DNA of 64,000 nucleotides. Origin: Candidatus Brockarchaeota archaeon. Its GTDB lineage: Archaea > Thermoproteota > EX4484-205 > JAAOZP01. The translations under genes and the position numbers were made by a program. This document shows positions 1 through 64,000 of the stretch, piece after piece; position 1 is the stretch's first letter; each line of letters opens with the position of its first letter. The DNA lies in contig JAFNIT010000005.1 in assembly GCA_017601345.1 (NCBI GenBank), positions 670-64,669 on the forward strand, given 5' to 3'. The notes under the pieces were generated by a model. The model had not been told where the DNA came from. It saw nothing but the letters and a program-made list of their open reading frames with translations, and did no database searches.

Positions 1-17
1 TTCTAGAAAATACTGCT

Positions 18-884
18 TCATTTTACTCGAAAGAGCATTTCCCTAAACGCTTCAAGTTGGTTAATGCTTTTACCAACGTACTCTGCAGCAGTGCCTATGG
101 GTATATTGAGTTTTTCAGCTTCTTCGAAAAATCTTTCAAAATTCTTCTTCCAATTCAAGTCTCTTAACAAGTGATGGTCCAAAATTACTTCCATGGGAAA
201 AATATCCCTTAGTACTTTCAAAGTGTTCTCAACGCTTGTTTCAAGCGCTTCAAAAGGATAATTGAGGCCAAGCATGTAGGTGGATGGGCCGTCCGCGAAG
301 ATTATGTCAGGCTTTTTATCTATTACGAATTTAATCTGAGAATCGAGTGGGAATCCCTGTACATCACTTGTATAAAGAAAGCTCTGGGAAGAATCCTTGA
401 TTACTACCTCTACTACGTAGCCGAGTTTGTCATCGGGTCCATGAGGTATAGGATTGGAGAATTCCAGACTTGTCTCGCCGAAAACATACTCCTTACTATC
501 TGCGGTAACGACTTGTGCTGCAATATGCCTAATCTTTTCTAAAAAGATACTTGCCCTAGTCCTCTGGCTGAAGTTTATCATGTTCTCAGGGTCCTTGACT
601 ATCACTATTCTCCCACCGTAGATTTCTTCAAGGAACCTTGTTGAACTATGGTGGTCGTAGTGATAATGTGTTACTACGATTACTTCACAGTCTTTCGCTG
701 CTGAAGCTATTTTCCTCCAGCACTCTTCGAGGAATTCAAGCTCCTTAGGATGAGGTGGGAGACCGTACCTGCGTGGCGCAACAGCTGCAGCCGGGTCGAT
801 TAACAGCCTTAAGTCTCTGGTTTCAACCAGCGTCGCCATACTCCTAACGCCCATCGAATCAGAGCACAGGGGCTCTATTCTCAA
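18..884 (-). CDS. MBL-fold metallo-hydrolase (archaeal UPF0282-like)
   Basis: Metal-binding motif 'VTHYHYDHH' (HxHxDH type). Overall pattern resembles archaeal UPF0282 metallo-beta-lactamase-fold proteins. Confidence 0.7.
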   Translation of the reverse strand: MRIEPLCSDSMGVRSMATLVETRDLRLLIDPAAAVAPRRYGLPPHPKELEFLEECWRKIASAAKDCEVIVVTHYHYDHHSSTRFLEEIYGGRIVIVKDPENMINFSQRTRASIFLEKIRHIAAQVVTADSKEYVFGETSLEFSNPIPHGPDDKLGYVVEVVIKDSSQSFLYTSDVQGFPLDSQIKFVIDKKPDIIFADGPSTYMLGLNYPFEALETSVENTLKVLRDIFPMEVILDHHLLRDLNWKKNFERFFEEAEKLNIPIGTAAEYVGKSINQLEAFREMLFRVK

Positions 885-965
885 CTCTACGATTTTACAT
901 CCGGATTATCTTGGAATAAAATGTTTCTGACTAGAGATTGTCGGATAGTCTTTTTACTTGCTTAC

Positions 966-1265
966 CTACTCCACGCCTTTTACCCACTTTGAGAACTCTA
1001 GGGCTTTCTTCAAAATCCCCTTTTTAACCAGGGAGCAATAAACCTCTCTCCCCTTTTTAACAGTCTTGACCAAACCGGCGTTTTCAAGAATCCTAATGTG
1101 ATATGAGACGGTTGGTTGGGAAAGATTGAACTTTTCAACTATGCCTGTTATCATCATGCTCTCACTCTCTATTATGGAGAGTATTCTAAGTCGAGTAGAG
1201 TCTGCAAGGGCCTTAAATACTTTAGCCGCCTGCTTATATTCTTCATCCTCTTTTTTAACAGACAA
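966..1265 (-). CDS. ArsR-family winged-helix transcriptional regulator
   Basis: 99 aa. 'FKALADSTRLRILSII ... LSQPTVSYHIRILENAGLV' is the typical ArsR/SmtB HTH. Lies directly downstream of the hox operon on the same strand. Confidence 0.8.
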   Translation of the reverse strand: MSVKKEDEEYKQAAKVFKALADSTRLRILSIIESESMMITGIVEKFNLSQPTVSYHIRILENAGLVKTVKKGREVYCSLVKKGILKKALEFSKWVKGVE

Positions 1266-1397
1266 TCCGCCTCGTTGATAAAATTCTAGAGATTAATATA
1301 TAAATCTTTTGGAAGGAGTTTGGCAAGTAGAAAAAGCCGTCAAAAGTATTGTTTAAAAATAAAAGTCTTAAGTTAAATATATTTTCAAATCTATTTT

Positions 1398-2834
1398 TTA
1401 ACCGCGAGCGACTTCATCTATTAGCCTACCGTTATGGTCGTAAAGCTGAATCCTTATCGGCATCTCTCCTATTGCATGTGTCGCGCAGCTGAGGCAAGGG
1501 TCTAATGCGCGTACGACAGCCTCAACCCTATTAAGCATCCCCTCATTAAGCTTCTTCCCATTCACGTATTTCTTAGCAACCTGGGCAACAGCCTTATTGA
1601 AAGCAATATTGTTATTTACGGTTGCGATTATGAGATTAACCCATGTTATTCTCCCCTGTTCATCAACCTTGTAATGGTGGAACAATGTGCCCCTTGGCGC
1701 TTCAATAACCCCCACGCCTTCTCTCTTGTTGAGAGATGCTTTTGCTTGAACTTCAGTACTTAAGATTTCAGGATCCTCGAGCAGTTCCTTAACCTTCTCT
1801 ATGCAGAAAACAATCTCTATTAAGCGCGCATAGTGATACATGAAAGTATTTTGAATAATCCCGTTCTTCCCAAGCTTCTTGAATTCTTTAAGAAGACCAT
1901 CTGCTATCTCGGTTCCGCAATACGAGGCATTGTTTAGCCTTGCTAATGGACCTACTCTATATGCCCCATCAGGATAACCTATATTCTTCAAATACGGGAA
2001 CTTCATATAGGACCAGTCTTCAACAGCCTCTCCAATATATTCGAAATATTTAGAAGGGTCTAAACGGTCCGCAACAACCTTACCGTCTGGACTTAGAATC
2101 CTTATATTACCATCATAGTGTTCAAGACCACCATCTTCCGTTACGAGGCTCATATAGTATGTTGGGAAGTCGCCGAAATCCCTCATCTCGTTTTTAAAGC
2201 TCTCCATGTTTTTCTTGAAAAGCTCAATGCTGTTTAAAGCGATCCCGATAGCCTTGGGTAAGTCTGCAAGTATCTTTTCAACACTCTCTTTCGATAATGG
2301 TGTTTTTACTCCACCCGGCACAATCCAATCGCTCGAGTGTATTCTTCTCCCCGAGAGTGTTTCGATTATGCTCTGCCCAAACTTCCTAAGCCAAACCCCC
2401 TGTTTAGCAATCTCCGGATATTTCTCGGCAAGCCCCATAATATTCCTCTTAGAGGGCTCTGAATCCAATCCTAGGAGGAAGTCTGGGGAAGAGAGGTAGA
2501 AGAAGCTTAATGCATGCGACTGTATTATCTGACCCATATGCATTAGCCTGCGGAGAAGCTCCGCGGTCCTTGGTATTTTCACCGCTAGAAGGTCGTCGCA
2601 AGCCTTAGCTGAAGCGAGCAGGTGGCTTACTGGGCATATGCCACATATCCTCGAGGTTATTCCAGGCATTTCGTAGAATGGTCTTCCCTCGCAGAATTTC
2701 TCAAACCCTCTGAAATCGGTTACGTGAAACCGTGCATCTTTAACCATATCCTTCTCGTCTAAATATATCGTTATCTTAGCATGTCCCTCTATCCTCGTCA
2801 CAGGGTTTACAATTATCTCCCTACCCATCTCCAA
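1398..2834 (-). CDS. hoxH: [NiFe] hydrogenase large subunit, NAD(P)-linked Hox type
   Basis: N-terminal 'RIEGH' and 'RICGICPVSH'. C-terminal Ni-binding 'DPCLSCATH' followed by a 24-aa extension. Last gene of an E-F-U-Y-H order. Confidence 0.9.
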   Translation of the reverse strand: MEMGREIIVNPVTRIEGHAKITIYLDEKDMVKDARFHVTDFRGFEKFCEGRPFYEMPGITSRICGICPVSHLLASAKACDDLLAVKIPRTAELLRRLMHMGQIIQSHALSFFYLSSPDFLLGLDSEPSKRNIMGLAEKYPEIAKQGVWLRKFGQSIIETLSGRRIHSSDWIVPGGVKTPLSKESVEKILADLPKAIGIALNSIELFKKNMESFKNEMRDFGDFPTYYMSLVTEDGGLEHYDGNIRILSPDGKVVADRLDPSKYFEYIGEAVEDWSYMKFPYLKNIGYPDGAYRVGPLARLNNASYCGTEIADGLLKEFKKLGKNGIIQNTFMYHYARLIEIVFCIEKVKELLEDPEILSTEVQAKASLNKREGVGVIEAPRGTLFHHYKVDEQGRITWVNLIIATVNNNIAFNKAVAQVAKKYVNGKKLNEGMLNRVEAVVRALDPCLSCATHAIGEMPIRIQLYDHNGRLIDEVARG

Positions 2835-2840
2835 CGCCTC

Positions 2841-3386
2841 CTAACCGTATTTGAACCTTCCCTCCAAAGCTGGGGTTCTCCCCTCAAGCAACTCGTTTAA
2901 AACGTAGTTTATCAAGTTGGCTGACGGTGGGCAACCCGGCACGTAGAAGTCTACTTTAACGGCCTCGTTTAAGGCAAGAGCCTTTTTAAGGAGCCGAGGA
3001 ACATGTGTAGGGGTGTTTTGCTTAAGAGTCGCGTTCTCCACGTAAGCCTTCTTCAAGACTTCTTCAACACTATTATTCAAACTGTTTCTCAATGCTGTAA
3101 CATTACCGTTTACAGCACAGTCTCCAAGTGCTACAAGTATTTTCGTATTTTTCCTGATTCTCTTCAAAAGTTCTAACTGTTCCTCGTTTCCAACCGCTCC
3201 CTCAACCAGCGTTATATCAACGTTCTCAGGAAAATTCTTAACATCTGCAATCGGGCTGTAAACAAGCTCAATCTCGCCCGCAAGCTCTAATAGTTTTTCA
3301 TCTTGATCTAAAAACGACATGTGACATCCTGAGCAGCCGCTTAACCAGACTGTTGCAAGCCTCACCTTAGCCAATCGTCTTCTCAC
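2841..3386 (-). CDS. hoxY: [NiFe] hydrogenase small subunit (Hox type)
   Basis: Proximal-cluster cysteines 'CSGCHMSF', 'GDCAVNGN' and 'PGCPP'. Short group-3-type small subunit. Confidence 0.85.
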   Translation of the reverse strand: MRRRLAKVRLATVWLSGCSGCHMSFLDQDEKLLELAGEIELVYSPIADVKNFPENVDITLVEGAVGNEEQLELLKRIRKNTKILVALGDCAVNGNVTALRNSLNNSVEEVLKKAYVENATLKQNTPTHVPRLLKKALALNEAVKVDFYVPGCPPSANLINYVLNELLEGRTPALEGRFKYG

Positions 3387-4080
3387 TCCTCCTACTCATA
3401 ACGAATGATACCAACTCCTTCTTCTTGACTTCTGAAAGAGGCTTACCCTTGACGTAAAGTGCTCCTACTGGACAGACGGCTGAACATTTTCCGCAGGATG
3501 TGCATGATTCAGCAAAACCCCATTTGTCGTCGAGGTCAAAAATCACCTTCGAGTTCTTGCCTCTAAGCATGAGGTCTATCGCATGCACACCCTCAACCTC
3601 GTCGCAAACCCTTATGCAACGCGTGCAAAGTATGCATCTGTTCGGATCGTAGGCGAATCTTTCATGAGTGAGGTCCAGCTCATAATTGGTCCACTTCCTG
3701 TCGACTCTGAGATGGTCGACCCCCAGCTCAGTTGCAAGCTGCTGGAGTTCACAGTTCCCATTGGCTACGCAAACCGAACAGACGTGCGGTCTTTCAGCTA
3801 GCAGGAGTTCTATAGCCCATTTCCGATAACGTCTAAGCCTTTCAGAATCGGTTATGACTTCCATTCCTTCTGCAACAGGCGTCACGCAGGAAGCGAATAC
3901 TTTTGGTGAGCCCCTTATCTCGACGACGCAAACTCTACATCCTCCTAATGATGAAACGCCTTCAAGATAGCATAATGCTGGAATGTATATGTTGTTTTCC
4001 CTAGCAACTTTAAGTATGTTATCACCTTCTTTAGCAGCAACCTTCTTACCATCTATTGTAAGCTCTACCGTCTTACTCAA
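3367..4080 (-). CDS. hoxU: Diaphorase Fe-S subunit, NuoG N-terminal-like
   Basis: 2Fe-2S ferredoxin-like N-terminus ('GGCRVCVVE'), plus 'CILCTRCIRVCDE' and 'CTSCGKCSAVCPVGA' 4Fe-4S motifs. Overlaps hoxY by 20 nt. Confidence 0.85.
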   Translation of the reverse strand: MSKTVELTIDGKKVAAKEGDNILKVARENNIYIPALCYLEGVSSLGGCRVCVVEIRGSPKVFASCVTPVAEGMEVITDSERLRRYRKWAIELLLAERPHVCSVCVANGNCELQQLATELGVDHLRVDRKWTNYELDLTHERFAYDPNRCILCTRCIRVCDEVEGVHAIDLMLRGKNSKVIFDLDDKWGFAESCTSCGKCSAVCPVGALYVKGKPLSEVKKKELVSFVMSRRSEKTIG

Positions 4081-5735
4081 CTCCCTGCACCTCCACCATC
4101 TTTAAAACATTTTCCAGCAGGACACTTTTTCTCAACAATATGCGAAACATACTCGTCTCTGAAATACTTAAGCGTGGTGAGAGTCGGGTTGGGTGCTGTC
4201 TGACCTAGGCCGCATAAGCTGGCCTCCTTAATGAATTCGCAAAGATCTTCGACTTTATCTAGGTCCTGTATATCGCCCTCTCCCTGCGTAAAGCCGTCGA
4301 GAATCTTGTAAAGCTTGTAGAGACCTGCTCTACAGGGTGTGCATTTACCGCACGACTCGTCTACGCAGAATTCAGTGAAGAACTTAGCTGTGTCAACCAT
4401 GCAGGAAGTATCATCCAGCACAACTATGCCGCCGGAGCCCATTATCGCACCGGCTTTAGTTAGAGACTCGTAATCTATGGGAAGGTCTAGAAGTTGCTCG
4501 GGCAGGAAGCCCCCGGAGGGACCGCCAACTTGAACAGCTTTGAAGCGCCTGCCTGGCGGAACTCCCCCGCCTATTTCGAAAACAACCTCCCTAAGAGTTA
4601 TGCCCATCGGGACCTCGATCAACCCAGGGTTGTTAACCTTCCCCGTTAAGGAGAAGCATTTAGTACCAGTACAGTTCTTAGTCCCTATGCTTGAAAACCA
4701 TTCGCTGCCCTTGAGCAGTATGACTGGGATGTTTGCGAGTGTTTCAACGTTGTTTATCAGCGTAGGCTTACCCCATAGGCCTGATTGCGCTGGATAAGGT
4801 GGCCTAGGCCTAGGCATTGCTCTACGACCCTCGATTGAAGCGAGTATTGCTGTTTCCTCGCCTGCTACAAATGCCCCTGCCCCCAGCCTCAGTTCAATGT
4901 CGAAGCTGAAGGCTGTTTCGAAAATCTTCTCTCCCAATAGGCCCATTGACTTCGCTGCTTCAATAGCCTTCTTCAAAGTCTCAACCGCTAGGGGGTATTC
5001 GCTACGCACGTAAATGTAGCCCTTGCTCGCACCTACAGCATAAGCAGCTATAGTCATACCCTCTATTATTGCATGGGGGTCTGCTTCTGCTAGAGTGCGG
5101 TTCGCGAAAACACCCGGGTCGCCTTCATCGAGATTGGCTATTACGTATTTCGGAGAACCGGTTGCTCTCGCAACATATCTCCACTTTAAACCTGTTAAGA
5201 ATCCTGCTCCGCCCCTTCCCTTCAACCCGCTTAAAGCAACTTCCTCTATCACTCCCTCCGGAGTCATTCTGGTTAAAGCCTTTAGCAAAGCGTAGTAACC
5301 GCCTACAGCAATATAATCCTCTATTCTCAAAGGATCTATCTTGCCAGCATTTCTCAAAACTATTCTGAGCTGTTTCTTGAAGTATGCTTCGTTACCGTAA
5401 AGCATGCTTTTAACAGGCCTGTTGTTAACAATATGCTCTTTAACTATCTCCTTAGCTTTTTCGGGAGTAACGTTTTGATAAAGATAGTCGCCGGGCTCAA
5501 CCAAGACTGCGGGGGCTATTGAGCATGTTCCTATGCAGCCTGTCCTAGCTACGTAGCACTCTTCCTCAACCCCAGACTCCTTAACAGCATCCTTAAACGC
5601 ACTCAACACTTTTAAAGCGCCGAAAGGCATGCAGCCGCTTGAACAACATACGTTTATCCTATACCTGTAGGATTTGCGGAGCTCATCCTCCTTCTGAGCT
5701 AGATTACGTAACTCATCTGGCTTCAACCTTCTCAA
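4077..5735 (-). CDS. hoxF: Diaphorase NAD(P)H/FMN-binding subunit, NuoF-like
   Basis: 'GLKGRGGAGFLTGLKW' (NuoF FMN/NADH site) and 'ESCGKCTPCR' 4Fe-4S. N-terminal thioredoxin-like 2Fe-2S domain ('CCSSGC ... GCIGTCSIAP'). 4-nt overlap with hoxU. Confidence 0.9.
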   Translation of the reverse strand: MRRLKPDELRNLAQKEDELRKSYRYRINVCCSSGCMPFGALKVLSAFKDAVKESGVEEECYVARTGCIGTCSIAPAVLVEPGDYLYQNVTPEKAKEIVKEHIVNNRPVKSMLYGNEAYFKKQLRIVLRNAGKIDPLRIEDYIAVGGYYALLKALTRMTPEGVIEEVALSGLKGRGGAGFLTGLKWRYVARATGSPKYVIANLDEGDPGVFANRTLAEADPHAIIEGMTIAAYAVGASKGYIYVRSEYPLAVETLKKAIEAAKSMGLLGEKIFETAFSFDIELRLGAGAFVAGEETAILASIEGRRAMPRPRPPYPAQSGLWGKPTLINNVETLANIPVILLKGSEWFSSIGTKNCTGTKCFSLTGKVNNPGLIEVPMGITLREVVFEIGGGVPPGRRFKAVQVGGPSGGFLPEQLLDLPIDYESLTKAGAIMGSGGIVVLDDTSCMVDTAKFFTEFCVDESCGKCTPCRAGLYKLYKILDGFTQGEGDIQDLDKVEDLCEFIKEASLCGLGQTAPNPTLTTLKYFRDEYVSHIVEKKCPAGKCFKDGGGAGS

Positions 5736-6228
5736 CCCCCACGACGGCTCTAATCTTTTTCAAAACTTCATCTGGAGTGGCTTTCCCAATGGTCTCCCCG
5801 TCAACAATAGTGTTAGGAGCCATTGCGCATGCTCCTATGCATCTGGTTACGAAAAGCGAAAGCTTACCATCAGGGGTCGTCCCACCTCTTTTAACGTTAA
5901 AATCCCTCTCTATTGCTGAAACAATCTCTTCAGCACCCTTAACGTAGCATGCTGTACCCATGCAAACAGTAACAACGTGCGCACCTGGCTTCTTCAGCTT
6001 GAAGAGGTTGTAGAAGGTTGCTACACCGTAGACGTGGCTTGGGGGCAGTCGTAGAAGTTTAGAAATATGCGTCAAAAGGTCCTTATCTAAATACCCGTAG
6101 AGCTCTTGTGCAATATGCAGTATTTCAAGCAGAGCATCCTTCCTATACTGATGCTTTTTGATAGCTGCTTCAAGAAGCGTTAAACGCCTATCCGTCTTTA
6201 AACCGGTTTGTTGAACTCCATCAGGCAT
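5713..6228 (-). CDS. hoxE: Diaphorase 2Fe-2S subunit, NuoE-like
   Basis: 'CMGTACYVKG ... CIGACAMAP' is the NuoE-type 2Fe-2S pattern. First gene of the operon; overlaps hoxF by 23 nt. Confidence 0.85.
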   Translation of the reverse strand: MPDGVQQTGLKTDRRLTLLEAAIKKHQYRKDALLEILHIAQELYGYLDKDLLTHISKLLRLPPSHVYGVATFYNLFKLKKPGAHVVTVCMGTACYVKGAEEIVSAIERDFNVKRGGTTPDGKLSLFVTRCIGACAMAPNTIVDGETIGKATPDEVLKKIRAVVGVEKVEAR

Positions 6229-6394
6229 TTCAGAGCCCTCAGACCTATGGGTTAATTATATTTAAGATTTGCTCTGTTTATACAGTAAATCAACGATGCA
6301 TGCTTTATAGTACTGATGATTTTTCATAATGAGGAAACGTGTTTCCATCTCAAAAATGTTTATAAAAGAGGATGCTCGCTACTGGAAGCTAGAA
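6229..6394. promoter_or_regulatory. Shared divergent control region between the hox operon and the sulfhydrogenase operon
   Basis: AT-rich stretch with several TATA-like boxes ('ttaattatatttaag', 'gtttatacag', 'gctttatagtac') between two divergent operon starts. The right boundary depends on which Met of hydB is used (6329, 6356 or 6395). Confidence 0.4.
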
Positions 6395-7423
6395 ATGTCG
6401 TTTGTATTGAAAAGGGAAGAGCTTCCCCATTTCTCTAAACACATAGTCTCTAAGGGTTACAGTCTTTTTGCACCCGTCAAAAAAGAGGGTCGTAGCGCTT
6501 TCAAGAAGATTGGCGAGGACCATGTTGACGAGATTTCCCTCGACTATATTAGGACTACGATGCCTCCTCTAAAGGCTCTCCTAATACCTCCTAAGGAAAC
6601 TCTGCTGAGGATTAAGGACGGAAGAATCGAGGAGGTTCTTCCAAATCCTGCGGATAAGATTGCGATAATGGGTGTTCATCCCTGCGACGTGAATGCGATG
6701 AGCCTTCTGGAGAGAGTGTATACGGATCGTCCTGAGGACCCTTACTTCAAAGCCAGGAGAAACAGCCTTCTAATAATAGCTTTGAATTGTAAGAGTGCTG
6801 ACGAGTATTGTTTCTGTACATCTTTCGGGACGGGTCCTTCTCTAGATGAGGGTTTCGACCTTCTCCTTACCGACCTAGACGAGGGGTTTCTGGTTGAAGT
6901 AGGGTCGAGGAAAGGGGCTGAACTCGTTGGAGACTTCTACATGCCGAAGGCTTTGAGCACGGACCTTATGGAGAAGGATGAAACCATAAGGAGGGCGAAA
7001 GGGATGATAAGGAAACATGTTAACACTGCAGGGATTCAGAGAATAATGACTGGAGCATTATACAACCCTATTTGGAACGAGCTTGCAGGTAAATGCACTG
7101 GTTGCGGGGCCTGCAATATGGTTTGCCCAACATGCTTCTGCTTCAACGTTGTCGACGAGATTGAGCTGGATTCAGGTAGTGTTTTAAGATCGAGAACATG
7201 GGACGGTTGCCTTCTTTGGGAATACGCTGAAGTAGCGCTGGGCGGAAACTTTAGAAGAGATCTCTCCGCTAGGATAAGGCAGTTCGTCAACCATAAGATG
7301 AATTATTGGCTTAACCAGTATGGTGCATTAGGATGCGTGGGTTGTGGAAGATGCATAGAGCAGTGCCCAGCGAGGATAGATATCACTAATGTAGTCGCCA
7401 GGTTAAGAGGTGAGTTGTTATGA
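6329..7423 (+). CDS. hydB: Sulfhydrogenase-type hydrogenase beta subunit (4Fe-4S protein)
   Basis: 'CTGCGACNMVCPTCFCF' and 'CVGCGRCIEQCP'. Gene order beta-gamma-delta-alpha as in Pyrococcus hydBGDA. The true start may be the internal Met at 6395 ('MSFVLKREEL'). Confidence 0.8.
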   Translation: MRKRVSISKMFIKEDARYWKLEMSFVLKREELPHFSKHIVSKGYSLFAPVKKEGRSAFKKIGEDHVDEISLDYIRTTMPPLKALLIPPKETLLRIKDGRIEEVLPNPADKIAIMGVHPCDVNAMSLLERVYTDRPEDPYFKARRNSLLIIALNCKSADEYCFCTSFGTGPSLDEGFDLLLTDLDEGFLVEVGSRKGAELVGDFYMPKALSTDLMEKDETIRRAKGMIRKHVNTAGIQRIMTGALYNPIWNELAGKCTGCGACNMVCPTCFCFNVVDEIELDSGSVLRSRTWDGCLLWEYAEVALGGNFRRDLSARIRQFVNHKMNYWLNQYGALGCVGCGRCIEQCPARIDITNVVARLRGELL

Positions 7424-8259
7424 GTACTGGATTTGAAAATCCATATGTACCTGCCTTCGCGAAAGTAGTAGAGATTAAAGACGAGAACCCTATAACTAAG
7501 ACTTTTAAACTAAAGATGGTGAATGGTGAAGCATTGAGGTTCAGGCCTGGGCAATTCGACATAATATCTTACTTCGGCGTCGGAGAATCAGCATTCTCAA
7601 TTTCTTCAAGCCCTGAGGAGAAAGATGTTTTCGAAAACACCGTCAGGAAGGTTGGTAGAGTGACTACTGCTCTCTTTAACGTGAAGCCCGGGGATATGCT
7701 CGGGGTCAGAGGCCCATACGGCAAGCCTTGGCCGCTCGAGAAAGTGGTTGGGAATGACCTTATAATAATAGCTGGAGGAATGGGACTAGCCCCATTAAGA
7801 CCAGTAATACACTATATTGCTAAACACAGAGATCTTTACGGCGCTGTCGACATTCTTTACGGGGCAAGGACCCCGGGAGACATGATATACACCTACGAGT
7901 TCGAGTCTTGGAAGAATATTCCGAATACTCGTCTCTACCTCACTGTTGACTATGTTCCGCCGAATACGAAGTGGGAGCATGATGTGGGTGTTGTAACCGA
8001 GCTTTTGAGATATGTGAAGCCGAGGATGCGTTACACTAGCGTTTTTGTCTGCGGTCCAGAGATTATGATGAAGTTCACTGCTCAATTACTGCTTAGAATG
8101 GGCTTCTTCCCTTCAGAGGTATTCCTCTCTTTAGAGAGAAGAATGAAATGTGGAATAGGGAAATGTGGACATTGTCAAATAGGGTATAAGTATGTTTGCA
8201 AAGACGGCCCAGTATTCAATCTGGAGGAGATAGGGCTCCTCCCCGATGTTATTGAGTGA
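7420..8259 (+). CDS. hydG: Sulfhydrogenase-type hydrogenase gamma subunit (FAD/NAD(P)-binding, 2Fe-2S)
   Basis: Ferredoxin-NADP reductase-like fold ('RPGQFD', 'IAGGMGLAPL'). C-terminal 'CGIGKCGHCQ' 2Fe-2S motif. ATGA-type overlap with hydB. Confidence 0.85.
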   Translation: MSTGFENPYVPAFAKVVEIKDENPITKTFKLKMVNGEALRFRPGQFDIISYFGVGESAFSISSSPEEKDVFENTVRKVGRVTTALFNVKPGDMLGVRGPYGKPWPLEKVVGNDLIIIAGGMGLAPLRPVIHYIAKHRDLYGAVDILYGARTPGDMIYTYEFESWKNIPNTRLYLTVDYVPPNTKWEHDVGVVTELLRYVKPRMRYTSVFVCGPEIMMKFTAQLLLRMGFFPSEVFLSLERRMKCGIGKCGHCQIGYKYVCKDGPVFNLEEIGLLPDVIE

Positions 8260-8267
8260 GGTGTTAA

Positions 8268-9023
8268 ATGATGAATGGTAAGTTGAATATTGGCGTATTT
8301 AAACTCACATCGTGCTCAGGTTGTCAAATGGTCTTAGTTCATCTGGAAGAAAGCCTTTTGGAAGTATTGAAATACGCTGAATTAAAATATTTCAGGATGG
8401 TTAGCGACGATGATCTTCCGAACGAACCCTTAGACGTGGCGGTTGTCGAAGGAGCTGTAACTAACGAGGAAGAGGCAATTATGATTAAGAAGATAAGGAG
8501 GATGTCTAAGTTTCTTGTTGCAGCGGGAGCATGCGCAGTCACGGGCGGATTAAACGCTATTAAGAACATCAGTCCAGAAGGTGAAGTGGAGAGCACAGTT
8601 TACTCCTCTCCTGAACACGTAAGGTCTGGGAAAGCATTTGGCTTAAACGAATACGTTAACGTCGACGCATACCTATACGGTTGTCCAATAGATAGGAGGG
8701 AATTGATCAATACATTGATGTCGCTCGTCATGCGCGTCCCGCCCTACATACCTGGTCTCACAGTCTGTATGGAATGTAAGATGAACGGTAACGAATGCGT
8801 ATTCCTGACGAGAGGAGAACTGTGTCTCGGACCTGTTACAGTAGGGGGTTGCAGTGCACTATGTCCATCAAATGGCGTGGCGTGCGAAGGCTGTAGAGGC
8901 GTCTTAAAAGGGACCAATCCTAAGGGCTTGGAGTTGGCTTGGACTAATGCGGAGATCAGCCCAGACTTAATCCGTCTAAAACTGAGAAAGTATAGTGATG
9001 TCTACCAGGTTCCGGCGAGGTGA
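8268..9023 (+). CDS. hydD: Sulfhydrogenase-type [NiFe] hydrogenase delta (small) subunit
   Basis: 'CSGCQMVL', 'GACAVTGG' and 'YGCPID', plus a Cys-rich C-terminal cluster region. Confidence 0.85.
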   Translation: MMNGKLNIGVFKLTSCSGCQMVLVHLEESLLEVLKYAELKYFRMVSDDDLPNEPLDVAVVEGAVTNEEEAIMIKKIRRMSKFLVAAGACAVTGGLNAIKNISPEGEVESTVYSSPEHVRSGKAFGLNEYVNVDAYLYGCPIDRRELINTLMSLVMRVPPYIPGLTVCMECKMNGNECVFLTRGELCLGPVTVGGCSALCPSNGVACEGCRGVLKGTNPKGLELAWTNAEISPDLIRLKLRKYSDVYQVPAR

Positions 9024-10315
9024 TTAAAATGGTTGATAGGACGGTAGTGTATGATTACATAAGTAGGGTTGAGGGACAGGGATCATTAGTAGTCACTATT
9101 TCAAACGGTAAAGTGAAGGATGCGAAGCTTGAGATATTCGAGGCTCCAAGGTTTTTCGAGGCTTTTCTAAGAGGCAGGAAGGCTCTCGAACTTCCCGAGT
9201 TAACTTCCAGAATATGCGGCATATGTCCAATCGCCCACGTTATAACAGCGGCGAAGGCTGTGGAGAATGCTCTCGAAATATCGTTGGACGAGAGGACTAT
9301 AGCATTAAGGAAGGCGCTGGCTCTCTCCGGAATAATGCAGAGTCACGCTCTCCACATATACTTCCTTGCAGCGCCAGACTTCCTCGGCTATCCGAGTGCG
9401 ATCGCAGCTTCTAAAGACCTCTTGGATGTCGTGAAAAGAGGATTCAGGCTTAAGATGATAGCAAATATGGTTTCGGAGTACATAGGTGGGAGAGCAGTGC
9501 ATCCTGTTACGCTTACCGTAGGAGGCTTTACTAAAAGTCCACCTGTTGAAAAGCTCGACGAGACCATTAAATCCTTAGATTCTTCTCTTAAAGATGCTTT
9601 CGAAACAATTACTCTTGTTTCAGGCTTCAAATATCCAGAATTCGAATCAGACCATATTAACATTGCGCTTTCAAACAAAGGTGAATATGCTATAACCGAG
9701 GGAGTTGCTAAAACAAGTTCTGGAGAATACTTCGACAGCAGAGATTACAGGAAACATGTGAGTGAAGAGCAAGTTCCATATTCAAACACTAAAAGGTCAA
9801 TATTTAACGGAGGAGGTCCTTTCGAAGTAGGTCCTGTTGCACGCTTTAATCTTAACTACGACTTATTATGCGACGCAGCTAAGGAGGCTGCTGAGAAATC
9901 TGGCATAAGGCCTCCGGTTAAAAATCCGTTTAAATCCACAATTGTAAGAGCAATAGAGATAATTCAGGCAATAGAAGAGATGAGGAGTATATTGAAGGAA
10001 GGTGTGAACGTTCCTCCTCCCCGAAAGCCTAAGCTCCGTCAAGGCATGGGAACTGCTTTAACAGAGGCTCCTCGAGGGCTCTTATACCATTCTTACGTTC
10101 TCGACAGGGAGGGCAATGTTTCGAAAGCAGATATAGTGACTCCGACTGCCCACAATTCTTGGAGGATAGAGAGAGACATCTACGAACTAGTGCCTTTGGT
10201 AACGCACTTGGATGATAACTCTCTCAGAAGCCTCTTAGGCATGCTTGTGAGGGCTTACGACCCCTGTATCTCTTGTTCGGTCCACGCTTTCACTGTAAGG
10301 CTCATTAGGGAATAG
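9020..10315 (+). CDS. hydA: Sulfhydrogenase-type [NiFe] hydrogenase alpha (large) subunit
   Basis: 'RVEGQG', 'RICGICPIAH' and C-terminal 'DPCISCSVH' followed by an 8-aa extension. 4-nt overlap with hydD. Confidence 0.9.
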   Translation: MIKMVDRTVVYDYISRVEGQGSLVVTISNGKVKDAKLEIFEAPRFFEAFLRGRKALELPELTSRICGICPIAHVITAAKAVENALEISLDERTIALRKALALSGIMQSHALHIYFLAAPDFLGYPSAIAASKDLLDVVKRGFRLKMIANMVSEYIGGRAVHPVTLTVGGFTKSPPVEKLDETIKSLDSSLKDAFETITLVSGFKYPEFESDHINIALSNKGEYAITEGVAKTSSGEYFDSRDYRKHVSEEQVPYSNTKRSIFNGGGPFEVGPVARFNLNYDLLCDAAKEAAEKSGIRPPVKNPFKSTIVRAIEIIQAIEEMRSILKEGVNVPPPRKPKLRQGMGTALTEAPRGLLYHSYVLDREGNVSKADIVTPTAHNSWRIERDIYELVPLVTHLDDNSLRSLLGMLVRAYDPCISCSVHAFTVRLIRE

Positions 10316-10846
10316 ATAAGCCTGTTCAACCTCTGTCTCTTTTAAAACGCCTGAACTTACTGCAGCCTCGACTATGGCTTTAACCACTCCATCAACTGTC
10401 TTGAGACACTCGTCTGAAACTTTTTCACCTAAATCGAATTTCTCCACGCCTATTCCGAGGATTTTTATATCCGTCTCTAACGGTTTTCCAAAAGCTTCTA
10501 AAAACAACGGAATAGGTATGTCATGCGTAGAGGCCGGTACGTAGGAATCCAGGTCTGTTGGATCTAGGATTGCTAATCTCCCCCTATTGGGGAAGGCATC
10601 TATGATTAAAAGATGCGAGGGATTCTTCTCAAAAGCGTAATCAATACATGCGTCGATTGAAGCCCCGCATTCAACAGCTTCAAATTTTTCACTGTTGAAA
10701 AGCTTCAGGACCCTTGCTACGAGTAGACCTGCAGCATCATCGCTTCTCAACTCATTTCCAATGCCTAAAATCATGAAAAGCTTTGCACCAGTCAACCATT
10801 TTCTAAGAAAAACCCGTACTTCCTCAATCGAATGATAATAAGACAC
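10235..10846 (-). CDS. Hydrogenase maturation endopeptidase (HycI/HoxW family)
   Basis: 'ILGIGNELRSDDAAG' and 'STHDIP' are hallmarks of the Ni-dependent C-terminal processing protease. The last ~27 codons are antisense to the 3' end of hydA (81-nt convergent overlap). Confidence 0.85.
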   Translation of the reverse strand: MSYYHSIEEVRVFLRKWLTGAKLFMILGIGNELRSDDAAGLLVARVLKLFNSEKFEAVECGASIDACIDYAFEKNPSHLLIIDAFPNRGRLAILDPTDLDSYVPASTHDIPIPLFLEAFGKPLETDIKILGIGVEKFDLGEKVSDECLKTVDGVVKAIVEAAVSSGVLKETEVEQAYLFPNEPYSESVDRTRDTGVVSPHKHA

Positions 10847-10956
10847 ACATCATTTTTAAATACTCGGCTTTAAAAACATTTTGAAAACAATAGCATGGAA
10901 TTCTAGCAAAGTGCTTATAGGATAAAAGATATATACGTTCTTACGGTTTCCTAAGA

Positions 10957-11241
10957 TTGATAAAGTTGGGTGAAGAAAAGATTTACGTGGGGGATGTGAG
11001 ACATTTCTTCTCAAGGATTAGCGTTGCAGTAATCGACCTTATTGGAGAACTCAAAGTCGGCGATGAGATACTCATCCAGGGTAAGACAACCAATTTAAGA
11101 CAGAAGGTTGATTCAATGGAGATAGAGCACAAGAAGGTTGAAGTGGCTCCACCGGGGAGCTCCATAGGCTTAAAAACCATCGATAGGGTTAGGGAAGGGG
11201 ACAAGGTATACGTGATCAGGGTTTCAAGCCAAGCTCCCTAA
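10957..11241 (+). CDS. Stand-alone EF-Tu domain-II-like beta-barrel protein
   Basis: 94 aa with a TTG start. 'VAVIDLIGELKVGDEILIQG ... SMEIEHKKVEVAPPGSSIGLK ... REGDKVY' resembles translation-factor domain 2. Confidence 0.55.
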   Translation: MIKLGEEKIYVGDVRHFFSRISVAVIDLIGELKVGDEILIQGKTTNLRQKVDSMEIEHKKVEVAPPGSSIGLKTIDRVREGDKVYVIRVSSQAP

Positions 11242-12181
11242 GCCTTGCTTCAATACTAAGCTTAACAGCCTCTCTGCTAGTATACTTCGGCTTCCATCCA
11301 GTTGCCTTAATCTTACTTATATCCAGGTTCATCAGCTTAACGTCGCCAATCCATCCTCTGCCACCGTCCACGCCCCCGGTGAAAACCTTCTCAACACCGC
11401 TGAGGCCCATCGACTCTATGGTCATGTCAGCTATTTCAGATACAGTGATCCAGTCTTCTGAACCTATGTTATAGACCTCGTAACGGAGCCCCTCTAAACT
11501 TTTTAAAACATGCATCATGGCTTCAATACAGTCTTCAATCCAAACGTAAGACTTCCTCTGAGTACCGTTTCCGAGTATTTCAAGCTTCTTCGGATTTTCC
11601 CTAAGCTTATTTATGAAATCGTATATCACACCGTGGGTAAGCCTGGGACCAACGATGTTAGCAAGCCTAAAAGAGACCCCCCTCATCCCAAAGGTATAGC
11701 AGTAGGAAGAAACCAGGCTTTCAGCAGCAAGTTTGGCTGCACCGTAGAGAGATATTGGTTTTAACGGCCCATAGTCCTCAGGAGTTGGGAGTTTCAAAGC
11801 ATCTCCATAGACCGTTGAAGAAGATGCGAAAACAAAGCATTTCGCTTTAATCTTCCTAGCATATTCGAGAATGTTGAGAGTCGCGACAATGTTTTCTTGG
11901 AAATGTACCGATGGGGTTGCTTCCCTAACATCGGGGTTAGCAGCCATGTGGAAAATGTAATCAACACTTTCCAATTCCTCCGTTAGGTCAATCGTCTTAG
12001 CATCTCCTATTATTATCTTGAGCCTACCAGTTTCAAAAGCCTGTTTAATGTTCTCGAAACTGCCTGTGGAGAAGTTATCCAAGACTGTTACTTCCCATCC
12101 GTCTTTTAAAAGCCTGTCTACAAGATGGCTTCCGATGAAACCTGCTCCACCAGTTACTAATGCTGAAGACAAGCTATCCAC
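11216..12181 (-). CDS. NAD-dependent nucleotide-sugar epimerase/dehydratase (SDR family)
   Basis: 'VTGGAGFIGSHL' Rossmann motif and 'YGAAK' catalytic YxxxK. Confidence 0.85.
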   Translation of the reverse strand: MDSLSSALVTGGAGFIGSHLVDRLLKDGWEVTVLDNFSTGSFENIKQAFETGRLKIIIGDAKTIDLTEELESVDYIFHMAANPDVREATPSVHFQENIVATLNILEYARKIKAKCFVFASSSTVYGDALKLPTPEDYGPLKPISLYGAAKLAAESLVSSYCYTFGMRGVSFRLANIVGPRLTHGVIYDFINKLRENPKKLEILGNGTQRKSYVWIEDCIEAMMHVLKSLEGLRYEVYNIGSEDWITVSEIADMTIESMGLSGVEKVFTGGVDGGRGWIGDVKLMNLDISKIKATGWKPKYTSREAVKLSIEARLRELGLKP

Positions 12182-12182
12182 C

Positions 12183-13430
12183 TTAGCTCAGTAACATTGA
12201 TGAAACGCCTTCGCCAACGCCGGTGGTAAATATGCTACTTGCCCCAGCATTGGCAAAGGCCTTTTCTACAGTAGACGCGTCCTCAGGCCTCTTTACTAAC
12301 GCTAATAATGAGCCACCCATGCCTGCACCAGATATTTTTACGCCCAAAGCGCCTGCTTCAAGAGCTGCGTCACGCATTTTTTCAAGTTTCTGATGGCTGA
12401 CTTCATAGAGATCTCTGAGGAGAACGTGTTGCATGTTAACTATTTCACCCAGTGCTTCCATCCAATCTTCAGTAGGCTTTAAGCCCAACTTATATAAGCT
12501 CTTTTTATTAACCTTCCTGCATTTAAGGATTTCAATAGCTATTTCAGTAGAGTTCTGCATTCTCAGGGTGAAAATAATCCTGTTCGCAAGCTTATGCGGC
12601 AATGTGCTTAAGTATTTTCTCAAACCTTCTTCTTCCAGCAGCTTCCACTCCACAGTCGCATAATCGCCACTCAGCATTTTAAGCAATGGTTCGGGGATTT
12701 TTAATTCTCTAAGCATTTTAATAGCTGTGTTAAGCTCAAACTGTCTCACGGAATGTATCTCAGCAGTACTATGTCTAACACCTGAGTCCGCTATTACGAA
12801 AATCAACCCGCTCCCATCAAACTCCTCGACGCTTATAACTGGTTTAAAATCAAGCTTTATCACCCCGCCGTATGATGAAGCATACTGGTCAAGCTTTCCG
12901 CAGGGAACCCCCATGATATCATGCTCAGCTTCATAAGCGAGTTCAGCCAACTCCGTTTTACTCAAGCTTAAGCCCAGTAGTTTCGCATACATTGCCGCTA
13001 AGGAAACGTGCAGTGCTGCGCTACTCGCCAGGCCTGAGGCCACGGGTACTTCGCTGTCCACATAAATCGATAGTCCTGTTTTCAACCTACCGTATTTCCT
13101 TGAGAAGAGTATATGGATCGACCTGAAATAATTTCCGAACCATTTTCTCTCCACAAGCTTAACATCGTCGGATTGGAAGATATCCTCGTTATCAACCCCT
13201 TCTCTCTCCAAGGTTAATGATTTCACTCTTACAACTCCAGGTTTATCGAACTTGGAACAGACGATAAAAGTTCTCCTCTCAATAGCTACCGGAACGACTG
13301 GGAGCATCTTATAGTCTTGATGCGTATTTAAAAAGTCTGCCCGACCGGGTGCTGAAGAAAAACATATTACGTTCCCATTCTCAGCCCTAGCCCTCTCGTA
13401 AAGTTTCTTAACAAACCTGCTCTGTTCCAT
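12183..13430 (-). CDS. GHMP-family sugar kinase, galactokinase-like
   Basis: 'APGRADFLNTHQDY' (divergent galactokinase signature), 'GLASSAAL' and 'SGAGMGGS'. One nt upstream of the epimerase gene. Confidence 0.75.
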   Translation of the reverse strand: MEQSRFVKKLYERARAENGNVICFSSAPGRADFLNTHQDYKMLPVVPVAIERRTFIVCSKFDKPGVVRVKSLTLEREGVDNEDIFQSDDVKLVERKWFGNYFRSIHILFSRKYGRLKTGLSIYVDSEVPVASGLASSAALHVSLAAMYAKLLGLSLSKTELAELAYEAEHDIMGVPCGKLDQYASSYGGVIKLDFKPVISVEEFDGSGLIFVIADSGVRHSTAEIHSVRQFELNTAIKMLRELKIPEPLLKMLSGDYATVEWKLLEEEGLRKYLSTLPHKLANRIIFTLRMQNSTEIAIEILKCRKVNKKSLYKLGLKPTEDWMEALGEIVNMQHVLLRDLYEVSHQKLEKMRDAALEAGALGVKISGAGMGGSLLALVKRPEDASTVEKAFANAGASSIFTTGVGEGVSSMLLS

Positions 13431-13675
13431 TAAAAAAAGCTTTGGTTAATCGTTTTTAAGCCTTAATTTCCATAGGTCTCTAACTGATTTCTCGTTCTAA
13501 CAATACGTAAAAATGTTGATCGAATACTATTACAATGGCGTTGAAGGTAATCTTTAGCTGGAAGCAAAACATTGATTAACAGGAGGTGATAATTGTTTCC
13601 AGCCTTCTCTCTGTTAAAGCTCTTAAACATGCTTATAATAATCCTTAAATTTCTAAGACTAGTTTTTAGGAAGGA

Positions 13676-14830
13676 ATGGAAAGAGTTTGCGTAATACACT
13701 ATTCTGAAATAGGACTAAAGGGTCGTAACAGACCCTTCTTCGAGAAGAAGCTAGTGGAGAATGTGAGACGCGTGCTTAAGGGAGTATCTGATGCTAGGGT
13801 TAAGAGGCTTCAAGGTAGGCTGGTCTTCCCGCTTGGAGACTCTGATCCTCAGAAAATAATTGGAAGCGTAAAGAGTGTCTTCGGAGTATCTTGGTTTGCT
13901 TTCGCTTCAGTATCCGAACCCAAAGTAGATTCGATAAAGAGGGTTGTAGTAGAGGAGGCCTCCAAGATTGCTGGGAAAGAAGATACTTTTAAAGTTGAGG
14001 TGAAGAGAGCCGATAAGTCTTTCCCAATAACATCGTTAGAACTCAGCAAGATCCTTGGAGAAACTCTCGTCGAAAAACTTAGCATTAAAATATCCCTGAA
14101 GAACCCTTCTAAAAGAGTTTACGTTGAAATCCTGAAAAACGAGGCCTATGTTTTCACAGAGAGAATCAAGGGTCCAGGGGGGCTTCCAGTAGGTTCTTCT
14201 GGCAAGGTGCTTTCACTTCTTTCAGGAGGTATAGATTCCCCAGTTGCATCATACCTTATGATGAAGAGGGGTTGCGAAGTCAATTATGTTCACTTCCATC
14301 CTTTCTACGACAATTCTGAAGCTGAGAACTCTAAGATTATGGAGATAGTTAGAAAGCTCCTACCATATTCTGGCAGGACTGCGGTGACTTTCATCCCGTC
14401 ATACGAGTTTCAAATAGCCACAGTCAACATACCTGCTAAATATGATCTTGTTCTTTTCCGGAGATTCATGTTCAAAGTTGCGGAAAAAGTTGCCGAAACA
14501 GAAGGTGCTAAAGCCCTTGTCACAGGAGAGAGCCTCGCCCAAGTAGCGTCGCAAACCCTCGATAACATGGTGGCGGTAAGCATTGGTTTAAAGATGCCGG
14601 TTTTCAGACCTTTAATAGGATACGATAAGGAGGAGATTATTGCATTAGCAAATAAAATAGGGACATACGAGCTTTCAATAAAGCCTTACAAGGATTGTTG
14701 CAGCATAATTGCGAGGCATCCTGAGACAAGAGCAAAGCCTGAGGTTGTTAAAGAACTTGAGGAAAAGATAAACATGGATTCAATAGTAGATAAGAGCCTT
14801 AAGCTTTCTTCTAGGGTTATTGTAGAATAG
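13676..14830 (+). CDS. thiI: tRNA 4-thiouridine synthase ThiI (THUMP + PP-loop, no rhodanese domain)
   Basis: 'LSGGIDSPVA' PP-loop, THUMP-like N-terminus and 'YKDCCS'. TATA-like 'gcttataataatcc' lies ~38 nt upstream. Confidence 0.85.
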   Translation: MERVCVIHYSEIGLKGRNRPFFEKKLVENVRRVLKGVSDARVKRLQGRLVFPLGDSDPQKIIGSVKSVFGVSWFAFASVSEPKVDSIKRVVVEEASKIAGKEDTFKVEVKRADKSFPITSLELSKILGETLVEKLSIKISLKNPSKRVYVEILKNEAYVFTERIKGPGGLPVGSSGKVLSLLSGGIDSPVASYLMMKRGCEVNYVHFHPFYDNSEAENSKIMEIVRKLLPYSGRTAVTFIPSYEFQIATVNIPAKYDLVLFRRFMFKVAEKVAETEGAKALVTGESLAQVASQTLDNMVAVSIGLKMPVFRPLIGYDKEEIIALANKIGTYELSIKPYKDCCSIIARHPETRAKPEVVKELEEKINMDSIVDKSLKLSSRVIVE

Positions 14831-14839
14831 GTCTATTTA

Positions 14840-15766
14840 CTAACCCCCGGTTAAAGAGTCGCGGATTCTTCTCTTAGCTTCTTCAAATACTTCGTGGAAT
14901 TTATCGCAAGGAAAGGAGCCTATTGCAATTTTGTGATCTCCACCACCCTTGCCGTTAAAAATTCTACAGAGTTCTTTTAACATCTGTGCCGCGTTAACTC
15001 TCTCGTCCCCGCTTCCTACTAGGATGTTACACGTACCAGACCATTCCAAGCCAAGTACGTAAATAGGATGGTTCTTGCTTATTAACTCTCCAACGGTCTT
15101 CATAACTGTTTTAGTGTCAACTCCTTTAAGAATTGCTGCATAAAGCTTGGTCTCACCTAAGGATTCTTCTAATGGGGTTTTCTTAACAATCTCCTCAGTG
15201 AGTACTGAAAGCTTCCTCCTCAAATCTTCGTTTTCAGACCTCATATTCAACACGGCTTTCTCCAGGTTTCTAATTGGGGTGCCGAGTATCGAGGATATAG
15301 ATAGACAGAGAGTACTCATCTTAACAGCAGTTTCTAAGGCCTTCTCACCGACTTCGAAATCAATCTGGTATTCGCCACCGCTTTTGGAAATATGCGTAAC
15401 AAGCATCATACCGCAGTCCTTAGTATTTTTAACATGCTTCCCGGTACAGGCTGAATAGTCAAACCCGTCGACTTCTACGATACGCACCCGTCCTTGTATG
15501 CGTTCTTCATGGGCCCTTAGGCTGGGGAAGGCTTTTTGAGCCTCTTCTAGTGAGTCGAAGAAATGCTCTTTGACTACGCGACCCTCTGAAATGATTTTGT
15601 TTGCCATGGCTTGAGCTTTAGCGAGTTCTTCAAAGCTTAGAGAATCTACTTCAACGAAGACCGAGCCGGAACCCTCGGATACCTCGACCTTCCTCACTTT
15701 TAAACTGCCCTTTATCCTCTGTAAGCTCCCCATTAACACGTGCTCTGCAGTATGCTCCCTGCTCAA
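14840..15766 (-). CDS. alaX: Alanyl-tRNA editing protein AlaX-type
   Basis: 'TAEHVL' (HxxxH zinc site) and 'CTGKHV' (CxxxH), as in AlaRS editing-domain homologs. Confidence 0.8.
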   Translation of the reverse strand: MSREHTAEHVLMGSLQRIKGSLKVRKVEVSEGSGSVFVEVDSLSFEELAKAQAMANKIISEGRVVKEHFFDSLEEAQKAFPSLRAHEERIQGRVRIVEVDGFDYSACTGKHVKNTKDCGMMLVTHISKSGGEYQIDFEVGEKALETAVKMSTLCLSISSILGTPIRNLEKAVLNMRSENEDLRRKLSVLTEEIVKKTPLEESLGETKLYAAILKGVDTKTVMKTVGELISKNHPIYVLGLEWSGTCNILVGSGDERVNAAQMLKELCRIFNGKGGGDHKIAIGSFPCDKFHEVFEEAKRRIRDSLTGG

Positions 15767-15795
15767 GGAGGCATCGGTTAGGAGAGCAATGTAAG

Positions 15796-15804
15796 CTTTA
15801 AAAG
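15796..15804 (+). promoter_or_regulatory. TATA-like box 'ctttaaaag' about 40 nt upstream of 15841
   Basis: The same 'tgtaagctttaaaa' context recurs at 20506-20520, at the same distance from the paralogous pseudogene start. Confidence 0.45.
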
Positions 15805-15840
15805 CCTTGTGAAATAATTCTCATCAAGTGCTTGCGCTAG

Positions 15841-17025
15841 ATGCTGGATCCTTATAAAGTGAGGGAGGATTTCCCAAGCATCGTCGGAGATTACATATTT
15901 ATGAATAATGCTGACTCTACGGGAATTCCTGTCCCAGTCTTAGAAAGGGTTCTTGTATACTATAACGAGGTTAAGAGTAGGCCTGGTTTCGAAAGTACTC
16001 CTTCATATCGAGCTCTAGAGCTTTACCAAGAGGCCCTCGAGACTATTCTTAAACATCTGGGGGTTGTTGGAGAAAACATAGTTTTTTCCTCAAGCAATTT
16101 TCAAAGCCTAATGCTCGTTCTTCAAAGTATAGAGTTTAGGAGCAATGACGTTTTCCTAATTTCTTCCAACACGCAGGGTAAGACCGTGAATCTCATTAAA
16201 GAATACGTTAGCGCTAATAGGGGTAGGATGGAAATGGTGGATTTAGAGTCCGAGAATGTGGAGGAGAAGCTTAAGGCTATTGTTAGGAAAGGCGTTAAAG
16301 CTGCTTTTATAAACCACGTTTGTGGAGCCACGGGAGTCGTTGCACCGCTGGATAAGGTGGTGCCGATTTTAAAAGATAAGGGGATTATAGTTATTCTGGA
16401 TGCCACCTACTCGATGCAGAGGATGAAGCTTAACTTGCCCAAGATGGGGATTGACTATGCTTATTTCAAGTCGGGGAACATGTTTAGCATAGAAGGGGTT
16501 AGCGTACTATATTTCTCGGAGGAGAGGACCAGTAGTATTAAGAGGACGCAGGGCTATTCGATTCTTAAACGCGGAGAAGAGGAGAAACATGTGGACATAG
16601 TTGCTCTAGCGGCAGCGATAAGGTATTTAGAGGGGTTAGGTTTTGAAGATGTTTTGAACCATGAGAGAAGCCTTGTAGATGAAATAACGAATATTGCCGC
16701 TGGCGACGGGATCTCGTTTTACCAAGCTGCTTCTAAAGATTCTAGAACCGGAATATTCTCTTTGATGATAAGTCAGCTTCCCTCCAACTTATTGCAGATA
16801 ATTTTAGAAGACCAGTTTCACATAATTGCTGAGTCAGGGGGGTTCGACAGTCCTCTGCTCTTGCAAAAAACCGGTGGGAAAGAGGCTTTGAGACTCTCGC
16901 CAACTATTTTCAATACTGTCGAGGAAGCAAGGAAAGTCGGGGAGAAACTTGCTGAAATAAGGGAATCTTGGAAGGAGAAGGCTGTTGAGAAACAGCCGGG
17001 TGAGGAGAGTCTAAACCAAGCGTAG
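15841..17025 (+). CDS. Class-V aminotransferase / cysteine desulfurase-fold protein lacking catalytic Lys and Cys
   Basis: Collinear with SufS/NifS-type proteins ('REDFP', 'NNADSTG', 'HVCGATG', 'LDATYS'). The 'SGHK' position reads 'SGNM' and the 'GHHCA' position reads 'ESGGF'. Confidence 0.8.
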   Translation: MLDPYKVREDFPSIVGDYIFMNNADSTGIPVPVLERVLVYYNEVKSRPGFESTPSYRALELYQEALETILKHLGVVGENIVFSSSNFQSLMLVLQSIEFRSNDVFLISSNTQGKTVNLIKEYVSANRGRMEMVDLESENVEEKLKAIVRKGVKAAFINHVCGATGVVAPLDKVVPILKDKGIIVILDATYSMQRMKLNLPKMGIDYAYFKSGNMFSIEGVSVLYFSEERTSSIKRTQGYSILKRGEEEKHVDIVALAAAIRYLEGLGFEDVLNHERSLVDEITNIAAGDGISFYQAASKDSRTGIFSLMISQLPSNLLQIILEDQFHIIAESGGFDSPLLLQKTGGKEALRLSPTIFNTVEEARKVGEKLAEIRESWKEKAVEKQPGEESLNQA

Positions 17026-17080
17026 AGTAATTGAATTGGGAGAAAGACTATTTAACTAGCTTCCTGGGAAAGTATGCTCT

Positions 17081-17665
17081 ATGGCGAGATATGAATTCGC
17101 GGAGTTCAGGAGACTAACCCCGGGCTATGACTGCGGGCTCTGCGGCAGCGCTACGTGCTCCACGTTTGCGCGAAGGCTCCTCCTAGGGGTTAACACCGTA
17201 TCAGACTGCCCTATACTTCAGAATGAGGGTTATTCTGATAATAAGAGCAGGATTATGGAGATGCTTAAGGAGGGGGTGGTTCACAGCTCTGTTTCAATAC
17301 TTACGGTTCCAGGCCTTAAGACCAAATATGCTCATCCAAACTATTTCGAAGAACGTATTGAAAAGCTTCCAACCAGGTTTCTGGATTACGATACTGCACG
17401 TTATCTCCTCGGCCTCATGTGGAAGATCGAGGACGATAAGGGGGCTAAGACGGAAGTAATAGACACTGTCTTCGGAAACTTAAGGTTTCTTATTACAACC
17501 GGTGGAAGAATATGCGTTAACCTTGGAGAGCAGAGGACTGAGGAGAAAGAACTCGTGCAAATATTGTACAAGGTTCTCTGGGGCGCAGTAGACTTGCTCC
17601 GCAAGGCTGAATATGCCCCAGGAACGGTTGTACTCTTCTCGAATACGTCGGAGGCTGCTGCTTAG
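17081..17665 (+). CDS. Protein with an N-terminal RnfB/CdhE-type 4Fe-4S ('FeS') domain and an unknown C-terminal domain
   Basis: 'YDCGLCGSATCSTFARRLLLGVNTVSDCP' is the CGxCGxxxCxxFA...CP pattern of the PF04060-type Fe-S domain. The remainder is unrecognised. Confidence 0.55.
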   Translation: MARYEFAEFRRLTPGYDCGLCGSATCSTFARRLLLGVNTVSDCPILQNEGYSDNKSRIMEMLKEGVVHSSVSILTVPGLKTKYAHPNYFEERIEKLPTRFLDYDTARYLLGLMWKIEDDKGAKTEVIDTVFGNLRFLITTGGRICVNLGEQRTEEKELVQILYKVLWGAVDLLRKAEYAPGTVVLFSNTSEAAA

Positions 17666-17757
17666 ACTACAGCCCGTCCTCGGGCCCGCAACTGACTAAG
17701 GCCCCCTTCCTCCAAAGAGGTCCGCCTAGACGTATCGATGAAAACCCAGACATAATA

Positions 17758-18303
17758 TTGCCTTCTTTACACAAGATGCTGCAAGATATAGCGAGTGGAA
17801 ACTATTCAGAATATCTTAAGCCAATCAGAGAAATACTCGTAAACATAGGAATGGTTGTTGAAGGACTTGGAAGCAGCCAAGCCAAGAGCATATCCCTGCT
17901 AATATCTAAACATAATAGCTTAACGGGGGATGTCGTTAAAAGCATTGCTTCAGTAAGCATCGAAGAAGCTTCTAGGCTTGTAGTACTGACGGGAATTCTC
18001 CTAAATCTTAAACGGGCTATTGAAGCTCTTGATGCTATATCCTTCCTTTTCGAGGGAGGTGAAGAGCCTATTGAAGCTCAGAGGAAGAATGTAAAAGAGG
18101 CTTCTGAAATACTTCTGAAGGCTTTTGGAAATCTGGAGGCAATGAGGGAGAAGGATCTGGATGAGGTTCTCTCAAGGTTTAAACTTCTAAAGATGACCCT
18201 AGGCGGTGTTGAGAGAATAAGAAGCAATACCTTAGCGATACTAATTTACAAAATGGCCTACAATGGTTATTGTGTAGCAAGAGTTGCAAGAGGTCTCGTA
18301 TAA
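17758..18303 (+). CDS. Hypothetical all-helical protein
   Basis: 181-aa ORF with protein-like composition and no recognisable motif. TTG at 17758, or ATG at 17776 ('MLQDIASG'). Confidence 0.45.
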   Translation: MPSLHKMLQDIASGNYSEYLKPIREILVNIGMVVEGLGSSQAKSISLLISKHNSLTGDVVKSIASVSIEEASRLVVLTGILLNLKRAIEALDAISFLFEGGEEPIEAQRKNVKEASEILLKAFGNLEAMREKDLDEVLSRFKLLKMTLGGVERIRSNTLAILIYKMAYNGYCVARVARGLV

Positions 18304-18405
18304 CCCAAACATTACTCCGCGGAGAAAAATTGAAAGAATCTTCAACTAGGCAACCTGCTTGATTATCAGTTGGTAGAAAACCAGAAGATATATTCAATAG
18401 AGAGG

Positions 18406-18708
18406 TTACTGCGTTTTCAATGCTTCTACCCCAGGGAGTTTTTCATCAGAAAGATAACTGATTAAAGCTCCTCCTGCAGTACTTACGAAGCCGATTTTAT
18501 CGTAAACGCCTGCTTTTTCTAATGCGGAAATAGAGTGTCCACCACCTACTACGGTGAATGCTTTTGAAGATGCTGCAGCCTTATAGAGCTCTATTGTACC
18601 TTTTGCAAAAGCCTCTTCCTCAACGCTTCGCCAATTTTCCCACATAGGAATGAGCCTACTGAATCTTTCTCCACCGCCCTTAATTCTTTGCAGCGAGCTT
18701 ATCAACAC
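18406..18708 (-). pseudogene. 3' fragment of a second phosphoglycerate kinase gene
   Basis: The last ~69 codons ('EEAFAKGTIELYKAAASSKAF...GVEALK') align with the C-terminus of pgk at 21828-23039. The N-terminal ~350 codons are absent. Confidence 0.85.
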
Positions 18709-18884
18709 ATGTTCACCGGTATGCTCCTTTCAAAATGATTTGTATTTTAAACAACACGTTATAAGCTTGACGTAATCATTAGATGCATATCGGAAACCAA
18801 CTCTAAAGAGAACAGAGACAGAAATAATCATGAGGTATTTCTTCATTTTTATTTTAAGCTTACGCATATAAAACAGACATAAGG

Positions 18885-20327
18885 TTGAGAAGCAAAAGAC
18901 ATAAAAACAGTCGCTATTTGAAAAAATCTAGAATGAATAAAAGTAAAAAAGTATCTTTAGACAGGGTTCTAAAGTTTAAAGGCAAAACGTTATCCATCCT
19001 ATTCTTCTCAATCCTTTTAGTGATTCTCTACTTATCCAACTACGTGATTAAAACCTCATTAGAAGCACCTGTACCGGATGATGATAGAGTAGGCGCTAAA
19101 TCTAGAACACCTATGGAAAAATCTTCGCCGGCCAGCAGCATCGGTGAAAGATATGCTCTTGTTTTTTACGAGCAGCTCTCAACATATATAGCAACATCTA
19201 TTTTAGATAGTGGCTACAGGGTTAAGATTGCTATTCTTGAGCCGTCTAACACCTTCCAACCACCTAAAATATTCAAAGATAATGGAATAACATCATTAGG
19301 ATATTTGAACATACTTGGAGTTCCCTCTTCCCTTCTTAGCTGGGTTAAGGAAAACCATCCGGAATGGCTACTTTATACCTCTTCAGGAGAACCGGCTAGG
19401 TACTGGTACGGAGAGAATTTAATGTGTAACTTGGCAGTAAACAGTTTTAAGGAATACTTGATAGACAGAGCTAGGAGCATTATAGAAAAAGGATACGACG
19501 GCGTCTTCCTAGACGACGTAGTGATTAATCCATCCGAGTTAGGAGGGCCGCTTTACGATCAGCCAATTTATGATGAACTAAAACATGGTCCATGGATAGA
19601 TCATCTCGTTGAACTATTTAAAAGGATAAAAAGCGAGACAGATGCAATAGTTGTGTACAACGCTGGTTGGGATCCTCCAAACGAACAATTGATGAACGTG
19701 GCAGATGGAGTAATGCTTGAAAGCCATCCTGGTTCTTGGAGTGGAAACGTTAATTCACCCAATTATTATTTGAGGAATTGGGATACTATCTATAATATCT
19801 CAGTTATAGCACAAAGATATGCGGAAAAGAGCAAGATAATCGTTGCATTGAATTACGGGGATGACGAAAGGACGGCGTTCTACACGTATGCAGCTGTGAG
19901 GCTTTTCGACTTCTACTATTGGTACTCTGTGCCTGCTTTAAATTCCATTTCAGAGTCTAAAGTTTTGAAGCTCGACCTAGGCGAACCATTTGACGAACAT
20001 CACGTAGCGAATGACATATATTTCAGAATATACTCTAAGGGGATAGTAATATTAAATCCAACAAGTAAAAATTCGCGGGTTTCAATCAGAGTGCCCCACA
20101 ATTTAAGTAGGCTTATCGACATAAAAACCATGAGTACGTACGAAGTGCATAATGGTAATTTAACGCTTGAGGTCGTGTCAAAAGAAGGTTATGTTTTACT
20201 CCAAGATCCTATGGAAGGGGTAAATCCATATCCCATGCTTCTCCTATGCTTGACAATTATCATAGTTATGGTATTCTCTTCTATGGTTTTCATTAGAAGA
20301 AGAGCAAGCCTACGTTCCACACATTAA
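18885..20327 (+). CDS. Bitopic membrane protein with a putative GH114-like TIM-barrel glycoside hydrolase domain
   Basis: N-terminal TM ('LSILFFSILLVILYL') and C-terminal TM ('MLLLCLTIIIVMVFSSMVFI'). 'IEKGYDGVFLDDVV' and 'ADGVMLESH' resemble PF03537/GH114-type proteins. This assignment is tentative. Confidence 0.45.
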   Translation: MRSKRHKNSRYLKKSRMNKSKKVSLDRVLKFKGKTLSILFFSILLVILYLSNYVIKTSLEAPVPDDDRVGAKSRTPMEKSSPASSIGERYALVFYEQLSTYIATSILDSGYRVKIAILEPSNTFQPPKIFKDNGITSLGYLNILGVPSSLLSWVKENHPEWLLYTSSGEPARYWYGENLMCNLAVNSFKEYLIDRARSIIEKGYDGVFLDDVVINPSELGGPLYDQPIYDELKHGPWIDHLVELFKRIKSETDAIVVYNAGWDPPNEQLMNVADGVMLESHPGSWSGNVNSPNYYLRNWDTIYNISVIAQRYAEKSKIIVALNYGDDERTAFYTYAAVRLFDFYYWYSVPALNSISESKVLKLDLGEPFDEHHVANDIYFRIYSKGIVILNPTSKNSRVSIRVPHNLSRLIDIKTMSTYEVHNGNLTLEVVSKEGYVLLQDPMEGVNPYPMLLLCLTIIIVMVFSSMVFIRRRASLRSTH

Positions 20328-20511
20328 AAAACATGCCATGATAACCTTGGGATCGAGGTCAGGTCATATTCTAAGTTCTGTTCGCTACAATCCGTAAAAA
20401 ATCAAGCCCCTAGCGTTATACAAAACTTTATTACATTCAGCATTTTCCAAAACCTCTCTTAAACCTGCTCGTTCAGCCTGTGTATCCAGGCCTTCGACTA
20501 GCCACTGTAAG

Positions 20512-20520
20512 CTTTAAAAA
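20512..20520 (+). promoter_or_regulatory. TATA-like box 'ctttaaaaa' upstream of the pseudogene (paralogous to 15796-15804)
   Basis: Same sequence context and same ~40-nt spacing to the ATG as in the intact paralog. Confidence 0.4.
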
Positions 20521-20555
20521 GCGTTTAAACAACCTTACTGAGTGTTAAAAACCGT

Positions 20556-21763
20556 ATGCTGGACCCTTACAGGATAAGGGAGGATTTTCCGAGCATTATG
20601 GGAGAGTACATTTTTATGAATAATGCTGATTCAACCGGCATACATGTCTCGGTTTTAGAGAAAATACTTGCCTACCATAATGAGGTTAAGAGCATACCTG
20701 GAGTTGAAAACACTTCCTCCCATAGGACTCTCGAGCTCTATGAGGAGGATCGTGAAAAGGTTCTCGAGAACTTCGGAGCGAGTAAGGACAACATAGTCTT
20801 TACGTCGAGCAACCTTCAAAGCCTACTGATCCTTCAAAGCATCGATTTTAAGAAAAACGATGTTTTCCTAGTTCCCTCCAACGCTCAAGGCGGGGTTATG
20901 AGCCTCCTTAAGGAGTATGTTGAGATGATGAGGGGTAGGCTTGAAGTTCTGGACTTCTAGGAGGAGGATTTTGAGGAGAAGCTTAAGAGAACGGTGGCTG
21001 TGAAGAGCGTTAAAGCAGCCCTGTTGAACCATGTTTCAGGAGCAACCGGAACAATGCTCCAGGTCGACAAGGTTATGCCGTCTCTAAAGGAGAAGGGTGT
21101 TATGACCATTCTGGACGCTACCTACTCCGCTCAAAGAATTAGGCTTATCCCTCCTAAGATGAGCGTTGACTGTGCTTTTTTCAGGTCCGGAAATATGTTC
21201 AACATGGAGGGACTGAACATACTTTATGTTTCAGAGGAGAGGTGTAGCAGAGTTGAGAAGAGCACGGGCTTCTTCGTGGTTAAGCAGGATGAGAAGGGAG
21301 AACTGCGTCGGTGTCGTTGCTTTGGCAGCAGCATTAGAGTATCTTAACGGGCTGGGCTTCAAAGATATTTTAAACCATGAGAGAAACCTTACTGAAGAAA
21401 TCGTGAACGCTGCATCAGGGGAAGGAGTGACCTTTTACCAGTTTGCTTCGAAAGAGCTTAGAACAGGAATATTCTCGCTAGTGCTTAACCGTGTTCCTTC
21501 AAACCTTCTTCAAACTATTCTGGAGTATGTTCCACATACTTGCTGAGTCAGGCAGCTTCGACAGCCCGACTATCATAAGACCGACGGAAGGGGGGTTCTG
21601 AGGCTATCTCCAACGGTTTTTCAACGCCATCAAGGAGGCTAGGGTCGTTGGGGAAAGAATTGCTGAAATAAGGGAGACATACTTTAGGAAAAACGTTAAA
21701 AGCAGGTTCTCGAAGAGGCCTGAAAACAGCTTGGAAGGGGAGAAAAGACATACAGATGAATGA
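20556..21763 (+). pseudogene. Decayed paralog of the class-V aminotransferase-like gene at 15841-17025
   Basis: Collinear with the intact copy across ORF fragments 20556-20960, 20994-21347 and 21226-21546, plus a tail ('AESGSFDSP...IKEARVVGERIAEIRETY'). In-frame TAG at 20958-20960 and at least three frameshifts. Confidence 0.85.
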
Positions 21764-21827
21764 GGCTCACTTTACGTAATTAGAGAAACCCTGGGTTGTA
21801 AGCTTGAAATACGATTCTCGCTTTAAG

Positions 21828-23039
21828 CTATTGCAGAATCTTCAACGCTTCTACTCCTGGAAGCTTCTCCCCAGACAGATAGCTTATTAAGGCTCCTCCG
21901 GCAGTGCTTACGAAACCAATCTTATCATATACTCCGGCTTTTTCAAGAGCCGAGATCGAGTGACCACCGCCAACAACGCTGAAAGCCTTTGAAGAAGCCG
22001 CAGCCCTGTAGAGCTCCAGGGTGCCTTTCGCGAAAGCATCCTCCTCAAAGACCCCGACAGGGCCGTTGAAAACGATCGTACTGGCCTTCTGCAACTCCCT
22101 CGAGAAAACCTTTATCGTTTCAGACCCTATGTCCTTCAACGGGTGTTCAACAGGCAGCTGGGAAACCATGTATTCAACTCTCTCCCCATCCACGTCGACA
22201 GCGTAATCGTATGGAAGCATAATGTTTTGTGAATGCTTACCCAGTATTTTAGAAGCTGCCTCACGGAACTTACCCAGACCCTTCTCCTCTATTAGCTTCG
22301 AGTTGACGCTGCCAAGCCTGAAGCCGGCGGCCTCATGGAATACTTGCGCGATCATCCCCCCTAGGAGAACCTTGTCAGCAATACCCTTGTCCAGAACGTT
22401 CTCGATCACTTTAAAAGTCTCCTTAGCCTTAGCCCCCCCTAAAACGTAGAGACATGGTTTAGAAGGATTGTCAACAACCTTCTCAAGAGCCCTCAGCTCT
22501 CTCTCCATAACCCTGCCGGCAACCGAGGGCAGTACTGCTGTGAATCCTATTATTGAAGCGTGAGCCCTGTGCGACGCTGAGAAAGCATCGTTAACGAAAA
22601 AGTCTGCAAACGGAGCCAGTGTAGAGACAAGAACACCTCTGGCATGCTCTTCAGCCGTCTTGGTCTCTGTCTCCTCGTCAAGCATCCTGACGTTCTCAAG
22701 CAGAAGAGCCTCACCAGGCTTTAACTCTCTTATAGCGTTAATAGCATTAACCCCAACGATATCGTTAACATACTTAAGGTTCTTAACATACTTTAGCATC
22801 GCCCTATAATGTCTACTGAAATCGCTGAAATCAGGGTCCCCTTTCCTGCCTTGATGCCCAAGTATCACTACTTTCGCATTCTTCCTCAGAAGCTCGTTTA
22901 TAGTTTCAGAATGCTCCCTTATTCTTGAATCATCGATGATTTCAAGAGTCTGCGGGTCCAGGGGAGAGTTTATGTCGACCCTTAAAATAACGGTTTTCCC
23001 GTTGAATTCAAAATCATCCAGAGTCCTGAAATTAGCCAT
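21828..23039 (-). CDS. pgk: Phosphoglycerate kinase
   Basis: Full-length archaeal Pgk pattern ('RVDINSPL', 'ILGHQGRKG', 'GGAKAKE', 'VVGGGHS'). Confidence 0.95.
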   Translation of the reverse strand: MANFRTLDDFEFNGKTVILRVDINSPLDPQTLEIIDDSRIREHSETINELLRKNAKVVILGHQGRKGDPDFSDFSRHYRAMLKYVKNLKYVNDIVGVNAINAIRELKPGEALLLENVRMLDEETETKTAEEHARGVLVSTLAPFADFFVNDAFSASHRAHASIIGFTAVLPSVAGRVMERELRALEKVVDNPSKPCLYVLGGAKAKETFKVIENVLDKGIADKVLLGGMIAQVFHEAAGFRLGSVNSKLIEEKGLGKFREAASKILGKHSQNIMLPYDYAVDVDGERVEYMVSQLPVEHPLKDIGSETIKVFSRELQKASTIVFNGPVGVFEEDAFAKGTLELYRAAASSKAFSVVGGGHSISALEKAGVYDKIGFVSTAGGALISYLSGEKLPGVEALKILQ

Positions 23040-23491
23040 TTTATCATCGGTTATAGTGTCGGAGGGGGTTTTTTAAGCTTCTCTTTGAATAACTACTCTT
23101 ACAGTTCTTTTACGACTGTTCAGGATTTTTCATTATTTTTTATACGCTGCTTACATGCGGTTACTTAGGAATTCCTTTGTATAGATGGTGCCGCCGACAA
23201 ATGGGGCCTGGAAGACCCATGAAACAAAAATTCATAGGTTTCAAGCCTGACACAATAATGTTTATTCCATCACCACGTGGGTGCCGTAAGCCCATCTCAG
23301 GCCCATCATCAATAGGGTAATCGGAAAATAGAGCTATGCACTGCGACATACCAAACATCTAATGGAATTGCTAATGCTCGCTGGCAATACCCGGAAATCT
23401 GTTGAAAAGGCCTACAATATTCCCTAACCCCATTCTCCAACCCTGCTGTTTTTAACGTTAATGATGCTATATTTCTTTAATAATTGAATTG

Positions 23492-23539
23492 TCCTTATAT
23501 TAAGGAAATTTTTAGAAAAAATTATCCTTCTAATAAGGA
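23492..23539. promoter_or_regulatory. Two copies of the palindromic motif TCCTT-N5-AAGGA
   Basis: 'tccttatattaagga' (23492-23506) and 'tccttctaataagga' (23525-23539), 30-80 nt upstream of the ATPase pseudogene start at 23572. Confidence 0.35.
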
Positions 23540-23571
23540 AAATTCAAATATCCTTTTGCAGCATATCATTC

Positions 23572-24832
23572 ATGGAAAGAGACAAAGTAACAGACTATTT
23601 TCTAGAGTACGAGTACGTAAATATCAAGCCATGGATGGTGCAGAGGGAGTTTGAGGTCCCTCTGGATTCAGGGTTCGTCATATCCATAATTGGCCCAAGG
23701 AGGAGCGGTAAAACTTACTACCTTCTACAGATTTCCCAGAGGCTTAGGAACCATGTTTACTTGAACTTACTTGCGGCTTCATGATGTAAGCTATAGGGAA
23801 ATAAGAGGCCTCTTAAGGATTTTCGTGGAAATTTTTAAGACTACGCCAGAATCGATCCTTTTGGATGAAATACAAGAAATAAGAGGGTGGGAAATCGTAG
23901 TAAGGGAACTGCAAGATGCAAGAAAATACAAGATTTTTATTACGGGTTCCTCTTAAGCGGAGAAATAGCGAGCAGGTTACGTGGTAGAACTCTATCATTT
24001 CTATTGCTTCCGTTCAGCTTCAGGGAGTTTTTTAAAAGCAAAGAATATCGACGTAAGGCCGCTCCTGACCCTTGATGAGGCTGCGAAGATTAAAGCTCTG
24101 CTAAGGGAGTACTTGGAGCTCGGAGGATTCCCGGAAGTCGTGCTTAATGAAATGAAAACAAAAATATTGAAAGAGTATTCTGACCTTATCCTATTCAGAG
24201 ATTTCATAGAGAGGCATAGTGTGAAGAACATCGAAATAGCAAGGTTTATCCACTCTTTCATTCTCCAAAACTTCTCCAGAGAGGTTTCTATAGCCTCCCT
24301 GTTTAAGAAAGCGATGGACGGAGGAATGAAGGTGGCGAAGGACACTGTCTACAGTTATGTATCCAACCTCGAGGACACCGTATCGTTCTTCTTCCTTAAG
24401 AAATATTCGGAGAAGGCGTATTTAAGGGAGACGTGGCCCAAGAAAATCTATCTCTGCGACACGGGCCTGTCGAAGGCTGTTAGGTTTCATGAGGATATTG
24501 GGAAGCTCATGGAGAACATTGTATTTTCTAGAGTTGAAGAGGATGCAGAACAGAAATCCCCTACTAGAGTTTTTCTACTGGAAAGATACTGGAGAAAGGG
24601 AGGTTGATTTCATTATAAGAGAAGGAGTGGAAATCAAGCAGTTGATACAAGTTACATATGCTTCAAGCAGGGAGGAAATCGAGAAAAGGGAAATCAAAGC
24701 CTTAATTAAGGCTGGAGAACAATTAAGCTGTAAAAAATTGCTAATAATAACTTGATTACGAGGATCAACTGAAGGTAGATGAGAAAAATATCGAATGTAA
24801 ACCATTATGGAAATGGCTATTGCAAACCTCAT
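23572..24832 (+). pseudogene. Frameshifted AAA-type ATPase of the DUF4143 (COG1373-like) family
   Basis: Walker A 'IIGPRRSGKTYYLLQ'. Homology runs through five overlapping ORF fragments in different frames and ends with the typical 'IECKPLWKWLL' tail after a further frameshift past 24755. Confidence 0.8.
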
Positions 24833-25081
24833 AGACCTCTTTCTCTATCCTAATCGTAACATGCTTCCTCCTACAGCTAGGTTATTCCTAATTTTACGGA
24901 CCTAAGGGATAGTGGCCTAGCTTTTTCATTAAACGGTTTAAATATCTTAAAATCGATTTCTAAAAATTTAAATTCAGTCTAAGACTTTGACAACTTTTGA
25001 CCCGGAAATTCGGATTTAAGTCTGAAATTTGAAGACGAAATCTTTAAAAAGATATGAATCGAATCTTCGCCGAGTTGAAAC

Positions 25082-27118
25082 ATGGAGCAAAAAGTAGAGC
25101 TTTATAAAGAATTCGAAGAATACATAATTCCTCCATCGTGGAAGAATAGGATTTGGAACATAGAGGATTTTAAAAAGTTTCATGAAGAAACCACTAAGGA
25201 TAAAAACTCTATTGAAGAATGGTGGTCAAAGTGGGCTGAGCAATTACCATGGTTTAAAAAGTGGAGCAGGGTCCTCGACGATAATAACCCACCATTCTTC
25301 CGATGGTTCGTAGGTGGAGAGATTAACCTTGCCTACCTCTGCACAGACTGGCAAATAATAAACGGCAGAAAGAACAAACTCGCATTAATATGGGAGGGAG
25401 AGCCGATTGACGAGGCTACTGGAATCCCCAAGGAAGTTAGAAAATTCACATACTACGATATTCACAGAATATCCAATAGGGTTGCCTATGCACTCACAAG
25501 TAAGCTGAACGTAAAGAGGGGAGAGGTTTTAACACTATACTTACCGATGATCCCTGAGCTCCCCTTCTACATGCTTGCCCTACAAAGAATAGGGGCGAAA
25601 CACAGTATTGTTTATAGCGGCTTTAGTGCAATAGCTCTAGCCGATAGGATTGAAGCAGCCGGATCCAGGATAATCGTAACAGCAGACGGCCTCTATAGAA
25701 GAGGGAGAATAATAAAGCTTAAGGAAGTCGTCGACGAGGCATTGAAAATACTGGAGGAAAGAGGACATAAGGTCGAAAAGGTTATTGTCGTCAGAAGGAC
25801 CGATAGGACTGACATACCTTTCAATGAAACCAGGGACATATGGCACACCGACTTCTTGGCTGGTGTTCCTGAGAATGCTAAGGTTGATGCCGTCCCCCTA
25901 CCTTCAGACGACTTCTCCTACATACTTTACACGTCTGGAACAACAGGTGCTCCAAAGGGCTCTCAAGAATCCATAGGCGGCTATGCCGTAGGACTATACG
26001 CAACAATGAAGATGATATTCGACGTTAAGGATGATGATATCTACTGGTGTACTGCAGACATAGGCTGGGTCACCGGTCATTCTTACATAGTCTACGGCCC
26101 TCTGATGACTGGATTAACATCGGTAATGTACGAGGGTGCCCCAGATTACCCTGGTCCAGACAGATGGTGGAGCATTATAGAGAGATACGGTGTCACAATA
26201 TTCTACACAACTCCCACAGCCATAAGAATGCTAATGAGGTTTCCAGATGAACTCATTAAGAAGCATGATCTCTCCACGATCAGAATAGCTCATTCAGTTG
26301 GTGAACCAATAAATCCAGAAGCATTTAGATGGTTATATAAAAATATATGTAGAAACGACGCGGTTTCTTCTTCTACTTGGTGGATGACTGAGACAGGCCA
26401 TATATTGACTGGACATCTTCCAGGCTTAGGGAAGATATATCCGCTTAAACCTGGTACGAACGGCTACCCTCTGCCAGGCGTTAAGGCGGATGTTATTGAT
26501 GAAGATGGTAATTCCTGTCCGCCGGGGGTGAGAGGCTATTTCGTCATAAGGACACCGTGGCCGGGGATGTTGATGACGCTGTATAAGGATCCTCAGAGGT
26601 ATGTTGATGTGTATTGGAAGAGATGGGAGGGGTGTTTCTGGACTGGAGACTATGCGGTAAGAGACCAGGACGGGTATTTCTGGATACTTGGCAGGGCTGA
26701 CGACGTTATCAAGGTGGCTGGCCACAGGATAGGTACTGCCGAAGTGGAATCTGCGATGATCATGCATCCTGCTGTTGCAGAGTCCGCATGCGTCGGTAAG
26801 CCTGATGAAGTTAAAGGGGAAATACCGATGATATTCACTGTTTTAAAACAGGGGTACAACGGTACTCCAGAGCTTGAACAGGAGTTGAAAATGCATTTAA
26901 GGAAGACGATCGGCCCCCTAGTGGCGTCGGATGCTATGATAGTTTTCATTAACGCTGTCCCGAAGACTAGGAGCGGCAAGATCATGAGGAGGTTGTTGAG
27001 GGCGGTGGTTTCAAACAGGCCTCTCGGCGACGTGACGACCCTGGAGGACGATGCGGCCGTTAAAGAGGTTACAGAGGCGTACAATGCGATAAGAGAGGCT
27101 CTCGAAAGGAGAAGGTAG
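25082..27118 (+). CDS. acs: Acetyl-CoA synthetase (AMP-forming)
   Basis: 'YTSGTTGAPKG', 'WWMTETG' and 'PKTRSGKIMRR' are acyl-adenylate-forming enzyme signatures with Acs length and layout. Confidence 0.9.
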   Translation: MEQKVELYKEFEEYIIPPSWKNRIWNIEDFKKFHEETTKDKNSIEEWWSKWAEQLPWFKKWSRVLDDNNPPFFRWFVGGEINLAYLCTDWQIINGRKNKLALIWEGEPIDEATGIPKEVRKFTYYDIHRISNRVAYALTSKLNVKRGEVLTLYLPMIPELPFYMLALQRIGAKHSIVYSGFSAIALADRIEAAGSRIIVTADGLYRRGRIIKLKEVVDEALKILEERGHKVEKVIVVRRTDRTDIPFNETRDIWHTDFLAGVPENAKVDAVPLPSDDFSYILYTSGTTGAPKGSQESIGGYAVGLYATMKMIFDVKDDDIYWCTADIGWVTGHSYIVYGPLMTGLTSVMYEGAPDYPGPDRWWSIIERYGVTIFYTTPTAIRMLMRFPDELIKKHDLSTIRIAHSVGEPINPEAFRWLYKNICRNDAVSSSTWWMTETGHILTGHLPGLGKIYPLKPGTNGYPLPGVKADVIDEDGNSCPPGVRGYFVIRTPWPGMLMTLYKDPQRYVDVYWKRWEGCFWTGDYAVRDQDGYFWILGRADDVIKVAGHRIGTAEVESAMIMHPAVAESACVGKPDEVKGEIPMIFTVLKQGYNGTPELEQELKMHLRKTIGPLVASDAMIVFINAVPKTRSGKIMRRLLRAVVSNRPLGDVTTLEDDAAVKEVTEAYNAIREALERRR

Positions 27119-27152
27119 AACCATCTCGCAAAAACAGTGATAACTGCGGGAC

Positions 27153-27422
27153 CTACTTCTTTTTCTTCGGCTTTTCCGCCTTTGCCTTCTTCAACTCCTC
27201 TATCTTCTTCCTCAATTCTTTGTAAAACGCTTTCTCCTCCTGGCGACTGCTATACTCGTAGACATATGCCTCGCGGCATGCATCAGCTCTCTTCACTATT
27301 TCATTAAAGATCTGGTCCTCCGTCATGCCGCTTGGGTCGAAGGTAGATGTGAAGAACGGTCTGTCTCCACACATCTCAAAAATAATATCTACTCCATGTT
27401 TCTCCCTCGTCCTCTTGGCCAC
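27153..27422 (-). CDS. Hypothetical small protein with a Lys-rich tail
   Basis: 89 aa with C-terminal 'KKAKAEKPKKKK'. Starts 1 nt after the stop of the upstream ORF (27424-27837). No recognisable family. Confidence 0.5.
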   Translation of the reverse strand: MAKRTREKHGVDIIFEMCGDRPFFTSTFDPSGMTEDQIFNEIVKRADACREAYVYEYSSRQEEKAFYKELRKKIEELKKAKAEKPKKKK

Positions 27423-27423
27423 C

Positions 27424-27837
27424 TCATCGTACCAGTATAAAGTCTTGATGCGGTTTTGTTAGATATTCCACCTCGAGGTATTTTTTCCATTCCCTGTTTA
27501 CGATATCCTCAAGAATCTCCTCCTTTTTCTTACGAAACATCTTCCACAGCTTCTTTTTATCCTCCTCACTTTTGGCTTTTTTTATCTCTGGAAGATAGAT
27601 AGGAGTTAATACAAATTCGTTTATCCATATCTCCCAATTTGTTACTGGATGAGAGTCAATATAAATTCTCCCATCCGCTGATTCTCCAACTCCAAAGCCA
27701 TAACGCCAACGTGTGTCTATATCCCATTTCTCGTTCATGTGAGGCTCCCTTATTTCGAATGGCTCAAAAAGAAACTTTCTTTTATATCTCTCATTTAAAC
27801 GATCTCTTAACTTTTCCAAAAAACTTTGACTACGCAT
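27424..27837 (-). CDS. Hypothetical Trp-rich protein
   Basis: 137 aa, 'WDIDTRWRYGFGVGESADGRIYIDSHPVTNWEIWINEF'. No recognisable family. Forms a two-gene unit with 27153-27422. Confidence 0.5.
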   Translation of the reverse strand: MRSQSFLEKLRDRLNERYKRKFLFEPFEIREPHMNEKWDIDTRWRYGFGVGESADGRIYIDSHPVTNWEIWINEFVLTPIYLPEIKKAKSEEDKKKLWKMFRKKKEEILEDIVNREWKKYLEVEYLTKPHQDFILVR

Positions 27838-27912
27838 CCTTAACCACCTCCAAAGCTCTCTATCTAATTTTTAGTAGATATACCCGTATATGGATTTGGG
27901 CTTGATTGTATT

Positions 27913-28356
27913 TCACTTTTTCTCAAAGAAAAGGCTCCAAAGTTCATCGGTGGAAAATACTTTAATTTTATTTTTTAAAGCTTCTTTCAATTCGTTATCG
28001 TTTGACCATATTGCAACCTCTAATCCCAAAGATTTTATTTTCAATGCCAGTGCAACATAAGGGAAATCATCAGTCGGAGAAATCTTCCTGGACTCTTCTA
28101 AAAATTGGGAGAACATTGAAGATGGAATAAAACTTACCTCCTTTTGTAAAAGTTCGAAAATCCTTTCCAATTCAGCTTTTGTAAGCTTCGATTTATTGAC
28201 AACTTCCTCGATATGTTCTTTAAGCTCGTCCTTTAGAAATTCTGGTGCAACCAGTTCAAATAACTTGATAAGGCTGTTAAACTCAAAGAGTCGGAATGTT
28301 CTGCCTTTAGAAATCAGTGCGGAGAAGAAAATATTTGCGTCAACTATTAGGAACAT
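27913..28356 (-). CDS. PIN-domain protein (VapC-like toxin candidate)
   Basis: 'LIVDANIFFSAL' (first acidic residue), 'PTDDFPYVALAL' and 'WSNDNEL' are arranged as in PIN nucleases. Confidence 0.7.
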   Translation of the reverse strand: MFLIVDANIFFSALISKGRTFRLFEFNSLIKLFELVAPEFLKDELKEHIEEVVNKSKLTKAELERIFELLQKEVSFIPSSMFSQFLEESRKISPTDDFPYVALALKIKSLGLEVAIWSNDNELKEALKNKIKVFSTDELWSLFFEKK

Positions 28357-28365
28357 TTAAAAGGG

Positions 28366-28593
28366 TTACCTTAGTTTTTCATATTTCTTTGCGAGAGACC
28401 TGTTAACTTTCCTGCCTAGTTCCAAAGCCTCCTCTTCAGTAAGCTTGCTTTTAGACAGCAGCTTCTCAGCTTCTATGAAATCCTCGAGCTTCTCCCTCAC
28501 CAGTTTCTGTATGGCTAACTGTAGCAATAGAGGATTCAATCTCTTGAAATCCTCTTTCAACTCCTCAGGTATGGGAACCACTATCTCACCCAT
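28366..28593 (-). CDS. Putative cognate antitoxin of the PIN protein
   Basis: 75-aa charged helical protein 9 nt upstream of the PIN gene on the same strand. The call rests on position and size; there is no strong motif. Confidence 0.5.
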   Translation of the reverse strand: MGEIVVPIPEELKEDFKRLNPLLLQLAIQKLVREKLEDFIEAEKLLSKSKLTEEEALELGRKVNRSLAKKYEKLR

Positions 28594-28686
28594 ATAGGTA
28601 CTAAATGTAAAACAGTATCAAAACCTATTTAAGCCTTGCTGGAAAGAAGAGTAAACAGGAAAATACGATTAGCCTTTGGGAAAACA

Positions 28687-28878
28687 TTACTCCTCGTCAG
28701 GATCAGACAGGTCCCAGTCAGGGCCAACTTTCGCGCGCTATGATCTCCAGCGCCCTTACCACCGCGAAAACTGTTTTATCGTCCTGAATAAACTGCTCGT
28801 AGGACATTCCTTCTACGAACCTCACAGCCTCATTCATGTATTCATGGAGTCGATAACATCGTTAACGTAATCCTTGGA
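28687..28878 (-). pseudogene. HEPN (DUF86) toxin remnant, frameshifted and truncated
   Basis: My minus-strand translation gives 'KDYVNDVIDS' / frameshift / 'MNEAVRFVEGMSYEQFIQDDKTVFAVVRALEIIARE', then early stops. The Rx4-6H motif region is missing. Confidence 0.55.
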
Positions 28879-29097
28879 TTACCCTTGAAAAGGGTAAACC
28901 ACTTCTTGCAAGATGCATTTCCCTATGGCTGGCTTCAAAGCTTTTTTATCCACAAGGTCGACTTTTACTCCTAAAAGCTCTGACAGATAGTTTTCAAGTT
29001 CTACAAACTTTATGAGGTCGATCTTCGCATCATCCTCGAACTCAGGATATCGATGTCGCTTGACCCCCTGTCGCACGCGTGAAAGCATCGATTTCAA
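28879..29097 (-). pseudogene. Minimal nucleotidyltransferase (MNT antitoxin) remnant
   Basis: C-terminal half '[42 protein letters not shown]' is typical MNT. The 'GSxxRG...DxD' half can only be read with a frameshift ('DIDIL' is in another frame around 29040-29055). Confidence 0.6.
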
Positions 29098-29553
29098 CCT
29101 TTGCAGAGAGTGCTTCCAATCTGGAAGAGCAAGCTGGTTTATGAGAACCGGGTTAAAAATTCTACAGTACGCACTATTATCTGGAAGATGGTAAAACTAG
29201 ATTCATTTCAATTTTACTTTGATATCGTTTGCTAGAGCAAGAAGCTTGTCTTTATCCAGCCTATTCCGAAGCATCTCTTGTTTTCGTCGAAATCCATGTA
29301 TGCACATTTCAAACGAGTTTCATGAAAAGGAGGTTATCGCAATAATAGAAGTAGAGAGCACCACCGATACGGTTAGCGAGAAGAACTTAAGAATATTTTC
29401 TTACAGGATATTTTTGTTATATGCTAGTGCACACTACGGAGAAATCGCTTTCCAGTCAACTCTAGCGTGCGCTATGAGAGCCCTCTGAATGGGGCGTATT
29501 TTGATCAGTGGTGTAAAACATTTAAACGTCAAAATATTCTCCAGCTCCATAAA

Positions 29554-30795
29554 ATGAGCATAGAGACAGAGCTTGGGACAAAGAAAATTGGGAAGGGTCT
29601 TCGTTCGAAAATAGGATGGTTACTTGTCTTAACCGGATTCTTAATTAACATGTGTCTGGGAGCGATATATTCTTTCAGTGTTTTCAGAAAGCCGTTGGAA
29701 AACCTGTGGGGGATAAGCGCTACCCAGAGTGGCTTACCCTTCATGGTTTTCCTCTTTTTCTTCTCAATATTCATGGCTATTTCTGGGGGCTTGATCAAGA
29801 AATGGGGTCCTATGAAGACTAGCTTGCTTGGAAGCATAATGGTAGGCGCTGGATGGATTGGAGCGAGTTTTTCTCCGAACATAGAGAGCATGACAGTACT
29901 GTATGGGGTTATCGGCGGTGCTGGAGTTGGCATTGTATATGGTTGTCCAATAGCTGTTTCAGCTACGTGGTTTCCGCAGAGGAGCGGGTTGGCAATAGGC
30001 TTGACGGTAATGGGCTTCGGATTATCCGGAGTAGTAATCGCCCCCTTCTTGACAAACCTCATTAGAATATTGGGACCATTGCAGACTTTCCTTTATACAG
30101 GGCTTGTTTTCCTCTCCGTTTTAACCGTATTATCATTGTTCTTAAGGTTCCCGCCTTCGGAGGCGGGTCGAGAACCCAAGTCTCCCAGTGAAGTAAAGCC
30201 TGACGAGAATACAGGTTTCACTAGGATTCAAATGGTTAAGTCGCTCAGTTTCTACGCGTTGTGGTCAGCCTACATGATAGGTTGTCTCGCAGGCCTTATG
30301 GCAATAGGAATCTCTTCGCCATTCGGGAAAGAGGTAGCTAAAATCGATGAACATATTGCTAATCTCACGATAATTGTTTTCTCAATATTCAACGGACTTG
30401 GTAGGCCACTATTCGGATGGATAACCGACAAGCTTAATCCGAGAAGGGGTGCAATGCTCTCTTTCGCCTTAATACTCACATCTTCAATAATCCTCTACCT
30501 GTTCGGTGAGGGTAGTCCGCTAATATACCTCTTATCTTTCAGCCTGCTGTGGTTGAACCTAGGTGGATGGCTTGCTATGGCTCCGGCAATGACGAAGAAA
30601 ATCTTCGGCACAAGATATTACTCTGAAAACTACGGGATTGTCTTCACCGCTTATGGTGCTGGTGCTATTCTAGGGACGTATCTTTCCGGAATGCTTAAAG
30701 ACTTTACGGGTACCTACTTATCCGTTTTCCCAATAGTCGCCTTTCTCGCGGTCTTGGGTATGCTAATCGTGTTTTCAGGATTAAAAACTCGTTAA
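29554..30795 (+). CDS. MFS transporter, oxalate/formate antiporter (OFA)-like
   Basis: About 12 hydrophobic segments and 'CLGAIYSFSVF' near TM1. Start moved to the ATG at 29554, which has the TATA-like 'catttaaacg' ~30 nt upstream. Confidence 0.8.
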   Translation: MSIETELGTKKIGKGLRSKIGWLLVLTGFLINMCLGAIYSFSVFRKPLENLWGISATQSGLPFMVFLFFFSIFMAISGGLIKKWGPMKTSLLGSIMVGAGWIGASFSPNIESMTVLYGVIGGAGVGIVYGCPIAVSATWFPQRSGLAIGLTVMGFGLSGVVIAPFLTNLIRILGPLQTFLYTGLVFLSVLTVLSLFLRFPPSEAGREPKSPSEVKPDENTGFTRIQMVKSLSFYALWSAYMIGCLAGLMAIGISSPFGKEVAKIDEHIANLTIIVFSIFNGLGRPLFGWITDKLNPRRGAMLSFALILTSSIILYLFGEGSPLIYLLSFSLLWLNLGGWLAMAPAMTKKIFGTRYYSENYGIVFTAYGAGAILGTYLSGMLKDFTGTYLSVFPIVAFLAVLGMLIVFSGLKTR

Positions 30796-30817
30796 GTATT
30801 TATAATTTTCTAAATGT

Positions 30818-32071
30818 TTAAACCCAATCATAAGCGTTTTCATCATCGTTGAAAGTATAGTGGATTTTTCTAAACCTGATGATAAGGCTCCTAACTTCTT
30901 CTCTAATCATCTCGGACGAATCAGGGTCTTTAACAACTTTGGCTATGAGCCTCCCCATTTGTTCCATCTCTTCCTTACCCATTCCAAGCCTCGTAACCTC
31001 TTGCACGCCAAGTCTTATACCGCTAGCCGCCGTCTCAGACTTGTCTGTTGGAAGCGGGGTCATGCTGGTTATTATGCCTGCTTTTTCAAGGTTTTTAGAT
31101 ACCTCCATTGCAGTGCCCTCCTTAACCCTGAATATTACTTGATGCGATTTAGTAAACCCTTTGTTGGCACACATAACGTCTAAACCGTTGTTGTACAGGG
31201 ACTCGGCTAATGCCTGAGCGTTTGCAACGACGTTTCTAGCATAATCCCGTCCAAACGCTAGGAATTCCGCAAGGGTGTAAGCCAATGCTGCAACCCTATT
31301 TATATGGTGATTGTTAATCATGCTTAATGCAACCTTGTCTATAGCGTCGCCATACTGCCTTTTGCAAAGTATTATGCCTCCCTGGGGTCCGAAGAAGGTC
31401 TTGTGAGTACTTCCAGTTAGGATCGCCGCCCCCTCTCTCAGGGGGTCTTGGAAGTTGTCCCCCGCTATCAAACCTAGCACATGAGCCCCATCGTAGACAG
31501 TGACTGCTCCCACGCTGGAAGCAGCATCTGAAATCTCTTTTACGGGCTGTGGGAAGAGGATTTCAGAAGCGCCCAGCATCACCATCTTCGGCATTACTTT
31601 AGCAATCATTCTTACAGACTGGTCGACATCTATATTGTATTCCTCCGCGTCAAACGGCAGGGGGACCATGCTGACGCCGTGATACCTGGAGACTTCCCTA
31701 AAGCTACTGTGGCCGCCGTCAATGACGCTCAATCCCATCATCGTATCCCCTGGTCTTGTTAAAGCGCCTATTGCAACCAGGTTTGCCATCGTACCTGAAA
31801 TGGGAAGCGTGTTGACGTGCTCAACTCTGAAAAGCTTCCTGGCGAGGAATTGCGTCAACTCCTCAAGCTTATCTATATACTCGCATCCTCTATACATTCT
31901 TTCGTAAAGGAACCCGACGGCATACCTATGTCCCATATCACACGTTAGGAGCTTCCTAACCTCCCTGCTCGTAATATTCTCACTTGCAATGAGGTTCAGG
32001 GAAGACCCTCGGAAAGCATGATGGTTTCTAACTATTTCGAAAACCTCTTCTGCAAGGCTTTTCTCAGACAA
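30818..32071 (-). CDS. glyA: Serine hydroxymethyltransferase
   Basis: 'LIASENITS' and 'GSTHKTFFGPQGG' (PLP lysine motif). Confidence 0.9.
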   Translation of the reverse strand: MSEKSLAEEVFEIVRNHHAFRGSSLNLIASENITSREVRKLLTCDMGHRYAVGFLYERMYRGCEYIDKLEELTQFLARKLFRVEHVNTLPISGTMANLVAIGALTRPGDTMMGLSVIDGGHSSFREVSRYHGVSMVPLPFDAEEYNIDVDQSVRMIAKVMPKMVMLGASEILFPQPVKEISDAASSVGAVTVYDGAHVLGLIAGDNFQDPLREGAAILTGSTHKTFFGPQGGIILCKRQYGDAIDKVALSMINNHHINRVAALAYTLAEFLAFGRDYARNVVANAQALAESLYNNGLDVMCANKGFTKSHQVIFRVKEGTAMEVSKNLEKAGIITSMTPLPTDKSETAASGIRLGVQEVTRLGMGKEEMEQMGRLIAKVVKDPDSSEMIREEVRSLIIRFRKIHYTFNDDENAYDWV

Positions 32072-32162
32072 TTGCGCGAGCTTGAAGCAAACCGTCCTTT
32101 AAAAAGTTTCTCAGCCTCCAGAGTTTTACGCATAAATATTCGTGTGTGGGTGGCGATTCTTA

Positions 32163-33419
32163 ATGAGGAGAGGCATAAGACAGAGGGTTAGCCTTAGAAT
32201 TGGAAAGACGCTGCTTGTAGACGGTCCAGCTACTGTACAAGTCATTGAAGGAATGGTTAATGTAATGGGGGCGGTGTTTGCCGAAGGCAGTATTTTAAAG
32301 GTTAGGAGGTTCAGGAGGATGCCTTTCTACGCCGAGCATTCTGACGCTGGCCTGCTCATCGACGGTAAAAATTATCAAATAATAGAGGGTTCAACGATAC
32401 CTGTCAGTTGGATAGATTGCGCTGAGAAAACAGCAGGCGACGAGGCTAGGTTAATAGCGATAGTCGGCGGCACCGACTCCGGGAAGACAAGCTTAGCAAC
32501 CTTCCTGGTGAATTATTACCTTAATTTCCAAGGCGAGGTTGGAATTGTTGACGGTGATCCAGGCCAGAACGACCTGGGTATTCCAGGAACTGTCAGCGCC
32601 GGAGTTGCGAATAAGAGTTTAAGCGACCTCTGCCAAGTTAGGCCTGAAGTAATCGAGTTCATAGGCTTAACGGCTCCGGAAACAGTGGCTGGTGAGTTGA
32701 ATGAATCGATAGCCAAGATTATCGATAGGCTTGTAAAGAGGGGTGTTAGAAAGATTGTGTTGAATACAGACGGGTGGGTTAGTCCTAAGGGGTTGAAGCA
32801 TAAGGCTGAGCTCATGAACATGATTAAACCATACTTCGTAGTCTCGCTACTAGGGGGGGAGGATTCCGCTTCCTTCGCGAAAGAGATTAATCAAAACATG
32901 AAGATTATCCGGGTTGAGGCTCCTCTCTACGTGAAAAAGAGGAGTAGGGCCCAAAGGAAGCTTCTTAGAATGCTGAACTATAAGAGGCATTTTGCAAAAT
33001 CCAGGTTTGTGAAAATGAGTGTTAGTGAAGTAAGGTTTGTAAACCATCCTTTCATAAACGGAGAGCCGACATTCTTATCGGAAAAAGTTGGAGAGGGATT
33101 GGAAATCGTAGAAGCGAAACTGTACATGGAGAAGACCTATGTTAAAACTCGAGGAGTGTTAGAGGAACCAGTCTTTATTGAGGCTGGGGGGAGAAGCATT
33201 GTCCTGCTGGGCGAGGGCTGGGAGAGGGGCCTTCTGGTAGGGCTTGCTAGAGGAGATGCTTTCCTCGGAGTGGGCGTGATAGAGTCGCTAACAGATAAGG
33301 AGATTACTGTTAGAACACCGTTATCATCCAGATTCGACTCGATAAAGCTGGGTGAAATAAAACTTGATCCTGTTTTCAACGAGAAGAGTTTCTCCTGGAA
33401 ACCAAGGAGCATTGATTAA
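32163..33419 (+). CDS. Clp1/Grc3-family polynucleotide 5'-kinase-like P-loop protein
   Basis: 'IVGGTDSGKTSLATFLVNY' P-loop followed by 'DGDPGQND', as in archaeal Clp1 homologs. ATG at 32163 is preferred over GTG at 32142 (TATA-like 'cataaatatt' at 32131-32140). Confidence 0.7.
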   Translation: MRRGIRQRVSLRIGKTLLVDGPATVQVIEGMVNVMGAVFAEGSILKVRRFRRMPFYAEHSDAGLLIDGKNYQIIEGSTIPVSWIDCAEKTAGDEARLIAIVGGTDSGKTSLATFLVNYYLNFQGEVGIVDGDPGQNDLGIPGTVSAGVANKSLSDLCQVRPEVIEFIGLTAPETVAGELNESIAKIIDRLVKRGVRKIVLNTDGWVSPKGLKHKAELMNMIKPYFVVSLLGGEDSASFAKEINQNMKIIRVEAPLYVKKRSRAQRKLLRMLNYKRHFAKSRFVKMSVSEVRFVNHPFINGEPTFLSEKVGEGLEIVEAKLYMEKTYVKTRGVLEEPVFIEAGGRSIVLLGEGWERGLLVGLARGDAFLGVGVIESLTDKEITVRTPLSSRFDSIKLGEIKLDPVFNEKSFSWKPRSID

Positions 33420-33448
33420 ATTATGAAAATATAGTATTATGGATGTTT

Positions 33449-34486
33449 TTAAGATGTTAGTGCATTCTTAAGCTCTATTAGAGAACTGTCTACAAGCTTC
33501 GTCTCTGCAACGGCCTCTGAAAGATCAACGCTCACTATTTCAGTCCCCCTTAACGCAACCATCTTGCCGAAGATACCTTTTCTCACAAGCTCCACCGCAG
33601 CGTATCCGAGCCTAGTGGCGAGAACCCTGTCAAACGCTGTAGGAGGCATCCCCCTCACTATATGAGCGGGGGCAACAGCCCTTGTTTCAAAACCAGTTGC
33701 CTTCTCGATCTCCTTAGCTAGAAATTCCCCTATCCCGCCTAAGTACACGTGTCCAAACTGGTCGACCTTAGTATCCTTGGTTATAGGACCCTTGTAGTCT
33801 GCTATTAAAGCTCCTTCTGCGACAACTATCGTTAAACTACCTTTACCCTCAGCCTTTTTCTTTTTGACAAACTCTACGACGTCGCTTATTTTAAAGGGTT
33901 CTTCAGGAATAAGAATCAAGTCAGCGCCAGCAGCAATCCCAGAATATAGCGCTATCCATCCTGCGTGCCTACCCATTATCTCAACCACCATTATTCTATC
34001 CATAGCCTCTCCCGTTGTCTTCAACGATTCTATGGCCTCCATCGCAGCGTTTACAGCGGTGTCGAATCCGAAAGTATAATCAGTGCCTTTGAGGTCGTTG
34101 TCTATTGTCTTCGGAACTCCAATAACTTTCAAGCCAGCTTCATGCAGCTTCTTAGCCGCCGTGAGAGTATCGTCGCCACCTATAGCTATCAAAGCATCTA
34201 AGCCGAGCTTCTTAAAGTTCTCTATACACTTATTCATCGTTTCCTCGTCCTTAACTGGATTTGTCCTCGAAGTCTTTATTACAGTCCCTGCCTCGCCAAT
34301 CTTATCCTCTAAGTCGCTGTAGTGTAGTGGAACAGTATCCATCTTAAGCAACCCTGCCCAGCCGTATCTTATGCCGACGACCTCGATCCCGTATTGTTCA
34401 GCTCTCTTCAATACTGCTCTTATTACAGCGTTCAAACCGGGAGCGTCTCCTCCGCCTGTTAAAACTCCTACCTTCATCCCTCGCAC
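33449..34486 (-). CDS. pfp: PFK-A family 6-phosphofructokinase with the PPi-type signature
   Basis: 'GGGDAPGLNAVIRAV', 'IGGDDT', 'VPKTIDND' and 'MGRHAGW'. Confidence 0.85.
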   Translation of the reverse strand: MRGMKVGVLTGGGDAPGLNAVIRAVLKRAEQYGIEVVGIRYGWAGLLKMDTVPLHYSDLEDKIGEAGTVIKTSRTNPVKDEETMNKCIENFKKLGLDALIAIGGDDTLTAAKKLHEAGLKVIGVPKTIDNDLKGTDYTFGFDTAVNAAMEAIESLKTTGEAMDRIMVVEIMGRHAGWIALYSGIAAGADLILIPEEPFKISDVVEFVKKKKAEGKGSLTIVVAEGALIADYKGPITKDTKVDQFGHVYLGGIGEFLAKEIEKATGFETRAVAPAHIVRGMPPTAFDRVLATRLGYAAVELVRKGIFGKMVALRGTEIVSVDLSEAVAETKLVDSSLIELKNALTS

Positions 34487-34524
34487 CTTAAGGCCTTAAT
34501 CCTTATGGAGGGTGGTTTTAACTT

Positions 34525-35811
34525 TTACCCCTTAATGGTTGAAACCCTGGAGATTATCAATGGGATGAGCAGCTCGTCCAGAGTTAAGGAGCCGTGGGCC
34601 CCGGCTTTAACGAACTCCGGCTCAGTCCTCTCCTTTAAGTCGTAATGGAAGACAATCCTCCCCTCCCCTTTTGAGAGTGCTACGTAATCCCCTACTCTGT
34701 CTAAGACGCATGGATTAACCTCTCCTAAGCCGAACAATCCTTTTTCTAGGAGCTTCTTCGACTCCAGTAAAACAATGTCTCTGCCAATTTTCCTTCGGGA
34801 AATTCTTTCGAGTATTTTCGCCTCCTTTTTCACGTAGAAGTATGCTGCTCTAGACTCTCCTGCAGGGGGCATTATGAGACTCTCATTAAGCCACTTCATT
34901 TTTTCAAGCCTGATCGACCTATCATCCCTAACCTTGGATTGGCCGTGGTCTGAAGTGATTACTAATAGTGTTCTTTTAGCAATATCTGGAGTAACGTTGT
35001 TGATAACTGTTCTCAGAAGAGTGAAGGTGCTGGTCAGCTCTAGCTCAGCCTCTCGACTGAATGGACCGTAGTGATGAGATTGAGCGTCAAAACCATCCCA
35101 ATAGGCCATTACGAAATCCGTCTTCTTATCGTTAATAAGCCTGACCAGGTTTGTTGCGAAGTCCACGGTAGTTAACGCAGGCACTATTTCAGAATCCTTG
35201 TAGAGAATTGTTGAGAGCCCACTATTCCTGATGCCATATCTTATTAGTGTTTTCGATCGAAGGCCTGCTTCCTTAAGCCTTTGCGTGAGAACTTTGGTTC
35301 CCAAAAGCTTTTCTACGCTCATACCGAGTTCGAAAATCCTGTTCTTCCTCTCGTCGTTGACTGGGCTGAGCGATATCATGTTAATCATGGAGCTAAGCTC
35401 CTTCATGAAGACTATGTAAGCAACTATTCCGTGTTCCTGCGGAGTTAGACCCGTGTTAAGACTCGTCAGTGCTGTCGATGTTGTAGAGGGGAATACTGAT
35501 GTCAAAGCCTTAAAACATGTTTCTTCTTTCAGAAGAAAATCGTTCAGAAGACTCCTAAGCTTTTCAGAAGACTTTGTGAAAACATTGAGGCCCATTGCAT
35601 CCATGACTATGAGAACAATCCTGTCGACACTTCTAAAACTCGATAAAACATCATCCCTGAGCGTTTTCCCCTGTGGCTTGGCTCCCATAAACCTTGCCAA
35701 GCTATTCGAGAGGTTTGGAAGGGAAGCACCGTCGTACTTAGGCATGAAGAGACCGGGTGAAAGCTTCCGGAGGCCAAGTTCCTCGACAGCGTCTTCCAGT
35801 TTAGAAAGCAT
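34525..35811 (-). CDS. Alkaline-phosphatase-superfamily protein (phosphodiesterase/nucleotide pyrophosphatase-like)
   Basis: 'VMDAMG', 'VFPSTTSTALTSLNTGLTPQEHGIV' and 'TSDHGQ'. Start placed at the internal Met ('MLSKLEDAV'); the ORF is open to 35895. Confidence 0.7.
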   Translation of the reverse strand: MLSKLEDAVEELGLRKLSPGLFMPKYDGASLPNLSNSLARFMGAKPQGKTLRDDVLSSFRSVDRIVLIVMDAMGLNVFTKSSEKLRSLLNDFLLKEETCFKALTSVFPSTTSTALTSLNTGLTPQEHGIVAYIVFMKELSSMINMISLSPVNDERKNRIFELGMSVEKLLGTKVLTQRLKEAGLRSKTLIRYGIRNSGLSTILYKDSEIVPALTTVDFATNLVRLINDKKTDFVMAYWDGFDAQSHHYGPFSREAELELTSTFTLLRTVINNVTPDIAKRTLLVITSDHGQSKVRDDRSIRLEKMKWLNESLIMPPAGESRAAYFYVKKEAKILERISRRKIGRDIVLLESKKLLEKGLFGLGEVNPCVLDRVGDYVALSKGEGRIVFHYDLKERTEPEFVKAGAHGSLTLDELLIPLIISRVSTIKG

Positions 35812-35875
35812 GCAAGTAATCCTACGCAATACATATAAAAATACTTTATCTCTAAGAATCTGGGAGGAGTCGGTA

Positions 35876-36235
35876 TTGAATAAAGTAGGCTTCACCTACT
35901 TGCAGGAGGAGGACAAACTCATATTAGGCCCACTGGAACCTGGCGAGGTCACGGTGCCTCTTCAAGAAAACGTATTAAAAATCTTCTTTGAAAGAACTAG
36001 AGAGGGTTTCAGGCTTTCGTTGCAAACCGCGAGAGGGGAGAAAGTGCTTAGAGTACTTGTTCTCAAGGACGCTGGCCCCGCTGTTCTACGCCTTACTGAT
36101 GAGATTGCTGAAAGAATAGGCTCTCTAAAACTAAGCTGGAACCTTAAGGATTTGAAAATCGAAGGGTTAAAACTGGGGGAGGAGCTGCTTGAACTAAGCT
36201 TCGTCTCCACCCCTCTTAATGCCGAGAATATTTGA
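35876..36235 (+). CDS. Hypothetical protein
   Basis: Only the 3' part of track ORF 35453-36235 lies outside the antisense shadow of the previous gene. TTG at 35876 with 'catataaaaatac' ~35 nt upstream. Composition is protein-like. Confidence 0.35.
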   Translation: MNKVGFTYLQEEDKLILGPLEPGEVTVPLQENVLKIFFERTREGFRLSLQTARGEKVLRVLVLKDAGPAVLRLTDEIAERIGSLKLSWNLKDLKIEGLKLGEELLELSFVSTPLNAENI

Positions 36236-36244
36236 TTCCTTGGG

Positions 36245-36436
36245 CTAGTCTGTTTCTTCAAACCAGGGTTGTTCAGGCCTCTCCCTAAGCCTTCTAAACT
36301 TCTCCCTAAGCCTTCTTGTTTCCCTCCTATGTCTAAGCAGGGCACTGATGAGGAAGAATAAGAAACTAAGAAATATTGCAATCATGTATGTGAAGAAGAA
36401 AGTGGAGAGGTCTAACTGAGCCCTAAACATTTTCAA
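36245..36436 (-). CDS. Hypothetical small single-TM protein
   Basis: 63 aa with one hydrophobic helix, then Arg-rich 'RRLREKFRRLRER' encoded by a 16-nt direct repeat. Weak call. Confidence 0.3.
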   Translation of the reverse strand: MKMFRAQLDLSTFFFTYMIAIFLSFLFFLISALLRHRRETRRLREKFRRLRERPEQPWFEETD

Positions 36437-36517
36437 AAGCCCTAGTGCTTCGCCTATATATGTTTTTTCCCGTAGGGTAAGCTTTTTAAAGAACCTGCTT
36501 CCCCTAGCTGAATAGCC

Positions 36518-36742
36518 TTGCTCAAAGCATACCTTCTTATAGTCTGCGAAGTAGGCTTAGAGAAGGATGTTGAAGAAACCATTCGTAAGGTTGAAAGCGT
36601 TACTAACGTGGATGTTGTCTACGGCGAGTACGACATAATAGCGACAGTAGAGGTTAACGATATTAAGCAGCTCGACAACGTTGTTACGCAGATAAGACGT
36701 ATAAAGGGAGTCTTAAGAACGATGACACTTCTCTGCGATTAA
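36518..36742 (+). CDS. Stand-alone RAM (Lrp/AsnC ligand-binding) domain protein
   Basis: 74 aa, 'AYLLIVCEVG ... VDVVYGEYDIIATVEV ... IRRIKGVLRTMTL'. Beta-alpha-beta-beta-alpha-beta RAM pattern without an HTH. Confidence 0.7.
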   Translation: MLKAYLLIVCEVGLEKDVEETIRKVESVTNVDVVYGEYDIIATVEVNDIKQLDNVVTQIRRIKGVLRTMTLLCD

Positions 36743-36750
36743 ATCAAAAA

Positions 36751-37113
36751 TCATATTCTTAAGCTGCCTATTTCTACTTTGGAAAAAGAGATCCTCCAAG
36801 GCTCATAGTCTCTTACGCTGAAGCTCGGCTGCTCTAAAACGTTTTCCTTAGAGTGGTAAACTAACGTGATCACAGGCTTCCTCCAGAGCCCTCCTTTACT
36901 AACCTTAACCTGCTCCAAAATGCTCAGCGGTATCTCGAGCCTAATCAATATCCTCCTATTCCTTATGCCCACGTGCTCTTCGAAGAAAATCCTCTGGCTG
37001 GTTAGCACGAGCGCGCCCTTTAAAGGCGCTTCGAGAAATGTTGAGCCGCCTATGAATTTTGCAGAATCCTCGAAAATCAAGTTTTCACCTATTGGAAGCT
37101 TCCTTTCGCACAT
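36751..37113 (-). CDS. Hypothetical protein, possibly PH/GRAM-like
   Basis: 120 aa. 'GALVLTSQRIFFEE' resembles bacterial/archaeal PH-like domains. Low certainty. Confidence 0.4.
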   Translation of the reverse strand: MCERKLPIGENLIFEDSAKFIGGSTFLEAPLKGALVLTSQRIFFEEHVGIRNRRILIRLEIPLSILEQVKVSKGGLWRKPVITLVYHSKENVLEQPSFSVRDYEPWRISFSKVEIGSLRI

Positions 37114-37227
37114 TTTCTCAACTAGACGGCTGTTTAGTCTTTAATTGTTTTACTCTCCATTTAAAATAATACTCGCATTTTTTACGCTCGAAAAAGCATA
37201 TTTATCTCCCGTGCGTATTAAGAAGGG

Positions 37228-37821
37228 TTGAAAAAGTTGGGGGAGAAGGATGAAGAGGCTCAGAGGCTTGCGGAGTTGAAAAAATACTTGTCTCAGAAGA
37301 AGGAGGCGCTTGAGGAAGAGCTTGAGAAGCTTAACAGCATAATCAGCGTAATAGACGATCTACTTGCTTCAAAGAGCTTTAAAACAGGTATTGAGGTTAT
37401 GAAAAAGGCTGAAGAAAAGGCTGAGGCCGAAGCAGCGCTGCAAAAGCTTGAACTCGTCTATAAGGGTATGAAAGTTGGCGATATGGAGGTCTATCAGACC
37501 TACGCTAGAGTTACGCCCCTCCCCGAGCTTAAGCTCAGCACCGCTACCTCTCCTTTTGAAGCATTCCTTGTCAGAAAGGTCTTAGAGCCGATGAGGGAGA
37601 GGGATGTGGAGAGAGCTGCTAAAAACGAGCTTAGGCCGGACCAAATGTTTTCCTACGATATTATTGAAGAAGGCGGCTTGTTAAAATACATTGTCGTAAG
37701 GAATTTCAGAGACAGGATTAGGCTTAGAGAACTTGCTAATGCTGTATCTTGGACCTTTTTCACAATGGTTGCTAAGAAGGGGGGTGTACAGACGAGTTTA
37801 GAGGAATCCGAACAGGCTTGA
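37228..37821 (+). CDS. Hypothetical protein with an N-terminal coiled coil
   Basis: 197 aa with a TTG start. Heptad-like charged N-terminus. No family recognised. Confidence 0.45.
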   Translation: MKKLGEKDEEAQRLAELKKYLSQKKEALEEELEKLNSIISVIDDLLASKSFKTGIEVMKKAEEKAEAEAALQKLELVYKGMKVGDMEVYQTYARVTPLPELKLSTATSPFEAFLVRKVLEPMRERDVERAAKNELRPDQMFSYDIIEEGGLLKYIVVRNFRDRIRLRELANAVSWTFFTMVAKKGGVQTSLEESEQA

Positions 37822-38478
37822 GAGAATACCCTTAAGATCATGAGTGTCTAAGGCAATATACTTCGCCCCAGCCTCCTTTAGACTTTCAAAACTCCACAGA
37901 CTGGATACTATTCCAACCGGTATTGCCCCCGCCACTTTGGCGGCTGCAATATCTATTGGTGAATCCCCTATGTGAACAGCCTCGTTCGGAGGGGTATTCG
38001 TTACCCGGCATGCTTTGAGTATCAAGTCCGGAAACGGCTTGATCCTATCTACATCATCTCTTGTAAAAACATGCTTAAAGAAGATATTCAAATCTAATTT
38101 CTCGAGTATCATGCTGGAGGCTTTTCTACAATTGTTCGTACAAACAACCATGTCAATACCTTTTTTCTTCAACCATGCAAGTAATTCTACGACTCCGTTC
38201 TTCACTATGGGTTTTTCCGCAGCCTCCAGCTCCAAAGGTTCGACAGCCTCATAAACCCTTTTTCTCAAAATCCTCAACTTATCTTCGTCAAACCCTCTGC
38301 TCCGCATAAATGATACAGCTTCCTCGAGATTTACCGATGCTGGCTTAGAGTCTGATAATATGCTTTTTTCAACACCCATTTCTATTAGTTTCTCGATAAC
38401 TATCTTTTTAGCTAGAGAATAATTGTAATTAAATTCTATGAGCGTTCCATCTAGATCGAAAAGCACTAACCTGATCAT
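37798..38478 (-). CDS. HAD-superfamily phosphatase
   Basis: 'VLFDLDGTLIE' (motif I), 'VCTNN' (motif II) and 'HIGDSPIDIAAA' (motif IV). Confidence 0.85.
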   Translation of the reverse strand: MIRLVLFDLDGTLIEFNYNYSLAKKIVIEKLIEMGVEKSILSDSKPASVNLEEAVSFMRSRGFDEDKLRILRKRVYEAVEPLELEAAEKPIVKNGVVELLAWLKKKGIDMVVCTNNCRKASSMILEKLDLNIFFKHVFTRDDVDRIKPFPDLILKACRVTNTPPNEAVHIGDSPIDIAAAKVAGAIPVGIVSSLWSFESLKEAGAKYIALDTHDLKGILSSLFGFL

Positions 38479-38482
38479 GCTT

Positions 38483-38728
38483 CTAAGCCTTAGCCTGCTG
38501 GACTGAGAGTACTACGCGGGTATCTGTCGTAGCAATAGACTCTACACTCCTTATCTTCAAGACTGTTTTCATCAACTTCTCAACATCCAGCACATCAACT
38601 CTTATCAAAAGATCTATGTCGCCAGTTAGCTCAATAACCTCCCTAACCTCCTCGATACTCAAAAGCTTCTGCATAACCCTCTCCCTGTTGAACCCCTTCG
38701 CTATCTTCGCTGTTACGAATGCCTGCAA
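38483..38728 (-). CDS. Stand-alone RAM domain protein
   Basis: 81 aa, 'VIELTGDIDLLIRVDV ... IRSVESIATTDTRVVL'. Confidence 0.7.
   Translation of the reverse strand: MQAFVTAKIAKGFNRERVMQKLLSIEEVREVIELTGDIDLLIRVDVLDVEKLMKTVLKIRSVESIATTDTRVVLSVQQAKA
38603..38633. repeat. 31-nt exact repeat, copy 1 (shared with 38920-38950)
   Basis: 'tatcaaaagatctatgtcgccagttagctca' read at both positions. Encodes 'ELTGDIDLLI' in two tandem RAM paralogs. Confidence 0.85.
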
Positions 38729-38805
38729 TTTGTGAAAAATCCCCGATGTTCCTATATATTCTTTTCTTCATCCAATTGCTAAATAATGCGTTGTTTTCCT
38801 TCAGA

Positions 38806-39039
38806 CTACTTAACCATGCGGGAGAGTACTATGCGTGTATCCGTCGACTCCACGCCTTTTATTTCAAGTATTTCGTCGACGATTCTTCTCAAATCGGTCT
38901 CTGAAGAAGCAGTGGCTTCTATCAAAAGATCTATGTCGCCAGTTAGCTCATAAACCTTCTTAACGCCCTTAACCTGTAGAACCTTCTCAATGTTCCCCTG
39001 GAAGCCGCTTGAAACCCTTACGAGTATTACCGCCTCCAA
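38806..39039 (-). CDS. Stand-alone RAM domain protein
   Basis: 77 aa, 'VYELTGDIDLLIEATA ... IKGVESTDTRIVL'. Tandem paralog of 38483-38728. Confidence 0.7.
   Translation of the reverse strand: MEAVILVRVSSGFQGNIEKVLQVKGVKKVYELTGDIDLLIEATASSETDLRRIVDEILEIKGVESTDTRIVLSRMVK
38920..38950. repeat. 31-nt exact repeat, copy 2 (shared with 38603-38633)
   Basis: Identical 31-mer to copy 1. The flanking sequence is diverged. Confidence 0.85.
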
Positions 39040-39134
39040 ACCGTATTCTTCAGTAATAAATAGCTAAGATAAACTTTTCCAAATAGTTAAGGTTAAATAC
39101 CCCGTTGATAAGGAGGTCTGGGAGATGAGAAGCG

Positions 39135-39545
39135 GTGTCTGAAGAGTTTGTTAAGATTAAAGATCTTAGTACCAACTCCAAGCACGTTAACCTTCTCGCC
39201 AAGGTGCTCTCCCTCTCCGAGACAAGGGAAGTGCCTGCCAGGTACGGGGGTTCGACAAACAAGGTTGCGGAAGCTAGAATAGGAGACGAAACCGGTACAA
39301 TACTTCTAACGCTCTGGAACGAGAACATAAATTTGGTTAAGCCGAATGACATCATAATGATTAAAAACGGTTACGTAAACGTGTACCGCAGAACCATGAG
39401 GCTTAACGTCGGCAAGTATGGTTCAATAGAGAAGAGCGATGCTAACATAGGGGATGTCGATACTTCTAATGACATGTCTGAGAAAGAGGTTGAGGGAGGC
39501 TACGGCGGCAGGAGGTTTAACCGTGGTCCTAGGAGGAGGTATTAA
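39135..39545 (+). CDS. ssb: Crenarchaeal-type single-OB-fold ssDNA-binding protein
   Basis: 'VAEARIGDETGTILLTLW' OB core as in Sulfolobus SSB, with a flexible RGG-like tail 'GGYGGRRFNRGPRRRY'. GTG start. Confidence 0.85.
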   Translation: MSEEFVKIKDLSTNSKHVNLLAKVLSLSETREVPARYGGSTNKVAEARIGDETGTILLTLWNENINLVKPNDIIMIKNGYVNVYRRTMRLNVGKYGSIEKSDANIGDVDTSNDMSEKEVEGGYGGRRFNRGPRRRY

Positions 39546-39548
39546 GGG

Positions 39549-40196
39549 CTATCCTAATTCAAGCCTTCTAACAGTACCGTTCGGAGACGTTTCTTCGAAC
39601 ACTATCGCTTGAAAACTATAAATTCTAGTTTTTTTATCTCGCCAGCATTCAGGCGGTAGTCCTGCCTTTAGACAAGTATAGGAGAGGAATGTCTCTGCAT
39701 CCCAATTCTCTTCTACAGCAACCTGAGGAAGGAGTAGGCCGCGATTAAACCCTCTCTCTACAATCAAACCGTCTCTACCTATCTTAACCATGCTTGGAAG
39801 CCTTTTTCTGTCTTCAACATCTATTAGCCTAGGAGGTGTGAGAACACTTACGTCTATTACGATGGAACTCAACTCGTCTAGGGTTACTGGAGGGAAGCGG
39901 GGGTCTTCAACTGCAGCGGCAACTGCAGCCTCGACGAGTGCTGACACCAACGGCTTAATCGGCTCAGGAAACCCTATGCAGCCCCTTAAATCCCTACGCC
40001 CATGCTCAACGTTACCGATGATCTTATTCAGAGTTACGAAGACTCCGCAAGGCTCGTAGAATACTTCGCTCAAATCAGCCGGGGGAGTGTCAACAACACC
40101 TTCTTTCAAATACTTTTCAATAGCCTTCCTCGCTAATTTAACCAATAGTTCACCTTCTTCTAATGTCAGCTCCATCGAATAAGTATCGTAAAACAC
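39549..40196 (-). CDS. AMMECR1-domain protein
   Basis: 'LRGCIGFPEP' and 'DPRFPPV' conserved AMMECR1 motifs. Confidence 0.85.
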   Translation of the reverse strand: MFYDTYSMELTLEEGELLVKLARKAIEKYLKEGVVDTPPADLSEVFYEPCGVFVTLNKIIGNVEHGRRDLRGCIGFPEPIKPLVSALVEAAVAAAVEDPRFPPVTLDELSSIVIDVSVLTPPRLIDVEDRKRLPSMVKIGRDGLIVERGFNRGLLLPQVAVEENWDAETFLSYTCLKAGLPPECWRDKKTRIYSFQAIVFEETSPNGTVRRLELG

Positions 40197-40226
40197 GTTA
40201 AAAGGCTTTACTAATTAGAGATTAGT

Positions 40227-41342
40227 CTAGGGTCTGCCCTCAATATAATCTTTCTTGAAAACGAAGACTCTGATGAATCCCGACAATAGCAGAGTAAACC
40301 AGAGCGGTGAGTATACGAAGTAGAGGAATGCTAAGCCCCCCAGCTTAAGCCTATACCCCATTTTCCTGGAAATCTTATAGTATAGAATTGAGAAGACAGT
40401 GAACGAGGCCAGTATTGCTATTAGAGTCTTTGTGAAAAACAACAATATCTTTAGGAAAAGACTGTAGGATAATATTGTTGCAAAGGGTAATATGCTGGTA
40501 AATAATGAGGATAATGTTAAAACCCCCAGCCATATAATCCTGTCTTCTAAAAGAGTGTTCATCAAGAGTGTTATCATGAAGGGTGCTAAAGACGGAAGCA
40601 CTATAAATAGCAATAGGAGTATTAGGGAGGGTTTTTCAACCATTATCCTCAGTAGGATGCGCCAGTTATCCCTAACCCATATGGCTGCTCCAATTCCCCA
40701 TCGAACACGCTGCTTAAACCATTTGCTCCAGCTGGAGGGGGCATAATTCACAACGTGGGGGCTTGTTATGAAGTTGAACCTGAGGCCGGCGAGGTAGCTT
40801 CTAATGCCGAGGTCAAAGTCGTCTGGAATCCTATACCTGAACCCGCCGATCGACTCATATGCTTTCCTCCATATTGCAAATGCTGCACCGTTAAGCCCTA
40901 AGCATTTTCCAACCCTCCTAGCCAGCATCAGGCTACCATAGTTGAAAGACATGAACTCGTATTCCATTGCCTGTGCAAGCAGACCCTTACCACCTACTCT
41001 TTTCATTATCTCGCCTATTTCACTACTTTTCATGGATTCCACAATCTTTGAGAGAAAATCTTTTTCCACAGGAGATATGTCGTCATCTAAGAATATCAAA
41101 AGTTCTCCTGATGATTGTTTTAAAGCCTCCAAGAGTGCGCTGACTCTTCCGAACCTGCTATTGCGAAAGATCGCTTTCACAGGCTGCCTTCTAAGCTCTT
41201 CAACAATATTTGGAAGAGGATTGTCGACAACCACGAGGATTTCTTTACTTTTATAATCGTCTTTAACGAGCTTTTTAACAAGCTCTATCAAATGAAATGA
41301 GCCCCGGAAAGACGGGATTATTACTGAGACGCTCATGCTCAT
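40227..41342 (-). CDS. Family-2 glycosyltransferase with QxxRW motif and C-terminal TM bundle (processive synthase-like)
   Basis: 'VSVIIPSF', 'FLDDDI' (DxD), 'IPDDFDLG' and 'KQRVRWGIGA' (QxxRW), then ~4 TM helices. Start placed at 'MSMSVSV' (41342); the ORF is open to 41447. Confidence 0.8.
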   Translation of the reverse strand: MSMSVSVIIPSFRGSFHLIELVKKLVKDDYKSKEILVVVDNPLPNIVEELRRQPVKAIFRNSRFGRVSALLEALKQSSGELLIFLDDDISPVEKDFLSKIVESMKSSEIGEIMKRVGGKGLLAQAMEYEFMSFNYGSLMLARRVGKCLGLNGAAFAIWRKAYESIGGFRYRIPDDFDLGIRSYLAGLRFNFITSPHVVNYAPSSWSKWFKQRVRWGIGAAIWVRDNWRILLRIMVEKPSLILLLLFIVLPSLAPFMITLLMNTLLEDRIIWLGVLTLSSLFTSILPFATILSYSLFLKILLFFTKTLIAILASFTVFSILYYKISRKMGYRLKLGGLAFLYFVYSPLWFTLLLSGFIRVFVFKKDYIEGRP

Positions 41343-41394
41343 TTTTACTCCCGCTTTCAAAAGGAAATCTTTTAAGTATTTAGTTACTTTAAAT

Positions 41395-41417
41395 CTGGTG
41401 GAAAAGTTTTCCACCAG
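41395..41417. promoter_or_regulatory. Perfect 11-bp inverted repeat (candidate operator)
   Basis: 'ctggtggaaaa g ttttccaccag', read directly. Lies in the divergent intergenic region between the GT2 gene and the 41474 operon. A palindromic 'tttgcaaa' lies 18 nt downstream. Confidence 0.45.
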
Positions 41418-41473
41418 ACGGTGAAAATTTGCATTTGCAAACAACATAAATTGGCGGTTTTTCGAGAATTCAA

Positions 41474-42835
41474 GTGCGATGGAGAATGATTAAGAGCATG
41501 CTTAGAATAATAGCTTTCGCTGCAGTGCTTTTTGCGAGTATTATTGTAAATCGTTTTTTAGAGCGCTTATGGCTCTCTTTTACAGGCTTGGAGTCTAATG
41601 GTCTTTCAAGCCTATTCACATTACTCCTAATGGTATTCTTCTTCACGCTTCTACTACCGATTAAACACGAAAGCAGAATTAAGATGAACATGATGTTTAA
41701 GGAGGTCTCCATCTTCATACTCATCTGGATCGGCGCATCCTTCTTCATAGCCCTCCTGCATCAACCTAAGCATGTCTCCATAGGTTTGATTCCAGCAATA
41801 TCATATGCTTTATTAAAGCTTGTAAACCCGAGCTTCAGGTTAAGAATATTGCTTAAAGAACATTCCGAAGCCTCATTCCGTGGCACCATACTGATGTGGG
41901 TTGCACCAACTCCTGGAGTTTTGATTGCTCAAGACCTTGGTTTAAGAAGCATACTAAAAGTGTTAAGGGGTGAGGCGAGAATCGCTGTTAGCATCCCCGG
42001 GGAGATATTCATAAAATCTTGTAAGAACATTAGAAACATGGAGCTTAAGGGGAGCCTAGCCTCTTTTGTAAAAACAGTGTCGGATAATTGGAACCGTGAA
42101 GCAGCAATAGTTTGCGAAGCTAAGCCTGGGGAAGGTTTTTTCAAGATCTGGGTTAAAATAGCTTCAGACAATATTCAGGTTCTCAATGACATTACTAGAC
42201 GTTTTTCGAAGCTTGATGGGGGAGAGGACTTGAATTGGGCTTTGGAGAAATGGTTGTCGTTAAAACCATGTGTTAAGCCAATAATGTTTACTAATAACGG
42301 TGTTTCATTATCTCCGGAGACCGTTCCGGAGAGACTGCTTGTAGCCGGAAATGCTGAAGAGACTGAGAGATTTGCACTTAAGGCATGCTTGTCTCAGCTG
42401 AGAATTAATTCAAATGTTCTCATCATCGATGGCGAGGAGGATCCTTGTTTTGAAGAAAAAATTGAGGAAATACTGAGAGCAGAGGGTTTTAAACCCCTTA
42501 GACGCCAGCCTAAAGCTTTCAGGACTAGGGGAAGAATGGAAGTTATTCTCGTAAAGAAAACTGAATTAAACGGGAAGCTTATCGAAAAGGTTTCTTCAAA
42601 ACCTATTGTTGCCGCATGGTTAAAAGGCTGTTTAGAGGAGCCTGGGTTGAGTGCGCCGCTTAAAATTTTAACGTACAACATGCTGAGGTCTAAGCCAGTC
42701 TTAGAAGCAGACGGCCTAATACTCCTCAATCCTGACAGAGAACTCCTGGACAGTTTCGTATCGACGGGACAGAGTTTTTTGCTTCAAGGTAAGACTATAA
42801 TGGTTTCCGCCAGGGGGGTGGAGATACTCGCATGA
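41474..42835 (+). CDS. Polytopic membrane protein with a large soluble domain carrying a P-loop-like but Walker-A-less segment
   Basis: About 4 N-terminal hydrophobic helices. 'RLLVAGNAEETERFALKACLSQLRINSNVLIIDGEED'. GTG at 41474 or ATG at 41486/41498. Stop overlaps the next start (ATGA). Confidence 0.6.
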   Translation: MRWRMIKSMLRIIAFAAVLFASIIVNRFLERLWLSFTGLESNGLSSLFTLLLMVFFFTLLLPIKHESRIKMNMMFKEVSIFILIWIGASFFIALLHQPKHVSIGLIPAISYALLKLVNPSFRLRILLKEHSEASFRGTILMWVAPTPGVLIAQDLGLRSILKVLRGEARIAVSIPGEIFIKSCKNIRNMELKGSLASFVKTVSDNWNREAAIVCEAKPGEGFFKIWVKIASDNIQVLNDITRRFSKLDGGEDLNWALEKWLSLKPCVKPIMFTNNGVSLSPETVPERLLVAGNAEETERFALKACLSQLRINSNVLIIDGEEDPCFEEKIEEILRAEGFKPLRRQPKAFRTRGRMEVILVKKTELNGKLIEKVSSKPIVAAWLKGCLEEPGLSAPLKILTYNMLRSKPVLEADGLILLNPDRELLDSFVSTGQSFLLQGKTIMVSARGVEILA

Positions 42836-44070
42836 CACGTATTCTCTCAAAGGGGTGTGAAACCTTTTACCTGATGAGTAGAATAGGACTGGCTGGATTG
42901 AACTTTAAGAGAGCCCTTGTATTCTTGCTCTCAAGATTCTTCCGAGAATACAGGATAGTCCTGCTTGATTCGAGTGATGAATTCAGTTGCGCTGCAAGAA
43001 TTAGTGGAGCGAGATATTACAATGTTGCTGAACACAGCATTAACCCCGTTAAACCACCATGCTGGGAGGTGGTTGAGCAATATGTAGAATCCTTAGTAGA
43101 AGTGATCGATTACTGTTTCGGGACCTTTAATATGAAGAGCATTATTACTAAATCGTTTCTTAGCAGTCTTTCACCATCTTCAGAGACAACTATACCAGAG
43201 ATTACATCCAGGCTCGATTTTGAGAATCCTGAAGGAGGATTATCAATCTACACTCCTCTTGAGCCATTTACCTTTGGAACACTCAGAAGGGTCTTTGGCA
43301 GAAGGGAGGAACTTGATTTCAACGAAATTTTGGAGACGGGTATTATTTTCGACCTTTCAGGTCTTCCTACAGCTTCTTCAAAATTGTTCACAGCCCTGAT
43401 AGTCCTGAATAAGTTGATGTTCATGAAGCCTAAACATCCTACAGTCGTAGTAGTGACTTATCCCAGCATGATTTGGCCTAAGAGTAAGAGACGCGACGCG
43501 GCTCAGCTCCATGTGGAACAAGTCATGCTAGAAGAATTGGAGAGAAAAGGCTTTGTAATAGTCTTCGCAGAGAAAACCTTCTCAGAATTGTCTGAGAGAA
43601 TTATATATGGACTTGACGCAATCGTTTTCTCCCCTCCTTCAGAAGTCCTTGACCCTTGGAATCCTTGGGGCTTATACACGAGGCTGGAGAAAGAGATGAC
43701 AGAATGCTCTGCGGTAATTTTGAACAGAGGGGGCGAAATAAAGCCGCTTACAATTCCTGCGAACATTATGATAAAGCCGTTGGATGATGAGGAGCGTGAG
43801 AAGCTTAAGCCTGCCCTCAGGGTTTTCAAAGAGTCAGATAGGTTGAGGGAAATTCTCAACGAGGATTATGAGTCCGGGATGAGAATAATAAACAGGTTGA
43901 AAGAACTCGATGGCAGAGCTGTTTTAAACAGGCTTGTCGAGGAAGTGAGGTCAACGATAGGAGCTAGCGGGCTTAAGGCACTTGCCACATTATTAAGGTA
44001 TGGATACTTGAGGCAGGCTCGTGAAGGAGATGAGCAATACATCGTCCTTTCCCACGGTGATTGGGAATGA
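42832..44070 (+). CDS. HerA/FtsK/VirB4-like (DUF87-like) protein with degenerate Walker A/B and a C-terminal winged-helix-like domain
   Basis: 'RIGLAGLNFKRALVFLLSRFFREYRIVLLDSSDEFS', 'INPVKP', 'IIFDLSGLPTASSKLFTALIVLNKL' and 'VVVVTYPSMIWP'. No GK[ST] anywhere in the protein. Confidence 0.55.
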   Translation: MTRILSKGCETFYLMSRIGLAGLNFKRALVFLLSRFFREYRIVLLDSSDEFSCAARISGARYYNVAEHSINPVKPPCWEVVEQYVESLVEVIDYCFGTFNMKSIITKSFLSSLSPSSETTIPEITSRLDFENPEGGLSIYTPLEPFTFGTLRRVFGRREELDFNEILETGIIFDLSGLPTASSKLFTALIVLNKLMFMKPKHPTVVVVTYPSMIWPKSKRRDAAQLHVEQVMLEELERKGFVIVFAEKTFSELSERIIYGLDAIVFSPPSEVLDPWNPWGLYTRLEKEMTECSAVILNRGGEIKPLTIPANIMIKPLDDEEREKLKPALRVFKESDRLREILNEDYESGMRIINRLKELDGRAVLNRLVEEVRSTIGASGLKALATLLRYGYLRQAREGDEQYIVLSHGDWE

Positions 44071-44927
44071 GGAGAATACTCACGGGAATAAGGTCTCTGG
44101 ACGATCTTACCGGCGGTTTGCCTACCGGTGTTTCAAACCTAGTTTACGGTAGTCCTGCAACAGGAAAAACCAGCCTCTCAATGACTTTGGTGGCTGAATC
44201 GCTTAAAAACGCAAGGGATAAGGAGGTTGTGATAGCAGTTTTAACGGAGAGCTGGGACATGGATCGTTTAAGAACAATATGTGCGAGAAAAGGCGTTAAA
44301 CAAGATTCTTTAAACAGGATCAAGACTTATGAGGCAAATAGCTTCGGCGAGCAGCATAAGATAATAACTGAGGTCGTGCCCAGGGATGTGGAGAAGAACG
44401 ATTGGGTGCCGGCGCTGATAATTGTCGATTCCCTCGTTCCGCATTACCATGCTCAACTGCTTAACACCCCTCTCCAACACTTGGCTTCGAAGGCAAGAGA
44501 GTTCCAAGGGAAGCTCTCCCTAGAGATCAACAATCTGGTTAAAATGGCTGCCGGATACGAGTCCCTTCTAATAGTAAACAGTTGGCGCCGCAGTAGTGCT
44601 GGCCGAAGCTTCCAAGAGAAGTGGAGGAAAGACGTAGTGGGAGGCTTAAAAGACAATGATGTTCTGATAGACCCTGAGGCAGGCTTCGGCTCTAGGGAGT
44701 TCGATGTAATAGGTGGGCAACACCTCGTTTACATGAGCAAGACTGTTATTAGAATGGTTTCAACAAGCATCAGTGAGAATATTAAAGCAGTTATTATGGA
44801 GAAAGCTCTCTCAAGACCTACGATGCTATGCTGCTTGGTGAAAATATCCGAGGCCGGTATTGAAACATATGAAGGGAAACCGGCTCCGGTGGGCGAGGTG
44901 ATTAGGAGGGAGATAATTAAGGATTAG
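44067..44927 (+). CDS. RadA/RadB (Rad51/RecA-superfamily) paralog ATPase
   Basis: 'LDDLTGGLPTGVSNLVYGSPATGKTSL' (Walker A), 'LIIVDSL' (Walker B), 'LLIVNSW' and 'GGQHLVYMSKTVIRM'. ATG at 44067 overlaps the upstream stop (ATGA); TTG at 44061 is also in frame. Confidence 0.75.
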   Translation: MRRILTGIRSLDDLTGGLPTGVSNLVYGSPATGKTSLSMTLVAESLKNARDKEVVIAVLTESWDMDRLRTICARKGVKQDSLNRIKTYEANSFGEQHKIITEVVPRDVEKNDWVPALIIVDSLVPHYHAQLLNTPLQHLASKAREFQGKLSLEINNLVKMAAGYESLLIVNSWRRSSAGRSFQEKWRKDVVGGLKDNDVLIDPEAGFGSREFDVIGGQHLVYMSKTVIRMVSTSISENIKAVIMEKALSRPTMLCCLVKISEAGIETYEGKPAPVGEVIRREIIKD

Positions 44928-44969
44928 AAGGAGGAAAACAATTATATACCAGTAAAACAGTACTCATTC

Positions 44970-46025
44970 ATGCCGAATAGGAAAATAAGAGTTGCTTTCA
45001 TAGGGATAGGCAACAGTGCCTCCACTACTCTACAGGGCCTGTTCTACTATTCTTCGGGCCGTGGGAAAGACGGCTTATGGCATCCCGTAGTAGGGGGGTA
45101 TGGCGTTGGAGACGTCGAAGTCGTTGCAGCATTAGACATAGACAGTAGGAAGGTTGGCAAAGACTTGTCTGAAGCAATCTTCTCAGAGCCGAACATTGTT
45201 GAAAAACGCTTTGAAATACCTAAGACTGGGGTGGTCGTTGAGAAAGGCCTGCTGGAGGATGAGCTTAACCCATACCTCGCATCCGCGCTGAAAGTTGTAA
45301 AACAGGATAAGAATAGTATTGTCGAATACTTGAAGAAGCACCGAGTTGACGTTGTCGTCAATACGATATCCAGCGGCCTAGATAAGTCTTCAATCGCATA
45401 CGCTGAAGCATCGTGCGAAGCGGGAGCTAGTTTCGTGAACACTACTCCTACAAGTGTTGCAACAAACCCGGATATTGTAGAATCGTTCAAGAAGAGAAGA
45501 GTTGTCGTAGTCGGGGACGATTTGATGAGCCAGCTGGGAGGGACTGCGCTACACAGAGGTCTCGTATACTTCTTGAAGTCTAGGGGTATTAAACCGGTTA
45601 GGAGCTACCAGCTTGACGTTGGCGGTGGACTTGAGACTTTGAACACGATGTACGAGGACCTTAGGGATTTTAAGAAGCAGGTTAAAACTTCTTCAATAGC
45701 GGAGGAGGTTAACGAGGGCTGGGAGGTCGTATCCGGGACGACGGATTACGTAGACTTCCTTGGCAATAATAGGGTTACGTATCTCCAGTTTAACGCAACC
45801 GGCTTCATGGGTAGCAGTATAATCATAAACATTAACCTCAGGTCTAACGACGGAATGAACGCCGGCAACATAATTCTAGATTTGATTAGGGCTGTAGCAA
45901 AGGCTAGGGAGGATGGCTTAAGCGGGAACGTTAATGAGATCTCCAACTATGGTTTCAAGAAGACTCTGGAGAGAAAGCGGATACATGAAGCAACAATGGT
46001 CTTCGAATCCAAATACTGCAGGTAG
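44970..46025 (+). CDS. ino1: myo-Inositol-1-phosphate synthase (Ino1 type)
   Basis: 'IRVAFIGIGNSASTTLQGLFYY', 'VVGDDLMSQLGGTALHRGL' and 'QLDVGGGLETLN' parallel the mycobacterial-type Ino1 motifs. Confidence 0.8.
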   Translation: MPNRKIRVAFIGIGNSASTTLQGLFYYSSGRGKDGLWHPVVGGYGVGDVEVVAALDIDSRKVGKDLSEAIFSEPNIVEKRFEIPKTGVVVEKGLLEDELNPYLASALKVVKQDKNSIVEYLKKHRVDVVVNTISSGLDKSSIAYAEASCEAGASFVNTTPTSVATNPDIVESFKKRRVVVVGDDLMSQLGGTALHRGLVYFLKSRGIKPVRSYQLDVGGGLETLNTMYEDLRDFKKQVKTSSIAEEVNEGWEVVSGTTDYVDFLGNNRVTYLQFNATGFMGSSIIININLRSNDGMNAGNIILDLIRAVAKAREDGLSGNVNEISNYGFKKTLERKRIHEATMVFESKYCR

Positions 46026-46064
46026 ATGCTGGAGATTCTCAGGGAATAGTTTATGTGAGCGTTT

Positions 46065-46526
46065 TTGAAGGGTTCTTATCTGCTAATCGTATGGGTCGAA
46101 AGGAAAATAAGGATTAAACCCGGGTCCCTGTCCAGAGTAGAATTGCCCCGGGGCTGCTATGTTTACGTAGGCTCAGCCAAGGGGCCAGGCGGGTTTGAGA
46201 AAAGGGTTTCAAGACACTTAAAGAAGATTAAGAAGGCTAGGTGGCACGTAGACTATTTGACAAGGGTTAACAGGGTTAGGGTGGAGGGCGTCTTCTATAC
46301 TCTTCCTGAATACGACGAGTCCATGTTGACTCGTCTACTGTCTTCCATAGGGTTCCGCAAGGTTGTTAAAGGCTTCGGCACCACTGATCATCTTGAAGAC
46401 TTCTCGCACCTCTTGTTTTCAGGGAAGAGCGTTGGGGAAACCGTTAAGAGAATAAGGTCTGCGATGAAGAGGAGAGGACTCTACTTCAAACTGTTTGGAA
46501 AAGATTCTTTAAGAAGCTTCCTCTAA
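46065..46526 (+). CDS. GIY-YIG superfamily DUF123 protein
   Basis: 'GCYVYVGSA ... RVSRHLKKIKKARWHVDYL' matches the DUF123 (Uri-like endonuclease fold) signature. Confidence 0.7.
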   Translation: MKGSYLLIVWVERKIRIKPGSLSRVELPRGCYVYVGSAKGPGGFEKRVSRHLKKIKKARWHVDYLTRVNRVRVEGVFYTLPEYDESMLTRLLSSIGFRKVVKGFGTTDHLEDFSHLLFSGKSVGETVKRIRSAMKRRGLYFKLFGKDSLRSFL

Positions 46527-46535
46527 TAATCACAG

Positions 46536-46814
46536 ATGTTTAAAAGGTGGGCAAAGGGAGAGTATGAGATTGAAATAACGCTTAGAATTCAAGAGGTCGG
46601 GGACCGTCGTCCTTTTAAAGCAGTGGAGTGGGGTAATGAACTTGTTCCCCTAGAAAAATTTCTAAAGGAGGCTAGGGAGGTCTCTCCCTCTAATCCTAAG
46701 AGAATGACTTTCAAGGCTAAGGGTCTAAGGATGAACCTAAGGATAACGGGGATAGAGGTTCTGAGACGGGGTGAAAAATCAATCGACCTCAAGCTGATAG
46801 CTGAGAAAGAGTAA
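46536..46814 (+). CDS. Hypothetical protein
   Basis: 92-aa ORF 9 nt after the DUF123 gene. Composition is protein-like. No family recognised. Confidence 0.4.
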   Translation: MFKRWAKGEYEIEITLRIQEVGDRRPFKAVEWGNELVPLEKFLKEAREVSPSNPKRMTFKAKGLRMNLRITGIEVLRRGEKSIDLKLIAEKE

Positions 46815-46857
46815 AAATCCTTAAGAGAACGGTTTCTCTTTTCTTAAGTAAGCATCG

Positions 46858-47364
46858 TTGGAGAAAGAAGGCGGAGAACAACTGGACTTGGAAAGGCTTA
46901 GAATGATCGAGATTGCTGCAAACATTCATAGGGTTAAGATAATGATGGAATTGTTTAGGAGCGAGGGTACGATAACCTCGCTTTCAAGAACCCTAGGATA
47001 TTCTAGGCAGTTGGTGAAGCATCACTTGGAGACGCTTAGCAGGGGTGGGCTTGTCTCCAAGAGGAGAGTGGGAAATATGGAGGTCTATAGCATTACTGAC
47101 AGCGGTAGGATAATACTTTCCGAAGTACTGAAGATACATGCGGAAGTGGGAAGGACGAGCAGCGAGACGCGCATGCCGGTTTCAGAGGAGAGTAAGGCAA
47201 AGCCTAGTGTGAAATATGTTTCAGTAATCGCGGGAACCGTCACCGTAGTAATTGCCCTTGTTAAAGGAATTGCTGGAAACCAACCTCTATGGATATTGGG
47301 CGGATTTCTCCTGGGTGCTTTTATTTACGTTATTGTTTCCAAGCTCATCCAGGTTCTAACATAG
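46858..47364 (+). CDS. ArsR-like winged-helix regulator with a C-terminal membrane anchor
   Basis: '[42 protein letters not shown]' wHTH, then a linker and two hydrophobic segments ('[15 protein letters not shown]', '[17 protein letters not shown]'). Confidence 0.6.
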
Positions 47365-48139
47365 TGTAGAGGATCCCCGTCTCATCTTTAACAATGCTGA
47401 TTAACGCCCCGGGTTTAGTCAGGTTCCCTATTATTACTCTGATTCCTTTTTCAGCCGCGTTAAAGCCCTCTTCAATCTTTCTGAAGATCCCTCCTGTTAC
47501 GTCGCTTACAGTTAATGATGCTTTCAAACTGTTCAACATGCCTCTACTTAACCTCGGTATCAGGTTTGCATTACTGTCGTGCTTAGGGTCTCCTGTGAAA
47601 ACGCCGTCGACATCAGTTCCGTAGATTAGCTTAAATGCGTTAAACTCTGTAGCGAGGTGGGCTGCAACCGAATCTCCGGAAATGATGGTAAATTTTTTCT
47701 CGGAGTAATCCATTGCTACATCACCCGGTAATAATGGCACCGCTCCCAGCTTGAGCATCATTCTAAGAGGCTCCGTAAAAAACTTCTCTACTTTCCCTGA
47801 AGAACATGTTAAGCAACTTACAGGGGTTATGGGGACTGCTGGAACATTGTAGGAAGCCAGGCTTGCGAGAATTAACTGCGTAAGCTCGTTCATTCTCAGC
47901 TTCACTTTAGTCAAGCCTATCAGCTGATCAGGATGAAAGAAGCCTTCTGAAATACGGTATTCTGAAGCAACAGGGTGGCCGTAGGAACCTCCTCCATGAA
48001 CCAGTATGAAAAGATATTCTTCACGGAGCTCGGAAACCTGTCTGGAAACCTCATCTATCACTTGAATGTTAGGAGTGAAAGGCCTGTTCTTTACTGTAAT
48101 CATGCTCCCGCCGAGCTTAACAACAACTAGAGGCCTCAT
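47345..48139 (-). CDS. Isopentenyl phosphate kinase
   Basis: Amino-acid-kinase fold with 'VVKLGGS' and 'VHGGGSYGH'. Start placed at '[11 protein letters not shown]', 4 nt after the GGPPS stop; the ORF is open to 48175. Confidence 0.85.
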
Positions 48140-48143
48140 TTCT

Positions 48144-49169
48144 TCACTTATTCCTGTAAACAACATAGTCTGCAAGCTCTAAAAGAAGCCTCTTAGCTCT
48201 AGAGTCGGGGACAATCTCTAGCATTGACTTCGCCTTTTCCGCGAAAAGCCACGCCTCTTTAACAGCATTCTCCCTAACACCAGTTCTTGCAAGAATGTTC
48301 AAAGCTTTCTCCAAATCTCCTTCAGAAACACGTTCGCTTCTTAAAACATTGAGAAAGAACTGTTTTTCATCACCATACATTCTCTCTAAGCCTTTGAGTA
48401 TCAGCATGTTCCCAAGTTTATGCTCGATAATGTCTTTCCCAACCTGCTTGCCGGTTTCTGAGGCAGAGCCAAATAAATCCAGAAGGTCGTCAACTATCTG
48501 AAATGAGATCCCAAGGTTTAAGCCGAATCCTTTAAACGACTCAACAATCTTTTCTCCAGCTCCTGCTTCAATCGCTCCCATCATCGCACTCGCCTCGTAC
48601 AGCGATGAGGTCTTCCTCGTAATCATATCAATATAATCCTCAAAGCCAACGCTCATCCTCCTATGTTCTACTACATAAGGCTCATCCTCTCTGCCGAATT
48701 GTTCAAATAGGACGTCTAGCCGCTCGCCTTCAACAAGCCTCATTATATAAGAGTCAACTATTGAAAGCAGTCTCCTACTATTCTGCGACTTTAACAGGAG
48801 TTCGGAAATAACTTCCCTGTATTGCACGGCTGCCAACAGAGCCATCGTTAACCCGTATTTCTTCCAGAGTGTAGGCATTCCTCTTCTAACCTCACCATGG
48901 TCTATGATATCGTCAATTATCAACGTGTAGTTGTGAACTAGCTCGATGGCTGCTGCAGCGTTGAGAGCATTTTCGGGCTTCCCTCCAGCGGCCTCGCAAC
49001 TCAAAAGGACTACTGCCGGCCTAATCCTCTTCCCCCCTGCCTTAATAGGGTATATTAGGACCTCTTGGAACTCGGGTGAGGCGTTTTCTGAGAGCGCTTC
49101 GTAGATTACTGGTTCAACCTCCCTGGCAACTTCCTCAAGCGTTTCAATAAGGTTCTGATTACTTTTCAA
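48144..49169 (-). CDS. Geranylgeranyl diphosphate synthase (trans-polyprenyl synthase)
   Basis: First DDxxD 'LIIDDIIDH' and second 'FQIVDDLLD'. Confidence 0.9.
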   Translation of the reverse strand: MKSNQNLIETLEEVAREVEPVIYEALSENASPEFQEVLIYPIKAGGKRIRPAVVLLSCEAAGGKPENALNAAAAIELVHNYTLIIDDIIDHGEVRRGMPTLWKKYGLTMALLAAVQYREVISELLLKSQNSRRLLSIVDSYIMRLVEGERLDVLFEQFGREDEPYVVEHRRMSVGFEDYIDMITRKTSSLYEASAMMGAIEAGAGEKIVESFKGFGLNLGISFQIVDDLLDLFGSASETGKQVGKDIIEHKLGNMLILKGLERMYGDEKQFFLNVLRSERVSEGDLEKALNILARTGVRENAVKEAWLFAEKAKSMLEIVPDSRAKRLLLELADYVVYRNK

Positions 49170-49246
49170 TACAGGGATTAGTCATTCCACGGATATTTAA
49201 AGTCTACTAAAATCGTTCAGCTAAGCTTTTATTATGCCGAATCGGA

Positions 49247-50221
49247 TTGGCTGAGGAAATGAATATTGCAATAATCACTTCCGGAGGAGATGCTCCGGGC
49301 ATGAATGCTGCCATAAGGGCTGTAGTTAGGTCTGCCTCAGGCCAAGGCTTCAAAACATTAGGAGTTGAAAAGGGCTTCTTAGGTTTGATAGAAAACTTGT
49401 TTAAACTCCTTACCCCTAGGGATGTAAGCGGCATAATAAACACTGGTGGGAGTATTCTCAAGTCGAGTAGGTGCGACCTTTTCAAAACGCCGGAGGGATT
49501 GGAAAAAGCTTCTGAGAATCTGAAGTCCCGAAGGGTAGATTGGGTTATTACAATGGGTGGAGACGGTTCTATGAGGGGAGCGTTAAGCCTTAGCGAAGTT
49601 AGCGGGATACCTGTTACAGTCATAGCTTCCTCGATTGACAACGATATCGCAGGCATAGATGAAACAATAGGCTTCGACAGTGCGGTGAATACTGCAGTTC
49701 AAGCAATAGACAAAATCAGAGATACCGCAGTGACATACGATAGGGTTTTCATCGTAGAAGTCATGGGGAGGAATCGAGGCTTCTTAGCTTTAGAAGTTGC
49801 CTTAGCTTCAGGTGCGGAATTCGCTGTAATACCTGAGCATCCGATTACAGTAGAAGAGATTGCTAAAAGGATAAAGCAAATGGGTGAGATAGGTAAGAGG
49901 TCCAGCATAATAGTTAAGGCAGAGGGTGCTATTGGCGATCCTTTTCAAATGGCTTCAAAACTAAGAGAATTAACTGGTTACGACCTGAGAGTAACTGTCT
50001 TAGGATATATACAGAGAGGAGGCGTACCAACTGCAAGGTCTAGAAACTTGGCATGCCTATTCGGAAAACGTGCTGTCGAATTAGCAGCAGAAAGAAAGAA
50101 GAATAGGATCGTAGGGCTTAAGGACGGTCAAGTAGTGGACTTGAATATTAGAGAAGTGTGTGAAAGCATCAAAAAAATAGATGATGAGAAATACGAATTG
50201 GTTAGTATACTGGCCATCTGA
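49247..50221 (+). CDS. pfkA: PFK-A family 6-phosphofructokinase with the bacterial ATP-type signature
   Basis: 'TSGGDAPGMNAAIRAV', 'MGGDGS', 'SSIDNDI', 'VEVMGRNRG' and 'LGYIQRGG'. Confidence 0.85.
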   Translation: MAEEMNIAIITSGGDAPGMNAAIRAVVRSASGQGFKTLGVEKGFLGLIENLFKLLTPRDVSGIINTGGSILKSSRCDLFKTPEGLEKASENLKSRRVDWVITMGGDGSMRGALSLSEVSGIPVTVIASSIDNDIAGIDETIGFDSAVNTAVQAIDKIRDTAVTYDRVFIVEVMGRNRGFLALEVALASGAEFAVIPEHPITVEEIAKRIKQMGEIGKRSSIIVKAEGAIGDPFQMASKLRELTGYDLRVTVLGYIQRGGVPTARSRNLACLFGKRAVELAAERKKNRIVGLKDGQVVDLNIREVCESIKKIDDEKYELVSILAI

Positions 50222-50300
50222 AAAATCGCAATTTAATTTATTTAAGACGTTCGGAAAACCTATTTATATCCTGATTTAGAATCTTTTTTCTAAAACATAG

Positions 50301-52577
50301 ATGCGTGATCAGAAGTTTGAGGAGGTAGTCGCCTATAGGATTAACGTGAATGGTGTAGTGCAGGGTGTCGGGTACAGGCCATTCGTATACCATATAGCTA
50401 CTGAGCTTGGTCTAAACGGATTCGTCCTCAATTCAGGTAATGGTGTTATTGTAGAGGTTGAGGGTAGGCCTGAGGATTGCCTGAAATTCATAGAGAGGCT
50501 TAAGGCGGAGAAGCCGCCGAGAGCAATTGTCAAAACCATATCCTATGAGAAAATCCCTCTAAAGGGGCATGATGGATTTAGGGTTGAGCAAACCATTAGC
50601 GAGGAAGTTGAAACTCTCTGTCCGCCGGATGTGGCTGTATGCCAAGATTGTCTAAATGAGCTTTTCAATCCTGATGATAGGAGATATCTTTACCCTTTCA
50701 TAAACTGCATAAACTGCGGCCCGAGGTTTACAATACTTGAGAGGCTCCCTTACGACAGGGTTAATACGAGTATGAGGCCTTTTAAAATGTGTGGAGAGTG
50801 TGAAAGGGAGTACTCTAACCCTATGAACAGGAGGTTTAAGGCTGAGCCTAATGCCTGCGGGGCATGCGGGCCCGGTGTTAAACTTTACTATAAAGACAAG
50901 CTATTGAGAGTGTCAAAACCTATTTCGGAGGCTGCGAGACTGATAAACAAGGGCTTCATAGTTGCAGTCAAGGGCTACGGTGGTTTCCACATAGCTTGCG
51001 ACGCAACCCGCGGTGATGTTGTTTCAGAGTTGAGGAGGAGAAAGAAAAGGGGCAATAAGCCATTTGCAATTATGGTTAAGAATATTGAGGAGGCTGAGAA
51101 CATAGTTGAACTTAACGACGCTGAGAAAAAATGGCTTCTACACTATTCTGCTCCGATAATCCTTGCGAAAAAGAGGGAGCCGAACCCTATTGCCGAGGAT
51201 GTTGCTCCAGGGATGAAGTATCTTGGGGTCTTCCTGCCCTATACTCCAATACACCATATTCTTATGAGAGGCATTGAGCCGCCGGCGATAGTCTTAACTA
51301 GTGGAAACATTTCCGAGGAGCCCATAATATTCAGAGACAGGGAAGCATTTGAAAAGCTTGAAAGCATCGCCGACTACGTCCTCACTTACAACCGGAGGAT
51401 AGTCAACTTTGCAGACGACTCGGTTGGCTTCGTTCAAGACGGTCAGCTTAGACTAGTGAGGAGGAGCAGGGGCTTCGTGCCCGAGCCCATCGAAGTCGAG
51501 CTTAATGTTGACAGCGTGCTTGCAATGGGAGCCGACTTGAACAATACTTTCGCATTAGCGAAGAAGGGAAGAATATTCATAAGCCAATACATGGGTGATT
51601 TGGAGAATCTTTCAATCAGAAAGAGGTATCTGGAGACTATAAGAAGAATGCAGCAACTGCTGAACCTTAAGTATGACAGGGTTGCATACGATCTACATCC
51701 GGCCTATTATTCTTCACAGATAGGATTGTCTCTGAACGGGGAGAAGATTCCCGTGCAGCACCATTATGCTCATGTTCTTTCAGCAATGGCTGAGAACAAT
51801 ATTCTCAACTCGGAAGCCTTGGGAGTGGCTTTCGACGGAATAGGTTATGGTAAAGACGGTAAGCTATGGGGATCCGAGTTCATAATTGTGAGGAAGGGAG
51901 AGTACGTTAGGAGGGGCCACTTTAAGTATGTTCCTATGCCCGGTGGTGAGAAAGCCGTCACTGAGCCTGCTAGGATGGCTTTCAGCTATCTTTACGATGC
52001 GATGGGTGAAGACGCCTTAAAGATCGATATCGGGTTGAGCGATAATGTTAAGAGGGCTTTGAAAAACATGGTGGATAAGGGTATTAACGCGCCGTTGACA
52101 TGCGGCTTGGGGAGAATGTTCGACGCGGTCTCAGCCCTCTTGGGAGTATGTTTAACAAGAACCTTTGAGGGTGAGCCTGCTGTGATGCTTGAAATGGTCG
52201 CAGACATGGATGCTGAGGGAAGCTACCCTTTCAAAATCCTTGGGGATAAGGAGTACGTCGTAGACACGGCTCCCATAATCAGCATGATAGTTGAAGAAAT
52301 GAAGAGGAATATTCCTGTAAGAGTAATCAGCAAGAGGTTTCATGAGACTATTGCAAGAATTACTGTGGAGCTTGCGGACACTATAAGGCTCGAAGAAGGA
52401 ATAAAAAATATTGTTTTAAGCGGAGGAGTGTTTCAGAACAGGATAGTCTCCACCAGGGTTAAGCGCCTGGGAGAAGAGAGAGGCTTGAAAACCTTTTTCA
52501 ACAATATCGTCCCTACGAACGACGGTGGGATATCGCTTGGACAAGTCGTGGCCAGCAGCCTAGCTGGGGAGGAGTGA
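50301..52577 (+). CDS. hypF: [NiFe] hydrogenase maturation carbamoyltransferase HypF
   Basis: Acylphosphatase N-terminus ('VQGVGYRPFV'), two CxxC-x18-CxxC zinc-finger pairs, and YrdC-like and Kae1-like domains. Confidence 0.95.
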   Translation: MRDQKFEEVVAYRINVNGVVQGVGYRPFVYHIATELGLNGFVLNSGNGVIVEVEGRPEDCLKFIERLKAEKPPRAIVKTISYEKIPLKGHDGFRVEQTISEEVETLCPPDVAVCQDCLNELFNPDDRRYLYPFINCINCGPRFTILERLPYDRVNTSMRPFKMCGECEREYSNPMNRRFKAEPNACGACGPGVKLYYKDKLLRVSKPISEAARLINKGFIVAVKGYGGFHIACDATRGDVVSELRRRKKRGNKPFAIMVKNIEEAENIVELNDAEKKWLLHYSAPIILAKKREPNPIAEDVAPGMKYLGVFLPYTPIHHILMRGIEPPAIVLTSGNISEEPIIFRDREAFEKLESIADYVLTYNRRIVNFADDSVGFVQDGQLRLVRRSRGFVPEPIEVELNVDSVLAMGADLNNTFALAKKGRIFISQYMGDLENLSIRKRYLETIRRMQQLLNLKYDRVAYDLHPAYYSSQIGLSLNGEKIPVQHHYAHVLSAMAENNILNSEALGVAFDGIGYGKDGKLWGSEFIIVRKGEYVRRGHFKYVPMPGGEKAVTEPARMAFSYLYDAMGEDALKIDIGLSDNVKRALKNMVDKGINAPLTCGLGRMFDAVSALLGVCLTRTFEGEPAVMLEMVADMDAEGSYPFKILGDKEYVVDTAPIISMIVEEMKRNIPVRVISKRFHETIARITVELADTIRLEEGIKNIVLSGGVFQNRIVSTRVKRLGEERGLKTFFNNIVPTNDGGISLGQVVASSLAGEE

Positions 52578-52795
52578 AAATGTGCCTGGGAATACCGGGA
52601 AGAGTCGAGGAGGTTGAGGGGGCAGAGGCAACCGTATCGTTTGGAGGAATACGTAGAAGAGTAAGGCTCGACCTCCTCGACAATGTTTCCATAGGGGACT
52701 ACGTCGTAGTTCACGCCGGCTTCGCCATAGAAGTATTGGACGAGGAGACAGCATTAGAGATGCTGAATACTCTGAGGGAGGTTTTCAGAGAATGA
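52574..52795 (+). CDS. hypC: Hydrogenase maturation chaperone HypC
   Basis: 'MCLGIPGRV' with the essential Cys2. 73 aa. ATGA overlap with hypF. Confidence 0.9.
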   Translation: MKMCLGIPGRVEEVEGAEATVSFGGIRRRVRLDLLDNVSIGDYVVVHAGFAIEVLDEETALEMLNTLREVFRE

Positions 52796-53883
52796 AGTTC
52801 CTAGAGGAGTATAGGGATGGGGAGCTTGTCAAGAGGATAGCTAATAGGGCTAACGAGCTTTTAGGTAGAATAGGGAGGGAAGTGAAGATAATGGAGGTCT
52901 GTGGAACTCACACTATGGCTATTGCGAGACATGGCTTAAGAGGCCTTTTCAGAAAAAACCTCGACCTTATCTCAGGCCCAGGATGCCCCGTGTGTGTAAC
53001 TCCTAACTCGGGCTTCTCTCTCGTCTTCCAAGCGGCTGAAATGGGAAAGACCGTGGCAACCTTCGGAGACATGATGAGGGTGCCGTTTAACGGTAAGAGC
53101 CTCTCGAAACTAAGGGGGGAGGGATTTGACATCAGGGTCGTTTATTCTCCGTATGATGCGCTTAAAATGGCTGAGGACGAGCCTGAGAAAGAATTCGTCA
53201 TGGCAGGGATAGGTTTTGAAACAACTTCACCGCTCTTCGCCTCTATCATTTTAGAGTGTAGGAGAAGAAGAGTTAGCAACCTTAAGTTGATAAGTCTCTT
53301 CAGGCTTATACCGCCAGCTCTAGACGCGTTGCTGAAGGCCGAGGACCTTCACATAGACGGCCTTATACTCCCCGGCCACGTGAGCACAATAATAGGCGTT
53401 AAGCCTTACGTTGATATTGTTGAGAAATACAAAGTGCCGGCGGTTATAACTGGTTTCGAGCCTGTTGATATAGTTGAATCAATACGTATGATCCTGAAAC
53501 AGCTCGTTGAGAAAAAGAGTATGGTTGAGAACGAGTATGTGAGAACAGTGAGGCCCCAGGGAAATCCTAAAGCGATTAGGCTTATACAGGAGGTTTTTAA
53601 GCCGGTCGACGCAGAGTGGCGGGGCCTTGGGGAAATAGCTGAAAGCGGTTTAGCTTTGAAAGACGAGTTTAAAGATTTTGATGCCGTTGAAGAATACGGT
53701 TTAAAGCCTGTGGAAGCGAGTGAGCCTGCAGGATGCTTATGCGGTCAAGTAATAAGGGGGAGCAAAAAGCCTACAGATTGCAAGCTATACAGGAGGGCTT
53801 GTATGCCTGATAATCCGATTGGCCCATGCATGGTTTCCTCCGAGGGCACGTGTGCCGCGTACTATTACGCGGGGGTTGAGTAA
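52792..53883 (+). CDS. hypD: Hydrogenase maturation protein HypD
   Basis: 'CGTHT', 'GPGCPVCV' and C-terminal 'GPCMVSSEGTCAAYY'. Confidence 0.95.
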   Translation: MKFLEEYRDGELVKRIANRANELLGRIGREVKIMEVCGTHTMAIARHGLRGLFRKNLDLISGPGCPVCVTPNSGFSLVFQAAEMGKTVATFGDMMRVPFNGKSLSKLRGEGFDIRVVYSPYDALKMAEDEPEKEFVMAGIGFETTSPLFASIILECRRRRVSNLKLISLFRLIPPALDALLKAEDLHIDGLILPGHVSTIIGVKPYVDIVEKYKVPAVITGFEPVDIVESIRMILKQLVEKKSMVENEYVRTVRPQGNPKAIRLIQEVFKPVDAEWRGLGEIAESGLALKDEFKDFDAVEEYGLKPVEASEPAGCLCGQVIRGSKKPTDCKLYRRACMPDNPIGPCMVSSEGTCAAYYYAGVE

Positions 53884-54885
53884 TTGTACGATAAGATAGT
53901 TCTCGAACACGGTGCCGGCGGCAGGCTGATGCATGAGCTCATTCAAACAATATCTAATGTTCTAGAGAGTCCTAGGAGAGGTGTTGACAAGGCTATTCTG
54001 AATACAAAAATTGGAAAAATAGCTTTCACAACAGATTCTTTCGTTATGAAGCCGCCAGTCGTAAAGGGGTGCGACATAGGCATGCTTTCAGTCAACGGGA
54101 CTGTTAACGACCTTGTTACCATGGGGGCTAAACCAGAGTATTTGAGCCTCTCCCTGATAATGGAGGAAGGCTTGGAAAGAGATTTCGTAATGAGAATAAT
54201 CGAAAGCGTTAGAAGAGCATCTGAAAAAGCGAGAGTGAAAATAGTGACGGGAGATATCAAGGTTGTTGAGAAAGGCGGTTGCGACAAGATTTTCATAAAC
54301 ACTTCTGGAATAGGTATGGTTTACAGAGGAGTTGAATCCTCAACCTTAAACGCTAAGCCTGGAGATGCTGTTATAGTGACTGGTAGCATTGGCGACCATG
54401 GTGCAGCAGTACTGGCTGCCAGGGGCGAGTTCCAGCTTGAAGCAGATGTTTCGAGCGACTGCGCTCCTTTAAACAGTGTTCTTGAAGCACTGGTTAAAAA
54501 GAGAGTGCCGTTCCACGCGTTGATAGATCCTACTAGAGGAGGCTTAGCCACCTCTCTAAACGAGGTTGCGGAATCCTCTCGTGTTTCAATAGAGATTGAG
54601 GAAGAAGCTATACCTGTTAAAGAAGAGGTTCTAGGGTTCTGCGAGGTTCTTGGCATAGAGCCGTTCTACCTAGGTTGTGAAGGAAGGCTCGTAATATTCA
54701 CTCCTCAGGCTTACGCGGATAAGGCAGTCAGGGTTTTAAGAACCTTGGAGGTTAGTAAAGATACATGCATAATAGGAAGCGTCGTAAGCAGGTCGAAGAA
54801 GGGAGAGGTTAGGATTAAGACGAGGGCTGGTGGTTTAAGGGCCCTGCCAATGCTTCAAGGGATACCTCTTCCGAGAATATGTTAA
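53884..54885 (+). CDS. hypE: Hydrogenase maturation protein HypE
   Basis: PurM-like fold with the C-terminal 'PRIC' cyanation motif. TTG start immediately after the hypD stop. Confidence 0.95.
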   Translation: MYDKIVLEHGAGGRLMHELIQTISNVLESPRRGVDKAILNTKIGKIAFTTDSFVMKPPVVKGCDIGMLSVNGTVNDLVTMGAKPEYLSLSLIMEEGLERDFVMRIIESVRRASEKARVKIVTGDIKVVEKGGCDKIFINTSGIGMVYRGVESSTLNAKPGDAVIVTGSIGDHGAAVLAARGEFQLEADVSSDCAPLNSVLEALVKKRVPFHALIDPTRGGLATSLNEVAESSRVSIEIEEEAIPVKEEVLGFCEVLGIEPFYLGCEGRLVIFTPQAYADKAVRVLRTLEVSKDTCIIGSVVSRSKKGEVRIKTRAGGLRALPMLQGIPLPRIC

Positions 54886-55541
54886 ACCATATAGTAATAC
54901 TGTACTTGGACTTGGCGTCTTCGTTTCTTCCTGAAGAACGGTGCGACGACTACGCCAGCTAGGAAACCGCCGATATGGGCCCAGTACGCTATCCCCGTAT
55001 AGCCTGGAATCATACTTTCTAAAAGCTGTAAGAGAAACCAGAAGCCTAGGTATACAATGGCAGGGAGCCTAACCATGAAAAAGCGGTAGAAAACCCTGAC
55101 CCTTGCAAGGGGGAACATAACCATATAGGCTCCCATTACTCCGGATATAGCTCCAGAAGCTCCTATTGCTGGAATCGTTGAAACAGGGTCTATTAAGAAG
55201 TGGGTTATGCTTGCAATTATTCCGAAAAATATGTAGAAGAACAGGAACTTACTATGCCCCATCCTATCTTCTACATTGTCGCCGAAGATGTATAGGAAGA
55301 TCATGTTGCCGAAGATGTGCATGATATCTGCGTGTAGGAACATTGACGTTAACATTCTGAAAAACCCATCCATAAAGTTAATCGTCAATAATCTCGGTAT
55401 GAATCCGTAACGCAGTATCATAAAATCATATGTCGAAGGGTCTGAGAATTCTAGTAGGAAAACACCAACGTTAATACCTATCAACATGTAGGTGACGATT
55501 GGATGCGTATAGCGTTCAGTTTCATCGCCGGCTGGAAACAT
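54882..55541 (-). CDS. Rhomboid-family intramembrane serine protease
   Basis: 'HADIMHIFGNM', 'GASGAISG' (catalytic Ser) and 'HIGGFLAG' (catalytic His). 6 TM. Confidence 0.85.
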   Translation of the reverse strand: MFPAGDETERYTHPIVTYMLIGINVGVFLLEFSDPSTYDFMILRYGFIPRLLTINFMDGFFRMLTSMFLHADIMHIFGNMIFLYIFGDNVEDRMGHSKFLFFYIFFGIIASITHFLIDPVSTIPAIGASGAISGVMGAYMVMFPLARVRVFYRFFMVRLPAIVYLGFWFLLQLLESMIPGYTGIAYWAHIGGFLAGVVVAPFFRKKRRRQVQVQYYYMV

Positions 55542-55640
55542 TTTTGAGTAAGAGTTAGGCCTTATTCAAGGCTTTTAAAAGTTTTTAAAAAACAACATGC
55601 TTAAAAGCAGCTTTTTCAAAACCTCCTCCAATAAACAAGC

Positions 55641-57029
55641 TTGGGCAAAGCTGAGGAAAAGAGAATACTGGAAGCACAGTTGATTTCTACATGTTTAATA
55701 GGTTCAGCAATGCTTCTAGAAGTTTCTGCGGGCATTATTACTAATAGTCTGGCAATTTTGGGTGATGGGGTACATGCCCTATATGATTTCATAATAATGG
55801 GGATGCTTCTAGCAACCTACAGGATTAGCATTAGGCCCGCTGATGAGAGTCACACTTATGGTCATAGTAGGATAAAGACCCTAGGATCCTTTGCAAGCGG
55901 GATAGCTCTCCTCTATTTCGTGGCCTACCTCATGTTTAGAAGCTTAAACAGGCTCTTTTCCCCGTCTCAGGTATATCTTGATCTAATGGGTTTCATAGCT
56001 TTAACCTACACGCTCATCGTGGACTTTGCCAGAATAACAGTCCTCTCAAAAGCTTCTAAGATTGAAGCCGGCGTGAAAGCAGGCCTGTTGCATTCGCTCG
56101 CAGACTTCTTCGACACGTTAATAGCTATAATCGGCTTCTTCCTAGCCGGATTCCTTAACATTGTACAGGCCGATGCTGTAGCCGGGCTAGTGTTATCGGT
56201 TATGATGATTTATCTGAGCATTAAACTGCTCTACGAAACCGGGCTGGAACTGACAGACACTGTTCCTCCAAACTTGGTGAGAAAGATTAGGCAGATCATT
56301 GAGGAGGAGTACGGTGCTGAAGGAGTTTCATACCTTAACATCAGGAGGATTGACAGAAGAACGTATGTAGACGTAGGCACACTGGTTTCTATGGATAGTA
56401 GTTTCTCGAACATACACTCGTCTGCAAAGAGGGTTGAGAACAGGATTCTCGAAGCTTTTGGAAACGAGGCCGTTGTAAGAATTCATACAATGCCCAAGGG
56501 GTCTAGTAGCCTCTACGGATTGATAAGGGATTCTGCTCTAAGCGTTAAGGGTGTTTCAAACGTCCACGAGATAATTATTTCGAAATCGGAGGGTAAACTG
56601 TTAGTGTCGCTGCATATAGAAGTCCCAGATAGCATGAATCTACTGGATGCGCATAGGGTTGCCGACGAAGTTGAGAAGAATGTTTTGAGGAATGTTGAAG
56701 ACGTGGGTAATGTAATGGTCCACTTAGAGACTGCCGGCTCCCCCTTAATACATGTTGAGAAAGTAAACTCGAGCTCTTCGCTCTATCTCAAGGTTAAGGA
56801 CACTGTTAGAGAAGAAATCGCTGATTTCGAAAACATTGAGGGGATAAATAAGATATTAGTGTTTAAAGATCCATACGGCTTGAATAGGGTAGAACTTACG
56901 GTAAGTATGGATGGGAGGAAGAGCATGACAGAGGTTCATGAGGCAGTTTCGCGCCTAGAGGATGCTGTTAAGAAAAAATTAGGAGAAAACATTGAAGTGG
57001 TTATTCATGCTGAGCCGAGATCTGATTAG
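55641..57029 (+). CDS. Cation diffusion facilitator (CDF) transporter with three tandem cytoplasmic C-terminal domains
   Basis: TM domain with 'GDGVHALYD' and 'HSLADFFD' metal-site motifs. Three consecutive ZT_dimer-like alpha-beta-beta-alpha-beta units follow. TTG start. Confidence 0.8.
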   Translation: MGKAEEKRILEAQLISTCLIGSAMLLEVSAGIITNSLAILGDGVHALYDFIIMGMLLATYRISIRPADESHTYGHSRIKTLGSFASGIALLYFVAYLMFRSLNRLFSPSQVYLDLMGFIALTYTLIVDFARITVLSKASKIEAGVKAGLLHSLADFFDTLIAIIGFFLAGFLNIVQADAVAGLVLSVMMIYLSIKLLYETGLELTDTVPPNLVRKIRQIIEEEYGAEGVSYLNIRRIDRRTYVDVGTLVSMDSSFSNIHSSAKRVENRILEAFGNEAVVRIHTMPKGSSSLYGLIRDSALSVKGVSNVHEIIISKSEGKLLVSLHIEVPDSMNLLDAHRVADEVEKNVLRNVEDVGNVMVHLETAGSPLIHVEKVNSSSSLYLKVKDTVREEIADFENIEGINKILVFKDPYGLNRVELTVSMDGRKSMTEVHEAVSRLEDAVKKKLGENIEVVIHAEPRSD

Positions 57030-57074
57030 GCTAAAGCTTTTATCTCTCTCTAATAAATAATTCTTAATGTTGAA

Positions 57075-57821
57075 ATGGTTGGAAAAAGCGTGATTATTGA
57101 AGAGGTTAAAACTGATTCTGAAAGGCCCGTAATACTTGAGGGGCTTCCAGACATTGGGCTAGTTGGAACAATATCGCTAACCCACTATCTTGCTAAGCTC
57201 GGTTTTAAAAAGACAGGCTATCTTCAGACAGAAGAGTTCCCACCAATGCTCATTATAAGGGATGGAAAGATGGGCGATATCTTCGAGATATATTATAAGG
57301 ACAACGTCTACATACTGAGGTCGGAGCTTCCAATACCCCAGAAAGGGCTTAATGAGATAGTTGACGAGATTATTAACTGGGTTAAGTCTAAAAATCCCAG
57401 TTTATTTCTAAGCCTCGGCGGAATACCTGACCCAGATAGGATAGATATAATAGACCCGAAGGTTTACGCTATACCTACGAATGAGGAAGCATCGTCCATA
57501 CTTTCTAAGATGAAAGGTGTCGAATTACTAAGTGACGGTTTTATCTTCGGCCCTAAAGCACTCATACTGAGGAAACTGGAGAGGCTTGGAATAACAGGCT
57601 TAGGATTATTCGTCCAATCCTACCTTAACTATCCCGACCCCGGTTCGGCGGCGAAGGTTCTAACAATACTCCCACAAATAGGACTGGAAAAAGTTGAAGT
57701 GGATTCGCTCATCGCTTCAGCTGAGGAGATAAGAATGCAATACAGAGAGCTGATGAGGAGGACTGACGATGAGATAAGAAGGATGAGGCAGATTCAACCA
57801 ATTGCAGAACAACTTGTGTAA
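57075..57821 (+). CDS. PAC2-family (proteasome assembly chaperone-like) protein
   Basis: 'VILEGLPDIGLVGTISLTHYL' and overall PAC2 layout. Confidence 0.7.
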   Translation: MVGKSVIIEEVKTDSERPVILEGLPDIGLVGTISLTHYLAKLGFKKTGYLQTEEFPPMLIIRDGKMGDIFEIYYKDNVYILRSELPIPQKGLNEIVDEIINWVKSKNPSLFLSLGGIPDPDRIDIIDPKVYAIPTNEEASSILSKMKGVELLSDGFIFGPKALILRKLERLGITGLGLFVQSYLNYPDPGSAAKVLTILPQIGLEKVEVDSLIASAEEIRMQYRELMRRTDDEIRRMRQIQPIAEQLV

Positions 57822-57834
57822 GAGGTGTAGCATA

Positions 57835-58227
57835 ATGGAGGATATTGAAAAGATGATGGAGGAGATGGGGAGGATTTTCGGAGAGGATTTTAGAAGACGT
57901 AAGATGAGGGCAATGGGCTGTGTTGAGCCTCTCTACAACATTGTGGAGAGAGAAGATGAGATAAGGATAAGCGTTGACCTACCTGGCGTTGAGAAGGATG
58001 ATATTAAGCTAACATTACATGAGGATTCTATCGTGGTTGAAGGAGTATGTAGAAAGGAGACGCCAACAGTTAGAAGACTATCAGGAGGAAGACCTCTTTA
58101 CTATAGTGTAAGGATTCCTCTTCCCACAAGGGTTGAGGAGGAGTCTGCAAGAGCAAGATATTCAAACGGTATTCTAGAAGTAGTTTTGATGAAGAGGAAG
58201 CGTGGCAGGAGAATACCTGTTGAGTAA
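57835..58227 (+). CDS. Small heat-shock protein (Hsp20/alpha-crystallin)
   Basis: 'ISVDLPGVEKDDIKLTL ... ARARYSNGILEVVL'. Start moved to the ATG at 57835, after the PAC2 stop. Confidence 0.85.
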   Translation: MEDIEKMMEEMGRIFGEDFRRRKMRAMGCVEPLYNIVEREDEIRISVDLPGVEKDDIKLTLHEDSIVVEGVCRKETPTVRRLSGGRPLYYSVRIPLPTRVEEESARARYSNGILEVVLMKRKRGRRIPVE

Positions 58228-59503
58228 CCCGTCGGCGCTATTGAGCAATGGGAGCATTGAGCTTCGGGCTGTCAAGGGAAGTCTATGCATATATTGTTTG
58301 GGTTCAAGAGCATTATGTGGAAGGATGCAATGTCCAATATTGCTGAAGTACAGTAAGCTGCAACCCGTCGTAAAGCTGGAAGACAAGAAGATACTCGACG
58401 GCTCTTCTCCACCAGGGGTCTTCGTAGGTAGAATAGGTTATCCAAAGGTAGGAGTCGGCCCCATGGTCCCCCCGTACTTCGGAGATACTAAAGTATTAGA
58501 CTACCCAGAATCCTGGTGGAGCATAAATCTTGAGAAACTGGTCGAGTATAGATCTAGCTTAGTAAGGGGAGTATTCAAGGTAGATGTTCACAAGCCTTGG
58601 GAAGCAGGGAGGCTTTTCCAGCTTACTCAAGAAATAGCTATGGCGAGCCAGCCTGCTGAAGCATACGTGGAGTTTTCAAAACCAGTCCGGGCTAGGATAT
58701 TGCTGGACGAGGATGCTCAACCATTTGGCCCATACGGGCTTGTCGAAAAGATAGAGTCAGGGAACATTAAGGTCAACCGTTTCATCGAGAAAGCATATTA
58801 CGACGAGGATTTAAAGGCCTCTGAGGCGATCTATTATCTTTACTCGCTCGGAGTGCCTGTTTCAACGATACAGAAGGCTTTCAGCGTTGCAGTATTTGGA
58901 ATAGGTAAAAAGAGGAGGCTTGTTCCAACCAGGTGGAGCATAACTGCTGTAGACAGCACATTGGCTGAGAAAATGCTTGAGAAGATTAGGGAGAACCCTG
59001 AGGTCGATGAATATGCTGTTTACGAGTCTGAACATATGGATAACAAGTTCATAGTGATCGTAATACCTGGGAAATGGTCTTACGAATTCATAGAGATGTT
59101 CCACCCGGGTTCAGTATGGAACGTGGGTGACGAAAATATTGCAGTGGGCTCGGATTACGAGGATGCTGAGGGGAGGACGACTTATGCCAGAATAGGCGGT
59201 TGCTACTATGCTGCGAGGCTTGCAGTCGTAGAGTATCTTAACAGGATTAGGAGGCAAGGCTCTGTTCTTGTCATAAGAGAGGCGGGGCCAGGATACTTCC
59301 TGCCGGCTGGCGTATGGCTAGTTAGGGAGAATGTTAGAAAGGCTTTAGCAGGAAAGCCTGTTAAGTTCGGAAGCCTCGAATCCGCTTTAACTTATGCTGC
59401 GAGAAGGCTTAGAACACCCTGGCGACTAGTGCTGGAGGAAAGCAGGCTTTTAAGGGATATTAGGGAAAGAAGGAGGATCACGGAATACTTAAAAGAAAAG
59501 TAA
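58202..59503 (+). CDS. nreA: NreA-family archaeal DNA-repair protein
   Basis: N-terminal 'CIYCLGSRALCGRMQCPIL' zinc-ribbon-like motif, with Nre N- and C-domain layout. The start is uncertain (GTG 58202 or TTG 58241; no ATG before the Cys motif). Confidence 0.7.
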   Translation: MAGEYLLSNPSALLSNGSIELRAVKGSLCIYCLGSRALCGRMQCPILLKYSKLQPVVKLEDKKILDGSSPPGVFVGRIGYPKVGVGPMVPPYFGDTKVLDYPESWWSINLEKLVEYRSSLVRGVFKVDVHKPWEAGRLFQLTQEIAMASQPAEAYVEFSKPVRARILLDEDAQPFGPYGLVEKIESGNIKVNRFIEKAYYDEDLKASEAIYYLYSLGVPVSTIQKAFSVAVFGIGKKRRLVPTRWSITAVDSTLAEKMLEKIRENPEVDEYAVYESEHMDNKFIVIVIPGKWSYEFIEMFHPGSVWNVGDENIAVGSDYEDAEGRTTYARIGGCYYAARLAVVEYLNRIRRQGSVLVIREAGPGYFLPAGVWLVRENVRKALAGKPVKFGSLESALTYAARRLRTPWRLVLEESRLLRDIRERRRITEYLKEK

Positions 59504-59507
59504 AGAG

Positions 59508-60896
59508 ATGAGCATGGTTATGGAGAAACCCAGGGATGTTTTCCTCTACAACACTCTGACGAGAAGAGTAGAGAAACTGGTTCCCGTACATCCTGGAGAG
59601 GTGAGGATGTACGTCTGCGGCCCCACGGTGTACGACGTTGCCCATTTGGGTCATGCTAGAGCAGAGATAGTCTACGATTCTTTCAGAAGGTTCTTGGAAT
59701 ATCTGGGGTACAGGGTGATACTGGTTAGGAATATTACTGATGTTGACGATAAGATAATAAACAGAGCCAGGGAGGAGAACAGGCCTGCAAGCGAGGTCGC
59801 GCTTCAGTATACTGTGAAATATTTCATCGACACTATGAGGCTTGGAGTAAAGCAGCCGACGTTTAACCCAAGGGTTACCGATCATATTCCCGAAATAATT
59901 GCTTTCGTAAGCAAGCTTGTGGAAAAGGGTTATGCATACGAGTCTGGTGGAGACGTGTATTTCTCAGTCAGGAAATATCAGGGCTACGGAGAGCTCTCCG
60001 GCCAGTCTCTGGATAAGATTATTGCAGGCGCAAGGATCGAGCCTGGCGAGGGCAAGAGGGACCCACTGGATTTCGCGCTCTGGAAAGCAGCTAAACCCGG
60101 TGAAGCATCTTGGGAAAGCCCTTGGGGGAAAGGGCGTCCCGGTTGGCACATAGAGTGCTCGACGATGAGCATGAAGTACTTAGGAGAGACGCTTGATATC
60201 CACGCGGGCGGCATGGACCTTGTCTTCCCTCATCATGAGAATGAAAGGGCTCAGTCAGAGTCCCTGACGGGGAAGAAGTTTGTTAACATATGGATGCACC
60301 ATGGGCCGTTGACGGTCGGAGGAGAGAAAATGTCTAAATCGCTCGGCAACTACGTGACCCTCGAGGATGCTTTAAACAAGTTTGACGCCGACACCCTTAG
60401 GCTCTACATTCTCTCAACCCATTATCGCAGCCCGTTGGACTACAGTGAACAGGCTCTGGAGTCAGCTAAGAAAGGGCTTGACAAAGTCAGGAGGATCATC
60501 ATTAGGCTCGGCGGAGGAGGTGAGGCTGAGGGTGAGGCGGAGGAGCTTGAGGAAGAGGTTTTAAAACATCTTTCTAACGATTTCGATACTCCCAAGGCTA
60601 TTGCCGCTCTCATGAATGCTGCGAACCAGATTCTTGAAAGGCTCAATAAAGGAGATGTGTCAAAGAGCTTTCTAGGAGGATTTGTTAAATTGTGGAGGAT
60701 GCTAGGGTTCTTCCAGAGCGGGGTTGAGAGGGCTACGGAAAGGGAGAAAAGGCTTGTCGGAATACTAATGGAAATCAGGAGCTTAGCTAGGGCTTCTGGA
60801 GACTATCGGCTTGCCGACAGAATTAGAGACGAGATTAATAAGATGGGAATAGTGGTTGAGGATACTGCCGAAGGTTCCTTTACATACATACTTTAG
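59508..60896 (+). CDS. cysS: Cysteinyl-tRNA synthetase
   Basis: 'CGPTVYDVAHLGHAR' (HIGH) and 'KMSKSLGN'. Confidence 0.95.
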   Translation: MSMVMEKPRDVFLYNTLTRRVEKLVPVHPGEVRMYVCGPTVYDVAHLGHARAEIVYDSFRRFLEYLGYRVILVRNITDVDDKIINRAREENRPASEVALQYTVKYFIDTMRLGVKQPTFNPRVTDHIPEIIAFVSKLVEKGYAYESGGDVYFSVRKYQGYGELSGQSLDKIIAGARIEPGEGKRDPLDFALWKAAKPGEASWESPWGKGRPGWHIECSTMSMKYLGETLDIHAGGMDLVFPHHENERAQSESLTGKKFVNIWMHHGPLTVGGEKMSKSLGNYVTLEDALNKFDADTLRLYILSTHYRSPLDYSEQALESAKKGLDKVRRIIIRLGGGGEAEGEAEELEEEVLKHLSNDFDTPKAIAALMNAANQILERLNKGDVSKSFLGGFVKLWRMLGFFQSGVERATEREKRLVGILMEIRSLARASGDYRLADRIRDEINKMGIVVEDTAEGSFTYIL

Positions 60897-61112
60897 GATT
60901 TATCCTGATCTTCTCGATGGGGAAAAACTTAAAATAAGAGTGCTACTTGGTATTCTCAGACTCTAAAAAATGAAGAGCAAAGGAAACCCATTAAACGCGT
61001 TTCCCAGCATGACTGGCATAGAGCATGCTATAAAGCATTATACTGAGATTCCTTGGAGAAGACCATATGCATGGGAAGGAGAATGCTGAATACTCCTATG
61101 GGGAATTGTTAA

Positions 61113-61883
61113 GTGTGGGGAAACCTGTTGAACATTTGTATTAATACTTCAAACCTTAGCAATTTAGCTGCTAAAGAGGGTGGACTAGAGCCTCTTCTAA
61201 TAAAGCTGATAGGGCTAGATTTAAAGAGCATTGAACTCGACGAAGAGAGTGCCAGGGATAGAGAACATGTTCATCAGATTTTTAATACTGTCAGAGAAAA
61301 TGGGGGGAGCATAGTGACGCTAACACTCAAACTCAACATACTCGGTGGAAACGTTAAGAACGATGAGAAGTATTTCAATGAAGTTAAGAACTGGATAAGG
61401 TTCTGTGGAGAGAATGGTTGCAGAGTTTTGAGACTAAAGGCTGTACCGGCAAGGGGCAAGGAATATACTGAAGAGGATTTCAATCTGCTGTATAGGAATC
61501 TACTCAACCTCCTTTCTTCAGCTGAGAAAAATAATGTTAAGATCAGCATAGATGCCGATGAATCAGCATACTTGAAGATGGAGCGGCTTACTAGCATGGT
61601 TGAGGATATCGGTTCTGAGAATATAGGTTTAACATTAAGCATTAAGGATGTTAAGAGAATTGATGAGAAGGTTCTTGAAAAAATGCTGCCGCTGGTTAAC
61701 CATGTGATTGTCAGCCAGAACAACTTGAGCAATCCTGAGAAGAATACTCTTAGGAAAATACTTAATGCTCTTTACTCTGCTTTCTATAGTGGCCATGTCT
61801 CAATTGAATTTACAAATGTTAAGAGTGTTGAGGATCTAGCTAATTGCGTTAAAACACTTAAGGAAATCCTTAATCAGGGCTAG
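61113..61883 (+). CDS. Xylose-isomerase-like TIM-barrel (sugar phosphate isomerase/epimerase family) protein
   Basis: Weak but collinear AP_endonuc_2-type pattern ('IELDEE', 'CRVLRLKA', 'VKISIDADE', 'VNHVIVSQ'). GTG start. Confidence 0.45.
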   Translation: MWGNLLNICINTSNLSNLAAKEGGLEPLLIKLIGLDLKSIELDEESARDREHVHQIFNTVRENGGSIVTLTLKLNILGGNVKNDEKYFNEVKNWIRFCGENGCRVLRLKAVPARGKEYTEEDFNLLYRNLLNLLSSAEKNNVKISIDADESAYLKMERLTSMVEDIGSENIGLTLSIKDVKRIDEKVLEKMLPLVNHVIVSQNNLSNPEKNTLRKILNALYSAFYSGHVSIEFTNVKSVEDLANCVKTLKEILNQG

Positions 61884-64000
61884 AGTTTCTTGAAGAAGAA
61901 CCCATCGATTTCTTCTAATCCCTGCCCGGGCGATTCATAACTGACTTCAACTTTATGCATCTTAACCAGGTCAGGCTCCAGCCCCTTCAATTTCTCAGGC
62001 AAGTATACTCTATATTCTATCTTCTCGTTAAGGGGTACGTTGAGCCTCTTCTTAAGCTTCCAGATAGCTGAGTTTACATTCATAAACAGGGTTGCCAGCT
62101 CACCATCAATAGGTTCAATATCGTCTAAGCTGGGGAAGTGCTGGTTCATCACGGATTCGTTGTACATGTTCCTGAACAAGTAGTCTGTTATGAAAGGTAT
62201 TATGGGTGAAAGGCTGATTAAACATGTTCTTAAAACCCTATGTAAAGTATACCATGCTGAGAGCGCTTCTTCTTTGCTCCCAGTCATGTATGCTCTTGGT
62301 TTAACGGCTTCAAGGTAATGGTCTGCGAAGAAGTTCCAAATGTAGTTTCTCAAGAGGTTAGCAGGTCCGTAGAAGTCTAGGGAATCATAATCCTTCTTAG
62401 CCTCCTCTATTACCTTTTTAAGCTCGCTTAAAACAAGCTTATCGAGTAGACAGAGCTTAGGCTTTTCGTTAACAAATTCGAAGGATGATATGAATCTGCT
62501 TATATTCCAAAGCTTTGTGAGGAAGATTCTTGCAGCTTTAATCCTGTCTTCTGAGAAACGGTAGTTTGAACCCAGTTTGGCTTCAGAAGCAGCCCAAAAC
62601 CTGAAGGCGTCAGCACCATACTCCTCGAGATACTTGTCTGGATAGATTACATTGCCCTTAGACTTATGCATCGCCTCTCCTTTTTCATCAAGTCCTAAAC
62701 CGCTTATCCTAACCTCTTTAAATGGCGGTGTGCCAACTAATTGTACTGTTCTCAGAATAGAATAGTAAAGCCAAGTTCTTATTATCTCATAACCCTGTGG
62801 CCTCAGAGAACATATCCAAGATTTTTTGAAGAGTTCTTCATTTCTCTTATATCCCGTTACATATAATTGAGATATGCTGGAGTCCATCCATGTGTCTAAA
62901 ACTCTAGTATCGCCTTGAAAATCTGTCCCGCCGCATTTAGCACATTTAACATCCTCGCCAGGCTGCTCTTCCCAAGGACGATAATATCTTCCTGGTTTCG
63001 GAGCATAGGTTTCGCCGCATTTCTTGCAATACCAGAGCGGTACCTCTGTAGCATAGTACCTTCTCCTGGAAATAGGCCAGTCCCCCTTAATGCTGTTAAT
63101 CCAGTTAATGAGTATTTGCCTCATGGAGTCCGGATAAAAAACCATCTTATCAGCGGCTTCTCTAACTTTATCGATGAACTCTTCCTGCTTAAGATAGAGC
63201 TCACTCATCTCGACGAATTCTAATCTCGTCCGGCACCTCCAGCAGACAGGTATCCTCTGAATAATGTCTTCGGATTTAGCAAGCAATCCTCTTCTGGAAA
63301 GCTCTTCTACAATCCTCTTCTTGGCTTCATCAACTTTTAACCCCTTGAGGAAGCCTGATTCCTCAGTCATAATAGCGTTCTCATCTATGACCCTCGTGGG
63401 TTTCAAACCGAGTTCTCTGAACAATCTTATATCAGAAGTATCCCCGTAGCTGCATATCATTACTAGTCCGGTGCCGAAATCCGGCTTAGCATAGCTGTTT
63501 GGAATAACCTTAACCTCCTTACCGTAAATCGGCACGATCATTGTCTTCCCCTCGAGTCTAAGGTATCTCTCATCTTCAGGATTGAATATGACTGCGTCGC
63601 AACCAGCCAGCAACTCTGGCCTCGTTGTAGCTATTTGAACATCTTCACCCGTCTCCTTAACCTTGAAAACAATGTAATACAGTTTCGAAGGTACCTCTAT
63701 GTATTCTACTTCAGCATCAGCTATCGCCGTACCACATCGGGGACACCAGTTTGTAGGCCTCTTTGCCTCGTATATTAAGCCTCTTTTCCACAATTCTATG
63801 AAAGTCTCTTGAGTAAGGCTCCTATATTCTGGGGAGTCAGTCCTATACATGTTTTCGAATTCGCTGCTTAAACCCAATCTTTTGGCTTGTTTAATCACCT
63901 CTGCCTCAACCTGGTCTAAAGTCCGCTTACAGAGGTTGATGAAATGCTCCCTATCTACTTCCTTCACCATAATGTTGAACTGCTTTTCAACCATAACTTC
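61880..64000 (-). CDS. valS: Valyl-tRNA synthetase, 5'-truncated by the window edge
   Basis: 'NWCPRCGTAIADAEVEY', 'IATTRPE', 'FGTGLVMICSYGD', 'DWPISRRRYY', 'DTWMDSS' and the KMSKS-position 'AMHKSKGN'. The HIGH region would lie beyond position 64000. Confidence 0.8.
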   Translation of the reverse strand, partial: EVMVEKQFNIMVKEVDREHFINLCKRTLDQVEAEVIKQAKRLGLSSEFENMYRTDSPEYRSLTQETFIELWKRGLIYEAKRPTNWCPRCGTAIADAEVEYIEVPSKLYYIVFKVKETGEDVQIATTRPELLAGCDAVIFNPEDERYLRLEGKTMIVPIYGKEVKVIPNSYAKPDFGTGLVMICSYGDTSDIRLFRELGLKPTRVIDENAIMTEESGFLKGLKVDEAKKRIVEELSRRGLLAKSEDIIQRIPVCWRCRTRLEFVEMSELYLKQEEFIDKVREAADKMVFYPDSMRQILINWINSIKGDWPISRRRYYATEVPLWYCKKCGETYAPKPGRYYRPWEEQPGEDVKCAKCGGTDFQGDTRVLDTWMDSSISQLYVTGYKRNEELFKKSWICSLRPQGYEIIRTWLYYSILRTVQLVGTPPFKEVRISGLGLDEKGEAMHKSKGNVIYPDKYLEEYGADAFRFWAASEAKLGSNYRFSEDRIKAARIFLTKLWNISRFISSFEFVNEKPKLCLLDKLVLSELKKVIEEAKKDYDSLDFYGPANLLRNYIWNFFADHYLEAVKPRAYMTGSKEEALSAWYTLHRVLRTCLISLSPIIPFITDYLFRNMYNESVMNQHFPSLDDIEPIDGELATLFMNVNSAIWKLKKRLNVPLNEKIEYRVYLPEKLKGLEPDLVKMHKVEVSYESPGQGLEEIDGFFFKKL

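Follow-up and report, generated by a model that had tools for sequence, protein, structure and literature searches.

From N- to C-terminus, FtsK comprises about four transmembrane helices, a linker domain, a core of the FtsK/HerA superfamily and a winged helix known as the γ domain. In Sulfolobales, the membrane-bound pair of HerA/FtsK paralogs CedB and CedD imports DNA (PMC11823120, PMC11868833). In an uncultured hot-spring archaeon of the Brockarchaeota we found a gene trio in which a membrane anchor is combined with two ATPase-type proteins, one a "dead" copy of a DNA pump and the other a live recombinase-type ATPase. It lies in the window, which is the whole 64,000-nucleotide stretch of DNA that was analysed. 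A preliminary description had matched the trio to no named system, and neither sequence searches (Pfam, NCBIfam, PADLOC, PDB) nor fold searches nor the literature examined gave a name for the module.

The trio consists of three + strand open reading frames at 41474/41486-42835 (P1, 453 aa), 42832-44070 (P2, 412 aa) and 44067-44927 (P3, 286 aa), with ATGA at both the P1/P2 (42832-42835) and P2/P3 (44067-44070) junctions. These frames and overlaps, reported earlier, were confirmed on the sequence. The true start of P1 may be the ATG at 41486 because called orthologs begin MIK... or MFR...; the first listed start of P3 is the TTG at 44061 and orthologs favour the ATG at 44067. The P1/P2 overlap is kept in 32/32 Brockarchaeota-like trios (window included); 20 of the 32 have -4 at the P2/P3 junction, which never exceeds +6 bp. 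Thus, the overlaps are a conserved feature and not chance. The trio is single-copy and present in every sampled Brockarchaeota-like genome, and it is syntenic in 31/31 other complete Brockarchaeota-like loci examined (16 from one-genome-per-species contigs plus 15 further loci). The flanking genes differ between two Brockarchaeota clades and the trio is intact in both. There is an ArsR-type membrane-anchored regulator within ~2 kb of the trio in both clades.

The same gene order recurs outside Brockarchaeota, in Bathyarchaeia-labelled and unnamed lineages, at 37-47% P3 identity (L006, L049, which NCBI labels Bathyarchaeia, L039, L037, L050, L051, L040-L047, L005 and L052). Across six divergent lineages the only conserved neighbours are these three genes, which, with the conserved overlaps, upholds the earlier view of one coupled unit. 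Cross-lineage linkage to a pilin, a VirB6/CedA-like channel, a nuclease or any other DNA-processing gene was not found. All three genes are under purifying selection comparable to that on the neighbouring housekeeping gene INO1 (dN/dS 0.03-0.29 overall; 0.18-0.29 for P1, 0.11-0.16 for P2 and 0.03-0.10 for P3). The divergence of the trio tracks that of adjoining housekeeping genes and the base composition of the region is ordinary. The trio is inherited as one unit.

The features of gene 2 are:
42832..44070, + strand: gene 2 (P2, 412 aa), HerA/FtsK-fold protein lacking a P-loop, with a winged-helix-like domain at the C-terminus (AF2 pLDDT 85.9, pTM 0.81)
42886..42912, + strand: degenerate Walker A of P2, GLAGLNFKR, aa 19-27 (alignment with active relatives)
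43444..43467, + strand: Walker-B-equivalent strand of P2, VVVVTYPS, aa 205-212 (alignment with active DUF87 proteins)
43831..44049, + strand: C-terminal helix, strand, helix, helix and β-hairpin of P2, aa 334-406 (AF2)

P2 is a HerA/FtsK-fold protein whose P-loop was lost before the known lineages diverged. The top Foldseek match of its model was HerA (4d2i, E 2.6e-8), followed by SIR2-HerA, DUF4297-HerA, VirB4 and DndH (DndH-C); 9x1m, 8xav, 8wld and 8zir were other structural matches. The P2 family profile reached genuine DUF87 ATPases at E ~1e-6 among 1.8e9 representative proteins. Where active relatives carry G(L/M)SG(F/Y)GKT, gene-2 proteins of all lineages, without exception, are three residues short, and in the Brockarchaeota family Phe25 invariantly takes the place of the Walker A Lys. 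GK[ST] occurs nowhere in P2, and a Walker A was found in 0/29 family members. The aligned counterparts of VVVVTYPS in active DUF87 proteins are VVVLEEA, LLIIEEA and VIVMDEA; the P2 strand lacks the acidic pair and has invariant P211 and S212. The fold matches, profile link, P-loop deletion and replaced Walker B all agree with the earlier proposal of a Walker-less HerA/FtsK/VirB4-type protein, and the motifs then quoted were found, with high conservation. P2 has no N-terminal HAS-barrel domain; strand 1 begins after just 16 residues.

The P2 tail, described earlier as looking like a winged helix, is a probable winged helix-turn-helix. AF2 placed helices at 334-358, 365-375 and 378-389 and strands at 362-364, 393-398 and 401-406, and the pattern L..L.RxxYLK...G...L.L is conserved across lineages. 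The tails of variant-B gene-2 proteins have sub-threshold Pfam HTH_34 and RQC matches, no winged-helix Pfam family reaching threshold for gene-2 tails. The tail of P0064, an active DUF87 relative that weakly matches the P2 profile, matches HTH_45 and CggR_N.

The features of gene 1 are:
41474..42835, + strand: gene 1 (P1, 453 aa), membrane subunit (open reading frame; AF2 pLDDT 81.6; dN/dS 0.18-0.29)
41474..41824, + strand: N-terminal membrane domain of P1, four long helices at aa 2-37, 44-60, 65-94 and 100-117 (AF2 secondary structure)
41843..42256, + strand: middle α/β domain of P1, aa 124-261 (AF2 model)
42326..42832, + strand: C-terminal Rossmann-like domain of P1, aa 285-453 (AF2, alternating β/α elements)
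42332..42442, + strand: putative Walker-A-equivalent strand-loop-helix-strand of P1, RLLVAGNAEETERFAL...VLIIDGEED (in-register alignment with variant-B gene 1)

As had been predicted, P1 has about four N-terminal hydrophobic helices followed by a soluble part; AF2 modelled helices over aa 2-117 and then ~335 soluble residues. A TGLDSNGLSSL loop in the membrane domain is conserved, including G38, G43, L44 and S46. The gene evolves fast, its orthologs form 23 clusters that are all Brockarchaeota-like, and there were no Pfam, NCBIfam or PDB matches for P1. The middle domain had no significant fold or profile match, and the best Foldseek matches of the C-terminal domain were KaiC CI, F1, VirB11 and EpsE (E 4e-3 to 6e-2). 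The C-terminal domain is probably a shrunken, P-loop-less HerA/FtsK-type domain. The segment quoted earlier, RLLVAGNAEETERFALKACLSQLRINSNVLIIDGEED, is present, and no conserved GxxxxGK[ST] exists in P1, as had been claimed. We rejected the 'GKT' at aa 439-441 as a Walker A since it is out of register and its Lys varies among orthologs; at this position the Walker A pattern is matched in two orthologs by chance. No canonical P-loop was found in P1 or P2.

In the intact gene-1 ATPase of variant-B trios, the segment that aligns in register with P1 RLLVAGNAEETERFAL...VLIIDGEED is HMLLVGDKSSGKTRFAQ...VVIILGPHEEY (hhalign E 0.041 with whole proteins, 0.0078 with domains, probability 1-5%), a match to the intact Walker A that is suggestive only. 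The preliminary description had hinted at a hidden dead P-loop core in P1, and this is plausible: the in-register alignment (hhalign P ~0.008-0.04) and RecA/ASCE fold matches (E ~4e-3) point to it weakly.

Gene 1 begins with transmembrane helices in every lineage. In two non-Brockarchaeota lineages it encodes a membrane-anchored DUF87 ATPase of 670-960 aa in which Walker A and B are intact. The presence of such a live ATPase in some lineages, and of the module beyond the Brockarchaeota lineage, extends the preliminary description. Variant-B and L052 gene 1 carry transmembrane helices plus GDKSSGKT ... MIEDADE, and match Pfam DUF87 (up to E 3.6e-18) and, above cut-off, TrwB_AAD_bind. L052 gene 1 groups with gene-2 proteins by BLASTP, and the variant-B ATPase aligned with Brockarchaeota P2 at hhalign E 2.6e-4. 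Over the N-terminal membrane domain, Brockarchaeota P1 aligned with gene 1 of the Bathyarchaeia-type trios, which is itself Walker-less (hhalign probability 93%, E 3e-7). Because gene 1 is an intact DUF87 ATPase in two other lineages, Brockarchaeota P1 is probably a decayed membrane HerA/FtsK motor, a candidate homology to the live gene-1 ATPases that is not statistically established at an hhalign probability of 1-5%.

The features of gene 3 are:
44067..44927, + strand: gene 3 (P3, 286 aa), RadA/RadB-type single-domain RecA-family ATPase (Pfam, NCBIfam and PDB matches)
44148..44171, + strand: Walker A of P3, GSPATGKT, aa 28-35 (conserved in 6/7 aligned orthologs)
44412..44435, + strand: Walker B strand of P3, ALIIVDSL, D121 invariant (aligns with RadA LLIVDSL)
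44583..44726, + strand: enlarged L2-equivalent region of P3 ending GGQHL, aa 173-220 (cross-lineage invariant columns)

The Pfam Rad51 match spans aa 3-190 of P3 (28.7 bits, cut-off 22); those of KaiC and DnaB_C were confined to the N-terminal region, at aa 6-61 and aa 4-90 respectively. PDB RadB 2cvf aligned with both halves of P3 and RadA 4a6p with aa 3-177. P3 matched RadA/RadB with a higher score and over its full length, and KaiC with a lower score over ~55 N-terminal residues. It scored 68 bits against RadB TIGR02237 (cut-off 172) and 37 bits against the RadA equivalog (cut-off 361), and we rejected it as a RadA, RadB, KaiC or ArlH equivalog. The earlier call of an intact RadA/RadB-type ATPase stands, with GSPATGKT, LIIVDSL and the C-terminal element GGQHLVYMSKT all present and conserved; one distant ortholog has GNPSTAKT at the Walker A. 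Conserved residues T60-E61 line up with TE in the IDTE strand of RadA, and E61 is presumably the catalytic Glu. Invariant across lineages are W173, S176, A178, S181, F182, R187, D202, E204, G206, R210, D213 and G216-L220, and the L2 region holds a conserved lineage-specific insert of ~25 residues with no counterpart in RadA/RadB alignments. Members of the P3 group score 253-547 bits versus at most 69 bits for RadB. Judged by sequence, P3 is a discrete RadA/RadB-type clade with intact Walker A and B. DNA binding by P3 is not assured because its L1/L2 regions differ from those of RadA.

The trio probably handles DNA at the membrane. The reading we prefer, tentatively and at somewhat less than an even chance, is a membrane-tethered, DNA-binding HerA/FtsK-type scaffold derived from a translocase ancestor, with the RadB-like protein as its only ATPase. 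The three proteins would form one membrane-associated complex of HerA/FtsK-type membrane translocase descent, in which P1, with four transmembrane helices and a decayed ATPase-like domain, would anchor a P2 ring or hetero-ring at the inner membrane face and the modelled winged helix of P2 would bind DNA. P3, predicted to be the sole subunit here able to hydrolyse ATP, would bind this scaffold and either act on scaffold-bound DNA or switch the scaffold; RadB-type mediators in recombination and KaiC-like ArlH on ArlI may be precedents by analogy. The likeliest job would be to receive or process incoming DNA for recombination, or to tether or segregate chromosomal DNA. Where gene 1 is still a live motor, DNA translocation by the complex is probably retained; the Brockarchaeota complex has probably turned into a tether or regulator driven by P3. 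That neither HerA-type P-loop survives in this genome speaks against translocation here and would suit a purely regulatory role just as well.

Signal transduction or transcription control, with P1 as sensor, P2 as a winged-helix factor on a dead NTPase platform for oligomerisation or ligand binding, and P3 as a KaiC/RadB-like switch setting the state of P2, is on balance unlikely. A small RecA-family protein as the only live NTPase of the trio in this Brockarchaeota genome, the winged-helix look of the P2 tail in the AF2 model and the nearby ArsR-type regulator would suit such a role. KaiC-like ATPases have reportedly been proposed (Makarova and colleagues, 2017) as archaeal signalling hubs, and the P3 N-terminus is above the KaiC Pfam cut-off; however, P3 fits RadA/RadB better, as described above. 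Profile and fold searches (Pfam, NCBIfam) found no sensory or kinase domain in P1, and the complete membrane-anchored DUF87/TrwB-like ATPase encoded by gene 1 in two lineages has the architecture of a translocase and not of a sensor.

Of uptake, repair coupling and defence, the roles suggested earlier, defence is the least supported. We consider it improbable that the trio is an anti-virus or anti-plasmid system, or a domesticated remnant of conjugative or mobile-element DNA transfer, on a HerA-type platform such as those of SIR2-HerA and DUF4297-HerA. The solved folds nearest P2 do include the HerA subunits of these two systems, VirB4 and DndH, but PADLOC returned nothing for P1 or P2 and only marginal matches for P3. 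The L052 trio adjoins a 964-aa protein with Replic_Relax/MarR-like, HTH_3 and LAGLIDADG matches, and an AbiEii gene lies ~5 kb from the L050 trio, yet no effector (nuclease, SIR2 or toxin) is linked. The fast evolution of gene 1 would fit defence; the single-copy trio diverging alongside its housekeeping neighbours and the ordinary base composition would not. There were no P3 relatives on 72,556 plasmids, and plasmid matches of L052 gene 1 are generic DUF87 at ~25% identity.

A protein-secretion or surface-structure assembly complex like T7SS EccCa/EccCb (stacked live and degenerate FtsK-like domains) or ArlH/ArlI/ArlJ is very improbable: the trio parallels split EccC and the ArlH-ArlI pairing in having a membrane-anchored FtsK/HerA-type subunit, a separate degenerate paralog and a small RecA-family ATPase, but FtsK_SpoIIIE, ArlI and ArlJ are under threshold (ArlH 14 bits, cut-off 215), no pilin, archaellin or substrate gene was found linked, and the winged-helix tail and RadA/RadB-type partner point to nucleic acid and not protein substrates.

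The proposed arrangement shares its logic with the ArlH-ArlI-ArlJ core of the archaellum: a small RecA/KaiC-family ATPase works on a hexamer with an ATPase fold, which in turn docks to a membrane protein. However, the ArlH model gives P3 14 bits against a cut-off of 215, P2 has a HerA/FtsK fold and not the GspE/VirB11-type fold of ArlI, P1 has four transmembrane helices and no ArlJ match, and there are no archaellin genes at the trio. HerA of HerA-NurA (Mre11-Rad50) end resection, SIR2-HerA and DUF4297-HerA are the best structural matches of P2 (4d2i, 9x1m, 8xav, 8wld and 8zir), but P2 lacks their P-loop, Walker B and N-terminal HAS-barrel and has a probable C-terminal winged helix instead, and NurA, Mre11, Rad50, SIR2 and DUF4297 partners were not found beside the trio. 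The domain order of FtsK/SpoIIIE is the same, in the trio split over genes 1 and 2. By contrast with FtsK/SpoIIIE, the trio has no Pfam FtsK_SpoIIIE match at threshold, the core nearest the winged helix lacks Walker A and B, the closest folds to P2 are HerA and VirB4 and not FtsK, and there is an extra RecA-family subunit.

Like CedB and CedD of Sulfolobales and TedD of Thermoproteales, the trio is archaeal (Thermoproteota) and has two paralogous HerA/FtsK-type proteins, at least one with an N-terminal transmembrane anchor. Variant-B and L052 gene 1 match DUF87 and TrwB/VirD4-type coupling-protein models, the class proposed for CedD (PMC11823120). The trio differs in having no linked CedA/VirB6-like channel or CedA1/TedC pilin gene and in that one paralog is always P-loop-less, as both are in Brockarchaeota (CedB and CedD compared by description). 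Its obligate third gene, the RadA/RadB-type ATPase, is not among the Ced components named in PMC11823120 and PMC11868833. P3 itself, like RadB of Euryarchaeota and aRadC/Sso2452, consists of a RecA/RadA core alone, lacking the N-terminal HhH domain; its Walker A and B are intact, its T60-E61 aligns with the IDTE strand of RadA, and both its halves align with T. kodakarensis RadB. Sso2452 matched only the N-terminus, marginally (E 0.002). P3 falls far short of the equivalog cut-offs of RadB (68 against 172 bits) and RadA (37 against 361 bits), belongs to a clade that stands apart, scores dropping from 253 to 69 bits at its edge, carries its own conserved L2 insert of ~25 residues and, unlike RadB and aRadC, is always encoded after two HerA-type genes.

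Three co-directional genes in the window form a conserved, translationally coupled unit:

41474-42835, + strand, gene 1: ORF of 453 aa with a GTG start, encoding P1
42832-44070, + strand, gene 2: ORF of 412 aa, encoding P2
44067-44927, + strand, gene 3: ORF of 286 aa counted from its ATG, encoding P3

The preliminary description had read these genes as one unit coupled by ATGA overlaps, and we found ATGA at both junctions. The P1/P2 overlap is kept in 32/32 Brockarchaeota-like trios (the window included); between P2 and P3, 20 of the 32 have a -4 junction and the remainder one of at most +6 bp. Every motif quoted in that description was present in P1-P3. The GC content of the trio (0.42-0.47) is the same as in the remainder of the window.

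P1-P3 have their nearest relatives in MAGs from hot springs that carry the label Thermoproteota, Crenarchaeota or Candidatus Brockarchaeota, with 91-97% protein identity to the window at locus L007 (JAWCDE010000004.1). By these relatives the window is Brockarchaeota-like. A scan of one-genome-per-species contigs revealed the order P1-P2-P3 in 16/16 complete Brockarchaeota-like loci, and 15 further Brockarchaeota-like loci also contain P1-P2-P3. The flanks of the trio vary between these loci. In most of clade 1, the window included, the trio lies between a gene for a GT2 glycosyltransferase and the gene for inositol-3-phosphate synthase (INO1); in one sublineage (loci L004/L014) INO1 is replaced downstream by a phosphofructokinase gene. 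In the other Brockarchaeota clade the gene for an ArsR-type regulator and one that encodes an intact DUF87 ATPase lie next to the trio. Pairwise dN/dS between the window and four relatives was 0.18-0.29 for P1, 0.11-0.16 for P2, and 0.03-0.10 for P3, with 0.04-0.14 for the neighbouring INO1. Judged from these coding sequences, the Walker-less genes are kept by selection.

Called orthologs of P1 open at a Met that corresponds to the ATG at 41486, 12 nt downstream of the listed GTG at 41474, and this ATG rather than the GTG may be the true start. An A/T-rich CATAAATT is located at 41445-41452, approximately 26 nt upstream of 41474; either a leaderless start at the GTG or a start at the ATG is possible. 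Downstream of the trio, TTATATA at 44942-44948 is 22-28 nt upstream of the INO1 ATG (44970) and looks like an archaeal TATA box of INO1's own, which suggests that the trio transcript ends after 44927. INO1 was rejected as a member of the operon because it has this TATA-like box and because neither the second Brockarchaeota clade nor the L004/L014 sublineage has it downstream of the trio. Scans with bacterial-type promoter and terminator models, which are not applicable to an archaeon, gave results at chance level. Within the 64-kb window a tRNA scan found no tRNA genes and an Rfam scan found no families at the gathering threshold.

Several other genes occur near the trio. A winged-helix protein of the ArsR/HTH_5 type with two C-terminal transmembrane helices is encoded at 46858-47364 (+) in the window and at 3747-4283 (-) in the second-clade locus L001. 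In both Brockarchaeota clades this gene is about 2 kb or less from the trio, in varying position and orientation and with the other flanks unshared, and its product may regulate the trio. Beside it in the second clade, and about 1 kb upstream of the trio, is a gene for an intact DUF87/HerA-type ATPase of 489 aa (GATGSGKS, VIDEG) that is 92-99% conserved within the clade (L001 2123-3592 (-), also L015-L022, L031, L032, and L034); the 64-kb window contains no copy of it. The window's clade has four conserved ORFs upstream of the trio, three of a stand-alone AsnC_trans_reg (RAM-domain) type of approximately 75-80 aa and one for a crenarchaeal-type OB-fold SSB, with Pfam families assigned from orthologous loci:

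36518-36742, + strand
38483-38728, - strand
38806-39039, - strand
39135-39545, + strand

At locus L023 (CALIBN010000029.1, 5042-7305) all that follows the GT2 gene is a pair of fragments corresponding to P1 aa 142-219 and P3 aa 181-282. This locus is from the same MAG as L020, where the trio is intact, and the fragments are the product of a chimeric bin or else the remains of a second copy that has decayed at the position typical of clade 1.

P3 had been described as an intact paralog of the RadA/RadB family, and this held: Walker A, D121, and the TE motif are all present and Pfam Rad51 (PF08423) matched aa 3-190 with 28.7 bits, above the gathering score of 22. The Walker A motif GSPATGKT (aa 28-35), D121, and T60-E61 are invariant in the P3 alignment, with the exception of Walker A in the ortholog at locus L005. 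That variant-B ortholog (2207-2908) has GNPSTAKT, with Ala for the second Walker A Gly, and retains the remaining catalytic positions. The pair T60-E61 corresponds to the RadA-type TE, the Glu of which we take to be catalytic. The family profile aligned with the ATPase core of Pyrococcus furiosus RadA over aa 3-179 (66 bits) and with Thermococcus kodakarensis RadB (58 bits); at the residue level, LTE of P3 is opposite (ID)TE of RadA, ALIIVDSLVPHYHAQ is opposite LLIVDSLTSHFRSE, and the tail GGQHL...ISEAGIE is aligned to the C-terminal part of RadB. P3 opens at the ATPase core, its residue 3 being aligned to RadA core residue 6, and so has neither the HhH domain nor the polymerisation linker. 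The region equivalent to L2 carries a conserved insert of approximately 25 residues.

We rejected P3 as a RadB or RadA equivalog since all four NCBIfam scores were below the curated cut-offs (RadB TIGR02237, 68.1 bits versus 172.4, and NF006861, 46.3 versus 278; RadA TIGR02236, 36.6 versus 361, and NF003301, 40.9 versus 259). Membership in KaiC or ArlH was rejected for lack of a full-length match: Pfam KaiC (PF06745) covers only aa 6-61, the family profile matched KaiC over only the first 50-57 or so residues, and ArlH NF052589 (14 bits versus 215) and KaiC_arch_4 (33 bits versus 248) were below cut-off. DnaB_C likewise covers only the N-terminal part (aa 4-90). In a search of 5.8 billion proteins the P3 family was a closed clade (253-547 bits), the next proteins being euryarchaeal RadB at 69 bits or less. 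Its sequence thus identifies P3 as a distinct, intact RadA/RadB-type paralog. NCBI labels proteins of this family only as 'ATPase domain-containing protein' or 'hypothetical', and tblastn of P3 against plasmids gave no match.

P2 as a single sequence had no match in Pfam (at E<=1), NCBIfam, PADLOC, or PDB sequences. Its family comprised 33 clusters in the 5.8-billion-sequence search, all Brockarchaeota-like, at least 52% identical and about 410 aa long apart from one 300-aa fragment, and the family alignment is very highly conserved (72% mean column identity). An AF2 model built from this alignment (pLDDT 85.9, pTM 0.81) had as its best PDB fold match in Foldseek the HerA of Sulfolobus solfataricus (4d2i, E 2.6e-8), followed by HerA subunits of the SIR2-HerA and DUF4297-HerA complexes, T. 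kodakarensis HerA-NurA, VirB4 (4ag6, TM 0.51/0.56), and DndH-C (TM 0.49/0.54). Viral structures matched by Foldseek were HerA-like, conjugal transfer, and packaging ATPases, none closer than cellular HerA, and this comparison gave no sign of a recent viral origin. Among 1.84 billion representative proteins the P2 profile had ten matches in total; those outside the family were two Walker-less proteins (P0060 and P0061) and three P-loop proteins with GKT/GKS that are DUF87 by Pfam. P2 alone has no Pfam match; its family profile does reach bona fide DUF87 (PF01935) proteins (P0062, E 8.8e-7; P0063, E 1.7e-6). The model and its Foldseek matches show P2 to have an ASCE P-loop fold of the HerA/FtsK type, in line with the HerA/FtsK/VirB4 affinity proposed for it.

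The same protein had been called Walker-less, correctly: GK[ST] is absent throughout P2, Walker A (GxxxxGK[ST]) occurs in 0/29 family members, and Walker B is replaced. In a joint alignment every gene-2-type protein of every lineage has a three-residue deletion at the P-loop, where active relatives have the Walker A motif G(L/M)SG(F/Y)GKT. The Walker B hhhhEE/DE is replaced by VVVVTYPS in Brockarchaeota P2 and by IVDSPE or LLDSAE in distant lineages. Strand 1 of the model begins at residue 17. P2 was rejected as HerA proper, of the HerA-NurA kind, as there is no N-terminal HAS-barrel, the trio is flanked by GT2 and INO1, and a linked nuclease is absent from every lineage. Of the winged helix proposed for the tail, the topology stood: the last 75 residues are modelled as helix, strand, helix, helix, and β-hairpin, and the pattern L..L.RxxYLK...G...L.L is common to the lineages. 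Profile matches stayed below threshold, with no winged-helix Pfam family above it in the P2 tail and seven related tails; sub-threshold matches in related gene-2 tails were HTH_34 (E 0.04-0.056) and RQC (E 0.026), with HTH_45 and CggR_N for the tail of P0064, a related protein. On model and pattern together, the C-terminus is probably a winged helix.

P1 is the fastest-evolving of the three proteins, and its family consists of 23 clusters, all Brockarchaeota-like, with 34-91% identity. The single sequence yielded nothing useful when compared with Pfam, NCBIfam, PADLOC, and PDB sequences (a marginal, unrelated NCBIfam match was to RdrD, E 0.44, 10 bits versus a cut-off of 230). The AF2 model (pLDDT 81.6, pTM 0.65) has three parts:

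aa 2-117: four long helices
aa 124-261: α/β domain
aa 287-451: Rossmann-like β/α domain

Foldseek gave no match for P1 under E 1e-3. Its top folds, all weak (TM about 0.2-0.36), were ASCE ATPases: KaiC CI (E 3.7e-3, prob 0.97), F1 α/β, VirB11, EpsE, and SsaN. As had been noted, P1 contains no Walker A. A 'GKT' at aa 439-441 was rejected as Walker A because its spacing is wrong, its Lys is unconserved, its context is helix-loop-strand rather than strand-loop-helix, and it is 12 residues from the C-terminus.

Trios also occur beyond Brockarchaeota. P0060 and P0061, the two distant P2 relatives, lie in the same arrangement; scanning metagenomes with the P3 profile yielded another 12 loci (42-45% P3 identity), and further look-ups of P3 relatives added 4. 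Wherever a locus is long enough to be judged, a transmembrane protein comes first, a Walker-less HerA-like protein (403-513 aa) second, and a RadA-like protein (284-323 aa) third, and the genes overlap or nearly abut. This order is kept in five distant groups:

Group (a): L006, L039, and L049, the last labelled Candidatus Bathyarchaeia in NCBI
Group (b): L037
Group (c): L050 and L051
Group (d), variant B: L040-L047 and L005
Group (e): L052

Clustering of all neighbours showed that only the trio genes are common to the groups. The preliminary description is supported and extended, and the module is real and conserved beyond its lineage. Directly downstream of the most divergent trio, L052 encodes at 6601-9495 (+) a 964-aa protein with HTH_3, a MarR/Replic_Relax-like winged helix, and LAGLIDADG_3, followed by a YaaC-like gene; these may represent a mobile-element context.

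In groups (d) and (e) gene 1 encodes a protein of 668-961 aa in which N-terminal transmembrane segments and a middle region are joined to an ATPase that is complete (LLVGDKSSGKT ... VVMMIEDADE). This protein matched Pfam DUF87 (up to E 3.6e-18) and, above cut-off, TrwB_AAD_bind. Against plasmids the L052 gene-1 protein gave only generic DUF87 matches. It clusters with gene-2 proteins by BLASTP, and the variant-B ATPase domain matched Brockarchaeota P2 by hhalign (E 2.6e-4); by these two results genes 1 and 2 are paralogs. P1 aligned with the Walker-less gene-1 proteins of group (a) over 275 columns (hhalign prob 93%, E 3e-7), a sequence match indicating that the two are homologous. The match of P1 to live gene 1 was weak (hhalign E 0.041 for whole proteins, E 0.0078 for the trimmed domain), and hhalign of the P1 family with P2, with variant-B gene 1, and with the L005 fragment was not significant. 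In register, RLLVAGNAEETERFAL...LIIDGEED of P1 is aligned to the live P-loop HMLLVGDKSSGKTRFAQ...VIILGPHEEY (hhalign P about 0.008), and the operon position, the N-terminal transmembrane anchor, and the ASCE-like fold matches agree with a motor that has decayed. Brockarchaeota P1 is probably a decayed version of the live gene-1 motor. Gene 1 is live in variant B and L052 and dead in L037, the Bathyarchaeia-type loci, and Brockarchaeota. A rough neighbour-joining tree of P3 rooted on RadB placed L052 as basal and joined variant B with L037 (99% bootstrap), with poor support for the deeper nodes. This topology suggests that the motor was lost independently at least twice; it was apparently lost more than once.

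P2 is a HerA/FtsK-fold protein that was inactivated anciently and has a tail that probably binds DNA. Its membrane-anchored paralog, the product of gene 1, has no P-loop in the window, but some lineages have it as a live ATPase of the DUF87/VirD4-like kind. The ancestral complex would have been a membrane translocase of the FtsK/VirD4/CedD type that included a catalytically dead partner ring contacting DNA, with the RadB-like protein working either on this ring or on DNA. Decay of the motor in Brockarchaeota would have left P3 as the sole engine, which makes tethering, presenting, or gating of DNA likelier than pumping. We prefer DNA as the substrate on three indirect grounds: P2 has a probable winged helix, P3 is of RadA/RadB nature, and live gene 1 has matches of the VirD4/TrwB-like kind. 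From sequences and models we tentatively favour a membrane DNA-handling complex that descended from a translocase and is driven in Brockarchaeota by P3. The main rival, a membrane sensor with a switch ATPase and a winged-helix transcription module, seems unlikely to us. A defence or mobile-element origin is improbable: in PADLOC-DB P2 had no match, P1 matched only ZorD (E 0.056), and P3 matched only mad8 (E 7e-4) and IetA (E 5e-3), which is generic P-loop similarity. A secretion or assembly complex is slightly less probable still, and some weight is left for explanations beyond these four.

A bolder reading is that of an undescribed, vertically inherited archaeal machine in which a membrane-anchored HerA/FtsK hetero-assembly with one live and one permanently dead member has a RadB-like ATPase as its obligate partner, the recombinase-type ATPase having become the sole engine in some lineages after motor decay, at least twice independently. 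We hold this possible and somewhat doubtful; it applies so far to Brockarchaeota, Bathyarchaeia-labelled, and unnamed relatives. If true, it would mean a new way in which DNA at the membrane is linked with recombination proteins, and a natural series in which a motor becomes a pseudo-motor. Should P1-P3 form one complex, they would represent a new arrangement of a membrane-anchored HerA/FtsK pair, one always catalytically dead, with a RadA/RadB-type ATPase, and in uncultured Thermoproteota lineages this complex would be a candidate for the apparatus of DNA uptake, of segregation, or of recombination linked to the membrane. To our knowledge, the Ced/Ted systems of cultured relatives aside, little is known of such apparatus there. 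The live-to-dead series of gene 1 is a natural experiment on hexameric motors turning into scaffolds or pseudo-enzymes. For annotation, the P3 family is a new, cleanly separated clade of RadA paralogs outside RadB and aRadC.

The trio had been said to match no named system, and we found none in the libraries searched (Pfam, NCBIfam, PADLOC, and PDB) or in the accessible literature. The full-text literature searched contained no description of it; an earlier arCOG survey may mention it. The hosts are uncultured, and we infer the function of the trio. Tests for membership in ArlH/I/J and KaiC clocks failed. With HerA-NurA and HerA-based defence systems the trio has only the fold in common. RadB is the nearest sequence relative of P3, although P3 fails the equivalog test. 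FtsK and SpoIIIE have four transmembrane helices, a linker, a motor, and a winged helix; the trio has this domain order in common with them, but a match to the FtsK model is absent. Within 6-7 kb of the trio no lineage has a CedA/VirB6-like polytopic protein or a CedA1/TedC pilin, and P1 has 4 transmembrane helices versus 6-7 in CedA (PMC11823120). Ced/Ted is the nearest functional analogue, with CedB (VirB4-like) and CedD (VirD4-like) as membrane-bound HerA/FtsK ATPases that are both needed for DNA import (PMC11823120, PMC11868833). In contrast to Ced/Ted, the trio is without the CedA channel and pilins and has a permanently dead paralog and an extra RecA-family gene.
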